Source: Candidatus Bathyarchaeia archaeon
Lineage (GTDB): Archaea; Thermoproteota; Bathyarchaeia; Bathyarchaeales; Bathycorpusculaceae
Reading direction: 5' to 3'
Length of the DNA stretch: 64,000 nt
Assembly: GCA_038883795.1 (NCBI GenBank)
Contig: JAVZLK010000006.1
Coordinates: 29,444 to 93,443, forward strand
Within the stretch, counting starts at the first letter, position 1; each line of letters begins with the position of its first letter. The notes beneath the pieces are model-generated. The model worked only from the letters and a program-made list of their open reading frames with translations, was not told the DNA's origin and made no database searches. Made by a program: the position numbers and the translations under genes. Shown here piece by piece: positions 1 through 64,000 of this stretch.

Positions 1-2
1 GA

Positions 3-1271
3 GAGGATTTGGCTTGGCTTGGATGCAAACCTGATGAGGAGTATATTCAAAGCGACAGAATCCCAATTTATTATGAGTTTGCTGAAAGATTGCTTCGAGA
101 AGGTAATGCTTATGTTTGTACATGCCCACCAGAACAGTTTAGAAAGAAAATATTAGCCAGTCAGCCTTGCAAATGCCGCGATTTGTCGCCAGAAAAGCAG
201 CTTGAAAGATGGCAACACATGCTAAAAGGCGATTATAAAGAAGGTGAAGCCGTATTCCGAGTAAAAACGGATTTGAACCATCCAAACCCAGCCGTTAGGG
301 ACTGGCCAGCCCTCCGCATTATAGATTCCGAAAAATATCCGCATCCAAGGGTTGGAAGCAAATATCATGTTTGGCCACTCTACAATTTTGCTTGCGGTTT
401 AGACGACCACCTCATGGGTGTAACCCACATAATCCGAGGTAAAGAGCATTTAACAAACATGGTTCGGCAAGAATACATGTATAAGTATTTGGGATGGCAA
501 TACCCAGAAGCCATACATTATGGAAGGCTTAAAATAACTAGAGCGTCGCTAAGCAAATCAAAAATAGTTCAAGGAATAAGGGAGGGCCTCTATAAAGATT
601 GGGATGACCCCCGCTTGGCAACTTTTGCAGCCTTGCGAAGACGTGGAATTACGCCTGAAGCCATTAAGAAAATGATAGTTGATGTTGGACCCAAAACTTC
701 AGATGTGATTTTAAGCTGGGAAAACTTGTACGCTTATAACCGTAAAATCTTGGACGCATCAGCCGACAGATACTTTTTCGTAAATAACCCCATAGAATTA
801 ACAGTAAAGCAGATTCCAAAAGAGTTTAGAGCAAGGCTTCCCTTGCATCCGGAACACCCTGAAAGAGGCTATAGAGAATACGCCATAAAACCCAAAGAAA
901 AGGGGAACATCGCAACTTTTTGGGTTTCAAAGATGGATGTGGAAGTTTCAAAAATCGGCAATGTTATACGCTTGATGGAGTTATTTAATGTGAAAATCGA
1001 AAAAGTAGAGGCATATTCTGCAGAAGCATCCTTTGTCAGCGAATCCTACGAAGAAGCAAGAAAAGCCAAGGCTCAACTGATTCACTGGATACCTATAGGC
1101 GAGGACATGCCATGCCAAGTGGTAATGCCAGATGCCACAATAGCAGATGGCATAGCCGAAAACCTTTGCAAAAATCTGAAGCCAAACACCATAATACAGT
1201 TTGAAAGGTTCGGCTTTGTCAGAGTAGACAAGGTTAACATGAAATTGACAGCCTACTACACCCACAAGTAG
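3..1271 (+). CDS. gltX: Glutamate--tRNA ligase (5'-truncated at window edge)
   Basis: Frame open from window start; YxCxC Zn region, HIIRGKEH, LSKS (KMSKS-like), WDDPRL and QFERFGF motifs of archaeal GluRS. Confidence 0.95.
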   Translation, partial: EDLAWLGCKPDEEYIQSDRIPIYYEFAERLLREGNAYVCTCPPEQFRKKILASQPCKCRDLSPEKQLERWQHMLKGDYKEGEAVFRVKTDLNHPNPAVRDWPALRIIDSEKYPHPRVGSKYHVWPLYNFACGLDDHLMGVTHIIRGKEHLTNMVRQEYMYKYLGWQYPEAIHYGRLKITRASLSKSKIVQGIREGLYKDWDDPRLATFAALRRRGITPEAIKKMIVDVGPKTSDVILSWENLYAYNRKILDASADRYFFVNNPIELTVKQIPKEFRARLPLHPEHPERGYREYAIKPKEKGNIATFWVSKMDVEVSKIGNVIRLMELFNVKIEKVEAYSAEASFVSESYEEARKAKAQLIHWIPIGEDMPCQVVMPDATIADGIAENLCKNLKPNTIIQFERFGFVRVDKVNMKLTAYYTHK

Positions 1272-1283
1272 AGGTGAACTGAC

Positions 1284-1583
1284 ATGCGCAAAACAGAAAA
1301 AATAATTGTTTGGCCAGCATACTTCGACTCAACAAAAACAAGAAAAGAGGGTAGACGCGTTCCTAAAAATTTGGCGGTTCCATCGCCGAAGGTTTTGGAG
1401 TTAAAAGAAGCCGCTGAAAAAATTGGCTTGGAGTACGAAGTGGTTCCAGACTCTAGTTATCCAAAAACACCTTGGCAGAAAACGGGTATGCTACTAATAA
1501 AGAAGAGAGAAGCAAAGGCTCAGATAATTAAGAAAATTGCAAAACAGCTAGCAAAAATCCGAAGCACCATCACAACAAAATAG
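1284..1583 (+). CDS. srp19: Signal recognition particle protein SRP19
   Basis: IVWPAYFDS..TRKEGRRVPK..AV..P and YPKTPW motifs; GAGGTGA SD upstream. Confidence 0.95.
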   Translation: MRKTEKIIVWPAYFDSTKTRKEGRRVPKNLAVPSPKVLELKEAAEKIGLEYEVVPDSSYPKTPWQKTGMLLIKKREAKAQIIKKIAKQLAKIRSTITTK

Positions 1584-1590
1584 TATACGA

Positions 1591-1989
1591 TTAGCTCTTT
1601 TCTTCTTCGCCTAAAAGAACAGCATTTATTACTCCATCTTGCCCTGGGCGGGACGTAACGCGGGCTAAGCCCAAGGAGGTTTCGATTATTGCGCCTTTTG
1701 TTATTACGCCTCTCCGGTCGTAATCGATGTTAACTGGGTTTTTGGCAACACGGATAATTTCGACTTTTTCCGTTTTTCCACTTTTTGGGTCCGTTACGCA
1801 AGCATACTTATCGCTTAAAACCTTGATTTTTATGGTTCCGCCCCTTCCCTTAACTATTTTCTTTTTGGGTTCGCCAAGGGTTGTTTCTACTGGAAATCTT
1901 CCCTCTTCAAATTTTCTTTTGCTTCTATAGGCTCTTTTTCTGCCTCCTGAAGGCTTTCTCTTGTGTAAATCGCCATGCCAAACTGACAT
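1591..1989 (-). CDS. rps8e: 30S ribosomal protein S8e
   Basis: RKPSGG, GRGG, ITKGAII, TSRPGQDG motifs. Confidence 0.97.
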   Translation of the reverse strand: MSVWHGDLHKRKPSGGRKRAYRSKRKFEEGRFPVETTLGEPKKKIVKGRGGTIKIKVLSDKYACVTDPKSGKTEKVEIIRVAKNPVNIDYDRRGVITKGAIIETSLGLARVTSRPGQDGVINAVLLGEEEKS

Positions 1990-2048
1990 TGCTCATTTCC
2001 CTTTTTAATCTTAAGTGTTCACTAACACCGTCTTTTACGCATATAAAC

Positions 2049-2660
2049 CTATCCATGCTGAGAGTGAGGCTTCTCTTGTTTTGAGTAATCTTCAAAAACA
2101 TGTTTCAACTCTTTTTTCATGACAGTAACATCGTGGCTTAAACCGAAATAATCCGCAAAATATTCTGTTGTTCTAAGAACTGTTGAACGCCCGCTTCTTT
2201 CAGCAGAAACTAAACCCATTTCCTTTAACATTCTTATGTGAATGTAAGCGTGGTGTCCCCGAACCTCAACAACTCTTTTCTGGGATACAGGTTGTCTATA
2301 GGCTATGTAGGAGAGGGTTTTCAAAGGACCAAGGGAAAGCAATGGTCTGTTGACAAATTTTCTAACATAAGGCGTGAAATCGGCTTTCAACTGCAAAACA
2401 TACCGTTCATCTTTTAACTCCAAAATTTCAAGGGCTGTATTCCTATTCGCATAAGCTTTCATAAGCTCTTTGGCAAGCTTTCTAACCTTATTCTTGGAAC
2501 GAGTTTTCAAAACCGAACATAATTCGTTTAAGTTTAATGGACGTCCAGCCACATATAGCGCAGCCTCTAAGAGAGCTAAGTCGTGCTCCATTTTCTCCGC
2601 ATTTTGCCCTTTAAAGGATTCAGTGCTCAAATTAAGTGCTGGTTTCTCCGCCTTCTGCAA
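2049..2660 (-). CDS. scpB: Segregation/condensation protein B (start may be ATG at 2591)
   Basis: LEAALY, TLSYIAYRQPV, TTEYFADYFGL; follows scpA and smc. Confidence 0.93.
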   Translation of the reverse strand: MQKAEKPALNLSTESFKGQNAEKMEHDLALLEAALYVAGRPLNLNELCSVLKTRSKNKVRKLAKELMKAYANRNTALEILELKDERYVLQLKADFTPYVRKFVNRPLLSLGPLKTLSYIAYRQPVSQKRVVEVRGHHAYIHIRMLKEMGLVSAERSGRSTVLRTTEYFADYFGLSHDVTVMKKELKHVFEDYSKQEKPHSQHG

Positions 2661-3330
2661 GTTTCAAATCCCCAATAGTTATGTATATTTCCTCGGTTTC
2701 TTCGTTCTGCCAGAGGCTTACTTTTCCATTCTGCGCCAAAAACAACAAAAGAATAAAATCACGGATAGCTTCAAGGCGGCTTAAACCCTTTATGAAAGCT
2801 GAAAACTCGATTATTCCTGCCCCCTTAACCCTTTCCGCAAGAGAGGCGTAAAGCTTCTCCATCTGCACCTCAATTTCCATCAAATATAAGTCTAGTTGAG
2901 GCAGAATTTCGGAAGGTGTTGGAAGAACACTTTCCTCAACAACTTTTTCAAAACGAACCAAACCTTCACTTTTTAAGACGTCATCTAAAACTTCCAGCAG
3001 ATGCCTTATTGTAGTTGAAGTTAATTCATGCCTAAGGGGCAAAAACAAGGGTGGCGGAATAAAATCCTGCGGAGTTTTTGGCGGTGGCGGCTCTTCAAGT
3101 TTTAACAAAAGTTTAGATTTCATTAGGTATATGAGGGCTGAAGAATCAAGCGCCACACCGGAGGCCCTAAAATCTATCTGCCCGGATTTTTCCATCTCTT
3201 CAAGAAAGCTTGTCAATAAATAGGCAATGTTAATGTGCCAGGGAGTAAGCCTCTCAAGCTTATGAAAATCAAACAGAATATTCCATGGAGGACGAAGATA
3301 AAATGGCTTTTTGACCGCTGTGGTTGCCAT
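2632..3330 (-). CDS. scpA: Segregation/condensation protein A (kleisin)
   Basis: PWHINI, ASGVALDSSALIYLMKS, C-terminal FILLLFLAQNGKVSLWQ winged helix; between smc and scpB. Confidence 0.9.
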   Translation of the reverse strand: MATTAVKKPFYLRPPWNILFDFHKLERLTPWHINIAYLLTSFLEEMEKSGQIDFRASGVALDSSALIYLMKSKLLLKLEEPPPPKTPQDFIPPPLFLPLRHELTSTTIRHLLEVLDDVLKSEGLVRFEKVVEESVLPTPSEILPQLDLYLMEIEVQMEKLYASLAERVKGAGIIEFSAFIKGLSRLEAIRDFILLLFLAQNGKVSLWQNEETEEIYITIGDLKLAEGGETST

Positions 3331-6300
3331 CAGCTCGGCACCTCTAAGAACTTAGCTGAAATAACATTTGAAACGCCGTTGCGTTCATAAACTCCATAAA
3401 CCTTCTGAGCTTTATTCACCATTTCAGGCTTCAAAGTTATGACTATAAACTGGGTTTTTTCAGACTCCTCTACAAGGAGGTCGGCAAGCTTTGAAACGTG
3501 GAAGGCATCTAAGTGAGCGTCTATTTCATCGAGAATGTAGAAGGATGTTGGCGTAATCTCCTTAAGCGTGAAAAGGAAAGCGACAGCCGCAACAGAGCGT
3601 TCACCGCCGCTTGCTCCGCTCACAACTATGGAAGGCTTGTGGGGAAACTGAACTATCATGTCGATGCCGCCAGAAAATGGGGCGTCGGGATTCTCAAGCT
3701 TCAAGGTGGCATTTCCCCCGCCAGTAAGTTTTGAAAAGTATTTTTGTAGGTTGGCGTTAATTTTTTCAAAGGCTTCCATGAAGACTTTTCTTTTCTTCTT
3801 TTCAATTTCATCCATAAACTGGACTATGGCTTGCTTTTCCCTTTCCAGCTCGTTCAACCTTAGGGATAGTTCCTTATACCGTGAAATTTGTTCGGCATAG
3901 TGCGACAAGGCAAGCTGGTTCACAGCACCTATTCTTTCAAGCTCAAACTTCATCATCCTCATTGACAATTCGGCTTCTTCAACCTGCTTAGGCGTTACTT
4001 CTAATGGTTGTTCGTAGCCAAGCTGTTTAAGCTCGTTTCTGTACTGCTCAAGCTGAAGCAGAGAAGTTTGGATGTTGAGTTGAAGCTGGTTTAATAAGCG
4101 GTCGGCTTGCTCGTATTCTGAGTCAAGCTTTCTGAGCTCCTTATCTATATCATCTATTTGGGCAGTGAACTTTTTGGCTTCCTCCCTCGCAGAGAAAACT
4201 GTTTTAGAAAGTTCAATGCGGCTTTTCTCCAGCTCTGAAAGCTCTTGCTTTAGCGATTCCCGTTCCTGCAATGCGTCAGCAACTTCCTTCTCAACCCTTC
4301 TCAATTGCTGTTCAACTTTTGCAAGTTCAATTTTCGCGTTTTTGTAGCCAACTCTTAAAACATTGTCGAATTGGGATTGGAGGGTTGAAATTTCAGTTTG
4401 AAGTGTGCCCAGCTTCTGTCTTAAAATGATAATTTCTTCTGAGAGTTTCTCTCTTTTAACTTCTAACTCTTGAATGTGTGATGGGTCTGTTTTGCGCCTA
4501 AGAGAAGTTAGCTCATCTTGAAGTTTCCTTAACTCTTTTTGGATGGAGCTCCTTTCAGCCTTGTTCAGCCACATCTGAGCTTTTTCATCCTCAATTTCCT
4601 TCTCAAACTTTGCAATGTAACGGTCAACCCTTCGAACGTTGCCCCTTGTCCTTTTAACGCTTCTTTTAACCCTCGCAATTTCCCTATCTAGGGTGGTTAT
4701 AGCTTCAGATAAGCGTGCAATTTCAACACGGGTCTTGTCTATCTCCTCTTCAAAAGAAGCAATGTCACTTGTTCTTCGTGAGAGATGCTGTTGAAGGGCG
4801 TTAACGGCTTCGTCGAGACTTTTTATGGCTACCTCGCTTGGAATAATTGCGGAAAAGTCGATTGGAGCCCGATAGTAGCCGCCTTCGAGAGCAGCCCCTC
4901 CTGCCTCATAAAGGTCTCCATTAACCGTAACTGCCCTGTAGCCTTCGCTTGATAGTGCAAAGGCAGTTTTATCATCAGAAACAATTAGCGTGTCGCCGAA
5001 AACATAGTTTATGGCTGGTTCGTAATGTTTTTCGCATTTTATGAAATAGGGGGCTAGGCCGTTTATTCCCTCTTTTTCTGGGATTTTTATGGTTTTAGGA
5101 GTTAACGTTCCTTGTAGGGGGATTATTTTTACTCTTCCCAACTTCATTCTTCTTAAAGTTTCTGCGCAGGTGAAGGCTGAATCAAAATCCTTAACAACTA
5201 TGGCATCGAGCCATCCAGCAGCTGCGGCCTCAATTGCTTGTTGATAAGCCTTGTCAATTTTGACAAGCTTGCGGAGCCTTCCATAAACGCCTGGAATTAC
5301 ACCTAATTCGCCTAATTCTTCTATGCTTCTCAGGGCTTTTTCTTCTGAGGCTACTGTTTCTGCAATTTCTCTTTGTGTGGCAAACTCTACAACGGCTGCA
5401 CGGGCGGAATCTGCTATTTTTCCAGCTTCAGCTATTTCCCTTTCTATGGCTTCTTTTTGGGCGATTCTCCGCTCAAGCATCCGCTCCAAATTTTTAAGCT
5501 GAGTTTTCTGCTCCTTCTGTACCTTTTCAAGCTCAGCTAAAGATTTTTCAAGGTCACTTAGTGTAGATGTGAATCTTTCTCTGCGGTCCTTTAGATCCTT
5601 AAGCCGTCTGGTGCGGATTTTAATGGCTGTTTCATGCTTTACTTGTTCAGTTTTTAAGTAGGCAAGTTTTTTGTTGTGACTGCTGATTTGCTGTTCTATT
5701 TCGCGGATTCTTTTGCTGTTTTCTCCTAGATTCTCCCAGAGTTGAGCGGCTTCAGCTGCCAAAGCGTCATGTTCAGCCTGTTTTGCTTTTATTCGACTGG
5801 AAATTTCTTCATGCTCGGTTCTTAACTGTTTTATTTTGAGGCGGTTTGCGTGAATTTCTTTTCTTATGGATTCATACTGTTGAAGAGTGTTTTCCCTAAT
5901 CCGTTTTAAGCCTTCAAGGGTTGTTTTTCCAGAGGTTATTTTGGTTGTTAATTCGGTAAGTTTTGATTTTAACTCGCCTATTCTTATTTGAACCTTTAAT
6001 ACTTGGGAACCGCCTTCTTCGACGATTTCTGAGCTTAATTTTCGCCATTCACCTTCCACTTCTCTTCTCTTTAATCTATACTTCTCTCGAAGTTCCCTCA
6101 ATTTTTCAACTTTGCTTCGGATGCTATCGGCTTGGGAGGAAATTTCCTTCACTTTCTTTTGTAGCTGCGCCATGTCATGCGACAGCTTCACGGTTTCAAA
6201 CTTTTTTATCTCTTCCTGGAGAAAATTGTACCTTAAAAGTTGGTTGCGTTCCCTTTCTAAGTCATCCACTCTCTTTTGCACTTCGTCTATTCTGCCCATG

Positions 6301-6884
6301 GCAGTACTTATGGAAAGGTCTGCCGCCCGAAGTTTTTCTTCAGCTTCAGCCTTTTCAGCATCATACTGGGCTATGCCAACCAAATCCTCAATAATTTTCC
6401 TCCGTTCAATCGGCGAAATATCAGTCAATCGGGTTATTGTGCCCTGTAAGATTATGTTTTGGCTTGTGGAGCTTAACCCAGCCATGGAAAGAATTTCTAA
6501 GATGTGCGCTCTTGAGATTCTTCTGCCATTAAGCCTATACACGCTTTGTCCGTTTCTGTAAACCTCTCTTGAAATGGTAACGGTTGCTGTGTCAACGGGC
6601 ATGCGTCCATCAGAATTGTCAAATTGAATTATGACTTTAGCCATCTTCGCCCTTTCCAGTCCAGCCTTCTCAGAGCCGTGAAAAATTAGTTTTGCAGCAT
6701 TTTCCGCCCGAAGCCTTCTTGTGCTTAATTCGCCTAAAGCGAATAGGGTTGCGTCAACAATGTTTGTTTTTCCGCTGCCATTTGGACCAGTAATTGCCGT
6801 GAAACCCTTATCTAACACTACTTTAACGGTTTGCGGACCGAAAGATTTGAAGCCTTTAAGCTCAATTTTTTTAATGTAGGGCAT
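3330..6884 (-). CDS. smc: Chromosome segregation protein SMC
   Basis: GFKSF, Walker A GPNGSGKT, long coiled coils, hinge (GVYG..L; G..GG), SGGERS signature, LDEIDAHLD Walker B. Confidence 0.98.
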   Translation of the reverse strand: MPYIKKIELKGFKSFGPQTVKVVLDKGFTAITGPNGSGKTNIVDATLFALGELSTRRLRAENAAKLIFHGSEKAGLERAKMAKVIIQFDNSDGRMPVDTATVTISREVYRNGQSVYRLNGRRISRAHILEILSMAGLSSTSQNIILQGTITRLTDISPIERRKIIEDLVGIAQYDAEKAEAEEKLRAADLSISTAMGRIDEVQKRVDDLERERNQLLRYNFLQEEIKKFETVKLSHDMAQLQKKVKEISSQADSIRSKVEKLRELREKYRLKRREVEGEWRKLSSEIVEEGGSQVLKVQIRIGELKSKLTELTTKITSGKTTLEGLKRIRENTLQQYESIRKEIHANRLKIKQLRTEHEEISSRIKAKQAEHDALAAEAAQLWENLGENSKRIREIEQQISSHNKKLAYLKTEQVKHETAIKIRTRRLKDLKDRRERFTSTLSDLEKSLAELEKVQKEQKTQLKNLERMLERRIAQKEAIEREIAEAGKIADSARAAVVEFATQREIAETVASEEKALRSIEELGELGVIPGVYGRLRKLVKIDKAYQQAIEAAAAGWLDAIVVKDFDSAFTCAETLRRMKLGRVKIIPLQGTLTPKTIKIPEKEGINGLAPYFIKCEKHYEPAINYVFGDTLIVSDDKTAFALSSEGYRAVTVNGDLYEAGGAALEGGYYRAPIDFSAIIPSEVAIKSLDEAVNALQQHLSRRTSDIASFEEEIDKTRVEIARLSEAITTLDREIARVKRSVKRTRGNVRRVDRYIAKFEKEIEDEKAQMWLNKAERSSIQKELRKLQDELTSLRRKTDPSHIQELEVKREKLSEEIIILRQKLGTLQTEISTLQSQFDNVLRVGYKNAKIELAKVEQQLRRVEKEVADALQERESLKQELSELEKSRIELSKTVFSAREEAKKFTAQIDDIDKELRKLDSEYEQADRLLNQLQLNIQTSLLQLEQYRNELKQLGYEQPLEVTPKQVEEAELSMRMMKFELERIGAVNQLALSHYAEQISRYKELSLRLNELEREKQAIVQFMDEIEKKKRKVFMEAFEKINANLQKYFSKLTGGGNATLKLENPDAPFSGGIDMIVQFPHKPSIVVSGASGGERSVAAVAFLFTLKEITPTSFYILDEIDAHLDAFHVSKLADLLVEESEKTQFIVITLKPEMVNKAQKVYGVYERNGVSNVISAKFLEVPS

Positions 6885-7024
6885 TCAGTTTACGCCCTCA
6901 CCTTCCCCGAAAGATGAATTTTATCTTGTAATAGACACTTTTGTATGATTTTTCTATAAAAGTGTTTACAGCGTCAAGCTTTAACGGTTATGTACTTTTT
7001 AACGCTATTTTTCAGCTTCTAACA

Positions 7025-7522
7025 CTATTTTTTAGCCATTTTCTTGACAAACTCTTTTAGGTATACGTCTTCGCCATAAACAAGCAGACAACCATCGCTT
7101 TGAAGTTCCCAAGATAAGTTTGATTCTTTAGCTAACATTTTCAATTTTTCTAGGGGCAATTCAGCAGAAGGTTTAACTCGAATCCATTTTTGCTCCCGCG
7201 GCAAACCAGGAACAAACCTTGTTTCTTCCTCTTCCAAGTCTGGAATACGCATGCTGGCTTCGTCTAACCTTTTAAGCCACTTATTCACATATTCAACCCC
7301 AAAATTTTTCTGCCCTTCAGATATGAGGTAAGATTCCACGTTGCTGAGGTATTCCTCAATTTTTTGCATAGTTTCTCCGCGGGATGGGTCTGCCTTTAAA
7401 ATTTTAATCATTGTTCTGGCAGACTTTAGGTTATCCATAATCTCTGCTGGAATTTTTATGCTCTTTTTTCGAAATTCTAAAATCATTTCTTCCAAAACTT
7501 TCCAAACAGCCAAATAACCCAC
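7025..7522 (-). CDS. DUF2096-family conserved archaeal protein
   Basis: WKVLEEMI, L..A...I, F.PG.PR motifs resemble DUF2096. Confidence 0.7.
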   Translation of the reverse strand: MGYLAVWKVLEEMILEFRKKSIKIPAEIMDNLKSARTMIKILKADPSRGETMQKIEEYLSNVESYLISEGQKNFGVEYVNKWLKRLDEASMRIPDLEEEETRFVPGLPREQKWIRVKPSAELPLEKLKMLAKESNLSWELQSDGCLLVYGEDVYLKEFVKKMAKK

Positions 7523-7598
7523 ATTAATCTCCCATTCTTTTGGATATAATTCGCACTATAAAGATTTGCCGCCGCCATATTAAACACCGTCTAACCAT

Positions 7599-7997
7599 TT
7601 ACATGCACTTCAGCGCATTTGTTGTTAAGCATAGCTCACATTTTTCCATGTCAAGGGCGGGGTTGAAGTTTTTGTGTAGTTGGCATAATAGTCCTTTGGC
7701 GCGAATCGTTCTACAGATTTCGCAGAACCTTTGAATGAATTCTTTATGGGATAAATTGCCTTTGGCTAATGCATCCGCCAGATTCTCTATTAATTTTGTG
7801 ATTTCTGGCTCGTTTTCTAGGTTTAGGGCTTTGCCGCGCATTTTTCTTTCGTATAGGCTTATGGCTGGTTGGCTTATTCCTAATCGTTTAGCTGCCTCTT
7901 CCTGTGTTAGGTTATGTTTTGTGGTTAATGTTTTGGCTATTAGGGCTCGGACTGGGGGTAAGAGGCATTTTACTGCTACTTCGCATGGGATTAGCAT
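7599..7997 (-). CDS. Cys-rich HTH transcriptional regulator
   Basis: Start at ATG 7997 (MLIPCEV) after AGGAG; LTQEEAAKRLGISQPAISLY HTH; C-terminal FCEIC/LCQLH/CELC; divergent from fprA. Confidence 0.85.
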   Translation of the reverse strand: MLIPCEVAVKCLLPPVRALIAKTLTTKHNLTQEEAAKRLGISQPAISLYERKMRGKALNLENEPEITKLIENLADALAKGNLSHKEFIQRFCEICRTIRAKGLLCQLHKNFNPALDMEKCELCLTTNALKCM

Positions 7998-8029
7998 TTT
8001 ATGTTGTCTCCTATGTGTATTGTGTAGAA

Positions 8030-8061
8030 AGGTATAAATATACTTTATTACAATTGTAATA
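8030..8061. promoter_or_regulatory. TATA box and perfect 16-bp palindromic operator between regulator and fprA
   Basis: TATAAATA at 8033-8040; TATTACAATTGTAATA at 8046-8061 is its own reverse complement. Confidence 0.7.
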
Positions 8062-8085
8062 TTCAAAAAATGGAGAAAACAAAAA

Positions 8086-9270
8086 ATGAGTTGGAGAAAC
8101 ATAACCGAAATCTCAAAAGGCATATACTGGGTCGGCGCCAGAGACTGGAACCGCAGACTTTTCGACGCCCTAATCCCACTTCCAAAAGGAACAACTTACA
8201 ACGCCTACCTCATAATCGGCAATAACAAAAAAGCATTAATAGACACAGTTAACCCGGGCTTTGAAAAAGAACTTGAAGAAAAAACACGCCTTGTAATGGA
8301 TCCAGCCGAAATTGATTACATAATAATGAACCATGCCGAACCAGACCACGCTGGCGCCATACCTTACATGATGGAAATAAGCAGCAAAGCCAAATTAATA
8401 ACTTCCATTAAAGGCGCAAAAATGGCCCAAACCTTCTACAAAGTGCCAGAAAACCGCATAATTGCAGTTAAAGACCAAGAAAAAATAAGCTTAGGCGATA
8501 AAACCCTCCAATTCATCGAAGCGCCGATGCTTCATTGGCCAGAAACAATGTTCACATACGCGCAAGAAAACAAAATATTGTTTCCATGCGATTTCTTCGG
8601 TTCCCATATAGCCAAGGGGTTATATGATGATGAAGTGGAAGATTTGCTTGTTCACGCCCAAAGATATTTCGGCGAAATAATGATGCCTTTCAGGGTTATG
8701 GGACAAAAAGCCATAGAAAAAATAAAGGGTTTAGAAATTGAGATGATAGCCCCAAGCCACGGACCCATCCACAAAAATCCAGAACATATTTTAAACGCTT
8801 ATAAAAGGTGGGTTAACGGCGAAACAAGGCAAAAAGCCATAATCGTTTATGCAACCATGTGGAACAGCACGGAAAAAATGATTCAACCAATAACCGAAAC
8901 CCTCGCCTCCGAAGGCATAGAAATAGCCCTATACAATTTAGCCTCGGCGGATATTGGTGACGTAGCAAAAGATTTGGTGGATTCAAAAGCCATAGTCTTA
9001 GGAGCACCAACAGTATTAGGTGGAGCGCATCCCCTCGCAGTTTACGCCGCTTACCTCGTAAAGGCTTTACGTCCACCACTAAAATTTGGCGTCGTTTTAA
9101 GTTCTTATGGTTGGGGTGGAGGCGCCATAAAGCATGTGCAAGAAATTTTGGGTTCGTCAAAGTTGGAAGTTGTTGGAGCCTTGGAAATTAATGGTCCACC
9201 CACAGAAAACGACATTAAACAGATTATAAATATTGGAAAAGCGCTTGCCAAGAAAATCAAGGAAGAATAG
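8086..9270 (+). CDS. fprA: Flavodiiron protein (FprA-type O2/NO reductase)
   Basis: GTTYNAYL, NHAEPDHAG, LHWPE, PSHG diiron motifs plus flavodoxin domain (YATMWNSTE, SYGWGG). Confidence 0.95.
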   Translation: MSWRNITEISKGIYWVGARDWNRRLFDALIPLPKGTTYNAYLIIGNNKKALIDTVNPGFEKELEEKTRLVMDPAEIDYIIMNHAEPDHAGAIPYMMEISSKAKLITSIKGAKMAQTFYKVPENRIIAVKDQEKISLGDKTLQFIEAPMLHWPETMFTYAQENKILFPCDFFGSHIAKGLYDDEVEDLLVHAQRYFGEIMMPFRVMGQKAIEKIKGLEIEMIAPSHGPIHKNPEHILNAYKRWVNGETRQKAIIVYATMWNSTEKMIQPITETLASEGIEIALYNLASADIGDVAKDLVDSKAIVLGAPTVLGGAHPLAVYAAYLVKALRPPLKFGVVLSSYGWGGGAIKHVQEILGSSKLEVVGALEINGPPTENDIKQIINIGKALAKKIKEE

Positions 9271-9272
9271 GC

Positions 9273-10496
9273 ATGAGCGAAATACCCGAAAACAAAAAGA
9301 AAATGTTAAAAGAAATAATTAGGCAGTTGCACGCTGGGGCGTCACCTCAAGAAGTTAAAGAGAGATTTAGACAAGTTTTAGAAGGCGTGAGCTCGTTAGA
9401 GATTGCAAAGATTGAAGAAGAACTCATAAGGGAAGGCATGCCAAGAGAAGAAATACAAAGACTATGCGATGTGCACATGGCAGTTTTCAGAGAACAACTT
9501 GAAAAGCAGAAACTCGCAGTTCCCACAGACCATCCAATCAACATTCTCATGGAAGAACACAAAATCATGCTCCAACTCGTAGAAAAACTTAATGTCATAG
9601 CAAACAAGATTCAAAAAATAAGCGACAAAACATACGTTACTGACGAAATACACAATTTGGAGCATATAGCCGCAGACTTCCGCGACTCTGAAAAACATTA
9701 TTTGCGGGAAGAAAATGTGCTTTTCCCATATTTAGAAAAACATGGAATTACTGAGCCACCAGCAATTATGTGGATGGAACACAACAAGATAAGGGAAGAA
9801 AAGAAAAAACTCAGCCAAATAATAGAGCGATATGCCAGCATAAGTTTTGAAGAGTTTAAAGGGCAATTTGCGGAAACAGCCGAAGCCCTAAACAGTATTC
9901 TTCCAAGTCACTTTTTCAAGGAAAACAACATTCTTTTCCCAACCGCCTTACGGGTTATAACAAGCCAGGAATGGAAAGAGATAAGAAGCGAATTTGATGA
10001 AATTGGATACTGCTGTTTCACACCTCCACACCTAATAGGAGCGCTGGCAATGGAAAAAATTGAAAAAGGAGAAGCGCCAGCTGAAGGAATATTACAGTTT
10101 GAAACTGGAACCTTGACAAAAGAAGAAGTTGAAGCATTGTTGGATACGCTTCCAGTTGACATAACATTTGTAGATAAAGAAGACACGGTCAAATACTTTA
10201 ACAAAGCAGAGAAAAGAGTCTTTGTTAGAACTAAGGCTGTAATAGGCAGAAAAGTGCAATTGTGCCATCCACAAAAAAGCATCCACATAGTAAACCGTAT
10301 CCTTGACTCATTTAAACAAGGCAAGAAGGATGTGGCTGAATTCTGGATTCAATTTAAAGACCGCCTAATACACATTAGATATTTTGCTGTTAGGGATAAG
10401 AATGGAAAGTATTTGGGAACCATGGAAGTGACCCAAGACATAACGGATATCAAGAAAATCGAGGGAGAGAAAAGACTTCTGGATTGGGAAGAATAA
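9273..10496 (+). CDS. DUF438 + hemerythrin + PAS domain protein
   Basis: LCDVH, HPI..L..EH, HYLREEN.LFP, MWMEH, KENNILFP, C-terminal PAS (LPVDITFVD, CHP). Confidence 0.9.
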   Translation: MSEIPENKKKMLKEIIRQLHAGASPQEVKERFRQVLEGVSSLEIAKIEEELIREGMPREEIQRLCDVHMAVFREQLEKQKLAVPTDHPINILMEEHKIMLQLVEKLNVIANKIQKISDKTYVTDEIHNLEHIAADFRDSEKHYLREENVLFPYLEKHGITEPPAIMWMEHNKIREEKKKLSQIIERYASISFEEFKGQFAETAEALNSILPSHFFKENNILFPTALRVITSQEWKEIRSEFDEIGYCCFTPPHLIGALAMEKIEKGEAPAEGILQFETGTLTKEEVEALLDTLPVDITFVDKEDTVKYFNKAEKRVFVRTKAVIGRKVQLCHPQKSIHIVNRILDSFKQGKKDVAEFWIQFKDRLIHIRYFAVRDKNGKYLGTMEVTQDITDIKKIEGEKRLLDWEE

Positions 10497-10502
10497 CCGC
10501 CC

Positions 10503-10937
10503 ATGCCCAAAACGTTCATGATGAAACTTGACAAGATACAACCAACCCAACTCTATATCAGCTCAGAAAAGCTCTCTGAAGTAATGAAAACCTTCGACGC
10601 CAAAAATCCAAAAGCCATGGAACCCATACCAATAAAGAAACTTGAAAACGAAATAATCTTCGTAGACGGACACACAAGAGCTTTTGCCGCATTCTTACAT
10701 GGCTTTTCCGAAGTTCCAGTTTATTGGGAAGACGAGGAACTTGACTGGGACGCCTATAAAATCTGCCTTAAATGGTGCAAGAAAGAAAAGATTCATACAA
10801 TAGCCGACCTCAGAAATAGGGTTGTATCTCAAAGAGATTATGAGAGGTTATGGTATAAACGCTGCGAAAAAATGCAACAGAACTTAGAACTGAAAAGGAA
10901 GCGGAAATCCGCTAAGGATAAGCTTAAAAATATTTAG
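10503..10937 (+). CDS. ParB/sulfiredoxin-like domain protein
   Basis: IQPTQ..., PIPI, DGHTRAFAA...VPV signature. Confidence 0.65.
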   Translation: MPKTFMMKLDKIQPTQLYISSEKLSEVMKTFDAKNPKAMEPIPIKKLENEIIFVDGHTRAFAAFLHGFSEVPVYWEDEELDWDAYKICLKWCKKEKIHTIADLRNRVVSQRDYERLWYKRCEKMQQNLELKRKRKSAKDKLKNI

Positions 10938-11007
10938 GAAAAGGTTTTTAGTTTAGTTGTTATATGAAAGTCTGCAAATGTGTTAAGTGTTGTGAGGTTG
11001 ATGTTAA

Positions 11008-11736
11008 ATGTCTGTGTTTGCAGCACCAGGCGCTTATGATCGTGCCATAACCGTTTTCTCACCAGATGGAAGGCTCTTCCAAGTTGAATATGCCATGGAG
11101 TTAGTAAATCGTGGAGCCACCATTTTGGGGATAAGATGTTCTGAAGGAATTGTTTTGGGAGCCGAAGAGAATGTTGAACCTCTCGAAGAGGCTGAATATT
11201 CATGGAAAATCTTTAAGGTGGACGAGCATATAGGCGCAACCATAGTAGGCTTAAGCTCGGACGCCCGAATCCTCATAGACCAAGCCCGCATATACGCCCA
11301 AAGTAATAGGTTAACTTATGACGAGCCCATAGACACGGAAGTTGTAACAAAGAGAATATGCGACATAAAACAACTTTACACCCAACATGCAGGCGTAAGA
11401 CCCTTCGGAGTTTCCATAATCTTCGGAGGAGTTGATAAAACTGGAAACCGCTTGTTTGGAACCCACCCAAGCGGCACATATAGGGGTTATAAGGCTACGG
11501 CTCAAGGCGCTGGAAGAGAAACCGTTCTCGCCATATTGAAGGATGAGTACCGAGAAGAAATGAGCCTTGAAGAAGCAGAGAAACTGGCTGTTAAATGTTT
11601 AGTAAAAGCCTTAGAAGCAAGACAGTTGCCGCCAAGGATAAAGATTGCAGTAATTCCTTCAGCGACAAAGAAGATGGAAATGTTAAGTGACGAAAAAATT
11701 GAAGGGTATATGAAAAAGTTAGGCGTTGGCAAGTGA
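11008..11736 (+). CDS. psmA: Proteasome subunit alpha
   Basis: YDRAITVFSPDGRLFQVEYA, RPFGVS. Confidence 0.98.
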   Translation: MSVFAAPGAYDRAITVFSPDGRLFQVEYAMELVNRGATILGIRCSEGIVLGAEENVEPLEEAEYSWKIFKVDEHIGATIVGLSSDARILIDQARIYAQSNRLTYDEPIDTEVVTKRICDIKQLYTQHAGVRPFGVSIIFGGVDKTGNRLFGTHPSGTYRGYKATAQGAGRETVLAILKDEYREEMSLEEAEKLAVKCLVKALEARQLPPRIKIAVIPSATKKMEMLSDEKIEGYMKKLGVGK

Positions 11737-11743
11737 AACAAGG

Positions 11744-12433
11744 ATGAGTGATAAATACACGGTTGCACGAATAACAAAAGATAACGAGCATTTTGAAGTT
11801 CTTGTAAAGCCTCAAAAAGCCTTAGACTATCGCATGGGAAAAATAACCGCCATAACAGAAGTCTTAGTCGCAGAAACAATATTTTCAGACGCCAACAAAG
11901 GCACAAAAGTCTCGGAAGAAAGTCTCCGCAAAGCCTTTGGAACAACAGAAACCCTCAAAATAGCAGAAATCATACTGAAAAAGGGAACACTGCAGCTAAC
12001 AACAGAACAGCGCAAAAAAATGATTGAGGACAAGCGGAGACAAATAATAGATTTCATATCAAGACAATGTGTTGACCCCAAAACAAACCTGCCCCACCCA
12101 CCAACACGAATAGAAAACGCCATGGAACACATTCACTATCCAATCGACCCCTTCAAACCCGTAGAAGAACAAGCAAAAGAAATAATAAAACTTCTTCGGC
12201 AAGTCTTGCCATTAAAAATGGAACAGGTATCCGTTGGCGTTCGAATACCAGCAGAATATTCTGCCAGAGCCTACGGAACAATAAAAGGCTTCGGAACAAT
12301 AAAGAAGGAGGAATGGCGAGCAGATGGCTCATGGTATGGAATCCTTGAAATGCCAGCAGGCTTATATGGACCTTTCCTAGAAAAACTTGGAGAGATAACA
12401 AAAGGAAACGGAGAAGCAAAAATAATATCTTAA
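11744..12433 (+). CDS. Ribosome maturation protein SBDS/Sdo1
   Basis: FEVLV, IFSDANKG, LQLTTEQR, PHPPTRIE; conserved position after psmA. Confidence 0.95.
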   Translation: MSDKYTVARITKDNEHFEVLVKPQKALDYRMGKITAITEVLVAETIFSDANKGTKVSEESLRKAFGTTETLKIAEIILKKGTLQLTTEQRKKMIEDKRRQIIDFISRQCVDPKTNLPHPPTRIENAMEHIHYPIDPFKPVEEQAKEIIKLLRQVLPLKMEQVSVGVRIPAEYSARAYGTIKGFGTIKKEEWRADGSWYGILEMPAGLYGPFLEKLGEITKGNGEAKIIS

Positions 12434-12450
12434 CGAGGTTTTGGTAAAAC

Positions 12451-13158
12451 ATGCCAATATTCTTTGAAAACAGACAACTCGTAACTCCAGGGGATTTAAT
12501 CGCCGAAGGAGACTACATCCCCGGAGAAAACACATACGTAGAAGACAAGAAAATCTATGCCACAAGAATTGGAATAGTGGAATATGAAGATAAGAAAGTG
12601 AATGTGGTAGCCTTAAGAGCCTTCTACATTCCAAGGGTTGGAGACATAGTCATAGGAACCGTTGTTGAAGTTGGATTTAACGGTTGGACTGTCGACATAA
12701 ATGCGCCATATTTAGCCATTTTAAGGGCGTCTGATGTCCTAAGCAGACCATTTAAACCACAACAGGACGAGCTTTCCCAGTATTTAGATATAGGAGATCT
12801 CATAGTTGCAAAAATAATCGCTTACGACAGAGCCCACGACCCCCAACTAACAGTTGGCGAGCCTGGATTGGGGAAGATAACCCGAGGACAAATAATGAGA
12901 ATCACCCCGACAAAAATTCCACGAGTAATCGGCAGAAAAGGCTCCATGATATCCATGATAAAAAAGGAGACAAACTGCCAAATAATCCTCGGACTTAACG
13001 GAGTCATACTAATCACTGGAAAAACTCTTGAAGATGAAGAATTGGCAATGATGGCTATACATAAAATTGAAGAAGAATCCCACACAAGCGGCCTTACAGA
13101 CCGCATAACCCAAATGTTAAAAGAAGAAAAAGCGAAAAGGAAGGAAAAAAATGAGTGA
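12451..13158 (+). CDS. rrp4: Exosome RNA-binding protein Rrp4
   Basis: VTPGD, S1 domain [13 protein letters not shown] domain [10 protein letters not shown]. Confidence 0.96.
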
Positions 13159-13885
13159 AAAAACTGAAAAGTTAATTGATAAAAAAGGTTTAAGATTGGA
13201 TGGAAGAAAACCGGATGAGTTAAGACCAATAAAACTTGAAGTAGGCGTCTTATCAAACGCTGACGGTTCAGCCTACATAGAACAGGGAAAAAATAAAATT
13301 TTAGCAGCAGTTTATGGACCAAAAGAACTGCATCCAAAACACATGGCGCTCCCGGACAGGATGGTTTTGAGATGTCGTTATCATATGGCGCCATTCTCTG
13401 TTCAAGAAAGAAAATCGCCAGCACCATCAAGAAGGGAAATAGAACTCTCAAAAGTCATAAGGGAAGCCCTCGAACCATCAATCTTCCTCGAATATTACCC
13501 AAGAACCGGCTTAGACATTTTCATTGAAGTTTTACAGGCTGACGGAAGCACAAGATGCGCAAGCATAGTGGCAGCATCCCTAGCCCTAGCGGATGCGGGC
13601 GTTCCCATGCGGGATTTGGTTGTGGCTTGCTCTGCCGGAAAAATCGATGACACAATAATATTGGATTTGATGGATGCAGAGGATAAAATGGGTACGGCAG
13701 ATGTTCCCTTGGCTTTAATGCCGAACCTAAACGCTATAACACTGCTCCAGATGGATGGAATATTAACTCTCGAAGAGTTCGAAAAAGCTGTGAATTTAGC
13801 ATTGGAAGGCTGCAAGAAAATCTACGCATTGCAAAAGGAAGCATTAAAATCTAAGTATGTGAGCGCTAAGGAGGTTGAAGAATAA
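13151..13885 (+). CDS. rrp41: Exosome exonuclease Rrp41
   Basis: [32 protein letters not shown]. Confidence 0.97.
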
Positions 13886-14676
13886 TGTCAGCCATGGTTA
13901 CCCGCGTAAAACAGAAACAAATAGCCCAACTAATTTCCAGAGGAAAACGTTTAGACGGCAGGGGCCTAACGGATTACCGCGAAATAAAAGTGGAACAGGG
14001 AATAATTGAAAAGGCCGAAGGTTCGGCGAGAGTTTTGCTTGGAAAAACAGAAGTCATGGTTGGAACAAAAATTGAAACAGGAGAACCCTTCTCTGACACG
14101 CCAAACGAAGGCGTCCTAACAGTAAACGCTGAACTAGTGCCCTTGGCTTCACCAACCTTTGAAGCTGGACCACCAGACGAAAACTCCATAGAACTTGCCA
14201 GAATCGTTGACAGAGGAATAAGGGAATCAAAAGCTATCGACCTAGAAAAATTATGTATAGAGCCTGGAAAGAAGGTTTTCGTTGTTTTTGTGGATGTTTA
14301 CGTGCTTAATCACGATGGAAATTTGATAGATGCCTCAGCTTTGGCTGCAGTGGCGGCTTTACTTAACACGAAAATGCCAAATTATGAAGTTGAAGAGGGC
14401 GAGGTAAAAATTAAGCCTGGTTATATCCCCCTTCCAATAAGAAGGCATCCGATAACGGTTACTTTTGCAAAGATAAGCGACAAACTTGTTGTAGACCCAT
14501 GGTTAGAAGAGGAACAAGTGATGGATGCTAGGCTTTCAATGGCAATAGATGATGACGGCAACATATGTGCAATACAAAAAGGAGGAAGCGGATACTTCAC
14601 ACCGAAAGAGGTTTTAGAAGCTGCAAGCATAGCAAAAGAAAAAGCTGGAGAAATACGCAAAAAACTAAAATGGTGA
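13885..14676 (+). CDS. rrp42: Exosome protein Rrp42
   Basis: GKRLDGR, AEGSA, ELARIVDRGIRES, DGNLIDA, IQKGG. Confidence 0.97.
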   Translation: MSAMVTRVKQKQIAQLISRGKRLDGRGLTDYREIKVEQGIIEKAEGSARVLLGKTEVMVGTKIETGEPFSDTPNEGVLTVNAELVPLASPTFEAGPPDENSIELARIVDRGIRESKAIDLEKLCIEPGKKVFVVFVDVYVLNHDGNLIDASALAAVAALLNTKMPNYEVEEGEVKIKPGYIPLPIRRHPITVTFAKISDKLVVDPWLEEEQVMDARLSMAIDDDGNICAIQKGGSGYFTPKEVLEAASIAKEKAGEIRKKLKW

Positions 14677-14682
14677 AAACCT

Positions 14683-14976
14683 ATGGGAACAAAAAAGGTA
14701 GGACCCACCAGAGGTTTGGGAGCCCGTTACGGTGCCACGGTCAGAAAACGCTACATAAAAGTAATAACAGAAATGAAAAAGCCGCACGCTTGTCCCCAAT
14801 GTGGATTTTCGCGGGTTAAAAGAGTAAGTGTCGGAGTTTGGAAATGCAGAAAATGCGGTTTCACCTTTACTGGTGGAGCTTACACACCCTCAACAAAGCT
14901 TGGAACAGTTGCGAAAAGAGTTGCCAAAGGCGCACCCATAGAAGAGACAGCATTAGAAACAGAAGAAACCGAGTAA
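14683..14976 (+). CDS. rpl37ae: 50S ribosomal protein L37Ae
   Basis: GARYG, CPQC..CRKC zinc finger, GGAY. Confidence 0.97.
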   Translation: MGTKKVGPTRGLGARYGATVRKRYIKVITEMKKPHACPQCGFSRVKRVSVGVWKCRKCGFTFTGGAYTPSTKLGTVAKRVAKGAPIEETALETEETE

Positions 14977-15006
14977 TACGCCATTATTTTATGAGTGACT
15001 TAAACA

Positions 15007-15576
15007 TTGATTGAAAAGCAACGTTTGCTGTTAACAACATCTAGAAGGCCAACAAGAAACATGAGAACTCTATGCAGAGAAATTAGTTACAACATTCCTT
15101 TTGCTGTGCGGATAAACCGCGGCAAACTAAGCTTAGAAGGAATAGCGGAAAAATCCATAGAGCTTAATGCCGAAAAAGTTTTGATTGTTGAGCGATGGAA
15201 ATTTGGAGTTGGAAAAATACAGCTTTTTCATGTAAAACCAGAAGGATTGGAAAGAACCCAACCAACCATTTATGTTCGCAATGTAAGGTTTCGAAGGAAT
15301 CTGGCAGCGGAGATGGTGAAGGGAAGAAGAATAAAAACAATAGCAATCGCAGCCTCGTCAAATGAAGATGTTGAGGTTAGGAAGCTGGAGAAGGCGCTTT
15401 CAGACTTTTTAACATTGCCAATTTTTTCATTAGAAGAAGTCGTTAACAGAAGATGCGATGCGGCATTGCAGATTAAAACTAGTCCACAAAAAGGTTTAAT
15501 CATCACTTTTATGCTACTACCAGAAATGGCTGAAATTGGTCCCCAGATTTGGGTATCGCATTTAATTTGGAGTTAG
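15007..15576 (+). CDS. Brix-domain ribosome biogenesis protein
   Basis: LLTTSRRPT, NRGK, EIGP; exosome superoperon context. Confidence 0.88.
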   Translation: MIEKQRLLLTTSRRPTRNMRTLCREISYNIPFAVRINRGKLSLEGIAEKSIELNAEKVLIVERWKFGVGKIQLFHVKPEGLERTQPTIYVRNVRFRRNLAAEMVKGRRIKTIAIAASSNEDVEVRKLEKALSDFLTLPIFSLEEVVNRRCDAALQIKTSPQKGLIITFMLLPEMAEIGPQIWVSHLIWS

Positions 15577-15580
15577 AAAT

Positions 15581-15832
15581 TTGAAGGCAAAGGCTGTTGT
15601 TAGGTTAAAGTTCCCCTCAAAAAAACATTTGGACATATTTCTTAAGGCTTTGGAGCCAGAGGTTAAAAAGCCAGCTACAGCCCGTTCAAAGGCAAACGTT
15701 GAAAGGATAGAAGATTCGCTGATTTTGAGGGTTGAAGCCAAGGATACGGTGGCTTTGCGTGCTACGTTAAATGCTTTTTTAAGGTGGATAAACTCTTTGG
15801 CGAGTGTTATAGAAGTTTTGGAAAAGCCCTAG
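15581..15832 (+). CDS. pcc1: KEOPS complex subunit Pcc1
   Basis: ALEPE, RS, A.D..ALRATLNAFLRW. Confidence 0.9.
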   Translation: MKAKAVVRLKFPSKKHLDIFLKALEPEVKKPATARSKANVERIEDSLILRVEAKDTVALRATLNAFLRWINSLASVIEVLEKP

Positions 15833-15908
15833 ATAGGTAATTTGTGTGTTTTACGGAAAATGCTTAATTAATAGCTTGGCTTAATGATGTGCAATGGAAG
15901 GATAGAGA

Positions 15909-16280
15909 GTGAGTGACGAAATTTCGAAGCTTCCACCCCAAGTTCAAGAACGACTGTTAAGGCTTCAGCAGCTTCAACAAACACTCCAGTCGGTGCTAGT
16001 TCAAAAGCAACAAGTGGAGATTGAATTAACAGAAATCGAACAAGCCTTAAGCGAATTAGAGAAGATGAGTGATGATGCAGTCATATACAAGGCTATCGGC
16101 TCGCTTTTAGTGAAGTCTGAAAAAGCCAAAACTGTGGCTGACTTGAATGAGCGAAAGGAGCTTTTTAACACCCGAGCAGCAGTTTTAGGAAAACAAGAAG
16201 AACGCTTACGAAGCCAAATAAAAGATTTGCAAACCAAGCTCCAGCAAGACTTAAGCCCAGTTTCTCCATCTCAGCCTTAA
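15909..16280 (+). CDS. pfdB: Prefoldin subunit beta
   Basis: LPPQVQ, coiled coils flanking the YKAIGSLLV hairpin. Confidence 0.95.
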   Translation: MSDEISKLPPQVQERLLRLQQLQQTLQSVLVQKQQVEIELTEIEQALSELEKMSDDAVIYKAIGSLLVKSEKAKTVADLNERKELFNTRAAVLGKQEERLRSQIKDLQTKLQQDLSPVSPSQP

Positions 16281-16294
16281 TAGAAACTGATTAG

Positions 16295-16606
16295 GTGGAA
16301 CTTTTGGAAGAGATGGACATACCAGAGTTAACAAGCGAACAAATTGAAGAACTCTGCACTGTTGCAGAAAATGCTGCGAGGGAGTATGTTACATCGAGAG
16401 TTCCTTCAAAAAGGATAGAAACACTAAACATAAGCGTTGAGGTAGAAGGCACAAAACCCGTGACTGTAACAATAGATGTGGATGTGGTTTTGTCGCCGTT
16501 GATGAAAGATTTTGACGTGAAGGGGCTTGCGGAAGAAGCTGTTAAAGAAGCGTTTGTTTCTGTTGATAAATATTTGAGGGCGTTAAAGTGTCATTCACAA
16601 AAATAA
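16295..16606 (+). CDS. DUF3194-family protein
   Basis: EELC..AE..AR.YV.S, ISVEV; usual position after pfdB. Confidence 0.75.
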   Translation: MELLEEMDIPELTSEQIEELCTVAENAAREYVTSRVPSKRIETLNISVEVEGTKPVTVTIDVDVVLSPLMKDFDVKGLAEEAVKEAFVSVDKYLRALKCHSQK

Positions 16607-17583
16607 TGAAACTTTTGGAAGAGATGGATGCTAAACTTGTTGTTTTATTATGCCACCATAATGCTGACCCAGACGCCATCTGCTCAGCCTATGCTTTCGC
16701 AAGTCTATTAAAAAGTTTAAAGCCGAAAGTTGAAGTTGAAATTGTGGCAGCTCAAGGAATAAGCCGCCTTTCAAAACATCTTCTTAAACATATTCCAATA
16801 GAAGTTAAAGCCCACTCCAACATTGAAAGGGCAGACGCCATAGTCTTGCTTGACACAAACACAATCCAACAACTCAATGATTTGGCTGAGAAGGTCAAAG
16901 TGTTAAAGGCTCCTCTCATAGTCATTGACCATCACGCTGCCCACCCAGAAACAGAACAGATGGCAAAAATCTGCATAAGCAATGAAGAAGCATCATCTAC
17001 ATGCGAAATCATATACAACTTCTACAAAGAAATGAATCTAAAACCAGGCGCAAATGAGGCTAAAGCATTGTTTTTGGGCATAGCTTTCGACACACGCCAT
17101 TTTGTATTAGCTAATTCTTCAACACTAAAATCCATTGCAGAACTCATAGACGCAGGCGTAAACGCACAGGAAACATTAGCTTTGCTTTCTTTACCCATGG
17201 ACTTTTCCGAAAGAGTTGCAAGGCTGAAGGCATGTAGAAGAGCCAAACTTTTCAAAGTTGAAGAATGGATAATTGCCTTTTCCCACGTAAGCGCTTACCA
17301 AGCCTCAGCAGCAAGAGCCATAATTGACCTGGGCGCCCACGTGGCTGTGGTGGCAGGGCAGAAGAATGAAAATCTTGAAATTAGTTTACGCTGCGTTCGC
17401 GAGTTTCACGAGAAGACAGGCATACATTTAGGCAAAGACATAGCCAAACCCTTAGGCGAGTATCTCCACGGCATGGGAGGTGGACACTCCACAGCCGCCG
17501 GCGTAAATGGTGTTGGAGATATTGAAACTGGGCTTAAACGATGTTTAAGGCTTCTTAAAGAAAAGTTGGCGAGTGTGGCATAG
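16588..17583 (+). CDS. DHH-family phosphoesterase
   Basis: HHNADPDA, IDHH, DT, GGGH motifs. Confidence 0.93.
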   Translation: MSFTKIMKLLEEMDAKLVVLLCHHNADPDAICSAYAFASLLKSLKPKVEVEIVAAQGISRLSKHLLKHIPIEVKAHSNIERADAIVLLDTNTIQQLNDLAEKVKVLKAPLIVIDHHAAHPETEQMAKICISNEEASSTCEIIYNFYKEMNLKPGANEAKALFLGIAFDTRHFVLANSSTLKSIAELIDAGVNAQETLALLSLPMDFSERVARLKACRRAKLFKVEEWIIAFSHVSAYQASAARAIIDLGAHVAVVAGQKNENLEISLRCVREFHEKTGIHLGKDIAKPLGEYLHGMGGGHSTAAGVNGVGDIETGLKRCLRLLKEKLASVA

Positions 17584-17642
17584 CATTTTAGTATAACATA
17601 TTTAAGTAGCTACTCTTAAATGACCCAAAATGACGCTTAAAA

Positions 17643-18515
17643 ATGGTAGGCACAAAAAGCATGCCAGTGATTGAAACAAAAAACCTCACATACACTTATC
17701 CGGGCGGAACAAAACCGTCAATTAGCGATGTTTCCATAAAAATAGAGAAAGGCGAGTTCGCTCTCATAACTGGTCCGAGCGGGTGTGGAAAAACAACCCT
17801 CTGCCGCTGCTTCAACGGATTAATACCTCACTTTTATCAAGGCGAATTAAAGGGAGAAATAACAGTCGCTGGATTGAATGTTCTAAAAAATCCAATTTAT
17901 GAAATGGCAAAACATGTGGGACTTGTGTTCCAAAACCCGGAAAACCAGCTTTTCGCCCTTTCTGTGGAGAAGGATGTTGCTTTCGGACTTGAAAACCTTG
18001 GGGTGCCAAGGGAAGAGATAAGAAAAAGGGTTGATTGGGCTCTGAATCTTACGGGTATATATGATTTAAGGGAGAGGGCGCCCCATGAACTTTCTGGGGG
18101 GCAGCAACAGCGTGTCGCCATCGCTTCAATATTGGCTATGCAGCCGGAAGTTATGGTTTTAGACGAACCAACCTCTTTCCTTGACCCGCTAAGTGCAAAG
18201 AAAATCTTTGAAGTAATTTATGAATTGAATAAGAAACTTGGAATAACTGTTGTGCTTGTTGAACATAGGCTCGATTTGACGGCTAGATATGCTGACCACA
18301 TAATCGTAATGGATGACGGCAAGGTTGTTTTGGACGGTGAACCCCGTGAAATCTTAAGCTCCGAAGAGGCACGCCTTATTGGAATAGGAATTCCGAAGGC
18401 CACACGCCTCTACCACATTTTAAGGAAGGACGGAATAAAATTGGGCAATACTGTTCCCTTGTCATCTGACGAGATGGCAAATCTCCTAAAGGAGGCTTTA
18501 AAAGTTCATGATTGA
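17643..18515 (+). CDS. ecfA1: ECF transporter ATPase EcfA
   Basis: GPSGCGKT, FQNPENQ, LSGGQQQR, LDEP. Confidence 0.92.
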   Translation: MVGTKSMPVIETKNLTYTYPGGTKPSISDVSIKIEKGEFALITGPSGCGKTTLCRCFNGLIPHFYQGELKGEITVAGLNVLKNPIYEMAKHVGLVFQNPENQLFALSVEKDVAFGLENLGVPREEIRKRVDWALNLTGIYDLRERAPHELSGGQQQRVAIASILAMQPEVMVLDEPTSFLDPLSAKKIFEVIYELNKKLGITVVLVEHRLDLTARYADHIIVMDDGKVVLDGEPREILSSEEARLIGIGIPKATRLYHILRKDGIKLGNTVPLSSDEMANLLKEALKVHD

Positions 18516-19341
18516 AGTGGAAGACGTCTACTTTAGGTATCCAAACGGCGTAGAAGCATTAAAGGGCGTATCCCTAACAATCAAAAACGGCGAATTTGTA
18601 GCCATCATGGGACAAAACGGTGCTGGAAAAACAACCCTCGTTAAACATTTTAATGGACTGCTAAAGCCGACAAAAGGGAGAGTCCTTGTAGATGATGTTG
18701 AAACAACGAAAGTTAGCGTGGCAACCCTAGCCAGAAAAGTGGGTTTTGTTTTTCAGAATCCAGACCATCAGCTTTTCTGCGAAACAGTGGAAGAGGAGAT
18801 AGCCTTCGCATTAAAAAATTTTGGGTTCAAAGAGTCAATCATAAAACGCAGAGTCCAGTGGGCTCTAAACCTTTTAGGATTAGCCCAATACAAGAAAACT
18901 TCGCCGTTCATGCTTAGCGGTGGAGAAAGAAAACGGGTAGCCCTCGCCTCGGTTCTTGCTTGGAACCCAAAAATACTCATATTAGATGAACCAACAATTG
19001 GGCAAGATTATCAACAGAAAGAGAAGCTTAGACAGTTTATTTTGCAGATGAAAACGCAGAGGAAAACTGTGATTATTGTTACGCATGATGTGGAGTTTGT
19101 GGCTGAATGTAACCCAAGAGTTGTTTTAATGCGGGAAGGAAAAATTGTTGCAGACGGCGAAGCAAAAGAGATTCTAACAAACGAGGAAGTCTTGACTCAA
19201 GCGTCCATAGTTCCGCCTCAAATAGCCCAAATTTTCATACAAATGCCGAACTTGGAACTGCCAAGAAACGTCATTGACGTTTACGAGGCAAGGGAAATAC
19301 TGCTTAAAATGTTGGAGGCGACATCAAATGAGCGTTTTTGA
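18508..19341 (+). CDS. ecfA2: ECF transporter ATPase EcfA'
   Basis: GQNGAGKT, FQNPDHQ, LSGGERKR, LDEPT. Confidence 0.92.
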   Translation: MIEVEDVYFRYPNGVEALKGVSLTIKNGEFVAIMGQNGAGKTTLVKHFNGLLKPTKGRVLVDDVETTKVSVATLARKVGFVFQNPDHQLFCETVEEEIAFALKNFGFKESIIKRRVQWALNLLGLAQYKKTSPFMLSGGERKRVALASVLAWNPKILILDEPTIGQDYQQKEKLRQFILQMKTQRKTVIIVTHDVEFVAECNPRVVLMREGKIVADGEAKEILTNEEVLTQASIVPPQIAQIFIQMPNLELPRNVIDVYEAREILLKMLEATSNERF

Positions 19342-20116
19342 CGGATTAAAATTTCGAAGGGTTTATTCGCCAATTCACAATTTAGACCCAAGAATAAAAT
19401 TCATTTATGTAATCGCAATTTTTGTCATAGCAATAATCTTTTGGGAACTCCTACCCCTAATCGTACTTTTTGTCATACAGATACCCTTCGTCGTTTTGGC
19501 TGGAGTTAAACGGGAATGGCTTCGTTCAATGCGTGGAGGCGCATTCTTAGCCACAATAATTTTCATAACAAATTTCGCTGTTGCCTATTTTGGAGGACGT
19601 GGATTAGCAGAAAGCCTAGAAAATGCCATAGCCTTAACACTACGTTTCATAGTCCTAATAGAATCCTTCTCAATCTTCTTCTTGACAACATCACCAGACC
19701 ATTTAGGTTTAGCCCTAGAACAGACAGGAATGCCCTACGAGTTCTGCTTTGCCTTCACAACTGCTGTACGCTTTGTCCCAGTTTTAGCCGAAGAAGCTCA
19801 AACAATAATGGATGCCCAAAAGGCTAGGGGTCTAGAGCTTGAGCGGGGAAACTTTCTCAAAAGAGTTAGAAATTACATTCCAATTCTCATACCATTAATC
19901 GTAAGCGCAATCCGAAGAAGCCTAGAGTTGGCAGAAGCCATGGAATCCCGTGCTTGGGGAGCAACCAAAAAGCGCACAAACCTTTACGTGTTAAAAATGC
20001 ATAAAAACGACTTTATTCTCATAGCCATAACTATTGGAATTTTGTTAACAGCAATTTACATCCGCCTATACGTTCCAATTCCATCATTAAACCAGCTTTT
20101 GAAAGGCACAATTTAA
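19328..20116 (+). CDS. ecfT: ECF transporter T component
   Basis: LDPRIK, RFVP, AQKARG, AMESR motifs; ATG 19328 is the likely start. Confidence 0.93.
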   Translation: MSVFDGLKFRRVYSPIHNLDPRIKFIYVIAIFVIAIIFWELLPLIVLFVIQIPFVVLAGVKREWLRSMRGGAFLATIIFITNFAVAYFGGRGLAESLENAIALTLRFIVLIESFSIFFLTTSPDHLGLALEQTGMPYEFCFAFTTAVRFVPVLAEEAQTIMDAQKARGLELERGNFLKRVRNYIPILIPLIVSAIRRSLELAEAMESRAWGATKKRTNLYVLKMHKNDFILIAITIGILLTAIYIRLYVPIPSLNQLLKGTI

Positions 20117-20146
20117 ACCATAAGGCTTTTAATACAGACCTAATTA

Positions 20147-20767
20147 ATGGGTTTCGAGGCTAAAAAGTTGGAAATGCTCAAGGCAGCGGCGGAAGAAATC
20201 ATTCAGGGAATTAAACGGTGCATTGAAGAACTTAACATACAAGAAGTGGAACGATTCATCGAGCTTCTTATAGGAGCAAAGGAAAGAAAAATCTTTATTG
20301 TAGGCATTGGAAGAAGCGGATTCGTCGCCAGAGCCTTCGCCTTGCGCTTGATGAATTTGGGATTTAACGTTTACTTCTTGGGCGAAACCATCACACCAGC
20401 AGCCGAAAAAGGAGACCTCCTCATAGCCATTTCTGGAACAGGCGCCACAAAAATGGTTTTAACAGCAAGCACAGCAGCTAAAGAAATAGGCGCCACAGTA
20501 ATTGCCATCACATCCTTTCCAGAATCCCCACTGGGTCAAATGGCTGACCTCGTAGTGACCGTTAAAGGAAGGACAAAGATGGGTTGGCCGAGGGAAGAGG
20601 ATTATTTGGCTAGGCAGATTATGGGTGAAAGGGAACCGTTGACTCCGTTGGGAAGCGTCTTCGAAAACAATTGTATGGTATTCTTAGACAGCTTAATTGT
20701 GGAGTTAATGCATCGAATGGGGAGAACCGAGGAGGATTTAAAGCGTAGGCATGCAACAATAGAGTAG
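20147..20767 (+). CDS. hxlB: 6-phospho-3-hexuloisomerase
   Basis: GIGRSG, RLMNLG, GETITP, SGTG.T, PLGSVFE, RHATIE. Confidence 0.93.
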   Translation: MGFEAKKLEMLKAAAEEIIQGIKRCIEELNIQEVERFIELLIGAKERKIFIVGIGRSGFVARAFALRLMNLGFNVYFLGETITPAAEKGDLLIAISGTGATKMVLTASTAAKEIGATVIAITSFPESPLGQMADLVVTVKGRTKMGWPREEDYLARQIMGEREPLTPLGSVFENNCMVFLDSLIVELMHRMGRTEEDLKRRHATIE

Positions 20768-20793
20768 GCTTAAAATTATGGAGAGTGTCGCCT

Positions 20794-20871
20794 ATACGGG
20801 CTAAATGGAAAAAGAAGAGGATGCGAAAACAGAAGAAGAAGCGCCAAAAGAGAAGGGCGAGATATAAGTAA
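20794..20871 (+). CDS. rpl41e: Ribosomal protein eL41 (not in ORF track; start ATA 20794 or GTG 20785)
   Basis: Reads (I/M)RAKWKKKRMRKQKKKRQKRRARYK*; 16/25 identical to human eL41 as recalled; GGAG at 20780-20783. Confidence 0.9.
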   Translation: MRAKWKKKRMRKQKKKRQKRRARYK

Positions 20872-21031
20872 GTTTGTTTATGAATTAGAAGTTTAACGTT
20901 GAATTGTGCTTTTTGGTTGTTAGTGTTAAGCATGCTAAAGATTAGTTATGCATATAACTTATTAAGACATACGACACACTATACTTATGGAAAAACACCC
21001 CACACTCTAAGCCAAACAACGGTGAAAACCG

Positions 21032-22582
21032 ATGCCAAAAGCCCCAAAAACCATAGAAGAAACAAAACCAACCATAACAATAGGGGCGGAAATAAAAAAG
21101 CCAACAGTCTTCAGAGAAGTCTACCCAATAAAAGAACCCTATGTTTACGCAGCCATAGTTAAAGACCCAGAAACCCAAAAAATCCTCTACGAAGTTGTAG
21201 AACCGACCCTACAAAAGGATGAGGAAAGGCTTCTAAAAGAGATAAAAGCGTTTTTGATGGAAGAGTTGGATGTATCTCTAAAAGAAATAGAAACAAAGGA
21301 GAAGGCAGAAAAATATCTTGAAGAAAAAACAAGAGAAATAATTAAAAAATATAAGATAAAAGTTTCACAAGAAGCCGTCGACAAACTCATATACTATCTC
21401 ATACGGGATTTTATAGGCTACGGAAAGATAGACCCGTTAATGAAAGACCACCTAATCGAGGACATATCCGCAGACGGCGTCAACATACCAATCTATGTTT
21501 GGCACAGGCTTTACGAATCCCTACCAACAAACATAATATTCAAAAACGAAGCAGAATTGAACTCTTTCATAATTCGCTTGGCATATTTGGCTGGAAAAAA
21601 CATTTCCATAGCATCCCCAATTTTGGACGCATCCCTTCCAGACGGCAGCCGTGTGCAACTAACTTATGGAAATGAAGTAACCAGAAGAGGGTCAACCTTC
21701 ACAATCCGACGCTTCAGAGTTGACCCCCTAACCATTTCAGATTTGATAGCTTTCAACACGATTTCTTCGGAAATGGCTGCCTTCTTGTGGTACATAATAG
21801 AAAATAGGGCTTCAGTGCTTGTCGCTGGGGGTGTGGCTTCTGGAAAGACAACCATGCTGAATTGTTTATCAATGTTCATAAAGCCGGAAATGAAAATAGT
21901 AAGCGTAGAAGACACACAAGAGCTTAACCTCCCCCATGAAAACTGGATACCCTCAGTTGTAAGACTCGGTTTTGGACACGAAGACAGAAAAGGCGGCACA
22001 ATAACCCTCTTCGACTTGTTAAAGGCGGCTGTTAGACAAAGACCAGACTACATAATCGTAGGCGAAGTCCGAGGAGAAGAAGCCTACACGCTTTTTCAAG
22101 CCATGGCAACAGGCCATTTAGGAATGAGCACAATTCACGCAGAATCCGTTGAAGCCACAATAAATCGTTTACAATCCGAACCAATGAACATTCCAAAACC
22201 GCTTATAGCCATGACCAACGTCATAATGGTCATGACAAGAACAGAAATCGAGGGAAAACCCGCAAGAAGAGCTAGCGTAACAAGTGAGGTTTTAGGGTTA
22301 AATTCGAAAACAAAGAGCATACTAACGGAAGATGTTTTTCGCTGGAACCCAAAAGATGATAAGTTTGTATTTTCTGGTCATAGTAGCATCCTTGAAAAAC
22401 ACATGAAGAAAATGGACATAAGTGAAGAAGAAATTAGACGAGAGTTGCAGCGCAGAAAAACCGTTTTAGAGTGGATGGTTAAGAAGGGCATAAGACGCCA
22501 CATTGACGTTTCAAACGTAATCCGCGAATATTACACTAATCCAAATAGGGTTTTCCAAAAGGCGAGGGTGGGATTGAAATGA
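21032..22582 (+). CDS. Type IV pilus assembly ATPase (TadA/FlaI-like)
   Basis: GGVASGKTT, VEDTQEL, RQRPDYIIVGEVRGEEA, TGH, TIHA. Confidence 0.95.
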   Translation: MPKAPKTIEETKPTITIGAEIKKPTVFREVYPIKEPYVYAAIVKDPETQKILYEVVEPTLQKDEERLLKEIKAFLMEELDVSLKEIETKEKAEKYLEEKTREIIKKYKIKVSQEAVDKLIYYLIRDFIGYGKIDPLMKDHLIEDISADGVNIPIYVWHRLYESLPTNIIFKNEAELNSFIIRLAYLAGKNISIASPILDASLPDGSRVQLTYGNEVTRRGSTFTIRRFRVDPLTISDLIAFNTISSEMAAFLWYIIENRASVLVAGGVASGKTTMLNCLSMFIKPEMKIVSVEDTQELNLPHENWIPSVVRLGFGHEDRKGGTITLFDLLKAAVRQRPDYIIVGEVRGEEAYTLFQAMATGHLGMSTIHAESVEATINRLQSEPMNIPKPLIAMTNVIMVMTRTEIEGKPARRASVTSEVLGLNSKTKSILTEDVFRWNPKDDKFVFSGHSSILEKHMKKMDISEEEIRRELQRRKTVLEWMVKKGIRRHIDVSNVIREYYTNPNRVFQKARVGLK

Positions 22583-23586
22583 AAAGCAGCAAGGGTTACC
22601 AAAAAATCAAACAATTTTTCAACCGTTTCAAATCAATGTTTAAGCTGCCATCCATAAAACCTTCAAAGACAGAATCAGAAGAAGTGCCAAAAAGGCACAA
22701 ATTTGAGTTGAAGGAAACGCACACCATAGCTTACCAACTCATTGGCGGAAAGATAGGACGCTTACTCCCGCTTTTCAAGGATTTGGACTTGAATTTGCAA
22801 AGGTCAGAGTTAAAGGTTAATTTTAAGGCATATGTCAGCCTAACAATTTTCGTGGCGATTTTGGCTTCACTCTCTACATTAGCCCTCGTTCCAACAACGC
22901 TATTTTTCTTTTTCAAAATCCCACCTTTGCCCGCAATCCTTTTCGGCTTAGGCGGAAGCCTATTCACAAGCGCCTTCTCGGTTATAGGGTTTTATGCGTA
23001 TCCAGTCTATCGTGCGGACAAGCTAAAAAGAGAGCTGGAAGACGAGTTGCCCTTCACTACTGGTTATATGGCAATCCTTACAACAGCTGGTGTTTCTCCA
23101 GAAAAAATTTTCTATTCTCTCTCAAACCTCAGTGAACCATTGACCGTTTCCATAGAAGCAAAAAACATTGTTAGAGACGTGGGACTTTTTGGTTTTGACA
23201 TAATCTCCGCCTTAGAAGAAGCATCTAAACGAACTTCGTCCGAAAGGTTTCGTGAAATGCTTCAAGGACTCATTTCCACAATCCATTCAGGAGGAAACCT
23301 ATCCGCTTATCTCCGGGAAAAGTCTAGGCAGTACATGAAGCTCAAGAGGATAAGTCTCCGCAAATTTTCGGATACGCTATCCATATTATCAGAATTTTAT
23401 GTAGCTTTGATCGTGACTGGACCGCTGCTTCTTATAATTATGTTGGCGGTGATGGAGATGATGGGCGGAGGCTTTTTCGGCGTGTTAAGCTCAAACCTGT
23501 TGTTAAGCTTGCTAACGTATATTGGAATACCGTTGGGCTCCATAATGTTTCTCATAATATTGGATGCTATATCACCAAAGTGGTAG
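22579..23586 (+). CDS. Type IV pilus membrane platform protein (TadB/C-like)
   Basis: ELPF, G.DIISAL, SGGNL..YL, TM segments; follows the ATPase. Confidence 0.9.
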   Translation: MKSSKGYQKIKQFFNRFKSMFKLPSIKPSKTESEEVPKRHKFELKETHTIAYQLIGGKIGRLLPLFKDLDLNLQRSELKVNFKAYVSLTIFVAILASLSTLALVPTTLFFFFKIPPLPAILFGLGGSLFTSAFSVIGFYAYPVYRADKLKRELEDELPFTTGYMAILTTAGVSPEKIFYSLSNLSEPLTVSIEAKNIVRDVGLFGFDIISALEEASKRTSSERFREMLQGLISTIHSGGNLSAYLREKSRQYMKLKRISLRKFSDTLSILSEFYVALIVTGPLLLIIMLAVMEMMGGGFFGVLSSNLLLSLLTYIGIPLGSIMFLIILDAISPKW

Positions 23587-23590
23587 TGGA

Positions 23591-24406
23591 ATGCCAAAAA
23601 TAGAAGAGCGAATTAAAAAAATTGCGTGGGTTCCCTCGGTTTCCGTAGCCTCCGCCATAATCCTTTTCGCTTATATCATGTTTGGAGGAGGCAAAACCCT
23701 CGATGAATTCGTATTTTTTGCCGTAATAGTTGCTGTTTCGCCCCCCACAATTCTAAACTATGTTGATTATAAATGGCGAAGAGCAATAGACGAACATTTA
23801 CCAGACCTTTTCAGAACCCTTGTCCAAGCCCAAGAGACGGGCATGACGCTTCCCCAAGCCCTCGAAGAAGCCTCAAAAAGGAACTATGGTCCCCTCACAG
23901 CAGAACTGCGAAAGATGAATACTCAAATTTCTTGGGGAATGACTTTCGAAGAGGCATTGTTGGCTTTAGGAAAACGGGTCAACACAATTCTTGTTCGAAG
24001 AACAGTACCATTAATAATTGAGGCAAGCCGTTCTGGAGGGCATGTGGAAAAGGTTTTTGACCCAACTGGAAAGTTTATTCAGACAACACTTTTGCTGGAC
24101 AAGGAAAGGCGAAACCAAACAAGACCGTACATTGCAATAATTTATGTTGCATTCTTCGTATTCTTATTCACAATAATACTGCTTTTCAGGTCGTTTTTCC
24201 TAAGCATAGAAGGCTTACCCACCCTCGGGGCAACGGTAACATCACCAGAAGAAATGCAACGCATGTTCTTTCACTTAGCCGCAATCCAAGCCTTCTTCGG
24301 CGGGTTAATTGCTGGAAAAATGGGAGAGGGAACGATAAACGCTGGCTTAAAACACAGCATAATCATGATGCTCTGCGGCTACATAGCCCTAAAACTCTTC
24401 CTATAG
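23591..24406 (+). CDS. Type IV pilus membrane platform protein (TadC-like)
   Basis: LPDLFR, GMTL..AL, YGPL..E, SWG, SGG, G.IAGKMGEG. Confidence 0.9.
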   Translation: MPKIEERIKKIAWVPSVSVASAIILFAYIMFGGGKTLDEFVFFAVIVAVSPPTILNYVDYKWRRAIDEHLPDLFRTLVQAQETGMTLPQALEEASKRNYGPLTAELRKMNTQISWGMTFEEALLALGKRVNTILVRRTVPLIIEASRSGGHVEKVFDPTGKFIQTTLLLDKERRNQTRPYIAIIYVAFFVFLFTIILLFRSFFLSIEGLPTLGATVTSPEEMQRMFFHLAAIQAFFGGLIAGKMGEGTINAGLKHSIIMMLCGYIALKLFL

Positions 24407-24417
24407 GTGAAGGAAAG

Positions 24418-24837
24418 ATGAGGAAGGATTTTAAGAGATTTTTCTCAGATTCACGGGCTATAACTCCAGTTTTAAGCAACCTTCTGCTTACAGTTGTGGC
24501 TGTAGGCGCCATGGCAATTGCCACAACAGCCACCTATGTCATAACGACCAACATGCGGGAAATAATGAGCGAACGCATCGTTGCTGAAGATTTATGGTTT
24601 AACAATTCAACAGGTAACATTCAAGTATACTTGCGCAATGTTGGGAAAGTCGCCATTCACGTTTCCGCAGTTTATGTTAACCATACATCTCAGCCTTTCT
24701 CTTCACCTTTCACCCTGGAAATAGGCAAGCATGGATGGCTTAACATTTCATACGTTTGGGTGCCTAACAGCCTGTACTACATAGACATTGTAACAACAAG
24801 GGGGACGCATATTGCAGACTATTATAAAGCTCCTTAA
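24418..24837 (+). CDS. Archaeal type IV pilin
   Basis: Class III signal peptide SRA|ITPVLSNLLL plus hydrophobic helix; N.G...I..VYVN and IVTTRG pilin motifs. Confidence 0.88.
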   Translation: MRKDFKRFFSDSRAITPVLSNLLLTVVAVGAMAIATTATYVITTNMREIMSERIVAEDLWFNNSTGNIQVYLRNVGKVAIHVSAVYVNHTSQPFSSPFTLEIGKHGWLNISYVWVPNSLYYIDIVTTRGTHIADYYKAP

Positions 24838-27256
24838 AAAATTCAAACAAGCAAGGAAAGGCGTTAGTAATGTAATAGTTGTGATGCTAAGCCTAATTCT
24901 AATAGTGCTTATAGTTTCAAACGTGGTTTTATGGAGTTATCAAATGAACCAGTTCGACTTGGAAAGAATGCAAGAGAACATCCGAATAGCCAATATTACA
25001 AGAGTTACACGTTCTTCGTGGTTTACTGCACAAAGCGAATATAGAATAATTGCGGGCAGCAGATTAGGCGGCACCTACACTGAAACAAAATTTTTGGATG
25101 GAACTTCGGAAACGTTTAGAGAGGAAAAAACCCAAATTTTTAATCCAAGCGGCTACGTTCTTAACGGTTTTACAGAATATGTTTCTGGCGGCATATCAAA
25201 TTTAATATCCAATGATGACGTTTACATGAGTTTCCGAAGTTATCCTAACTATGAAGTTAGATATCAAGAAAGTCTTGAAATATCCTCAACTACAAGCACA
25301 GTATATCAAGACAAGGTTTCAATAGAATTTACACCGCAGATAACTGCGAACTTCACCATAATCGCATCAGCAGAAGTTCAAGGTTCAAGCACAACCTATC
25401 AAGCTAAAGCAAGACTAGCAATAAACTCGGTGGCATATCAGGAACTTCTGTACAGAATTAAAGACCTAACGGATTGGTATCCATTCTGTGGGTTAAAACA
25501 CATAACCTTTAACCAAGGCGTAAGCTATTCCATTAAAATTCAGTTTTGCACAAACAATGTAGCAGCCGCAGCTTCTATAAGAAACGCAAGAATAATACTC
25601 ATGAGCATACCAGCAGAATACGCTGAAAGCGAAGGACTCTCAACAACGGGCAGCACGGAATGGCAAGATAAGGTCACATTAGCTTTCACACCGCCTATTG
25701 ATGGAGAATATTTAATAATAGCAACTGCAAATTATAGAGGCTCTGCAACAAACCGCGACGTTAACATACGATTAATCCAAGACGACACGATAGTCCACGC
25801 AGAAGCCATTGGCAGACCTGGAAGCGGCACCACAGCTAATTATTACACTTTCGGAGTTATGAGAAAAGTGAATCTTAACGCGGCATCTCACAATTTTAAA
25901 ATTCAATACTGCTCCTCTGGAACCCCCGGCATTGCCGGTATAAATTATGCGCATATAATTGCCATAAAACTAAGTGAGTTTGAAAGCAGCTATTACTCTG
26001 AAGATGAAAACGAATCTATTCCGGCGGCCAGCAACACTTGGTATGACAAAATTGTGAACAATTACGTTGCCGAAAGCGGCAATTATCTAATCATGGGCTC
26101 AATTGCATACAAATCAGGTTCTACAAGCTATTCTGTGGGATTAGATTTCCAAACGGAATCTACATCACGCCAGTTGCCCCTTGTTGAGCATAGAACTACA
26201 ACAGATTATGAATATGCCTTCTTCATGGCTGTGCAAACGCTGGAGGGGGGAAGCAAAACTGACAAAATTAGGTATATGGGCGAAAGCATAAATGCAAGAG
26301 TTAAAAATGCACGGCTAATTTCATGTAAAATGCCCACCTTAACACAAACGGTAGAAGTGGAATTTTTGGGAACGGCAAACACCCCAAACTGGATACAACT
26401 TGAATGGTTTATAGATTCATGCTTCACAACACCAGACGTGACAGCAACATTCCAACTTTATAATTACCAAACCAACGAATATCCAACAAGCGGAGACGGC
26501 TACATGACCGACATAATAGGCTTGACAGATGTAACAAAAAACCAAACCATAACAACCAACCCCACCAATTATAGAGATGAAGAGGGAAACTGGAAAGTTA
26601 AAATTAAAGGAGTTAAGGCGACAGAAACACAGTTTGAACTTAAAGTCGATTGGATAGAATTCAAAGCAACCACATCCGACATCTACCGCCTCAACATCAA
26701 CAACAATTTTGTAATAGATTTATCCACGTATCCGCTAGATTATGTGGACGGAATAGAAATATACATAAAATACAATGTCACAGAAGCGGCTGAAAAGTGG
26801 TTCTTAAGGGCATATAATTGGACAGAGCTAAGCTTTAGTAATTCAGGGTTTAATGCAACTGAAGGAAGCCAACCAGCGTCAAATGAGTGGAACGAATATG
26901 CAGTTAACATAACAGAAAATTGGAGAAGCTACGTTAGAGAAGATGGCACTTTGCTTATAGAATTTTTCGACGAAGGGTTGGATGTAAACCAAACAGTTGT
27001 AGAAATAGATTTCTTCGCTGTGAGAGCAATAATTAATGGCGCAAGTTTCGATTTAAGAAACAATAGTCCAATAACAACGCACATCGTTTCTATATGGATA
27101 ATCAACGCAACAAATCATCAACGCTACAACGCTAACTGGTTCATAAATGCTGGGGAAGAAGCAATCTACATTCGTGCTGACATTAGTTTGCCAGAAGAGT
27201 TTATTGCGAAAGTTGTCACGGAAAGGGGCAATATTACCGTTTTTACAGAAGGCTAA
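24812..27256 (+). CDS. Giant pilin-like adhesin with internal repeats
   Basis: Class III signal RKG|VSNVIVVML; C-terminal pilin motif VVTERGN; repeated beta-rich S/T/Y domains and many N-x-S/T sequons. Confidence 0.8.
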   Translation: MQTIIKLLKKFKQARKGVSNVIVVMLSLILIVLIVSNVVLWSYQMNQFDLERMQENIRIANITRVTRSSWFTAQSEYRIIAGSRLGGTYTETKFLDGTSETFREEKTQIFNPSGYVLNGFTEYVSGGISNLISNDDVYMSFRSYPNYEVRYQESLEISSTTSTVYQDKVSIEFTPQITANFTIIASAEVQGSSTTYQAKARLAINSVAYQELLYRIKDLTDWYPFCGLKHITFNQGVSYSIKIQFCTNNVAAAASIRNARIILMSIPAEYAESEGLSTTGSTEWQDKVTLAFTPPIDGEYLIIATANYRGSATNRDVNIRLIQDDTIVHAEAIGRPGSGTTANYYTFGVMRKVNLNAASHNFKIQYCSSGTPGIAGINYAHIIAIKLSEFESSYYSEDENESIPAASNTWYDKIVNNYVAESGNYLIMGSIAYKSGSTSYSVGLDFQTESTSRQLPLVEHRTTTDYEYAFFMAVQTLEGGSKTDKIRYMGESINARVKNARLISCKMPTLTQTVEVEFLGTANTPNWIQLEWFIDSCFTTPDVTATFQLYNYQTNEYPTSGDGYMTDIIGLTDVTKNQTITTNPTNYRDEEGNWKVKIKGVKATETQFELKVDWIEFKATTSDIYRLNINNNFVIDLSTYPLDYVDGIEIYIKYNVTEAAEKWFLRAYNWTELSFSNSGFNATEGSQPASNEWNEYAVNITENWRSYVREDGTLLIEFFDEGLDVNQTVVEIDFFAVRAIINGASFDLRNNSPITTHIVSIWIINATNHQRYNANWFINAGEEAIYIRADISLPEEFIAKVVTERGNITVFTEG

Positions 27257-27264
27257 TTTTATTT

Positions 27265-28242
27265 TTAGAGCATTTTTTCTTTTATGGCTTTTATTGCTTC
27301 CTTTTGGTTTTTAGCTTCTATCACAGTAATATTGTATAGTTCAGCCATTTTTTTGCCGTTTTCGCTCAGTTTTGGAATTGCTATTAAATAGGCGTTTTCG
27401 GGAGAAACATCGAAAACTTTGGCGAAGAGGGCGATTATTGGCTGTTCTGAAACGGCATTTTCGGTGGATGTGGCTATGTCGATTACTGTTATTTTGTGCT
27501 TTTCATCTTTCATATAAGCTGCGATGTCGAACATGTGATTTGCTCCAGATTTACCTTTCACGAAGGCTGGGCTTTCCACTTCGAACCCATTTTCAACGAG
27601 AAAATCTCTTATCGGCGAGATTATAACCCAGCCTAAAGCCGCTTCTTCCCTCACTTCTTCGTTGAGGCTGTAGGCGTAAACATCCTTAATCACAGCTTCT
27701 TCAAAGGTGAAATTTGCGTGGCAGTCTCTGCAGTAGTGGGCGGCAATGGGGATGTCGAAGCTTTTATTGCAATCTTTGCAGGTGCACCATGTTCCAGCCT
27801 TTCTATAATCAACATCAGCCTTCTTCAATTCTTCATGGCATTTTGGACAGACAAGCTTATTGCCCTTCTTGAAGTTTTCTTCAACATCCATGTAACCGCA
27901 TTTAACATGTTCTATTAAAGCGCTTCTTTGAATGTGGAAGGATTTGCAGTATGGACAACAGTAATGGATAGAAATGTTTGCGGAGTCACATTTTGGGCAG
28001 TAAATTACTTTGTCATAAAGTCTTTTTTTGAGTATACCCGCTTCGAAAAGTCTGTTTAAGAAGGGTTCAACTTCGGAAGCGTCGCCAAGAATAGTTTCAA
28101 CGATTGGATAACGATAACCAACTTTGGGGTCATAAATGGGTTCAAGTTCGTTTATTTCGCCGCTCAAAAATTTGCTTAGAAAAGCTTGAGTATTACGATC
28201 TCTGTAAAGTTCCATCCTTTCAATCTTATTTGGCTTCTGCAT
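27265..28242 (-). CDS. TackOD1-type Zn-ribbon protein with C-terminal restriction-endonuclease-like fold
   Basis: CPKC..CPYC, EH.KCG, CPKC, C..C, C..C; KGKSG..H.FDI. Confidence 0.75.
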   Translation of the reverse strand: MQKPNKIERMELYRDRNTQAFLSKFLSGEINELEPIYDPKVGYRYPIVETILGDASEVEPFLNRLFEAGILKKRLYDKVIYCPKCDSANISIHYCCPYCKSFHIQRSALIEHVKCGYMDVEENFKKGNKLVCPKCHEELKKADVDYRKAGTWCTCKDCNKSFDIPIAAHYCRDCHANFTFEEAVIKDVYAYSLNEEVREEAALGWVIISPIRDFLVENGFEVESPAFVKGKSGANHMFDIAAYMKDEKHKITVIDIATSTENAVSEQPIIALFAKVFDVSPENAYLIAIPKLSENGKKMAELYNITVIEAKNQKEAIKAIKEKML

Positions 28243-28386
28243 CCTATTCCCAGACTATTTCATTCTCCGCAAACACTCTTGTATACGCTTAAACCATAAT
28301 ATTAGTGTCAAGTATTGTTAAAATTTTCGAATAAAAAGGCGACGCTTCTCAAGAAAGGTTTTTAAAATTCCAATGGATGGTTGATT

Positions 28387-28560
28387 ATGAAAGTGAAAAT
28401 GATGAAAACACAATCAAAATCCATGGTGAAATGTCCAAAATGCGGTTTTGCCTTCAACATAACTTATGGTAGAGCCTTTGCGTGTTCCGGATGCCCCTCA
28501 TCTGTGCAATGTGGAATGGCTAAATGCCCAAAATGTGGACATGAATTTCCATTGTCATAA
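28387..28560 (+). CDS. Small Cys-rich CPxCG microprotein (not in ORF track)
   Basis: 57 codons: ...KCPKCGFAFNITYGRAFACSGCPSSVQCGMAKCPKCGHEF; real start may be a later ATG. Confidence 0.8.
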   Translation: MKVKMMKTQSKSMVKCPKCGFAFNITYGRAFACSGCPSSVQCGMAKCPKCGHEFPLS

Positions 28561-28656
28561 ATCTTAACGCAAAGACCTTTTAAACTTCTATAGCAGCACA
28601 TTTTTTAATCAGAACTTTAAATATTTCAAGCACCAAAGCATTAAAAGCATAAGCTA

Positions 28657-29484
28657 ATGGTGAATCAATTGGCAACTAAAAAAACCCAAAAACGTTTAAT
28701 GATTCGGTGGACCACATTAAAGGGGTTAACCGCCATCATATTATTCCTAATAATAGCAGCCTTAATCGAATACGCTATTGTTCTTTACGCCATAAACCTC
28801 GGAGTTAACGAGACTCCCCTACAATTTAGCCTCCAATTTCCAGGAACAGATTGGACAATAACATTAGCAATAAGTCCACTATTCCACTTGGTTCCAATCG
28901 CGGTTATAATTGCGCTCGCCGCAAGTTGGACTTATTTAACAAGGCACATTACAATAAAGCCCCCTGAAACAACAAAAGGAAAAACTCAGCCTACGAAAAG
29001 AAGGAAGGAGGCAAAGGTTTTTGGTAAAATAAAAAGTGGATTATTGCGCGTTAAAAGTATAGCGTTTATATGGCAGAAAATTCATTTCGCAAGAGCCACA
29101 ATAAAAAGCGCCCTAACAGTTTTCTTGCTTTTCTCAATATTCGTTTTAATAGTTTCCCTCTTAGCCTATCCGCAACTCATTTACAGAACAATATCAAATG
29201 CCTATCAAAACAACCCATCACTCCTCAATTTTGTGAAGGGTACAGCAGAAGCCTTAGCGCCTATAGGCGCAATTTTTTCAGGCATAAATAATGCTTTATT
29301 ATCTGCTGCTCCAACCTTCAGAGACTTTGTCTTAAGCATAGGAATCATAATTAAGCCCTTAGTGGATTCAGATAATGTTGGAAAATATTTGGCTTTTCAA
29401 AATGCTGCGGCTTGGATTTGCGCCATAACCGTCTTAATTTATGGAGAATACGCTCGAAAAGGTTATCGGTATAGAAGGAAATAG
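28657..29484 (+). CDS. Hypothetical multi-pass membrane protein
   Basis: Long ORF with about 4 hydrophobic segments and a basic loop. Confidence 0.75.
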   Translation: MVNQLATKKTQKRLMIRWTTLKGLTAIILFLIIAALIEYAIVLYAINLGVNETPLQFSLQFPGTDWTITLAISPLFHLVPIAVIIALAASWTYLTRHITIKPPETTKGKTQPTKRRKEAKVFGKIKSGLLRVKSIAFIWQKIHFARATIKSALTVFLLFSIFVLIVSLLAYPQLIYRTISNAYQNNPSLLNFVKGTAEALAPIGAIFSGINNALLSAAPTFRDFVLSIGIIIKPLVDSDNVGKYLAFQNAAAWICAITVLIYGEYARKGYRYRRK

Positions 29485-29501
29485 TGGTTATAGGGTTTTA
29501 A

Positions 29502-30368
29502 ATGGCTGACCATCCCAGATTTGGTCCCGCAGGCGTTCCTCCCACATTTAAGATGATGAAGGTGGCTTTATCAGATGTCCCGAGACTTTTGCGTGAGGAG
29601 GGACTTGATGCTTTTGAGTATCAAGCCGTTCGTTGGGGTGCAAAACCACAAATGAAGAGAGAAGAAGCTGAAAAACTTGGTTTAGAAGCAAAAGAAAAGG
29701 ATGTTTGGCTTAGTTTGCATGGCTCCTACTTCATAAACTTCTGCGGCGGAAAAGACATCATAGAAGCGAGCAAACAACGCCTAATCGCCTGCGCAACAGC
29801 AGCCCAATGGATGAACGCGTATATAGTGGTTTTTCATCCTGGATTTTACGGCAAAAGAAACCAAAAAGAAGTTTTTAAAAACTGTTTGGAAGCCGTAAGG
29901 GAAACAGTTGAGACATTGAAAAATTTGGGAATAGAGAACGTTAAAATTGGACCAGAAACCATGGGCAAACCATCCCAATTCGGAAGCTTAGATGAAATTT
30001 TAAGCTTATGCGAGGAAGTGGAGCAAACTCAGCCCGTGATTGATTGGGCACACCTGCACGCCCGAGACAGGGGACGCTTTAAAACTGTAGATGATTTTCG
30101 CAAGGTTTTGGAAGAAATTGAGAAGCGCCTTGGAGCAGACGCCATCAAAAACATGCACTGCCACTTCACAAAGGTAGAGTTCACGGAAAAAGGCGAAAAA
30201 TGCCACCACGTAATGGACGAAGCCGATTATGGACCAGACTTCACAATGCTTGCAAAAGTCATAGCCGAATACAAACTAAACCCCGTCATAATAAGCGAAA
30301 GCCCAATTTTGGACTTGGACGCCATTAAAATGCGTGATATTCTCCAAAAAGAGCTCGGAAAACCATAG
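29502..30368 (+). CDS. nfo: Endonuclease IV (AP endonuclease 2 family)
   Basis: RFGPAG, SLHGSYFIN, FHPG, ETMGK.SQFG, DWAHLHAR, HCHF, ISESP. Confidence 0.93.
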   Translation: MADHPRFGPAGVPPTFKMMKVALSDVPRLLREEGLDAFEYQAVRWGAKPQMKREEAEKLGLEAKEKDVWLSLHGSYFINFCGGKDIIEASKQRLIACATAAQWMNAYIVVFHPGFYGKRNQKEVFKNCLEAVRETVETLKNLGIENVKIGPETMGKPSQFGSLDEILSLCEEVEQTQPVIDWAHLHARDRGRFKTVDDFRKVLEEIEKRLGADAIKNMHCHFTKVEFTEKGEKCHHVMDEADYGPDFTMLAKVIAEYKLNPVIISESPILDLDAIKMRDILQKELGKP

Positions 30369-30403
30369 CCTTATAGTTAGATAAGTTTTTTATATTCTCT
30401 GCA

Positions 30404-31675
30404 ATGGTGTTTATGGGTGCCTTTTTGGTACGGTTGAGGGGATTTCAAAAACTAACAACCATAGAAGAAGCATTAAAACTATTTTTTGACAATTTAAAAA
30501 TTGAAAATTTGAAGACCGTTGTTGTTCCTTTGCATGAAGCGTTGAACCGTGTTCTCGCAGAGGATGTAATAGCCAGAGAAGATTTGCCAAGGTTTGACCG
30601 TTCCGCCGTTGACGGATACGCTGTTAGGGCTGAAGATACTATTGAAGCCTCACAGTTTAAGCCAAAAACCCTCCACATAACCAATAAAGACGAGATAGGT
30701 AATAGAGAAGCAAAACAAGTTTGGACTGGAACCCCGATTCCAAAAGGCGCAAACGCTGTTGTCATGTTGGAAAACACTAAAAAAGTTGACATGGAAATTG
30801 AAGTTTGGACTTCAGTAACGCCGGGCGAAAACATCTCCAAAAAAGGCGAGGATATCTCAAAAGGCGAAGTGGCATTAAAAGCTGGAACCCGCTTGAAACC
30901 TCATCATCTAGGTTTGCTGGCTGCCTTAGGAAACGCCAAAGTTAAGGTTTTTGAAAAACCAAAAATCGCCATTTTAGCCACAGGAAACGAGCTCGTGGAA
31001 GTAGGCAAAAAACCAAAGGAAGACCAAATTTTTGAGGTTAATAGGCTTGCTCTCTCAAACCTATGCCGTGAATTGGGCGCCGAACCCATTGACTTAGGAA
31101 TTGCCAAAGACGACGTGAATGAAATTTTTGAGAAATTAAGAGGGGGACTAGAAAAGGCTGACGCTGTGATAACAACTGGCGGCACAAGCGTTGGAGCCAC
31201 AGACCTTGTTCCAGAGGCGGTTAACAAAATTGGAAAGCCTGGCGTTATTGTGCATGGAGTGGCTATGCGTCCAGCCATGCCCACAGCCCTTGCCATAGCA
31301 GATGGAAAGCCAATAATCATTCTTTCCGGTAATCCCGTTGCGGCAATGATTGGATTCGAAGTTTTTGTGAAGCCGTTAATATGTAAGATGCTTGGACTAA
31401 AGCGGGAAGAGCGCAGACCATTAGTGAAGGCGAGAATGACTAGGCGAATCAGCACATTTTTAGGAAGAAAAACCTTTGTCCGTGTCCATGTTTTCCAGCG
31501 CCAAGGCGAACTTTTCGCAGAGCCCATAAGTGCCCGTGGTTCAGGAATAATTTCAACCATGACAAGGGCTAATGGGTATGTGGTGGTTCCAGAAAATAGG
31601 GAGGGCTTAGAAGAAGGCGAAACCGTTTCAGTAAACTTATTTGATTACGTGGACTTGGTGGATGATAATGTTTAG
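30404..31675 (+). CDS. moeA: Molybdopterin molybdotransferase MoeA (copy 1)
   Basis: RSAVDGYAV, TG.PIP.GA.AV, TGNEL, TGGTSVG, SGNP. Confidence 0.93.
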   Translation: MVFMGAFLVRLRGFQKLTTIEEALKLFFDNLKIENLKTVVVPLHEALNRVLAEDVIAREDLPRFDRSAVDGYAVRAEDTIEASQFKPKTLHITNKDEIGNREAKQVWTGTPIPKGANAVVMLENTKKVDMEIEVWTSVTPGENISKKGEDISKGEVALKAGTRLKPHHLGLLAALGNAKVKVFEKPKIAILATGNELVEVGKKPKEDQIFEVNRLALSNLCRELGAEPIDLGIAKDDVNEIFEKLRGGLEKADAVITTGGTSVGATDLVPEAVNKIGKPGVIVHGVAMRPAMPTALAIADGKPIIILSGNPVAAMIGFEVFVKPLICKMLGLKREERRPLVKARMTRRISTFLGRKTFVRVHVFQRQGELFAEPISARGSGIISTMTRANGYVVVPENREGLEEGETVSVNLFDYVDLVDDNV

Positions 31676-32903
31676 AAAACTCTTAACATTAGAAGAGGCA
31701 AAAAAGGTCATTCAAGAATATTTTAAACCAAAGCCTTTAGGCGTGGAGGAAATCCCGCTTTTAGAGGCTTGGAACAGGGTTCTCGCAGAAGACATAACAG
31801 CCCCAATGGATATTCCGCCTTTCAACCGCTCAACAGTTGACGGATACGCCGTAAAAGCAGAGGACACCTTCGGCGCAGAGGAAAACAAGCCAGTGAAACT
31901 GAAAGTTTGTGGAACGGTGAATGTTGGAGAACTCCCCAAAATAATGGTCAAAAAAGGCACAGCCGCAGAAATCGCAACAGGCGCCCCCATACCAAAAGGC
32001 GCAGACGCCGTTTTAATGTTTGAACAAACAGAGCGCAAGGGCGATGAAATTTACGTTTACAATGCGGTAGCAAAAAACGAGAATGTCATGAAAGCCGGAG
32101 CAGACATAAGAAAAGACGAAACCGTCTTAAAGGCTGGGCAGCGGCTGGGTTCACGTCAAATAGGAGTTTTAGCTTCAATAGGAATGAATAAAGTTAAAGT
32201 TCACGCTATCCCAAAGGTGGCAGTTCTCTCTACAGGTAATGAAGTAACTGAACCAGGCGAAAAGCTTCCTCCAGGAAAAATTTATGATATAAACGCCTAC
32301 AGCCTAAGCGCAGCCGTGATGGAAAGCGGCGGAAAACCGGTCTATTTTGGCGTTTTACCAGACGACATGACTGTGTTACGGAAGACTTTAGAAAGGGCGT
32401 TGACATCGGCAGACATGGTTATAACTTCTGGCGGGGTCTCCATAGGACCCAAGGATGTAGTGCCGCAAACATTAAATTCCATTGGAAAGCCCGGCGTCAT
32501 CGTCTGTGGGATGGCAACAAAACCGGGAAAACCCACCACAGTGGCGCTTGTTGATGAAAAAATTGTTTTCGCCCTTCCGGGACATCCAACCTCTGCTCTG
32601 CTAATTTTCCACTTGATTGTAAGTCCAATAATCCAACGGATGGCTGGAAGAAAAATAAGAAAGCCATTGAAGGTTAGGGCTTTTGCTGCTATGAGGATGT
32701 TTCCAGCAAAGGGGAGACGAACATTCATAATGGTAAAGTTAAGGCGTGACGAATCAAATAGGCTTGTGGCTGAACCAGTTCCAACGGGGCTTTCTGGGGC
32801 TATTACAACGCTTGCAAAGGCTGATGGTTTTGTGGAGATAAACGAAAAACAGCAATTTATTGACGCTGGAGAGGAAGTGTTAGTGCAATTGTTAAAGCGT
32901 TAG
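31668..32903 (+). CDS. moeA: Molybdopterin molybdotransferase MoeA (copy 2)
   Basis: RSTVDGYAV, ATGAPIP, STGNEV, SGGVS.G, KPGKP, LPGHP. Confidence 0.93.
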   Translation: MFRKLLTLEEAKKVIQEYFKPKPLGVEEIPLLEAWNRVLAEDITAPMDIPPFNRSTVDGYAVKAEDTFGAEENKPVKLKVCGTVNVGELPKIMVKKGTAAEIATGAPIPKGADAVLMFEQTERKGDEIYVYNAVAKNENVMKAGADIRKDETVLKAGQRLGSRQIGVLASIGMNKVKVHAIPKVAVLSTGNEVTEPGEKLPPGKIYDINAYSLSAAVMESGGKPVYFGVLPDDMTVLRKTLERALTSADMVITSGGVSIGPKDVVPQTLNSIGKPGVIVCGMATKPGKPTTVALVDEKIVFALPGHPTSALLIFHLIVSPIIQRMAGRKIRKPLKVRAFAAMRMFPAKGRRTFIMVKLRRDESNRLVAEPVPTGLSGAITTLAKADGFVEINEKQQFIDAGEEVLVQLLKR

Positions 32904-33262
32904 CCTTCGAAAACCTTCCTCTTCGCCGTAACATACGCTGTGGAAATCCATGTTAAAGCTAAATAGGCAAACATACCTATGTCGAGGGCTAGATCTTTTC
33001 CAAAATAATAATAGAGCATAAACGCTGAAAATGTTGTAGCTATAAAAAGTAACATGACAACAAGCCAAACCGCCCAAACTCTTTTTTTAAATAGTCCGTA
33101 GGCAGTTATTAAGTTTAAAACTCCCATTATGCCAATGTGCGGAGGGAAATTAGCTATAGGAAAAACAACAAAACATATTACTCCAACAACAGCGTAAAAG
33201 GCTAAGACTAAAAAAATTCCAACACTTTCCATTTTAAGTTTAGACTTAATTGACATTGACAA
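32900..33262 (-). CDS. Hypothetical 4-TM membrane protein
   Basis: Four hydrophobic segments, AYGL...W motif. Confidence 0.7.
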   Translation of the reverse strand: MSMSIKSKLKMESVGIFLVLAFYAVVGVICFVVFPIANFPPHIGIMGVLNLITAYGLFKKRVWAVWLVVMLLFIATTFSAFMLYYYFGKDLALDIGMFAYLALTWISTAYVTAKRKVFEG

Positions 33263-33312
33263 CCGCCTTTAAACCTAAATGGATTGGCAGCATCATTAAT
33301 AAATTTAATGTT

Positions 33313-33792
33313 TTAAAGTCTTTTTATCATTCCATACTGATACGCTTTGAAACCCAGTTTCTCGTATAGTTTTATGGCTGTTTCATTTTGTGCAAGCACT
33401 ATAAGCCTAACAGCAGTTACCTTATGAAATTTCATTATTTTTAGACATTCCATCACAAGTTTTTTACCTATGCCCTTTCCACGAAACTCTGGAAGAACAT
33501 AAACATCATTTATTATGCCAACAGATTCAGCCACATCTAATGGATAGTCTTTGGGGATGCTGGCGAGAGCAAATCCTACGAGTCTTTTATTAGCTTTGGC
33601 AACTAAAAGGAAATTTCTTTTGCTAGCTAAACCTTCATGGACAAACTTAACCCATCTTTCGCTATTAGCTTCAGAAAGTAAAATAAAATGTTCAATTTCA
33701 AACATTTCACGGGCTAAACTAAGCCATAATTCCTTCAAGGAATCATCAACCTCTTCGGGTTGACACTCGCAAATTTCAACGTCATCTTTCAT
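33313..33792 (-). CDS. GNAT-family N-acetyltransferase
   Basis: VYVLPEFRGKGIG (motif A), N..AIKLYEKLGF. Confidence 0.92.
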   Translation of the reverse strand: MKDDVEICECQPEEVDDSLKELWLSLAREMFEIEHFILLSEANSERWVKFVHEGLASKRNFLLVAKANKRLVGFALASIPKDYPLDVAESVGIINDVYVLPEFRGKGIGKKLVMECLKIMKFHKVTAVRLIVLAQNETAIKLYEKLGFKAYQYGMIKRL

Positions 33793-33864
33793 AATCTTAC
33801 CACAAAAGGAAACAATATACGAACATAAAAACAAATTTATTTGCACATTGCCAAAGAAAAGGTT

Positions 33865-34068
33865 ATGCCATTCACATCATTCTATTTTGGTCCAGCACTT
33901 CTTTTTGGCTTAGCCTTATCCGGCAATTTTTAATTTGCCAACCCTTCTTGTGGCAAGCGTAATACCAGACCTAGAACCATTTATGTTATGTATTTTCATG
34001 TGTCAGTTTTAGGCATAATTCTATATCTGCATAAAACCGTGAAAGTAAAGCTTAAGGAAGAAAAGTAA
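33865..34068 (+). pseudogene. Remnant of a membrane-bound metal-dependent hydrolase-like gene
   Basis: MPFTSFYFGPALLFGL, then a frame change to NLPTLLVASVIPDLEPF, then stops; most of the body is missing. Confidence 0.6.
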
Positions 34069-34160
34069 ATGAGTCATCGTGAACTTTTGTTTTGTTTCAT
34101 GATTCAAAGCACTTAAAGCTTAAGTTTAACTTTTGTCTATTACTATCTTCTGGGGTTTTG

Positions 34161-34499
34161 GTGGAAGAGCAAGCAATTCTATTTGTGAAATCAGAAAAGA
34201 TTGAACAAGTGGAGTGGAGTATGCCCCACCATGACCACTGGTGCAGTGCTGGTTACAGAGCCTCCAAAACAGATTTTGTTCTCGCTGAAGAAGATAGAAG
34301 GGCTGTTGAAGCCTTAGAAAAATCTGGATTAAATTATAAGGTTATAGATCTCACTTTGGCAAGCGCCACAATGCGGCTTAAGGCAAAGTTAGAGGGAATT
34401 AATGCGACGCCAACCTTAATTTATAAAGGACAAAAAATCAAGGGTTTACAGCAAATTCTTGAAACACTTACAACAACATTGAAACTGCAACAAAAGTAA
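34161..34499 (+). CDS. Hypothetical glutaredoxin-like protein lacking CxxC
   Basis: C-terminal Y.VIDL...GINATPTLIYKG.KI.G resembles the thioredoxin-fold cis-Pro region; HHDHWC insert. Confidence 0.6.
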   Translation: MEEQAILFVKSEKIEQVEWSMPHHDHWCSAGYRASKTDFVLAEEDRRAVEALEKSGLNYKVIDLTLASATMRLKAKLEGINATPTLIYKGQKIKGLQQILETLTTTLKLQQK

Positions 34500-34564
34500 C
34501 TCCTTTTTATTCCAAGCGAAAATGTTTAGAACTTCTTAAGAAGAAAATAAGGCTCATAAAATGG

Positions 34565-35476
34565 ATGCGTGCCAAAATGAGTTATCGCGAACTCTTTGTT
34601 TCCCAATCAAACGTTTTCGGTGGTTTCCAAAAACCCTTTAAAAAGGCAGACTACATAGTTTTGGGCGTTCCTTTTGACGTTACAAGCACGTATAGAACTG
34701 GGGCAAGGTTTGCCCCAAACGCCATTAGGCAGGCGTCGCTTAACATTGAAACTTACAGTTTCCGCACGGGTTTGGATGTGGAAGATTTAAAATTACATGA
34801 TTTGGGAGATTTGCACATATCAACTGACACCCAAAAAACTTTGGAAAGGCTTGCCGCCGTCATAAAAGACATCATAGAGGCTCGAAAAACTCCAGTAACC
34901 ATGGGCGGAGAACACACAATCACTCTGGGTATTATGAAAGGCTTAGGAAAAAAGGCTTTGAAAACCGCATTGGTGAGTTTTGATGCGCATTTGGATTTGC
35001 GAGATGAGTTTATGGGTTTAAAGCTTTCCCACACAACTTTTATGCGAAGAATAAATGAAGAAGTTAAGCCAGCCACCCTAATCGAGGTTGGCACGAGAGC
35101 TGTCTGCAAAGAAGAACTTGCCTACGCAAAAAAGGCTGGAATAGAATTTTTCACAACACACCAAATCAGAAAAGAAGGATGCGAGACAATAGTGAAAGAA
35201 TTGGAGCAAAAAATGGCAGATTATGAAAGTATTTACTTGTCGGTGGATATGGATGTACTTGACCCAGCCTATGCACCAGCAGTCCAAAACCCAGAACCGG
35301 ACGGGTTAGAAATGCATACATTGCTTGACATTTTATGCAGCATATGCAGCAAACACATTGTGGGATTTGACTTGGTTGAAGTTGCGCCAAATTATGACCA
35401 AGGCGTTTCAGCAATTCAGGCAGCTAAAGTCATATTTGAAGTGCTTTGCAAAATGGAGAAAACAAGAAAGAGTTAA
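34565..35476 (+). CDS. speB: Agmatinase
   Basis: GVPFD.T, GARFAP, GGEH, DAHLD, SH, DMDVLDP, VEVAP. Confidence 0.92.
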   Translation: MRAKMSYRELFVSQSNVFGGFQKPFKKADYIVLGVPFDVTSTYRTGARFAPNAIRQASLNIETYSFRTGLDVEDLKLHDLGDLHISTDTQKTLERLAAVIKDIIEARKTPVTMGGEHTITLGIMKGLGKKALKTALVSFDAHLDLRDEFMGLKLSHTTFMRRINEEVKPATLIEVGTRAVCKEELAYAKKAGIEFFTTHQIRKEGCETIVKELEQKMADYESIYLSVDMDVLDPAYAPAVQNPEPDGLEMHTLLDILCSICSKHIVGFDLVEVAPNYDQGVSAIQAAKVIFEVLCKMEKTRKS

Positions 35477-35485
35477 GTTAAAACC

Positions 35486-35923
35486 TTATGGGTATTCTTT
35501 AATATGCATAATTTTGAAGTGGTGTTTTGCATTTTCGTATAATTTTTTGTCTGCGGTTATGAGACTGGTTTTAGTTTTATTAGTGAGGAGAAGATATGAA
35601 GCATCATAAACTGTTAGGTTTAGCTTGCATGCTATGTCCAGTTCATGGCTTGCCTGAGCCCAGTTTGTTTCGTGAAGTTCTATTTTCATATCGCCTAATG
35701 CTTCCAATGCCATCTTAGCATCTTTTTCAGAAATTCTCTCAAGTTTTATTGCCCTCCAAAGGGCGTTAGCAACCTCCTCAACAACAAAGTTGGGCGCACA
35801 CAGTTCCACAACCCCAGCTACAAAGTCTTCCTTTAGCTTAACAGCACCCTCTTGGTAAGGTTCTCCAGGTAAAACCCATTTTGCAATGACACTGGCGTCA
35901 ACAACGTATCGGGGCGTTTTTAT
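35486..35923 (-). CDS. vapC: VapC PIN-domain toxin (N-terminus extends to ATA at 35923)
   Basis: In-frame extension IKTPRYVVDASVIAKW upstream of the track ORF; E.ANALW, YDASY, LITAD..L PIN motifs. Confidence 0.88.
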   Translation of the reverse strand: MKTPRYVVDASVIAKWVLPGEPYQEGAVKLKEDFVAGVVELCAPNFVVEEVANALWRAIKLERISEKDAKMALEALGDMKIELHETNWAQASHELDIACKLNLTVYDASYLLLTNKTKTSLITADKKLYENAKHHFKIMHIKEYP

Positions 35924-36147
35924 CTCTCCCTTTTTTCTCTAATCCACGCAACTAACTCATCTGTTGCAACGGTTTTGCTTCTCGCCCTTATTTCATCAAG
36001 CGTGGCAGAGGCTTCCTTCACTCTTTGCTCCTCTAACTTTTTCTGAATGGCGTTTCGGATATACTCGCTCCAGTTTACACTAACCTTTTTCATTTTTCTC
36101 TTCAATTCTTCAGGAACTTTTACCGTAATAACGCTTGTTTTGCTCAT
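35920..36147 (-). CDS. vapB: VapB-type ribbon-helix-helix antitoxin
   Basis: VITVKVPEELK..M...NWSEYIR.AI; stop overlaps vapC start. Confidence 0.88.
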   Translation of the reverse strand: MSKTSVITVKVPEELKRKMKKVSVNWSEYIRNAIQKKLEEQRVKEASATLDEIRARSKTVATDELVAWIREKRER

Positions 36148-36153
36148 ATTTAC

Positions 36154-36191
36154 CTTGTGTATATACGCAAGTAATGCTTATAAGTATTACT
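36154..36191. promoter_or_regulatory. Two adjacent near-perfect palindromes over the vapBC promoter
   Basis: CTTGTGTATATACGCAAG (36154-36171) and AGTAATGCTTATAAGTATTACT (36170-36191, centred on TTATAA). Confidence 0.65.
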
Positions 36192-36225
36192 AAACATGTA
36201 GAAAAAGATAGCCAAAAGGTGAGGT

Positions 36226-36519
36226 TCATTCTTCAACTCTTCTGATTTCAACAATTACTTTATAGTTGTCTGGGCAACCAGCAGTAAACTTGTTCTTGTC
36301 TTTTTCCCATGGAAAGGAGCCTCCAAACTGCAAAGTAACTAAATAGGGAAATAGGACATCGTAAAGAAAGCCGCAAACTTTTGGTGTCCTGTGAATTTTA
36401 TCCCTCTCTTCTGAGAACAATGTGAAATCAAATTCCTCGCCAACATGATGCCCAGCAACACATTCGCCTTGAACCTTAACAACCTTTCCAATTAATTTGC
36501 AGCTTTTCAAGCCAACCAC
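36226..36519 (-). CDS. TIGR04076-family protein
   Basis: G.C.AGH.VG.EF, C, P....L.FGG.FPW, CPD. Confidence 0.8.
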   Translation of the reverse strand: MVGLKSCKLIGKVVKVQGECVAGHHVGEEFDFTLFSEERDKIHRTPKVCGFLYDVLFPYLVTLQFGGSFPWEKDKNKFTAGCPDNYKVIVEIRRVEE

Positions 36520-36533
36520 CTCTTACATCCCAT

Positions 36534-37910
36534 TTAGGTTGCGCTCCTTAACAGTTTTGCGATAAAGAAGCCGTTACACTCGTGAATATGCGGATAAAGC
36601 CTTTGGCATTTTTCCATTCCCCTTAAGCCTGGTAACCCAATGTTCGGCGTTATTTCAGCAAGCGAAAATTCTGGATGCCACTTTAGGAATTTTTCAATAA
36701 GCATCTCGTTTTCTTCGGTTGTTATGCTACATGTAGAATAGATTAGTGTGCCGTCTGGTTTTACTTTTTCAGCGCAGTTGGTTAGCATTTGCCATTGAAT
36801 TTCAGCCATTTTTTCAATTGAACGTTTTGTAAGCCTCCACTTGGCGGATGGCAATTTTCCAAAGGCGCCCGTGCTTGTGCATGGCGGATCCAAAACCACC
36901 ACATCCGCCTCTATCGAAAAGGGTAAGGGATTGCAAGCGTCAGCCATAATTGGCACAGCGATTTTAACAGCCATGCGGGCTACTTCATTTTTCCAAATAG
37001 CCAGCCTACGCCTAGAATAATCTACGGAATAAATTAAGCCACGGTTCTGCATTAGCTGAGCCAAATAGGTGGTTTTGGCTCCGGGCGCAGCACAAATATC
37101 GAAAACTGTCATTCCAGGTTTTGGGTTTGAGGCTTCGGCTGCGAAACAACTTGCTTTGTCTTGGATGTAAAATAAACCTTCTTTGAAGCTTACCGTGCGG
37201 GTTAGAGGTTGTTTTGTGTTTAAAACCTTGTATGTGTGCTTTAGTTCTTTAACTTTTTCAACTTTGACGCCTTCTTTTGCGAGTTCTTCGAAAATTTCGT
37301 TTTCAGCCATCTTCAAGGTGTTAAATCTTATGTAAGTTGGCGGGGGTTGCATGTTTGCCTCTAAAATTTTTATGGCTTCCATTCTTCCGAAAAGTTTGAA
37401 ACAGTATTTTACGAACCATGTTGGATGGAAAGTTAAAAATCCAATTCGCTCTTCATCGCTTAAACCTTCAAAAACCGATGTTGGCTTCTGGGTTAACAAA
37501 AAGCCCAAATACTGTTCCACTTTTCGCAGAGCCTTCCATCCGAGAATGGCGCGGGCGAGACTCGCAATGTTTTCTGCTTCCTTAACATCAATTTTTGACC
37601 AGTTTTTGGCTATGCGGGTTTGGTAAACATAAAGCCTCAAAAAAGCTTGAACGCCCAAGTCGAATTCGCTTATGCTTTTCGGCTTCAAAACATTGTTTAT
37701 GAAAGCGTCTATAAAGTTTCGACGTCTAACGGTTTCGCAAACAAGCATGTGCGCAAGTCTAACAGCATCAGCATCACTAATACCTAACTGCTTAACCGTT
37801 TTCGTTAAGGCTAGACGCTCGCTTAACTTTTGCATTTCCATCCAGCTTAGGCTTTCAATGGCAAGCGTCCAAGCTTCCTTAAGCAATTCTATCCACAAAT
37901 CCATAAACAA
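36534..37910 (-). CDS. RsmB/NOP2 RNA m5C methyltransferase with NusB-like N-terminus
   Basis: YIQDKAS, DICAAPGAKT, LDPPCTSTG, YSTCSI..EENE, GFFIAKL. Confidence 0.93.
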   Translation of the reverse strand: MFMDLWIELLKEAWTLAIESLSWMEMQKLSERLALTKTVKQLGISDADAVRLAHMLVCETVRRRNFIDAFINNVLKPKSISEFDLGVQAFLRLYVYQTRIAKNWSKIDVKEAENIASLARAILGWKALRKVEQYLGFLLTQKPTSVFEGLSDEERIGFLTFHPTWFVKYCFKLFGRMEAIKILEANMQPPPTYIRFNTLKMAENEIFEELAKEGVKVEKVKELKHTYKVLNTKQPLTRTVSFKEGLFYIQDKASCFAAEASNPKPGMTVFDICAAPGAKTTYLAQLMQNRGLIYSVDYSRRRLAIWKNEVARMAVKIAVPIMADACNPLPFSIEADVVVLDPPCTSTGAFGKLPSAKWRLTKRSIEKMAEIQWQMLTNCAEKVKPDGTLIYSTCSITTEENEMLIEKFLKWHPEFSLAEITPNIGLPGLRGMEKCQRLYPHIHECNGFFIAKLLRSAT

Positions 37911-38088
37911 ATGCGTGAGATGTAAATAAAATTAGAGGCGCAGTTCGCCAAAAACTAGAGAGGGTAGGTCCGTATTGGCTGTTTCTAAAGCCAAAAAACA
38001 TGGAAAAGATTTTGATAAATTAAGCATTAGAGGATTAGTAAGAGATTTTAGGTTATACTGCTCATAAAGTAGTTGGGTTAAGGGCTTA

Positions 38089-40770
38089 ATGGCGCAGAAA
38101 CGTTTAGAGGATTTTACCCGAGCAGAAACTGAAACTGTGAAGGAAAAGGAAGCGGAAGCCCTACCCTTCATGGAAACCATAAAAAAGGAAAAACAAAAAG
38201 TTGCCTATCCACCAGTGGCTCCAGAAAACCTGCCACCTTCGTATTTTATTTCTGCCACTTATGATGGGAAAACTGGAAAAGCCCTCATCAAACTTTACGA
38301 GCCAGTTTCGGGAAAAATCTATTTCTGGTACGACAACACTGGGCATAAGCCTTATTGCCTAACAAACCTTTCACCATTAGAGCTTGAAAAAATAAGCCGC
38401 TTAAAGCAGCATCCAGGCTTTGACCATTTTGAAATTGTGGACAAAATTGACCCATTATTAGATAAGGCTGTTAAAGTGACAAAGATTGTGGCTAAAGACC
38501 CATTAGCCATTGGAGGACGCCCAAAGGGCTGCATAAGAGACATAATCCCAGAAGATTTCCCATCCGTGGCAGAAACCCCAATTTCTCCAGAGCAAATCAA
38601 GGTTTGGGAATCAAAAATAAAGTATTACCAATCCTACATTTATGACAAAAATCTTTTGCCAGGAATGATTTACGAAGTAAAAAATAGCAAACTAGTTCTA
38701 ACAAAAGTCGAAGAAGCAGAAAAAATGGTTAGGCGCATAAAAGAAATTTTCAAAGAAGCCACGCCTGAAGAGTTACAATTTATTGAAGAGTGGGCGAGAC
38801 TTTTAGAGTATCCCGCCCCAAAATTTCTTTACGTGGCACTGGACATAGAGGTTTATACGCCAGTTCCAACAAGGATGCCAGACCCAAGGGAAGCCGCCTA
38901 CCCGGTTGTTTGCGTTTCGCTTTATGGTTCAGATGGACAAAAAAGAGTTTTACTCTTAAAGAGAGAAGGCGTCCGTGAAGGAACAGAACGCTTGCCAGCC
39001 GACGTAACGCTTGAATATTTTGACTCTGAAAGTAAGCTGATAAAGGCTGTTTTTGAGGCGTTGTGGAGTTATCCCTTCGTCCTAACTTTTAACGGTGATG
39101 ATTTTGACCTGCGTTATTTAGCTCATAGAGCCCTTAACCAAGGTTTTAGAAGAGACGAGATTCCCATAGAAGTTGGTAGGCGTGTCTGTCTGCTAAAGTA
39201 TGGCGTGCACATTGACCTTTACAAGTTCTTCTTCAACCGTTCAATACAAATTTACGCTTTTAACAACCGTTATCGGGACGTAACCCTCGACGATGTTGGC
39301 AAAGCCCTAATTGGAATGGAAAAGATTAAACTAGAAAAAAGTTTAGGAGAATTAACCTACACAGAACTCGCACAATACTGTTTTAGGGATGCAGAAATCA
39401 CCTTTAAACTTGCAAGTTTCGAAGACGAGTTGGTTATGAAGCTTATTTTGGTTTTGGCAAGAATCAGTAGCATGCCGATGGAAGATGTAAGCCGCCAAGG
39501 AGTTTCAAGATGGATAAGAAACTTCATGCACCGTGAACACAGAAAAAGAAACATGCTCATCCCAAATGCTGAAGAAATCATTGCTGCAAAAGGAAAAGCA
39601 GCCACAAAAGCCATAATCAAAGGCAAAAAATACAAGGGCGCAATAGTTGTAGAACCAGTTCCAGGAGTTCACTTCAACGTTTCAGTGATGGACTTTCCAA
39701 GCTTATACCCATCAATAATAAAAGTTTGGAACCTCGGCTACCAATCCATATTATGCAAACATCCAGAATGCCGCAGCAACCTCATTCCAGACACGCCCCA
39801 CTGGGTCTGCACAAAAAAACATGCATTGGAAAGTCTTCTCATAGGCTCGCTTAGAGATTTGCGTGTCCAATGGTACAAACCAAAATCAAAAGACAAAACC
39901 CTGCCAGCCGAAATTAGAAGCTGGTACAACATAATCCAAGGAGCCTTAAAAGTTATTTTGAACGCAAGTTACGGTGTTTTCGGAGCTGAAACCTTTGACC
40001 TTTACTGTCCCCCAGTGGCGGAAGCAACAGCAGCCATCGCAAGACACTCGCTAACCCAAATACTGAAGGAAGCAGAAGATCTTCGCATCCAAGTGCTTTA
40101 TGGCGATACAGACAGCATATTCCTGAAAAATCCATCAAAAGAACAAATTGAAAAACTAGCCCAATGGACAGAACAAGCGCTAAAAATGAGCTTAGACGTG
40201 GATAAAGTGTATAGGTATGCTGTTTTCAGTTCAAGAAAGAAGAATTACCTCGGAGTTTTGGAAGACGGCAGCGTCGACGTCAAAGGGTTGACGGGCAAGA
40301 AAAGGCACATTCCAATCTTCATAAAAAAGGCTTTCGACAAAATGAAAGAACGCCTAGCCACCGTAAAAACACCAGCAGACTTTGAAAAAGCTAAGAAGGA
40401 CATTTGCGAAATCATCCGCGACTGCTACATGCGACTAAAGAGGCGAGAATGGGAAAGCCTAAACGACCTTGCTTTCAACGTGGTTTTAGGCGAAGAACCA
40501 GAACGCTACACAAAAACAACACCCCAACACGTAAGAGCAGCAAGAATACTAAAAGAAGGTGGGATGGAGCTTAAAGCGGGCGACCTAATAAGCTTCGTGA
40601 AAGTTGTTAAAGAACCCCATGTAAAACCCGTTGAGTTGGCAACAAAAAACGAGATAGATGTGGACAAGTATATTGCCTATCTCCACTCAACCTTTGACCA
40701 AGTTTTAGACGCATTAGGCTTAGATTTTAACGAGATAATAGGATTAACAAAGCTTGAGAGGTTCATGTAG
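38089..40770 (+). CDS. polB1: Family B DNA polymerase, PolB1 type
   Basis: YDNTGHKPYC, exonuclease DIEV and TFNGDDFD, DFPSLYPS, KVILNASYG, YGDTDS, KKNY. Confidence 0.96.
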   Translation: MAQKRLEDFTRAETETVKEKEAEALPFMETIKKEKQKVAYPPVAPENLPPSYFISATYDGKTGKALIKLYEPVSGKIYFWYDNTGHKPYCLTNLSPLELEKISRLKQHPGFDHFEIVDKIDPLLDKAVKVTKIVAKDPLAIGGRPKGCIRDIIPEDFPSVAETPISPEQIKVWESKIKYYQSYIYDKNLLPGMIYEVKNSKLVLTKVEEAEKMVRRIKEIFKEATPEELQFIEEWARLLEYPAPKFLYVALDIEVYTPVPTRMPDPREAAYPVVCVSLYGSDGQKRVLLLKREGVREGTERLPADVTLEYFDSESKLIKAVFEALWSYPFVLTFNGDDFDLRYLAHRALNQGFRRDEIPIEVGRRVCLLKYGVHIDLYKFFFNRSIQIYAFNNRYRDVTLDDVGKALIGMEKIKLEKSLGELTYTELAQYCFRDAEITFKLASFEDELVMKLILVLARISSMPMEDVSRQGVSRWIRNFMHREHRKRNMLIPNAEEIIAAKGKAATKAIIKGKKYKGAIVVEPVPGVHFNVSVMDFPSLYPSIIKVWNLGYQSILCKHPECRSNLIPDTPHWVCTKKHALESLLIGSLRDLRVQWYKPKSKDKTLPAEIRSWYNIIQGALKVILNASYGVFGAETFDLYCPPVAEATAAIARHSLTQILKEAEDLRIQVLYGDTDSIFLKNPSKEQIEKLAQWTEQALKMSLDVDKVYRYAVFSSRKKNYLGVLEDGSVDVKGLTGKKRHIPIFIKKAFDKMKERLATVKTPADFEKAKKDICEIIRDCYMRLKRREWESLNDLAFNVVLGEEPERYTKTTPQHVRAARILKEGGMELKAGDLISFVKVVKEPHVKPVELATKNEIDVDKYIAYLHSTFDQVLDALGLDFNEIIGLTKLERFM

Positions 40771-40775
40771 TTCTC

Positions 40776-41336
40776 TTACTTTTCTGCAGCAACTTTTAGT
40801 CCTTTTGATTTCAATGCTTCTATAACGCTTGGTTTGCTTAAGGCTGTTAGTAAGGTATACCCAATTATTGCCAATGCCACTAAACTGCTTGCAGTAATAC
40901 TCATCATACTTGTTACCCAAATAGGCCATGCTGCTGGGAACTCGATGCCAAAAAAGTTTGACGGAGCCCCAAATATCATCCAAATATAACTGCCAACGAA
41001 AACACCGATAACTATCGATCCCAACAAACAGCCTAATAGCTGTCTATTTCTCAGCACATAAATCAAAAAGGCGGCAATCAAATTAGCTATGGGTCCAAAG
41101 GCAACATCGTAAATGCCGTTCGGAAGAGCAAGAGAAGTCGTGGCATTGCCAACAACACATCCCAAACTTACACCAACAATAACAGGCCACCCGAAAAGAG
41201 CAGATAATGGGATAAGGCAATCAGCGAAACGAAGCTGAATACTGGCTGCAGCACTCAATCCTTGAATGGCCACAAGAACAGCATATAAAGCTGCGAAAAC
41301 CGCTGTTAATGCTACGTCTTTAGTATCAAATTTCAT
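40776..41336 (-). CDS. queT: QueT-family ECF substrate-binding component (7-deazaguanine precursor transporter)
   Basis: AVFAALYAVL, IQLRFAD.L.PL, GVSLGC.VGN, D..FG..A.L; ATG 41336 after GGAGGTGA. Confidence 0.85.
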   Translation of the reverse strand: MKFDTKDVALTAVFAALYAVLVAIQGLSAAASIQLRFADCLIPLSALFGWPVIVGVSLGCVVGNATTSLALPNGIYDVAFGPIANLIAAFLIYVLRNRQLLGCLLGSIVIGVFVGSYIWMIFGAPSNFFGIEFPAAWPIWVTSMMSITASSLVALAIIGYTLLTALSKPSVIEALKSKGLKVAAEK

Positions 41337-41340
41337 TTTT

Positions 41341-41400
41341 TCACCTCCTACACCGGGGTTTTTATGGCGGAACGGGTGGAGGTCCACTCACCCGCCATGA
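41341..41400 (-). promoter_or_regulatory. Structured GC-rich 5' leader of queT (riboswitch candidate)
   Basis: AUGGCGG/CCGCCAU stem enclosing GUGG-ACCU-CCAC, A-tract, and ACCUCC complementary to the GGAGGU SD. Confidence 0.5.
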
Positions 41401-41463
41401 TTCTATTCACAAATTCTTAAGTTATTAATTTTACTGAAAAGAGCCGTTTGGGAAAGCGTTGTA

Positions 41464-41937
41464 TTATTTCTTTTCTTCAGTTTCCGCTTGAACTTCCACA
41501 GTTTCTGCGGCTTCTGGGGCTATTTTCACGGTTACATCTTCGACTGGAATGCCTTCTTTACGTGAGAAGAGCAAATCTTGGGGTGGGGGTGGCACATTTA
41601 ATATTGTGGATAGAAGGTACATGGCTGTGAATGCCGTCTGATAAATTCTTTGAAAGACGTAGGGGACTTTGGTTTCTGGGTCAACCTCCAACATCTTATT
41701 TATTTCAGCATCCTTTCCGCTTAGGGTTGCCATGCCCTCTATTTCAAATTTTACGAGGCTTGGTTTTGTTGCTAAAAACAGTTTGAAATCTACAATAACC
41801 ATTTGGCTTTTGCGTTCCCTCTCCTCCAATTTCGCTTTCACATCAAAATTTATGCTTTCAGCTACGCTTTTAACGTCTAAACGAATACCAGTAAGGCTGG
41901 TTATTTCTACCTTAACCGAAGCATTAGGAACATACAA
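41464..41937 (-). CDS. Conserved hypothetical protein (possible SecB-like fold)
   Basis: Four alternating beta strands followed by a helix and a PPPP tail. Confidence 0.65.
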   Translation of the reverse strand: MYVPNASVKVEITSLTGIRLDVKSVAESINFDVKAKLEERERKSQMVIVDFKLFLATKPSLVKFEIEGMATLSGKDAEINKMLEVDPETKVPYVFQRIYQTAFTAMYLLSTILNVPPPPQDLLFSRKEGIPVEDVTVKIAPEAAETVEVQAETEEKK

Positions 41938-42066
41938 TGTTGGACAAATAATGGATTCCCCACATCAAACGTTATAGTCAGTTGCTTCTCTAACCTCCGT
42001 AGTAAGCCTCACAGAAAACTGATTTTTGCCTTTTGTGTGTCACAAAACATACATACAACACAACAG

Positions 42067-42936
42067 CTACGAGAAAAACCAATGAAACAATAAAGCAGCC
42101 AAGGTTGAAGTTGCAAATAAAAGCGAAATTGCCGCAACTACCTGCCGTTCCGTCAAACGACGTTTATAGGTAATGAGGGTAACAAGGCTTCGTCTATTAT
42201 TAGAGGAAATTTTCTCCCCGTCAAAAGTAACATGAGCTTTTGCTCTAAAAAGGAAATAAGTTAACAAAATCAGTGAAGAATTTAAAATGTAAGGCAAAAT
42301 TGAAATAAGCAAAACGGACTTCAAATCTGAAATTATGGCAAAGGCTGCCAATGTTATGCCAATGGCAAAAGACCCGGTGTTTCCAACGAAAATTTTGCCT
42401 TGAAAATTAAAGAAGCATAGTAGAAGCCAAATTATTAACGGGACATACAAGAGAATAGCATGTACCCCAGAAATACTCATCAGCCCTATTATAATAATGG
42501 CCGGTGGAATTGTCTCCAAACCATTTAGCCCGCCAAGCTGATTCACGGTGTTAGTAGTCACGGTCACAATTAATGGAATAATTACGAAATAGTATAAAAG
42601 ACCAAAATTCACGGGACCAATTAGAGGAATAGTTATGGATGGTCGCAGTTCAAGGCGTGTTGCCAATGAAACAAGCGGTATGGAGGCTAGAAGGGGGAAG
42701 AAAGCCTTATAACGCCACCGCAAATCCATCCAATCATCAAGCAAACCCATAAAACCACCAAATAAAATGCAAACAGCCAAAGTTAAAGCGGAAGAAACAT
42801 TGTTAGATGCTGGAGGTTCATTAAAATAGTATAAGGCAAAAAGGTAGGCTACGCTAGCTAAAACGTAAATTACGCCTAAACCATTAGGAACTAAAGGCTT
42901 GTTTGGTTTGTGATAGTCTGGAACTTTTGGAAACAA
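42067..42936 (-). CDS. UDP-GlcNAc:dolichyl-phosphate GlcNAc-1-P transferase (GPT/AglH-like, MraY family)
   Basis: D.HK...VP..G, GLLDD..DL.WR.K, NTVNQLGGLNGLE, IFVGNTG; directly after aglB. Confidence 0.85.
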   Translation of the reverse strand: MFPKVPDYHKPNKPLVPNGLGVIYVLASVAYLFALYYFNEPPASNNVSSALTLAVCILFGGFMGLLDDWMDLRWRYKAFFPLLASIPLVSLATRLELRPSITIPLIGPVNFGLLYYFVIIPLIVTVTTNTVNQLGGLNGLETIPPAIIIIGLMSISGVHAILLYVPLIIWLLLCFFNFQGKIFVGNTGSFAIGITLAAFAIISDLKSVLLISILPYILNSSLILLTYFLFRAKAHVTFDGEKISSNNRRSLVTLITYKRRLTERQVVAAISLLFATSTLAALLFHWFFS

Positions 42937-42948
42937 ACTATCGCTCCC

Positions 42949-45192
42949 TTATTGTCCAGAGTAATATTTTTGCCAATCAATTTCATAGAGGCAAACAAGT
43001 GGAACAAGACCACCATAGTTATTTCTGGCATCATTCACGGAGAGAGACAATCCAGCAAAGAAAACCTCCTTAAAATATTGCGGCTCCACCGGTGTTTCTT
43101 GGGAGACCTCGGTTACACCATTAGTTTCACACCAGCGATGCTTCCCCCAACTCATCAACTTATAAATTGTTGAGTTTGTTCCACGGTCATTCCATATCCA
43201 CCTGTTTTGAGTGCTGTTATAATACCCAAATGTTTCTTCATTAGTCCAATCGGGACTTAATCCCATACCCACGAAACGGTCATACGCTTTTCCTGAAATT
43301 CTCGCCATCCACATCCATTTTCCCTCATCGCCGTAACCAGCCCAGTAAGCATAATTTTGTCCATCAGAAGTCTGTCCTATCGCAAGCGTTGTAAAGACGA
43401 GGATGTACTTTGTGCGCTTAGGGTCGTATTTTAATTCCAGCATTTTTAACGCTTGCGTCTCATTAGCCATAAATACAAAGCCTATGTTTTCGATCTCTTT
43501 AGTATCTATTGTAGCATTGTCTGCAAGAGAAGTCACATTGCCTAATACGGTAAGCCAATACCCATAATCCCACCAACTCACAACAACATCTGTGGCCGCA
43601 AGGTTAGCCCTAACCCATGCTAGCATATCTAACCATTCTCGTACTGGCTTATTGGGCGCTATTGGGAGGCTTCCAGCGGTTATAGTCACAGGAGAATAGG
43701 CCTGTTTGTACACTCTTGGGGATGGAAATGAAAAGTTCGTCATTAAAATAATGAATATTAGGAATATAGCTGTTCCACTGAATTCTTTTCCAACATGCTC
43801 TAAAGCATAACGCTTCTTAGCAATTATTTTCGGCTGTTCTTTTAAGAGCGTATTAAAGGGTTTTATTGTTCCCACAACCCCTGTTGCCGCTACTAGACCA
43901 TATGCTGGAGCCATAAGCACAAACAATCGCACCATGGAACATGCAAAGTAGAGGGAGGTTAAGCCGAAAATTAAGAGGAAAAGGTTTTTGTTGTTAAGGT
44001 TTCTCAGAAGGAAATACAAACCCAAAATGAAGAATATTATTCCTATGCCAAACTCGTAATATATGGAACCCCAAGCCGAAATCCTATGTTCAGCCACAGA
44101 CTCTATAAGCGGAGAACCCTCCCGCGTAAACGGATTAATAACAGAAATAAACTTTCCAGCAATATCCCGTTTAAACTGCCAAAGCAAACCAAAGCCACCA
44201 ACAAAGGCTGCCACAACAACCGTGAAGAAAATAACTTTTGACCTGGCCGATTTTAAAGCTTGAAAAACTTCAACAAAACAAAGAATCACAAAAATTCCTG
44301 CGACAGGCAAAATGGCACTTTCAACAAGGTACGTAGGGGTAAGCTTTGGAATACTTATGGCAATAAACAATCCCAATCCAAAGGTTAAGCTATAGGACAA
44401 AAGTAATCGATGAGCATATCTCTTAAGCAAAATTAATACAAACACAAAAAGCACTGTCAAACCTATGGGATAATAAGCAGCACCCCACCCGATACAGAAA
44501 TATCCCAAAGCTAGTCCAGAGCCAAGTGAGTATAGAATCGATGAATTTAACGGTCGGTCTTCTTCAATCGCCCTTAAAAACATGAATACAAATGCTATGA
44601 GCGCCAATATCCCTATTATTTCATCATCAAAAAATCCAAGCGACGTCCGCTGAATGTAGGAAGGGCTTAAAGCCAAAAATAGAGCAGCAAGCAATCCCAT
44701 AGTTCTTCCGCCAATATCCTTGCCCAAAAAATAAATAGCCAAAGAAGCCAGCATACCCATTATGGGCGGCATAAGAGCGCAGAAACTCATCAAATCGATA
44801 TTCACGCCTAAGGCTGAAACTACTTTATAAAAGAAGGCTGTTGTCATCGGTAACCCTACAAATCCCGCCCTCGCAACATCAAACCCGCCAATTCCATACC
44901 ACCTCTGCGTGTCAATCCAGTGGTCCGGCCAAGCCCAAGAGATGAAGCCGTTGTTTACTAAATATTCTGTGAAGCGATATTGGAAGTACGGGTCAAACTC
45001 TGAAAGGTGCATTGTCCCTGTCTGTATTTCCCAACGCATTGGAAAGAGACGTATAGTGAGGGCTATGAAAAGTATGAGTAGCAAAGCTGAGAAAGTTATT
45101 ATTGAACTGTGACTTATTTTTATCCGCAGTTTTCCTAAACTTTTTAAACCGTTAACAAGGTTTTCCTTTGACAGTTTGTCTCTGATCCCCAT
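42949..45192 (-). CDS. aglB: Oligosaccharyltransferase catalytic subunit AglB/STT3
   Basis: EFDPYF, GFFDDE, SVAEH, WWDYG, DNAT, DEGKW.WM.RI. Confidence 0.96.
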   Translation of the reverse strand: MGIRDKLSKENLVNGLKSLGKLRIKISHSSIITFSALLLILFIALTIRLFPMRWEIQTGTMHLSEFDPYFQYRFTEYLVNNGFISWAWPDHWIDTQRWYGIGGFDVARAGFVGLPMTTAFFYKVVSALGVNIDLMSFCALMPPIMGMLASLAIYFLGKDIGGRTMGLLAALFLALSPSYIQRTSLGFFDDEIIGILALIAFVFMFLRAIEEDRPLNSSILYSLGSGLALGYFCIGWGAAYYPIGLTVLFVFVLILLKRYAHRLLLSYSLTFGLGLFIAISIPKLTPTYLVESAILPVAGIFVILCFVEVFQALKSARSKVIFFTVVVAAFVGGFGLLWQFKRDIAGKFISVINPFTREGSPLIESVAEHRISAWGSIYYEFGIGIIFFILGLYFLLRNLNNKNLFLLIFGLTSLYFACSMVRLFVLMAPAYGLVAATGVVGTIKPFNTLLKEQPKIIAKKRYALEHVGKEFSGTAIFLIFIILMTNFSFPSPRVYKQAYSPVTITAGSLPIAPNKPVREWLDMLAWVRANLAATDVVVSWWDYGYWLTVLGNVTSLADNATIDTKEIENIGFVFMANETQALKMLELKYDPKRTKYILVFTTLAIGQTSDGQNYAYWAGYGDEGKWMWMARISGKAYDRFVGMGLSPDWTNEETFGYYNSTQNRWIWNDRGTNSTIYKLMSWGKHRWCETNGVTEVSQETPVEPQYFKEVFFAGLSLSVNDARNNYGGLVPLVCLYEIDWQKYYSGQ

Positions 45193-45312
45193 TTGGAGTT
45201 CATCTCTTCTACACAGATTATCAAGGTGTTTTATTTCCCTTGTGGTTAGCAGAGTTTTAAGGTGGTGTAAGCCAATCTTATATATCTTTCCAAAAGGCTT
45301 AAATTTTGATTT

Positions 45313-46455
45313 CTATGTTGTGGTTTTTCGTTTATAACCATATTTTTCAGAGTCGTAAAATGGGAAAGGTACAATTTCTGCTTTGGCAAGTTTGTCCCGA
45401 ACCTTAACGTTTACAATGTTTCCTTCTTGGGCCTGGGATGTTTGGACGTACGCCATTGCTATACCGCACTTTAGCAGTGGGGAAAAGGTTCCGCTTGTTA
45501 CGTATCCAATTTTTTCGTTATTGCTGCTGTAAATTTCAAAGCCTGGTCGAGGGATTCCCTGCCCCACCATGCGAATTCCTACACGCTTTCGCCTGATTCC
45601 TTCAGTCTTCTGTTTTAACAAGGCATTTTTTCCTATGAAGTTGTCCTTTTGGAGTTTCACCACAAAGCCGAGGGTTGCCTCCAAAGGGGTTGTTTTCTCG
45701 TCAATGTCATTCCCGTAAAGGCACATTCCAGCCTCAAGCCTTAAAGTATCTCTTGCGCCCAAACCGCATGGCTCAACTCCAAAGGGTTTACCAGCATCGA
45801 GAATAGCATTCCAAACTTTTATTGCGTTGTTCGGACTGGATAGAGGGGTGTTCCAAATGAAAACTTCGAATCCATCCTCGCCCGTGTATCCCGTTCTTGA
45901 AAGAAGAACATCAACATCTGCTAAATGTGAAGGGGCACATTTGAAGCGTTCAATCCTGCTTAAATCGTCGGGGGAAATTTTCTGCAGGGTTTTTTCGGCG
46001 TTTGGACCTTGAACAGCCAGCATTGCAACATTGTCCGAAACTTCTTCAATGTGAACATTAAAGCCCTTAGCATTTTTAGTTAGCCAATTATAGTCTTTTT
46101 CTCTGTTGGCTGCGTTAGCAACAAACATGAATTTGTCTTTTTCCAATCGATAATATACAAAATCATCTATTATGCCACCTTCTTCATTACACATCACAGA
46201 ATATTGGGCGCTGTTAGGCATCAGCTTAGAAACATCGTTTGTTATTACATAATTTAGGAAACGTTCTGCGTCAGCGCCCATTATCATTATTCTTCCCATG
46301 TGGGAGATGTCGAAAATCCCGACGCTGTTGCGGACAGCCAAATGCTCTTGTATTACGCCTTTATACCACATGGGCATTTCAAAGCCAGCGAAAACCGTCA
46401 GCTTAGCCGTTTTCTGATGCACTTCGTAAAGTTGAGTTCTGCGATTTTCATCCAT
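45313..46455 (-). CDS. gcvT: Glycine cleavage system T protein
   Basis: FAGFEMP, FDISHMG, GGIIDD, SRTGYTGEDGFE, GLGARDTLRLEAG..LYG; start ATG 46455. Confidence 0.96.
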   Translation of the reverse strand: MDENRRTQLYEVHQKTAKLTVFAGFEMPMWYKGVIQEHLAVRNSVGIFDISHMGRIMIMGADAERFLNYVITNDVSKLMPNSAQYSVMCNEEGGIIDDFVYYRLEKDKFMFVANAANREKDYNWLTKNAKGFNVHIEEVSDNVAMLAVQGPNAEKTLQKISPDDLSRIERFKCAPSHLADVDVLLSRTGYTGEDGFEVFIWNTPLSSPNNAIKVWNAILDAGKPFGVEPCGLGARDTLRLEAGMCLYGNDIDEKTTPLEATLGFVVKLQKDNFIGKNALLKQKTEGIRRKRVGIRMVGQGIPRPGFEIYSSNNEKIGYVTSGTFSPLLKCGIAMAYVQTSQAQEGNIVNVKVRDKLAKAEIVPFPFYDSEKYGYKRKTTT

Positions 46456-46478
46456 TAAAATCGCCTTCTCAAAGTATT

Positions 46479-46643
46479 CTATTTTATTGGTTTTACATCC
46501 ACGTTTATAGGTATCAGAGAAAGTTTCTTGCCACATTTTGGACATTTTCCGCCATGCTGATGCAAAATCTCATCGGGAGGCTTAAGCTCAGCGCCCTCAT
46601 ATAATATGTGACCACATCCTTGACAGATAACCCGTTGTGGCAA
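46479..46643 (-). CDS. Small zinc-ribbon protein
   Basis: TTG start after GGAG; CQGCG...CPKCG. Confidence 0.8.
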   Translation of the reverse strand: MPQRVICQGCGHILYEGAELKPPDEILHQHGGKCPKCGKKLSLIPINVDVKPIK

Positions 46644-46773
46644 TTTTATACACTCCAAAGGATAATAAAGCAATAAGTTTATGGCATATTTATTGGTTGC
46701 TGATTAAAATTTCACAGAAACTTTTAATCTTAGAATAAAGTTAATTCTGGAAGCATTTACAAACAAGCATCGA

Positions 46774-48888
46774 ATGGTTTGTGCTGAAATGGGGAAATAC
46801 ACGTTAATTATAACCGAGAAACCTGATGCAGCTCAAAGGATAGCCTCAGCTCTTGACATTCAAGGAAAAGCCAAAAAATTGGAGGATAACGGAGTACCAT
46901 ACTACTTGGCTAAAAGGGACAAGGAAATAATTGTAGTTCCAGCCATAGGACACTTATACACAGTTGCGGAAGAAATCGGCGGAAGAAATCACTATCCAAT
47001 CTTTAATTTTAGATGGGTGCCAAGATACGCTGTTGAAAGAGGTGCAAAACAAATCCGAACATGGCTGGAAACCATATCAAAATTGGCAAAGGATGCTGAT
47101 GCGTTTATTGATGCATGCGACTATGATATTGAAGGGAGCATTATAGGATACAGCATACTAAAATACGCTTGCGGAAACAAAGAAGCCATATCAAAACGCA
47201 TGAAATACTCAACCCTAACAAAAGAAGAACTGGAAAAATCATACAATGAATTGTTGCCACACTTGGATTTCGCATTAATAGAGGCTGGACGCACAAGACA
47301 CGAAGTTGACTGGTTGTATGGCGTTAACCTTACAAGGGCTTTGACAATAGCGGCAAAGGATTGGAGTGGAAAATACGCCACATTAAGCACTGGAAGAGTG
47401 CAAGGTCCAACCCTAAGATTTCTTGTAGCCCGCGAAAAAGCCATAAGATGTTTTGTGCCAACTCCGTATTGGAGCATAAAAGCAGAAGTTGAGTTAAACG
47501 GTTCAATTTTTGAAGCAGAATATGAAAAGAAAATTATCGAAACTAAAAAAGAGGCAAATGCTATACTGGATGCTTGTAAAGGAAAAAATGGTGAAATAGA
47601 AAAAATAGATTATAAAAAGTTCCAGCAGATGCCGCCAACACCCTTCGACCTAGGCGCCTTACAAAGTGAAGCCTATAGCCTTTTTGGATATACGCCCATG
47701 CGAACATCAAACATTGCCCAACGATTATATTTGGACGCATTAATTTCTTATCCGAGAACAAGCAGCCAAAAACTCCCACCATCAATAAATTATGAATCAA
47801 TATTGAAAAGTCTGAACAGGGTTTCAGAATACAAAAAATTGACGGCTGAACTCCTTGCAAAAAAGGAGTTAAAACCGAGAGAAGGAAAGAAGGAGGACCC
47901 AGCGCATCCAGCCATTTATCCAACTGGAAACTTGCCAGAAAGAACTTTAGACGTTTCAGAAAGAAACATTTGGGACCTTGTCATTCGCAGGTTTATGGCG
48001 GTTTTCGACGAACCAGCCATAAGACAAAGCATGAAAGTTTACATAAACGTAAATGGACACCGCTTTTACCTTAGGGGGAGACAAACCCTTAAGGAAGGTT
48101 GGTTACGCTTTTATGAGCCTTACATAAGGTCAGAGGAAGTCATTCTACCACAAATAAAAGAGGGGCAAACAATTAACGTTAAAAAAGTCGTTTTAGAAGA
48201 TAAATTCACAAAACCACCTCCAAGATACAATCCCGGCAGCCTCCTAAAAAGAATGGAAGAAGCCGAAATTGGAACAAAGGCAACAAGGGCGGACATTATC
48301 CAGACGCTTTATGATAGAAAGTATGTTCGAGACGAACGGATGGTTGTTACAGATTTGGGCTTCGAAGTTCTGGAGGTTCTGGAAAAGCATTGCCCAACGG
48401 TGGTTTCAATAAAGTTGACGAGGGAACTGGAGGAAAGAATGAATAGGATTCAGGTGAACAACGAGAAAAGGGAAGAAGTTCTCATGGAAGCTGTTGAAAT
48501 CCTCAAACCAGTAGTGGAAGAGCTTAAAGAGAAAGAAGAAGAAATAGGCGAACAACTCAGCAACGCTATAAAAAGGGCAAGAATTGAAGAAAGAACCATA
48601 GGCACATGCCCAATCTGCAACACTGGAAAACTCATGACATTATATTCACGAAGAACAGGCAAGCGTTTTGTAGGCTGCACAAACTACTTTAAAGGATTAT
48701 GCAAAGCCTCATTCCCACTACCACAAAGAGGCACAATAAGACCCCTCGGTAAAAACTGTCGGGGATGCGGCTGGCCCACAGTTCAGGTTCGAATGAAGGG
48801 AAGGAGACCTTGGACGCTTTGCTTTAACCCAGAATGTCCATTGAAAGAGGAGAGGATGAAAAGACTTGAAATGCGTAATATGCAGTAG
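46774..48888 (+). CDS. topA: DNA topoisomerase IA
   Basis: LIITEKP, DYDIEG, STGRVQGP, ISYPRT, AHPAIYPT, IGTKATR, C-terminal Zn ribbons. Confidence 0.97.
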   Translation: MVCAEMGKYTLIITEKPDAAQRIASALDIQGKAKKLEDNGVPYYLAKRDKEIIVVPAIGHLYTVAEEIGGRNHYPIFNFRWVPRYAVERGAKQIRTWLETISKLAKDADAFIDACDYDIEGSIIGYSILKYACGNKEAISKRMKYSTLTKEELEKSYNELLPHLDFALIEAGRTRHEVDWLYGVNLTRALTIAAKDWSGKYATLSTGRVQGPTLRFLVAREKAIRCFVPTPYWSIKAEVELNGSIFEAEYEKKIIETKKEANAILDACKGKNGEIEKIDYKKFQQMPPTPFDLGALQSEAYSLFGYTPMRTSNIAQRLYLDALISYPRTSSQKLPPSINYESILKSLNRVSEYKKLTAELLAKKELKPREGKKEDPAHPAIYPTGNLPERTLDVSERNIWDLVIRRFMAVFDEPAIRQSMKVYINVNGHRFYLRGRQTLKEGWLRFYEPYIRSEEVILPQIKEGQTINVKKVVLEDKFTKPPPRYNPGSLLKRMEEAEIGTKATRADIIQTLYDRKYVRDERMVVTDLGFEVLEVLEKHCPTVVSIKLTRELEERMNRIQVNNEKREEVLMEAVEILKPVVEELKEKEEEIGEQLSNAIKRARIEERTIGTCPICNTGKLMTLYSRRTGKRFVGCTNYFKGLCKASFPLPQRGTIRPLGKNCRGCGWPTVQVRMKGRRPWTLCFNPECPLKEERMKRLEMRNMQ

Positions 48889-49099
48889 AGAAGCAGAAAA
48901 GGATGGGTATTGCAAGCTTCATTCTAAAGCTTATGAAAGTATTTTGAAAAAGTATGATTTATGGAAGAAAGCTCTAGAGATTTCTTGGAAAGAGTATTTA
49001 AGTGAGATTGTTAAGAATCCGTTAACAGGAGAATGGGCTAAAGAAGTGGCGGAGTACCTAATAAAAAGCGGTGAAGAACCATATGTCAAGGAAAGTTAA
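48866..49099 (+). CDS. Small hypothetical protein with CxxC..CxxH motif
   Basis: CVIC..CKLH, W..YL, TG.W..EV; overlaps topA stop. Confidence 0.7.
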   Translation: MKCVICSREAEKDGYCKLHSKAYESILKKYDLWKKALEISWKEYLSEIVKNPLTGEWAKEVAEYLIKSGEEPYVKES

Positions 49100-49502
49100 G
49101 AGACAAATCACATCCATTTCCTATTCACTAAACAGGCTTTATCACAAAATCTCAACAGCAAAGCCTTCCTCGCTTATCCTTTCAATAATAGCCATCGCAA
49201 TTGCCATATTCCTTTTTGGAGGAGGCTTATACAACATAATAATGAAACCCTATCCGGCAGTTTACTATGGTGGACGCTTCATCTTTCTCTACCCACAATT
49301 ATCAGAACAATTTATAACGGATAGTATAGTCGCAACAATCCTATATACACTAGGCATTGTTGGGTTAGTGGCAATTTATCAAAGCACAAAGTACGCCTAC
49401 AAACCCAGACAAGCCTACATGATGTTTCTGGTGGGGCTTAGCCTCATATTAATAGCTTACATATTCCTAGAAGTTACCATACAAATAAAAGTCGGCAGAT
49501 AA
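49083..49502 (+). CDS. OSTC/DC2-like (OST3/OST6 family) 3-TM protein
   Basis: PS..I......F...GG.Y.II..P, Q(F/Y)I.(D/E)S......LY..G..G, final TM ending in K; matches the DC2 layout. Confidence 0.75.
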   Translation: MSRKVKRQITSISYSLNRLYHKISTAKPSSLILSIIAIAIAIFLFGGGLYNIIMKPYPAVYYGGRFIFLYPQLSEQFITDSIVATILYTLGIVGLVAIYQSTKYAYKPRQAYMMFLVGLSLILIAYIFLEVTIQIKVGR

Positions 49503-49506
49503 AACT

Positions 49507-50001
49507 TCACCAAGGATTACTTTTTAAACCTAACTTGTAAGCTGCAAAATTTGTCAGCAAGTGTATTGGCGGAGTTATAATTAACACAGTTATTGCAAGA
49601 CTTAAATCCAAGAGTGACAGGGGAAGCGAGAATAAAATTGCACCCACAATGAAGTCGATTTGATCGATGATTGGCAACAAATCTCCCGGTGCCATTCCAA
49701 GTCTTCGCTTTAAGAAGGCTCCAGCTAAATCTCCAAACAACGCCCCAAGAGACAAGAGTAAACCAAAGGCAATGGGATAATTGAAAAGCATGCTTTCTAA
49801 CAATCCAACAGTCGTTCCAACAATTAATCCGGAAAAGAAGCCTCGGAAGGTTTTGTTTTTTCCAAATATTGGTTTTCCATCAAAAAACTTTTTATCAAAA
49901 TCCATGGGATAGCCTCCGCCTGTAATTACTGGTATGGCGTTAGCGCAGTAGGCTGGGAATATGAATTTTAATGCTTCAATAATTAATTGTGTTATATCCA
50001 T
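49507..50001 (-). CDS. carS: CDP-archaeol synthase
   Basis: PAYCANA.P, P.D, FG..KT.RG, GDL.GAFLKRRLG, P..DQ.DF, H..TN..AY.LG.K..PW. Confidence 0.94.
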   Translation of the reverse strand: MDITQLIIEALKFIFPAYCANAIPVITGGGYPMDFDKKFFDGKPIFGKNKTFRGFFSGLIVGTTVGLLESMLFNYPIAFGLLLSLGALFGDLAGAFLKRRLGMAPGDLLPIIDQIDFIVGAILFSLPLSLLDLSLAITVLIITPPIHLLTNFAAYKLGLKSNPW

Positions 50002-50013
50002 TTTCCACAACCA

Positions 50014-50727
50014 TTAAGGAGTTAGATACTCGTGGATTCCCTTTTCTTCTATTTTTAATTGAAGAGTTAATGGCTGATCTCCTTTTGGACTTTTCTCTAA
50101 AATCACCTTAATCAGTTGGGGGTTTTCAGCTGGACGTAAGGCAATTATTATGTCTGCCCAAAATTTTAAAACTCTCGTAGCAACGGGTTCTATGCTCACA
50201 TAAGCCTCATTAAAAACGCTCCGCACTTGACTTGTTATCACGACTGCAATTTTTCTTGTTTTTGCAATTTGCGCCAAAAAAGCCATTTGCCTGTTTAATT
50301 CACGGTTCAGTTCAAAGGCTTTATTTGGATATTCCGCAATTTCCACGCGATAAAGCGAAGTGATTGTGTCAACAACAACCAGCCCAAAATTTTTGGCAAT
50401 GTATTCATGTAACTTGTCTACAACTACTATTTGTTCACGGAAAGTGTTTGGTCTCATCAAAATTATTTGTTCAGCAGCCTTCTCGAAATTTTTAGAGGCT
50501 ATTTGAGAGAGGCGCCGCGCTGTAAAAGTGCCATCGCAGTCGATAAATAAGGTTTTGTAACGTTGCAGTGCGCAGTTCACAGCCAACTGCATCGCCAAGG
50601 TGGTTTTCCCAGTTTCCGCCTCCCCATAAATTAAACTAACATTTTCACATGGAATGCCGCCTTTCAGAAACTTGTCAAGCTCACTGCAACCCGTGGGGAT
50701 TCTCTGTAACAAGGTCATGCACATCAA
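50014..50727 (-). CDS. radB: DNA repair protein RadB
   Basis: PTGC..LD..L.GG, YGEAETGKT, VVVDTI..LYR, SQVR; RecA core without N-terminal domain. Confidence 0.88.
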   Translation of the reverse strand: MMCMTLLQRIPTGCSELDKFLKGGIPCENVSLIYGEAETGKTTLAMQLAVNCALQRYKTLFIDCDGTFTARRLSQIASKNFEKAAEQIILMRPNTFREQIVVVDKLHEYIAKNFGLVVVDTITSLYRVEIAEYPNKAFELNRELNRQMAFLAQIAKTRKIAVVITSQVRSVFNEAYVSIEPVATRVLKFWADIIIALRPAENPQLIKVILEKSPKGDQPLTLQLKIEEKGIHEYLTP

Positions 50728-50792
50728 GGAATATAAACCACGAAACTAATAATTTGTTTTGTGTTCAGAGCTTCAAAAAACAGGAAGAGCGT

Positions 50793-51437
50793 ATGAAAGC
50801 AAAGATTGCTGTTGCAACAGTTTCGGGAAAAGCTTACTACTTAATCGTTAATGAGTTGAAGAGGAAAAACATACCGTTTCTAAGTCTAACTCCAAACGAC
50901 GCCATTCCAATAGATATTAAGGTTGTCATAACCACTAAAGAAGAGAAACCTCTCATAAACCATGAAAAAATATTGGTCTATCAAGACGGTGTGGAGCCAG
51001 AGGTATTGATAAATGAGGCACTACAGCTTGTTCAAGGAAAAGAGAATTATGAAAAAATAGTTATAGGTGTAGACCCAGGTGAAGTTTTTGGATTAGCAGT
51101 TTTGGCGGATGGAAAAGTCATCGAAACCGGAAACTGCTTCAGCGTTAACGAGACTTTGAACAAGATAAAAAATACGGTTAAAAATTTCAGTAGAAGTCAA
51201 GCAACATCTTTTTCCGTGAAAATCGGAGATGGAGTTTCAACATATAAAGAAAAACTTTTACAAGCTTTAGATAGAGCATTACCTTCAAATGTGATATTGG
51301 AAAGTGTGAGCGAAACTGGAACAGACCGCAAACCAAACGAGGTAGGGTATAGAAGGGGATTAAGAGATATAGCCTCAGCCATAAGAATTGCTGGAAGAAA
51401 TGGACGCCAATTTCCAAGGAGGAAAAAGAGTGAATAA
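50793..51437 (+). CDS. Putative RNase H-fold (YqgF/RuvC-like) nuclease
   Basis: IGVDPG..FGLAV, KIGDG, VSETGT, RDIASA; start ATG 50793. Confidence 0.65.
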   Translation: MKAKIAVATVSGKAYYLIVNELKRKNIPFLSLTPNDAIPIDIKVVITTKEEKPLINHEKILVYQDGVEPEVLINEALQLVQGKENYEKIVIGVDPGEVFGLAVLADGKVIETGNCFSVNETLNKIKNTVKNFSRSQATSFSVKIGDGVSTYKEKLLQALDRALPSNVILESVSETGTDRKPNEVGYRRGLRDIASAIRIAGRNGRQFPRRKKSE

Positions 51438-52728
51438 AACCATTGAGAAGGGAAAAACCCTCCTTGTTGACGGCCCAGCATCTGTCATGGTTGTTTCAGG
51501 AATTGCGGAAGTTTTCGGCTCCACAGTTGAAAGCAGAGGCAAGATTGTAATACGCGAAGGTAAACGATTGCCTTTCACAGCTAAAGAAACAACAACCCTT
51601 GAAATTTCGTTAGGAGAAAATGCAAACATTGAAGAAGTCGATGGAACCACAATTCCACCATCCTGGACAGAAGCCTATGAACAGCTATCGAATTTTCAAA
51701 ACAAACCTGTTGCCGTAATGGTTTTGGGAATGGTCGATTCGGGAAAAACAAGCTTCTGCACATACTTGGTAAATAGGTTATTGCAAGAAAAACAGAAAGT
51801 CGCAATTTTAGACGGAGATTTGGGTCAATCCGATATCGGCCCGCCTTGCACTGTTGCCTACACTTTCCTAACAAAGCCGGTAACAGACTTGTTTAACTTG
51901 GAAGCGAAAAATGCTTTCTTTATAGGCGTTACTTCGCCAAGCCCGGCCATAAACAAAGTAATTGAGGGAATAACTTCGCTAAAAAAGGAAATTTTAGAAG
52001 GCACTCCAGACTTCATCGTCATTAACACTGACGGTTGGGTTGAGGGTGAAGATGCCGTAAACTATAAAGTCCAGCTTGTAAAGGAGCTTAATCCAAACAT
52101 AATCTTTTGTATCCAACAAAAGGATGAGTTGACGCTTCTCCTCAACAGCCTTAATGGACTCCAAAAGATTGTTGTTGAATCTCCTCAAGCCATAAAACAA
52201 AGGAGCAGAGAAAAGAGAAGAAGCTTACGGGAGCTTGGATACATAAAATATTTAAAAAACGCAAAAGTGCAATCCATCCCCATAAGCTGGTTAAAAATTG
52301 AAGCAAACGAATTCCTCGGCTTAGGCGCAACCCATGAAAACACGAGGCAAGCGAAGAGAGTCTACGAGCTCTTAGGGATGAAACCATTACATTTTGCAGA
52401 GTTAAAAGATAAAGTATGCATTGTTATTGGTAGAGGACGTTGGATAAGCGAGGAAAACTTGAAAAAGTTGGAGGAAACTGTTGGGAAAAAAGTTGTGGTT
52501 CTCCGAAAAGGCGAAGAAGAAGGTTTACTGGTGGCTTTGTACAATAATGAAAGAAAATTTCTCGGTATAGGCATCCTACGAGAAGTCGACTACAACAGAA
52601 AAACACTGAAAATTTTCACACCAGTCTCCGAAAAAATCTCCATAGTTGCGCTAGGAAGGGTTAAATTAGACAAAAATCTTAAAGAAACTCCAGCTTTCAT
52701 AGAAGAAGCTGAGTTCGTAAAACTTTAG
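51430..52728 (+). CDS. clp1: Clp1/Grc3-family polynucleotide 5'-OH kinase
   Basis: GMVDSGKTS, DGDLGQSDIGPP, INTDGWV.G, R..R..LR lid; GTG 51430. Confidence 0.9.
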   Translation: MNKTIEKGKTLLVDGPASVMVVSGIAEVFGSTVESRGKIVIREGKRLPFTAKETTTLEISLGENANIEEVDGTTIPPSWTEAYEQLSNFQNKPVAVMVLGMVDSGKTSFCTYLVNRLLQEKQKVAILDGDLGQSDIGPPCTVAYTFLTKPVTDLFNLEAKNAFFIGVTSPSPAINKVIEGITSLKKEILEGTPDFIVINTDGWVEGEDAVNYKVQLVKELNPNIIFCIQQKDELTLLLNSLNGLQKIVVESPQAIKQRSREKRRSLRELGYIKYLKNAKVQSIPISWLKIEANEFLGLGATHENTRQAKRVYELLGMKPLHFAELKDKVCIVIGRGRWISEENLKKLEETVGKKVVVLRKGEEEGLLVALYNNERKFLGIGILREVDYNRKTLKIFTPVSEKISIVALGRVKLDKNLKETPAFIEEAEFVKL

Positions 52729-52739
52729 GCATCCTTCGT

Positions 52740-53395
52740 TTATAATTGCCTTGAAGGACAATGATTTTTTACTGGACAGCCCTTGCAAAGGGGGTTTCTG
52801 GCTCTGCAATATTTTCTACCAAGCAAAATCAGCAAAATGTGAACCGCCAGATAATTTTTGGGATTATATAGTGATTGGAGGGAATGGCGAACCATTTCAT
52901 AATCGCCTTCTTTTGGCGCTAAACCTAAACGCTTTGCAACACGGTTCACATGAGTATCCACCGGAATTGTGGGCTTTTCCGAACAAAAAAGTAGAAGCAC
53001 ATCAGCGGTTTTAGGTCCAACGCCGGGAAGTTTAAGCAGCGTTTTTCTTGCTTCTTCGAAGGGTAATGATAAGATAGGGTTTAAAGTGCCGTGAAATTCT
53101 TCAAGGATTATTTTTGAAATTTGTTTTATTGTTTTGGCTTTGTTTCTGTATAAGCCAGCAACCCTCAAGCATTCTTCAATTTGGCTTGTTTCCGCATTCG
53201 CTAACACTTCGGGCTCTATTTTAAATCGTTTCGAAAGGTTTTCGAAAGCTTTTGCCGTGTTTCTGTCGGCGGTGTTCTGTGAAATTATTGTAACGATTAA
53301 GGTTTCGAATGGTCTTTGTTTGAGGTTACCCATTTTGGCATTGTGAATGTTTTCTGAAGCATTTGCAAGATTTTTCCAGCGCGATTTTCATCCAT
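52740..53395 (-). pseudogene. nth: Endonuclease III, split by a 1-nt frameshift near 53310
   Basis: N-terminus MDENRAGKIL..MPKWVTSNKD in one frame; PFETLIVTIISQ, LPGVGPKTA, VDTHV.R, C.ARNP.C..C....C in another. Confidence 0.85.
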
Positions 53396-53464
53396 TTTTT
53401 GGGTCGCCTTTGAAAACAATAAATAGTGAATTATGAAGCTATAAATAAGCAATGGAGAATCCAG

Positions 53465-53836
53465 ATGGAACGTGCAAAAGTCATTAAAGAAGAAGTTGTC
53501 GAGCAGAACATCCATTTTCTGGCGGTTTATGTGGAAACACGGAACGCATGCTTAATTCTTTTAAGCGAAAGAGAAGACAAGCTTGGCACTTTGGCAATTG
53601 CTGTTCCAAAACCAAGGGATTTGATAGGTCCAGTCTCGTCATCTGTGCTTTTAGGTGATAAAAATGCAATATCAGCCCGCATGTTCGCCGAATACATTGC
53701 CTCGAGAAAGCAAAAAATTGCTCTGGTTTCCATTTACCTTGAAACAATTAACGAAATGCAAGCCCAATCAATTTTTATGAAACTAATTGAAAAGGTTGCC
53801 AAAGCGGAAATGGAAGGGGAGAGGACTGGAACATGA
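53465..53836 (+). CDS. Proteasome assembly chaperone 4 (PAC4)-like protein
   Basis: LGTLAIAVP....SSVLLG....AR.FAE.IA.R..K..LVS..L pattern. Confidence 0.65.
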   Translation: MERAKVIKEEVVEQNIHFLAVYVETRNACLILLSEREDKLGTLAIAVPKPRDLIGPVSSSVLLGDKNAISARMFAEYIASRKQKIALVSIYLETINEMQAQSIFMKLIEKVAKAEMEGERTGT

Positions 53837-55173
53837 GTCTCAGAGAATTTCTCGAGAAAATGGAAAAAGAAAAGGAAATACTGCATATAAAAGACGGCGT
53901 ATCAACCCGTTTTGAAATTCCATTTATAATGAAAAGTTTTGACAATCAAGGTCCAATTTTGATGTTTGAAAATGTAAAGAACCACAAAACAGGGGTTATT
54001 GCTAATGTTTGCGGAACAAGAAAAAGAATCTGTTCAGCTCTTAAAGTTGACCAAGATGGGCTTTACAGAAAATTGACGGAAGCCTGGCGTTCACCAAGAA
54101 AACCAAAAATTGTTGGAGACGGACCAGTGAAGGAAGCTACCGAGAAAGATTTGTCTAAAATTCCTGTTCTGACGCATTTTGAGAAGGATGCTGGTCCATA
54201 TATCACTTCGGCGGTTGTTTACGCGAAAAGTGTTGATGGAAAGGTTGAGAATGTTTCGGTTCATCGCCTTCAAGTCTTAGATAAGAAACGTTTAGCAATT
54301 CGTTTGGTTCCCAGACATCTTTTCAGTTTATGGCAAACAGCAAGAGCGTCTGGTAAAGATTTGGAAGTGGCGATTTCCATTGGTGTTCATCCAGCGGTTA
54401 TGTTGGCTGCTTCTTCGCCTGTTCCTTTTGGCGTTAACGAGTTTGATGTGGCAAATGCCTTGTTAGATAATGGTTTACAGTTAGTTGAATGTGAACATGT
54501 TGAAGGGTATGCTCCAGCAGATACCGAATTAGTCATAGAGGGAAAAATTTCTGCAAAGGAAGAAGTTGCCGAAGGACCTTTTGTGGATATAACTGGAACT
54601 TATGACATCCAAAGACGTCAGCCTGTTGTGGAAGTTTTAAATGTCATGCATAGGGAAGATTATATTTACCAAGCGCTTTTACCCTCTGGAGCAGAGCATA
54701 AACTCCTAATGGGTTTGCCCCATGAAGTTTTGATTTGGGAAGCCGTTTCAAAGGTTGTTCCAAAAGTTTATGCTATTAACCTTTCAGTCGGCGGAAGCGG
54801 ATGGCTTCATGCAATAATATCAATTGATAAGCAGCTTGACGGAGATGGAAAGAATGCTTTGTTGGCTGCTTTTGCCGCCCATCCAAGCCTAAAGCATGCT
54901 GTGGTTGTTGATTCGGACATAAACGTTTTTGACCCAAATGATGTGGAATGGGCTGTGGCAACACGTTTTCAAGCAAGCGAAGATCTAATCGTTTTGAGTA
55001 ATGTTCGTGGTTCAACATTGGATTCTTCTGCTGACCAAGAGACTGGATTGACAAGTAAGATGGGTTTGGATGCCACAAGACCATTTACAAAACCTAAGGA
55101 GAAGTTTGAACGGGCAAAAATCCCAGCGGACAGCCAGATTGAGAAGCTTGTTCAAAAATTGTTAGCACATTAA
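53833..55173 (+). CDS. UbiD-family prFMN decarboxylase
   Basis: N.SVHRL, EGPFVDITGTY, EH..LMG, VVVD.DI, EWA.ATR, GS.LD.S, KMGLDAT. Confidence 0.93.
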   Translation: MSLREFLEKMEKEKEILHIKDGVSTRFEIPFIMKSFDNQGPILMFENVKNHKTGVIANVCGTRKRICSALKVDQDGLYRKLTEAWRSPRKPKIVGDGPVKEATEKDLSKIPVLTHFEKDAGPYITSAVVYAKSVDGKVENVSVHRLQVLDKKRLAIRLVPRHLFSLWQTARASGKDLEVAISIGVHPAVMLAASSPVPFGVNEFDVANALLDNGLQLVECEHVEGYAPADTELVIEGKISAKEEVAEGPFVDITGTYDIQRRQPVVEVLNVMHREDYIYQALLPSGAEHKLLMGLPHEVLIWEAVSKVVPKVYAINLSVGGSGWLHAIISIDKQLDGDGKNALLAAFAAHPSLKHAVVVDSDINVFDPNDVEWAVATRFQASEDLIVLSNVRGSTLDSSADQETGLTSKMGLDATRPFTKPKEKFERAKIPADSQIEKLVQKLLAH

Positions 55174-55207
55174 CTTATATATTGGATTTGAAAGATAGAA
55201 AAGGGCG

Positions 55208-55705
55208 GTGGTTTCATTGTCTGAAGAGGAAAAAGAAGAAAGCGGAATATCATTAAAAGTTGAGGATGTCATGGTCAAAGAAGTAATAACAATAGACGAA
55301 AACTCAACAGTGAAGGAAGCAGCAGAAATCATGAACAAGTTTGAAATTGGCTGCTTAATCGCCGTAAGAAAAGGAAAAGCCATGGGAATAATAACAGAAA
55401 GAGACCTGCTAAAGAGGGTGGTTGCCGAAGCGAGGGATGCAAACAAAACAAAAGTGAAAGATGTCATGTCAAGTCCACTGGTTGTTGTGGAACCCAACAT
55501 GGATTTGGAAGAAGCTGTAAGGCTCATGTTTCAGATGAAAATTAAGAAATTGCCCGTTGTTGATGGAAAACGTCTCGTGGGTTTGGTTTCGCTCACAGAT
55601 ATAGCACGTTTCCAGCCCCAAGTGATAAAAATACTTAAACAACTTGCCATGCGACAGGCAGCGCCAAAAAGCATAAAAAAAGTCATAGACTACTACGTTG
55701 TTTAA
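55208..55705 (+). CDS. CBS-pair protein
   Basis: V.DVM, GIITERD, V.DVMS.P, LPVVD..LVG.VS..DI. Confidence 0.92.
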   Translation: MVSLSEEEKEESGISLKVEDVMVKEVITIDENSTVKEAAEIMNKFEIGCLIAVRKGKAMGIITERDLLKRVVAEARDANKTKVKDVMSSPLVVVEPNMDLEEAVRLMFQMKIKKLPVVDGKRLVGLVSLTDIARFQPQVIKILKQLAMRQAAPKSIKKVIDYYVV

Positions 55706-55811
55706 TATAAAAGCCTTATTCCACATTATCTTTTTGCTAAATAAGAAACAAAATAAGACACTCGCTGATAATTTTAAAGATGTAACAACCTCTTAAGGAT
55801 AAGCAAGGTTA

Positions 55812-56870
55812 ATGAAGAAAACTTTAGTCCTAAAAGTTGATTCCCAAAAACCAGAAATAGAAAAAATTCAAACGGCAGCCAACATCATCAAGAGTGGCGG
55901 TTTAGTGGCTTTTCCAACAGAAACAGTTTATGGCTTGGGGGCAGACGCCCTGAATGCAAAAGCTGTTTTAGCCTTGTTTGAAGCAAAAAAAAGACCATTA
56001 GATAATCCGCCCATAGTGCATGTTGGAAAAATAGAAAACGTCTATAAACTGGTGAAGGAAGTTTCACCAAAAGCCAAAATACTCATGGAAAGATTTTGGC
56101 CTGGACCCTTAACTTTAATCTTCAAACGTTCCAGTGTTGTGCCGAGCGTGACTGTTGCTGGTTTAGACACTATTGCAATTAGGATGCCGAGGCACAATGT
56201 TGCTTTAGCATTGTTAAGAGAGAGTAACTGTCCGATAGCGGCTCCAAGCGCAAACCTAGCGGGAAAACCAAGCCCCACGTCTGCGAGTCATGTTCTCGAA
56301 GATCTTAATGGCAGAATAGATGCAGTTTTGGATGCTGGACCTACGCATATTGGGGTGGAATCCACAGTTTTAGACATGACAGTTGAGCCTCCACAAATTT
56401 TGCGTCCAGGCGGAACACCATACGAGGATTTGAAGAAGATTTTGGGTAATGTGGAGCTTCATCCAGTTGCAATTGCGGATAAGGAAGTAGCCATCGAAAA
56501 GGCACGTTCGCCCGGCGTGAAGCATAAGCATTATGCTCCAAACGCCGAAGTGGTTCTTGTGGAAGGAGAAGCCTCAAAGATTGTTGGTAAAGTGAAGGAG
56601 CTCGTGGATTTTTACAAGCAAGAGAACAAGCGTGTCGGCGTTCTTACAACGGATGAAAACTTTAATTGTTATAGGGCTGATGTTGTGAAGTCTCTCGGAA
56701 GCAGAAAAAACTTGACGGTGATTGCAAACAATCTCTTTAGGCTTTTGAGAGAGTTTGATTCTGAAAGGGTTGATGTTATAGTTGCCGAAGGCTTGCCAAT
56801 GGAAGGGTTGGGTTTGGCTGTTATGAATAGGCTTAGGAAGGCTGCGGGATACAAAATTTTTAAAGCATAA
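55812..56870 (+). CDS. sua5: Threonylcarbamoyl-AMP synthase Sua5
   Basis: AFPTETVYGLG, K.RP.DNP.IVH, FWPGPLT, APSAN, G.ESTV, SPG...HYAP, NRL.KAA. Confidence 0.96.
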   Translation: MKKTLVLKVDSQKPEIEKIQTAANIIKSGGLVAFPTETVYGLGADALNAKAVLALFEAKKRPLDNPPIVHVGKIENVYKLVKEVSPKAKILMERFWPGPLTLIFKRSSVVPSVTVAGLDTIAIRMPRHNVALALLRESNCPIAAPSANLAGKPSPTSASHVLEDLNGRIDAVLDAGPTHIGVESTVLDMTVEPPQILRPGGTPYEDLKKILGNVELHPVAIADKEVAIEKARSPGVKHKHYAPNAEVVLVEGEASKIVGKVKELVDFYKQENKRVGVLTTDENFNCYRADVVKSLGSRKNLTVIANNLFRLLREFDSERVDVIVAEGLPMEGLGLAVMNRLRKAAGYKIFKA

Positions 56871-56873
56871 GCC

Positions 56874-56890
56874 TAGAAAAGTTTATATTT
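56874..56890 (+). promoter_or_regulatory. BRE/TATA promoter of thermosome gene
   Basis: AGAAAAG followed by TTTATATT; GGAGGTGA SD before ATG 56971. Confidence 0.5.
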
Positions 56891-56970
56891 AAGTGTTTTT
56901 CGTGTAAAATTCTGCTTGTTTCAGCTTGACAATTATATTGCATAAAAGGTTTATGTGGAGGTGATGGAAA

Positions 56971-58617
56971 ATGGCGGCTGTACCTTCAGGAACCGTTCCC
57001 GTCTTGGTGCTGAAGGAAGGAACCGGAAGAACGACCGGAAGGGAAGCTCAAAGGAACAATATTATGGCTGCGAAGATAATAGCTGAAACTATTAAGACAA
57101 CTTTGGGACCGAAGGGCATGGATAAGATGCTTGTCAGCAGCTTCGGAGACGTCTCCATAACGAACGACGGTGCCACAATAATGAAGGAGCTTGATGTGCA
57201 GCATCCCGCAGCCAAAATGCTTGTTGAAGTTGCAAAAGCCCAAGACAACGAGGTAGGCGATGGAACAACAACAGCCGTGGTTTTGGCTGGAGAACTTCTA
57301 AGTAAGGCTGAAAATCTATTAGACCAGAACATTCACCCCACAGTTATTATTGACGGATACAAGAAAGCCAGCGAAAAAGCTCAAGAAGTTTTGGAGAAAA
57401 TGGCAATTCCAATAAGCATCAAGGATGACGAGCGCTTAATAGATGTGGCTATAACTTCCATGGGAAGCAAGGGCATTACAGTGGCGAAAGAGCACTTCGC
57501 CAAGTTGGCAGTGGAAGCGGTTAAGCAGGTTGCCGAAGAAAAGGATGGAAAGCTCAAAGCGGACATCGACTTAATAAAAGTTTTGAAAAAGCATGGAAAA
57601 AGCCTTGAAGAAACTGAACTTGTCAAAGGTATGGTTATTGACAAAGAGGTTGCTCACCCACAAATGCCAAAGCTTGTCACCAACGCAAAGATTGCTTTGC
57701 TTAATGCCAAGCTTGAGATTGAGAAGACAGAGTTTGACGCTAAAATAAACATTGAAAGTCCAGAGCAGATGAAGCTCTTTTTGGATGAAGAAGAGCGCAT
57801 GCTGAAAGAGATGGTTGACAAAATCGCTGAGACTGGGGCTAATGTTGTCTTCTGCGAAAAGGGTATAGACGATGTAGCATTGCACTTCTTGGCAAAACGG
57901 GGCATTTTGGCAGTAAAAAACGTAAGCAGCAGCGACATGGAGAAACTCGCCAAGGCTACTGGAGGCAAAATAATGGCAAGCGTTAAAGAATTAACTGCAG
58001 ATGTGCTTGGAGAAGCAAAAATTGTGGAAGAAGTAAAGATTGGCGACGACAAGCTTGTTTATGTGAGGGAATGCAAGAACCCGAAGGCTGTTACGATAGT
58101 TGTCAGAGGCGGGACAGAACATGTCGTAGATGAAGCAGAACGCTCACTGCATGACGCCTTATGCGTGGTGAGAAACGCCATCGAAGACGGCAAAATCGTC
58201 GCTGGAGGCGGCGCTCCAGAGGCGCATGTGGCAAGGCATTTGAGAGAGTATGCGGTTAAGGTTGGTGGAAGAGAACAGTTGGCTATTGAAGCCTTTGCCG
58301 ATGCCATTGAGGCTATTCCCTTGACTTTGGCTGAAAACGCTGGTTTAGACCCCATTGACATTATGGTTGCTTTAAGAGCCAAACACGAAAGCGCAGCATC
58401 CCCATCCTATGGCGTTGATGTTTTTTCAGGCAAGGTCAGAGACATGCTTGAACTGAACGTTGTCGAACCCTTGCGTGTAAAACAGCAAGTGGTCAAGTCA
58501 GCCACAGAAGCAGCAAACATGATACTGAAGATTGACGATTTAATTGCAGCAAAAGGCATGGAAAAAGAAGCGAAGGAAAAGAAACCGCCTAAAGGACCAT
58601 CAGAATTCGAAGAGTAA
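56971..58617 (+). CDS. ths: Thermosome (group II chaperonin) subunit
   Basis: [41 protein letters not shown]. Confidence 0.98.
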
Positions 58618-58716
58618 ACAAGAATAAGCCCCATTTTCTTTTCTCCATATTTTTGGTGTAAAAATCAACCAATACGGGTAGCTCTCTCTAGATTTTCACA
58701 AGATTACGTATTTGCC

Positions 58717-58965
58717 TTAAGTTTTCTTTTTAAGTCCAAAAATTGTATATAGCAAGATGATTAATGCAATAAGACCTATAATGTGGGCTATGGGGTAGCC
58801 TACGTCAGAACGGCGACTAAACGCCAACCAAATGTCTCCTTGAAGATAAGCATCATATACTCTAACAATCATGGCTGCAGAGTACATGACAACAACCGCA
58901 ATTAGCAAATAAAACTTTAAACTATGTTTTTGTGCTTGAATTTGGTCTTTCAAAGGTTTTCGCAT
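58717..58965 (-). CDS. Small 2-TM hypothetical protein
   Basis: Two hydrophobic segments; starts 2 nt after hutU stop. Confidence 0.55.
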   Translation of the reverse strand: MRKPLKDQIQAQKHSLKFYLLIAVVVMYSAAMIVRVYDAYLQGDIWLAFSRRSDVGYPIAHIIGLIALIILLYTIFGLKKKT

Positions 58966-58966
58966 C

Positions 58967-60622
58967 CTACTTTAGCATGGGCATTTTGACGCCTTTCTCT
59001 TTGGCTATTTTCTTTGCCTTTTCATAGCCTGCATCCGCATGCCTCACTATGGCTGTGCCTGGGTCTGTTGTTAGGACGGTTGTTATGCGTTTTTCTGCTT
59101 CTTTTGTGCCGTCCGCCACCAAACACATACCAGCATGAATGCTATAGCCTATGCCTACTCCCCCGCCATGGTGAACGCTGACCCATGTGGCTCCGCCGAC
59201 AGCGTTAATTAAAGCGTTAAGGATTGGCCAGTCTGCCACTGCGTCGCTTCCGTCCATCATGCCTTCTGTTTCGCGGTTTGGTGAGGCTACGCTTCCGCCG
59301 TCAAGGTGGTCTCTCCCAATCCATACGGGTCCGCTGAGGCTTCCGTCAGCAACCATGTCATTCATTATTTTTCCGAAGCGGGCTCTTTCGCCGAAGCCAA
59401 GCCAACAAACCCTCGCGGGCAACCCTTGAAACTTAACCTGCTCTTTTGCCTTTTGTATCCAACGGCACAACTCCTTATTGTAGGCGAATTCCTTCAAAAT
59501 AACATCGTCAAGCTTGTAAATGTCTTCTGGGCTGCCCACAAGCGAAGTCCAACGGAATGGTCCCCTACCCTCACAGAACATCGGCCTAATATAGCGTTGG
59601 ACAAAGCCTGGATAGGCAAAAGCGTCTTTGAATCCAGCATTGTAAGCTTGTTGTCTTAGGTTGTTGCCATACTCGAAGGCTACTGCGCCCTTCTCCATCA
59701 TTTTAACCATGGTCTCCACTTGAAGCCTCATGCTTTCGCTTGCTCGCTGCAAATACTCTTTTGGATCGTTTAATCGCAGTTCATCCGCCTCTTCTTTGGA
59801 TAAGCCTGCGGGATAATAGCCGTTTAATGGGTCGTGGGCTGAGGTTTGGTCTGTTAAGACGTCTGGGATTATTCCCCGCTTTAATAGTTCTGGATGCACC
59901 TCGGCTGCATTGCCCAATAAGCCTATGCTTCTTGGGATGGCATCTCTTTTTGCTTCTAATGCCAGTTTTACGGCTTCGTCCAAATCGTCAGTCCACATTT
60001 CCAAATACTTGTGTTTGAGCCTTCTGTCGATGGCTCGCTTATCGACTTCCACAACTAACGCGACACCATCATTCATTGTAACGGCTAAGGGTTGGGCGCC
60101 TCCCATTTCGCCCAAACCAGCGGTTAAAACAAGCCTTCCACGCAGAGAACCGCCAAAATGTTCTTTGGCTACGGCGGCTAAGGTTTCGTATGTTCCTTGC
60201 AGTATTCCTTGTGTTCCAATGTAAGCCCATGAGCCAGCAGTCATCTGCCCAAACATGATTAAGCCCTTCTGTTCCAACTCGTAAAAATAGTCCCAAGTAG
60301 CCCATTTTGGCACAAGCATGGCGTTAACGATTAAGGCTCTTGGCGCCCACTCGTGAGTCTTGAAAACAGCTACTGGCTTGCCGCTTTGAACAAGCATGGT
60401 TTCGTCGGGCTCAAGTTCAATTAAAGTTTCAACAATACGCTTGAAGCATTCCCAGTTTCTGGCAGCCCTTCCAGTTCCGCCATAAACAATAAGCTTTTCA
60501 GGGTCTTTAGCCACTTCTGGGTCAACAACATTATAGAGCATACGAAGTATGCCTTCAATCTGCCAGTTTTTACAATGCAATTCTGGACCAGTCAAACATT
60601 TTACGGGTCTTTCAATTTTCAA
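58967..60622 (-). CDS. hutU: Urocanate hydratase
   Basis: [57 protein letters not shown]. Confidence 0.98.
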
Positions 60623-60702
60623 AGGGACACGCCTCTAATATGAATGGAAAAGCAGAGAAAATTAATAACTGTTTGGAATGCTTATATTTTTAGAGATGAA
60701 GT

Positions 60703-61718
60703 ATGAAGTGGCGTCTTTTAGGCATAGTTTTAGGTTTGGCTGGTTTGTTGTGTTTTGCTTTTGTTTATCAGTATCTCATTTTACATATCCGCCGAGCCCG
60801 ATATTATTGTGCACTCGCGCCTTACAATTTTAATGGTGGGTCAAGTCTTAACAAAACCGAATTTACGCAACATTTGAATATTGTTAAAGATTTGGGATTT
60901 CAAGGCATTGTTGTTCATACCATGGAAAGTTTCTATGATGAAGGATTGCTTGATTGGTTATTTGAGGTTGCAGAAAACCGCAGTTTAGACGTTATGCTTG
61001 CAGTTTACTATTTCAACCGCACATACCATTTTCCCTTTCCAAATGAAACATGGAACCGCGCTGGTTTCATGATTAATGATGCCGAACTCTATCTTTTTGC
61101 AGATTATCTAAAAAATGTTAGCCAAATCGCAATCACACATTCTAAATTTAAAGTTACATTCTCTTTTACGTTTTCGGCTTTGCCCATGAAAACCGCACTT
61201 GGTGGCTAGAACAAATCAAAACTGCAGAATATGCAAGAAGAATGCAAATTTTAATTTCCGCTTTAAACGATAGCAAACCTCTTTACTTAACTGCTGAACC
61301 TTGGGGTGCAGAAAACAGCATAGAAGAAGTTTACGAATATCTTCCCAAAAATTTTACTGGCATTGACGGATTTGCCTTGCAAGGATATAACTTTGTAATG
61401 GATAATGTTCAATTTGAAGAAGTCGTGGTAAAGCAAGCTGATTTTTGGAAACAATATTTCAAGGAAATCCATATTGCAGAGTTTGGTTACCGAACAATGG
61501 TGACCGATACCCACCATGGTTTGGCTTCAAGTCAAGAATCTAAAGCGAATATGATTAGAGAGTTTGTCAAGAAAACATGGACATGGAACAGTTTTGTAAC
61601 ATATAATTTCTTAACAGACTTTTGGGAAAATAACACGAAAGTTAACTGGGGATTAATTTTTGACAATCAAACTTACAGACCTGCAGCTTATGCTTTCAAA
61701 GAAATGTTAAAAAATTAA
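60703..61718 (+). pseudogene. Membrane-anchored glycoside-hydrolase-like TIM-barrel gene split by a frameshift (about 61152-61160)
   Basis: N-terminal TM, ..DLGF.GI, LDVML; second frame open from 61152 (YILFYVFG..) to IHIAEFGY and NWGL..RPAAY. Confidence 0.6.
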
Positions 61719-61735
61719 ACGAAATTTTGTGCATT

Positions 61736-63055
61736 TTATTCTTCTTCTTTCATTATTGGGAACTCGCTTCGGCTTGCCTCCTTGTCGATGACTATTCTGC
61801 CATTCTTAATCACCTTATCAACCAAATTCGCACCGAAATGGTAGCCCAAAAACTTGTGGTTCGGCACATCTAAGACTATTATGTCAGCTTTTTTGCCAAC
61901 CTCTAAACTCCCAATTTCGTTAGCTCTTCCAATGGCGTGGGCAGCGTTTATTGTAGTTGCGGTTAAGGCTTCAGCAGATGTTAACTTCATAAAATGACAA
62001 GCGAGGGCTATAACTAACTGCATGTTTTCAACCAAACAGTTGGGATTAAAATCTGTGCCTAAAGCTATTGGAACACCCAAATCCACCATCAACCTCGCAT
62101 CTGCATACTTTCCAAGCATCAAACTGAAGGCGGCCGCTGGAAGCAAAACTGCAATTACGCCTTTATTTGCCATGGCTTTCAAGCCTTCAACAGAAGAGAA
62201 GAGCAGATGGTCAGCGGAAACTGCGCCGATATCTGCCGCAAGTTCGGCTCCGCCCAAAGTACTCATTTCGTCAGCGTGAATCTTGGGTTTTAAACCAAAA
62301 TTTTTTCCAGCAACCAAAATCCGCTTGCTCTGCTCCAAACTGAAAACATTCCTTTCACAAAAAACATCGCAGAACTCTGCCAACTTTTTCTCAGCAACTT
62401 TTGGAAGAGTTTCCTCAACTATTAGGTTCACATATTCATGCGAATTAGCCCTATATTCTGGCGGGATAGCGTGAGCGCCGAGAAATGTGGGAACAACATC
62501 CACGCAATGTAGTTGGTTAATGCGTTTTATAGCTTCTAAAATTTTTAACTCATCCTTTGTTGTTAAGCCATATCCACTTTTGGCTTCAACGGTTGTGGCG
62601 CCATACTCCAACATGACATCAAGCCTTTTAAGCCCAGAATCCACAAGTTTTTCAACACTTGCCTTCCGTGTTTCTCTAACAGTTTTTAGTATGCCACCAC
62701 CACTGCTTAGAATTTCCATGTAAGAGGCGCCTTCCACTCGCATTTGAAATTCGTCTTCTCGAAAACCAGCAAAAACAAGATGCGTATGTGGATCCACAAA
62801 GCCTGGCATGACAGTTTTTCCATGGGCGCTTATCACGGTTTCAGCTTTGAAAGCCTTTGCCACTTCGGTGGTTTTTCCAACAGCAACTATCCTTCCATCT
62901 TTCACGGCTAAGGCTCCATTCCGTATTATTCCAAGCTCCCGCATTTGCTTGCCAACGAGTGGTTTTTGGCTTGCTCCAGCCAATGTGATAAGCTCTTCAG
63001 CATTCACAATAAGTAAGTCTACTTTTTCTCTTGCTTTCGCTTTTGTTTTACTCAA
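61736..63055 (-). CDS. hutI: Imidazolonepropionase (start TTG 63055 or 63073)
   Basis: PGFVDPHTH, GGGIL.TV, EAKSGYGL, TFLGAHA, DVFCE, HADE, SADHL, TDFNP. Confidence 0.97.
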   Translation of the reverse strand: MSKTKAKAREKVDLLIVNAEELITLAGASQKPLVGKQMRELGIIRNGALAVKDGRIVAVGKTTEVAKAFKAETVISAHGKTVMPGFVDPHTHLVFAGFREDEFQMRVEGASYMEILSSGGGILKTVRETRKASVEKLVDSGLKRLDVMLEYGATTVEAKSGYGLTTKDELKILEAIKRINQLHCVDVVPTFLGAHAIPPEYRANSHEYVNLIVEETLPKVAEKKLAEFCDVFCERNVFSLEQSKRILVAGKNFGLKPKIHADEMSTLGGAELAADIGAVSADHLLFSSVEGLKAMANKGVIAVLLPAAAFSLMLGKYADARLMVDLGVPIALGTDFNPNCLVENMQLVIALACHFMKLTSAEALTATTINAAHAIGRANEIGSLEVGKKADIIVLDVPNHKFLGYHFGANLVDKVIKNGRIVIDKEASRSEFPIMKEEE

Positions 63056-63968
63056 ATTCACCGCCTTTTTCAATGGCGTTTTGTATGGCTACTTCCAACA
63101 CTCGATTTTCGTTTAAGTTGTCAATTTTTAAATAATATGTGGCTATGTCAATAAGTGCTTTTAACGGTGCCATACCGCAAAATTCTGAACCCAAAATTGG
63201 AACGTTATAACGGGCAGCCTCAATTTTAAGCAGTTCAAAAACACGATAAAGCGGAGTTTTTTCAAAATCGCTTATACTCATACCTATCTGCGTAATTTTT
63301 TTCTCCGGAATATAAGCAGCCATGGCTTTAACATTTGAAAAACCACCCTTCTTCGCATGCAAAGCCTTAGCAATCTTCTTCGCAATATTCAAATCAGCAG
63401 TGCCAAGGTTAACGTTAAAACCAGCCATCACCTTCCTTGCACCAGTTACTGTTGCGCCCGCCGTTGGATGCGGTTTTGCTGGACCAAAATCTGGTTTGCG
63501 TTCAGGTTTAACAATATTTTCAGCCAACCGCTCATACTCGCCTTCCCTTATCCAATCCAAATCCTTACGCTCATTTTTTGAAGCTGCTTCACCATAAAGA
63601 TAAACGGGAACATTACATTTCTTTGCTAAGGTTTTTCCAAAATTTCTTGCAAGTGCAACACAATCTTCCATCGTAACGTTTTTTATTGGTATGAAGGGAA
63701 CCACATCCACAGCCCCTATACGGGGATGCTGCCCCTTATGCTTTCGCATGTCAATAAGCTCTATAGCTTTAATTGCAGATTTTAAAGCAGCCTCAAAAAC
63801 TGATTTTTTATCACCAACAAAGGAAACAACTAAGCGGTTATAGTAGTCGTCGAAAGTGTAGTCTAAAAGAAAGATGTTCTTAACAGCCTTGATTTCTTTG
63901 AGAATCGAATCAACAATTTTTGAGTCTGAAGTGCTGAAGTTGGGCACGCACTCGATTATTTCTTTCGT
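63048..63968 (-). CDS. ftcd: Glutamate formiminotransferase (FTCD N-terminal part); apparent ACG start at 63968
   Basis: (T)KEIIECVPNFS, D..YNR, IDMR.H.G.HPRIGAVDVVPF.P, PDFGP..HPTAGA...GAR. Confidence 0.93.
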   Translation of the reverse strand, partial: TKEIIECVPNFSTSDSKIVDSILKEIKAVKNIFLLDYTFDDYYNRLVVSFVGDKKSVFEAALKSAIKAIELIDMRKHKGQHPRIGAVDVVPFIPIKNVTMEDCVALARNFGKTLAKKCNVPVYLYGEAASKNERKDLDWIREGEYERLAENIVKPERKPDFGPAKPHPTAGATVTGARKVMAGFNVNLGTADLNIAKKIAKALHAKKGGFSNVKAMAAYIPEKKITQIGMSISDFEKTPLYRVFELLKIEAARYNVPILGSEFCGMAPLKALIDIATYYLKIDNLNENRVLEVAIQNAIEKGGEFE

Positions 63969-64000
63969 ACGCTTTCCCCCTTAAGGCACAAACTCTTAAG

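Follow-up and report, generated by a model that had tools for sequence, protein, structure and literature searches.

A conserved pseudoknot upstream of archaeal queT genes, a likely translational riboswitch for preQ0 or a closely related 7-deazaguanine

The closest described systems to the leader reported here are the three preQ1 riboswitch classes. Members of preQ1-I control queT as well as biosynthesis genes, and some of them bind preQ0 as well as preQ1 (PMC11625349); their ligand-pairing C is found in a UC (type I) or AC (type II) dinucleotide directly 5' of the P1 3' strand (PMC11625349). The preQ1-II class (RF01054) is about twice the size of preQ1-I, folds as an HLout pseudoknot with helices P1–P4 and is limited to Bacillota (PMC11625349), and preQ1-III (RF02680) was found by searching the 5' UTRs of queT genes (PMC11625349). 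In archaea, according to a 2024 paper, only few riboswitches have been predicted and fewer have been validated (PMC11549558). No description of an archaeal preQ-type riboswitch was found in the open-access literature that we searched, which did not cover supplements and subscription journals.

The queT leader and its sequence elements

The stretch of DNA analysed here (64,000 nt from a Candidatus Bathyarchaeia archaeon, hereafter the window) carries a queT gene at 40776..41336 on the minus strand (186 aa plus stop; Pfam PF06177 QueT, E 2.2e-23, 83.6 bits). The leader lies directly 5' of it at 41341-41398, on the minus strand as are all elements named below; copies of the motif span approximately 58–75 nt. 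Read 5' to 3', it opens with AUGGCGG (41392..41398; conserved core GCGG), which forms the 7-bp stem P1 with CCGCCAU (41364..41370), both strands having the same support. Within P1 lie a junction GUGA (41388..41391), the first two bases of which, G and U, are nearly invariant in the alignment of leaders; a hairpin P2, GUGG-ACCU-CCAC (41376..41387), optional and variable among relatives; and an invariant CCGUU (41371..41375), the CCG of which is the proposed 5' strand of a pseudoknot designated PK1. The sequence ACCUCC (41378..41383), overlapping the loop and 3' arm of P2, is complementary to the Shine-Dalgarno (SD) core GGAGGU (41348-41343, 6 nt before the start codon). This anti-SD is the 5' strand of a further pseudoknot, PK2, the 3' strand of which is the SD sequence GGAGGUGA (41341..41348), ending 4 nt before the ATG start codon of queT (41336-41334). 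P1 is followed by an A-rich linker, AAAAA (41359..41363; 8–20 nt in relatives and always with AAA at its end), then by a tail CCCCGG (41353..41358), in which CCC and GG are invariant and the final CGG would supply the 3' strand of PK1, and by a UGUA spacer leading to the SD.

The original prediction, made from the sequence alone, had described on the minus strand a TATA-like stretch, a stem, an inner hairpin, an internal anti-SD and an A-tract, in a leader said to be GC-rich for an intergenic region and to have a loop that does not match the preQ1-I consensus. All of these features were confirmed at their positions. The GC content of the 56-nt core is 60.7% vs 41.2% for the whole window, and only 0.49% of 56-nt windows are that high. 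The statement on the loop held as well, and the leader is absent from Rfam: cmscan of window positions 41000-41800 against Rfam 15, at E up to 10, gave no match to preQ1-I, -II or -III and returned four unrelated chance-level matches (E 5–8). It should be noted that the fold predicted from this one sequence is nothing unusual (MFE −24.2 kcal/mol, z = −1.80, 9 of 200 shuffles as good), and the case against chance therefore rests on comparison.

Distribution and gene association of the motif

A tblastn search with the QueT protein covered 41 related genomes and gave a queT match in 38; 30 loci were fetched, 29 of them with upstream sequence. The motif was present in all 29, the QueT proteins of which are only 34–89% identical. 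The closest named relatives of the window queT and its leader are Bathyarchaeia MAGs, e.g. at locus L114 with 67% QueT identity, which places the window in this class. The consensus reads (N)GCGG-GU(RR)G-[variable, with CCUCC]-(C/U)ACCCGUU-CCGC(N')-[A-rich]-AAA-N-CCCGG-[2–7 nt]-GGAGG-like SD-start. An exact pattern of three conserved blocks was matched in 305 of 401 sampled genomes of the window's order, mostly by one copy each, with no match to the reversed pattern in the same 401 genomes. With a covariance model built from 122 distinct leaders, a single copy was found in the window's own genome (81.6 bits), and variants of the motif were detected in 21 of 85 pattern-negative genomes of the order (1/5 and 20/80); the remaining 11 pattern-negative genomes were not in the model scan, so that the motif occurs in at least 326/401 genomes. 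Far from being rare, the motif is carried by most of the order's genomes.

Using a looser pattern, we detected matches in 68 of 401 genomes of a phylum-wide sample, including other orders and other classes (19/32 in one family). By eye, at least three of these matches are false, and 9 matches in 6 genomes were obtained with the reversed pattern as control. The covariance model added 5 of 80 further pattern-negative genomes from this sample. A pattern scan of a named genome collection returned at least 80 loci. Of 80 examined, 35 were motif-like, all from archaeal MAGs; most of these are labelled Bathyarchaeia or Bathyarchaeota and the others Methanomethylicota, Nitrososphaerota, Promethearchaeota (one) or simply 'archaeon' (one). 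The remaining 45 loci, all bacterial, were rejected as GC-rich chance matches without A-rich linker or SD. Further loci with the motif belong to Candidatus Methanomethylicus mesodigestus (L213) and a Nitrososphaeria MAG (L192).

The motif is associated with genes of a single pathway. Among 130 distinct instances, 103 are followed by an ORF of at least 100 aa, the other 27 being mostly short stretches or contig ends. These ORFs encode QueT in 100 of the 103 cases, QueE-like radical SAM proteins in two (L156 and L143; the best NCBIfam matches are all QueE models, below cut-offs) and a protein without family assignment in one (L188). A QueC-like ORF comes after the QueE-like gene of L156, giving a queE-queC operon, QueC having been read from motifs without a profile scan. 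With a threshold of E 1e-20, QueC was detected in 8 of the 41 relatives, each time just 3' of a queT; motif coordinates were recorded directly upstream in five of these eight, and at L009 the motif precedes the first queT of a queT-queC-queT cluster. The genome of the window (87% complete) encodes a 543-aa ArcTGT-type protein and other TGT-family ORFs, and neither QueC nor QueE was found in it with the queries used. With ArcTGT present and QueC and QueE not found, the organism therefore appears to be dependent on imported preQ0. The simplest regulatory logic that we can infer is one in which preQ0 feeds back on its importer.

Different queT leaders were observed in sister genomes. One sister genus lacks the motif in all four genomes scanned, three of which possess queT. 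Its queT leaders read GUAGUUUCCG-N-AACCUAC-N-AAAAAACCGG. They can be aligned over their whole length with Rfam PreQ1, but the score of 10 bits (E 8.9) is far below the gathering score, which is 39. A pattern for such preQ1-I-like leaders was matched in 7/401 genomes of the order, all seven being motif-negative by both pattern and model, and an eighth leader with one extra base was also found. The preQ1-I-like leaders (L235-L237, L279-L285 and L287, of the same family) share with the motif the gene, the position, an A-rich tail ending in CCGG and a short distance to the start; unlike the motif, they are approximately 35 nt long and have neither the anti-SD hairpin nor a GGAGG-type SD. A third, longer kind of leader occurs in two genomes of another genus (L286 and L288), with GGCGGG(U/A)UGAG-NU-CCGCC and ACCCC in common. 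Varied structured leaders 5' of one gene are also seen for the bacterial preQ1 classes.

Helices, unpaired bases and promoter

A conserved, covarying structure 5' of queT orthologues, which had been named as the check on the original prediction, was found. Stem P1 is real and supported by covariation. Its outer pair (4-41 of alignment A1, n = 121) is GC in 89 leaders, UA in 11, GU in 7, AU in 4, CG in 2 and other in 8. Among the pattern-selected leaders no variation is seen at the four core pairs; the changes come from model-found variants: the core is flipped to GGCGC/GCGCC in L234, L241, L242, L244, L249, L251 and L253 (all of the order) and in L259 (of another order), and a G-C pair is replaced by A-U in L240 (GACGG/CCGUC). 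L239 has a G-U pair. RNAalifold recovers P1 alone, pseudoknots being outside its model. Several bases outside P1 are invariant or nearly so. Within A1, junction base G9 and the whole of CCGUU are invariant and U10 is ≥90% conserved, the junction variants being GUAG, GUGA, GUUA and, in L260, AUGA. The UU before the P1 3' strand is invariant in 122/122 aligned sequences. Linker bases A39-A41 (numbering of the first sequence) are also invariant.

PK2, in which the loop anti-SD pairs with the Shine-Dalgarno sequence, is likewise real and covarying. Each of its six base pairs has varied on both strands among the leaders, and pairing is kept in 93.4% of cells. For P1 and PK2 taken together, the covariation score was 0.330 vs 0.154 in shuffles (0/500 reached it) and 0.065–0.105 with slid partners. 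Part of the PK2 signal comes from a correlated one-base insertion (CCUCC/GGAGG vs CCUCCC/GGGAGG). The remainder derives from separate compensatory sets, namely GUCUCU:AGAGAC (L068), GUCUC:GAGAC (L069, L070), CAUCUCC:GGAGAUG (L074), UUCUCCU:GGGAGAA (L066), GCUUCC(U/C):GGGAGGC (L067, L079), CCUCU:AGAGG (L252) and GCUCCGU:ACGGAGC (L263). An alignment-free test gave a mean of −12.79 kcal/mol for cognate loop-SD duplexes vs −11.34 for non-cognate ones, which none of 5000 permutations reached. The shuffle and permutation statistics are inflated by kinship among the sequences; the compensatory examples named above stem from different lineages. The proposal that the internal ACCUCC masks the SD thus held, in the form of a covarying anti-SD:SD pairing, and in place of a stem followed by a passive A-tail the architecture is a pseudoknot, possibly a double one. 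With its distribution taken into account, the motif is a widespread cis-regulatory pseudoknot.

Two observations on the SD itself count against the riboswitch reading set out below. At about −13 kcal/mol, the anti-SD:SD helix is so strong that it might form even with no ligand present. SD-like pentamers precede 17 of 61 window ORFs, vs 15–19 after shuffling; this crude test shows no general enrichment, so the dependence of the organism on SD-led initiation remains open.

The other pairings are less well supported. The P2 hairpin has 89% of cells paired, with few compensatory changes. Its variants include GCGG/CCGU (L143), GCGG/CCGC (L243, L247, L250), GUGU/AUGC (L069) and an extended GUGGG/CCCAC, and in the short forms L061-L065 it is missing, with no obvious competitor helix there, a further point against the riboswitch reading; any role of P2 is inferred. 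PK1, three base pairs between the loop CCG and the tail CGG, is a tentative assignment, resting on one compensatory and one wobble change: L252 has CCAGUU with the tail CCUGG (G-C replaced by A-U), and in L261 CUG retains a wobble pair. Beyond these two changes, both strands never vary. Five 'reduced' variants lack the tail GG (L256-L258, L262, L263). A metagenome scan for loop-G variants returned 15 stretches, all of which were by eye chance-like, GC-rich and without anti-SD or SD.

Two further pairings were rejected. A competing CGGGUG/CACCCG helix, noted in the original prediction, is present in the window sequence but unsupported comparatively: no compensatory change was seen, and the GGCGC/GCGCC variants of P1 break the pairing. 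The other is a helix between the tail CCCG and the 5' CGGG, which these variants also break.

Upstream of the window leader lies an AT-rich, TATA-like box, AAAATTAATAAC (41421..41432), approximately 26–37 nt 5' of the GCGG core of P1, the promoter role of which is inferred. Across 131 aligned leaders, an A/T-rich box is found at −37 to −29 from the GCGG core, with 92–95% A/T at positions −32 and −31 and the consensus A-A-T-T-T-T-T-A, i.e. AAATTTTTA-like. The usual archaeal spacing from TATA to transcription start is about 24–27 nt. Taken with the fixed distance between the box and P1, this would place the RNA 5' end a few bases before P1, in the window at 41399..41402, an inference for which there are no RNA data. 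A start downstream of the hairpin would have refuted the original prediction; the promoter box sits 5' of the hairpin at a fixed distance, which is supportive, with the start itself inferred. As for a leader peptide or uORF attenuator, this was considered and rejected: at the site of the window ATG (41398), a start codon (ATG, GTG or TTG) exists in no more than 57 of the 132 leaders, and the reading frames, which stop after 4–30 codons or never, encode peptides that differ among leaders. The window uORF (16 codons, from 41398 to the TAG at 41350-41348) is not conserved.

Proposed mechanism, rival explanations and comparison with known classes

The most likely explanation, in our opinion, is that the leader at 41341-41398 supplies both aptamer and expression platform of a translational OFF riboswitch that responds to preQ0 (7-cyano-7-deazaguanine) or to a 7-deazaguanine very similar to it; there are no ligand-binding, expression or transcription start data, and the identity of the ligand and the direction of switching are inferred. 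All computationally testable parts of the proposal that this is an undescribed translational switch for a 7-deazaguanine held, with ligand binding being an inference. According to the mechanism we propose, the RNA would begin at or just before P1 and fold as an H-type pseudoknot, with the following order of elements: P1, (N)GCGG/CCGC(N'); a long first loop with GU(RR) and an optional P2 that bears the anti-SD; CCG-UU; the A-rich linker; AAA-N-CCCGG; 2–7 nt; and the SD. The anti-SD and SD would pair as PK2, and the tail CGG would probably pair with the loop CCG as PK1, in the manner of P2 in preQ1-I. The ligand may be held by the invariant unpaired bases near the top of P1 (the junction G-U, UU, AAA and CC), thereby locking the knot. 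In the locked state the SD would stay paired and queT would remain untranslated, as would queT-queC or queE-queC elsewhere; without ligand, P2 would reclaim part of the anti-SD and the SD would be set free.

A bolder reading is that the motif represents a fourth structural class of 7-deazaguanine riboswitches and the first native to archaea, a preQ0-sensing double pseudoknot with the SD within the aptamer, which governs queT together with queC and queE in most Bathyarchaeia and in other Thermoproteota. We lean towards this reading by a modest margin, with the ligand again inferred. If it is correct, the motif would be among the most widespread natural riboswitch candidates in archaea, coexisting in sister lineages with the preQ1-I-like and the third, longer queT leaders.

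Of the alternatives, the one that survives best is that the motif is a strongly elaborated subtype of preQ1-I with the same kind of sensor, in which a hairpin and an anti-SD were inserted into L1 and a second pseudoknot was added. We consider this possible but unlikely. In its favour are the same topology, with P1 of 5 bp followed by an A-rich tail and by a 3' strand pairing into the loop, as well as the resemblance of the proposed PK1 (CCG:CGG) and the tail AAAA-CCGG to the preQ1-I-like queT leaders of sister genomes, themselves alignable end to end with Rfam PreQ1. Against it, there was no RF00522 match in cmscan at E up to 10, the ligand-recognition C is replaced by the invariant UU, the support for PK1 is weak, and even the sister leaders fall far short of the gathering score (10 bits vs 39).

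It is still less probable that the leader is read by a protein or another trans-acting factor, such as a regulatory RNA-binding protein or one of the archaeosine-pathway enzymes. The invariant single-stranded bases and the strict link to one pathway would fit a protein site too, there are no ligand data, and this explanation cannot be excluded without experiments. However, no conserved regulator gene lies beside the motif, the contexts of which vary (queT alone, queT-queC, queE-queC); the motif is small and knotted with the SD built in, like known 7-deazaguanine riboswitches; and a preQ1-I-like RNA takes its place in sister genomes. A ligand-independent SD mask, either an RNA thermometer or a constitutive translation damper or mRNA stabiliser, could draw on the stable, covarying SD:anti-SD helix and the unexceptional single-sequence fold and cannot be excluded without experiments, but is very improbable, as it would need neither approximately 20 invariant unpaired bases nor an invariant P1 sequence and a conserved tail, and would not be restricted to 7-deazaguanine uptake and synthesis genes across classes.

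If the preferred reading, a preQ0-responsive riboswitch, is true, archaea would regulate the supply of the archaeosine precursor by RNA, and a new small aptamer fold for a 7-deazaguanine would be added to those described. Salvage dependent on queT would then be the rule in Bathyarchaeia, with QueC found in only 8/41 relatives, and a natural SD-masking switch would become usable in archaeal genetics.

As to known systems, the motif has three of the general properties of a riboswitch, with ligand binding inferred. Its 5' UTR structure is conserved and contains helices that covary. It is located upstream of transport and synthesis genes for one metabolite in several operon contexts. It also has an expression platform, the SD forming the 3' strand of the covarying PK2; which way the switch works is inferred. 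It shares with preQ1-I (types I–III) a short P1, an A-rich 3' tail and an SD at or in the 3' end. The H-type pseudoknot topology, in which the 3' strand returns to pair with the loop, is shared in so far as the tentative PK1 is accepted. It differs from preQ1-I (RF00522) in that the dinucleotide next to the P1 3' strand is an invariant UU and not UC or AC, that the first loop (19–30 nt) has an added hairpin and anti-SD, and that a separate SD pseudoknot of 5–7 bp is added. Furthermore, the motif is archaeal, whereas in a 2024 review of the preQ1 family the phyla named are all bacterial and the word archaea does not occur (PMC11625349). PreQ1-III has its expression platform far from the aptamer (PMC11625349), unlike the motif with its SD inside the fold. 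With preQ1-II (COG4708 RNA), the motif has in common the location 5' of queT and an SD within the aptamer pseudoknot (PMC11625349); however, the preQ1-II model gave no match and the conserved sequence blocks are unrelated. The motif is likely to work in a manner resembling preQ1-I and preQ1-II while belonging to neither class, its function being inferred.

Genomic context of queT and use of Shine-Dalgarno sequences

In the window, queT (40776-41336, minus strand) is convergent with a large ORF (38089-40770, plus strand), their stop codons being separated by only 5 nt. Judging only by a YGDTDS motif in its translation, this ORF is a putative DNA polymerase of family B. An ORF of 157 aa (41464-41937, minus strand) precedes the promoter of queT, and no family was found for it in Pfam or NCBIfam; its 3' end and the spacer following it are conserved in the closest relatives. 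SD-like pentamers were not enriched before the long ORFs of the whole window (17 of 61, against 15-19 after shuffling), and the strong Shine-Dalgarno sequence upstream of queT, GGAGGUGA, may therefore be atypical of this organism, a possibility that rests on a crude test.

QueC and TGT-family genes

Among 41 relatives searched, QueC was detected in just eight (genomes G009, G012, G013, G020, G021, G024, G034 and G040), in every case encoded immediately 3' of a short queT paralogue, sometimes with a second queT following it. Going by QueC alone in these relatives, a precursor of preQ0, e.g. 7-carboxy-7-deazaguanine, may be what is salvaged. The window's own genome encodes four ORFs of the tRNA-guanine transglycosylase (TGT) family on contigs C3, C10 and C27, with lengths of 543 aa, 561 aa (a partial match) and twice 358 aa; the archaeosine pathway by itself does not account for the two 358-aa ORFs.

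Variant and alternative queT leaders

In one Bathyarchaeia MAG (locus L188), the ORF chosen downstream of the motif (5727-6557, minus strand; 277 aa) had no match in Pfam or NCBIfam. Either its start was wrongly chosen or a different gene is under control of the motif; both are possible. A reduced form of the motif, lacking hairpin P2 and the GG of the tail, was found at five loci (L256-L258, L262 and L263), with the sequence GCGG-GUGGUU-N-CUCCC-UCCGUU-CCGC...AAACCCC-AAAA-GGGAGG. Its position before queT is unchanged and the anti-SD:SD covariation is kept, as exemplified by GCUCCGU:ACGGAGC in L263.

Two genomes that belong to another genus (loci L286 and L288) have a third, longer kind of queT leader, approximately 170 nt upstream of the gene. 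Its 5' part, GGCGGG(U/A)UGAG-NU-CCGCC and ACCCC, resembles stem P1 and the tail of the main motif, and is followed by about 90 more conserved nucleotides, including CCUCC and the SD GGGGGUGA.

A preQ1-I-like queT leader, GUAGUUUCCG..AACCUAC..AAAAAACCGG, is found in sister genomes (loci L235-L237, L279-L285 and L287) and is confined to genomes without the main motif. Within the order it was detected before queT in 7 of 401 genomes, and there is one variant in addition. The Rfam PreQ1 family could be aligned with this leader from end to end, with a score of just 10 bits.
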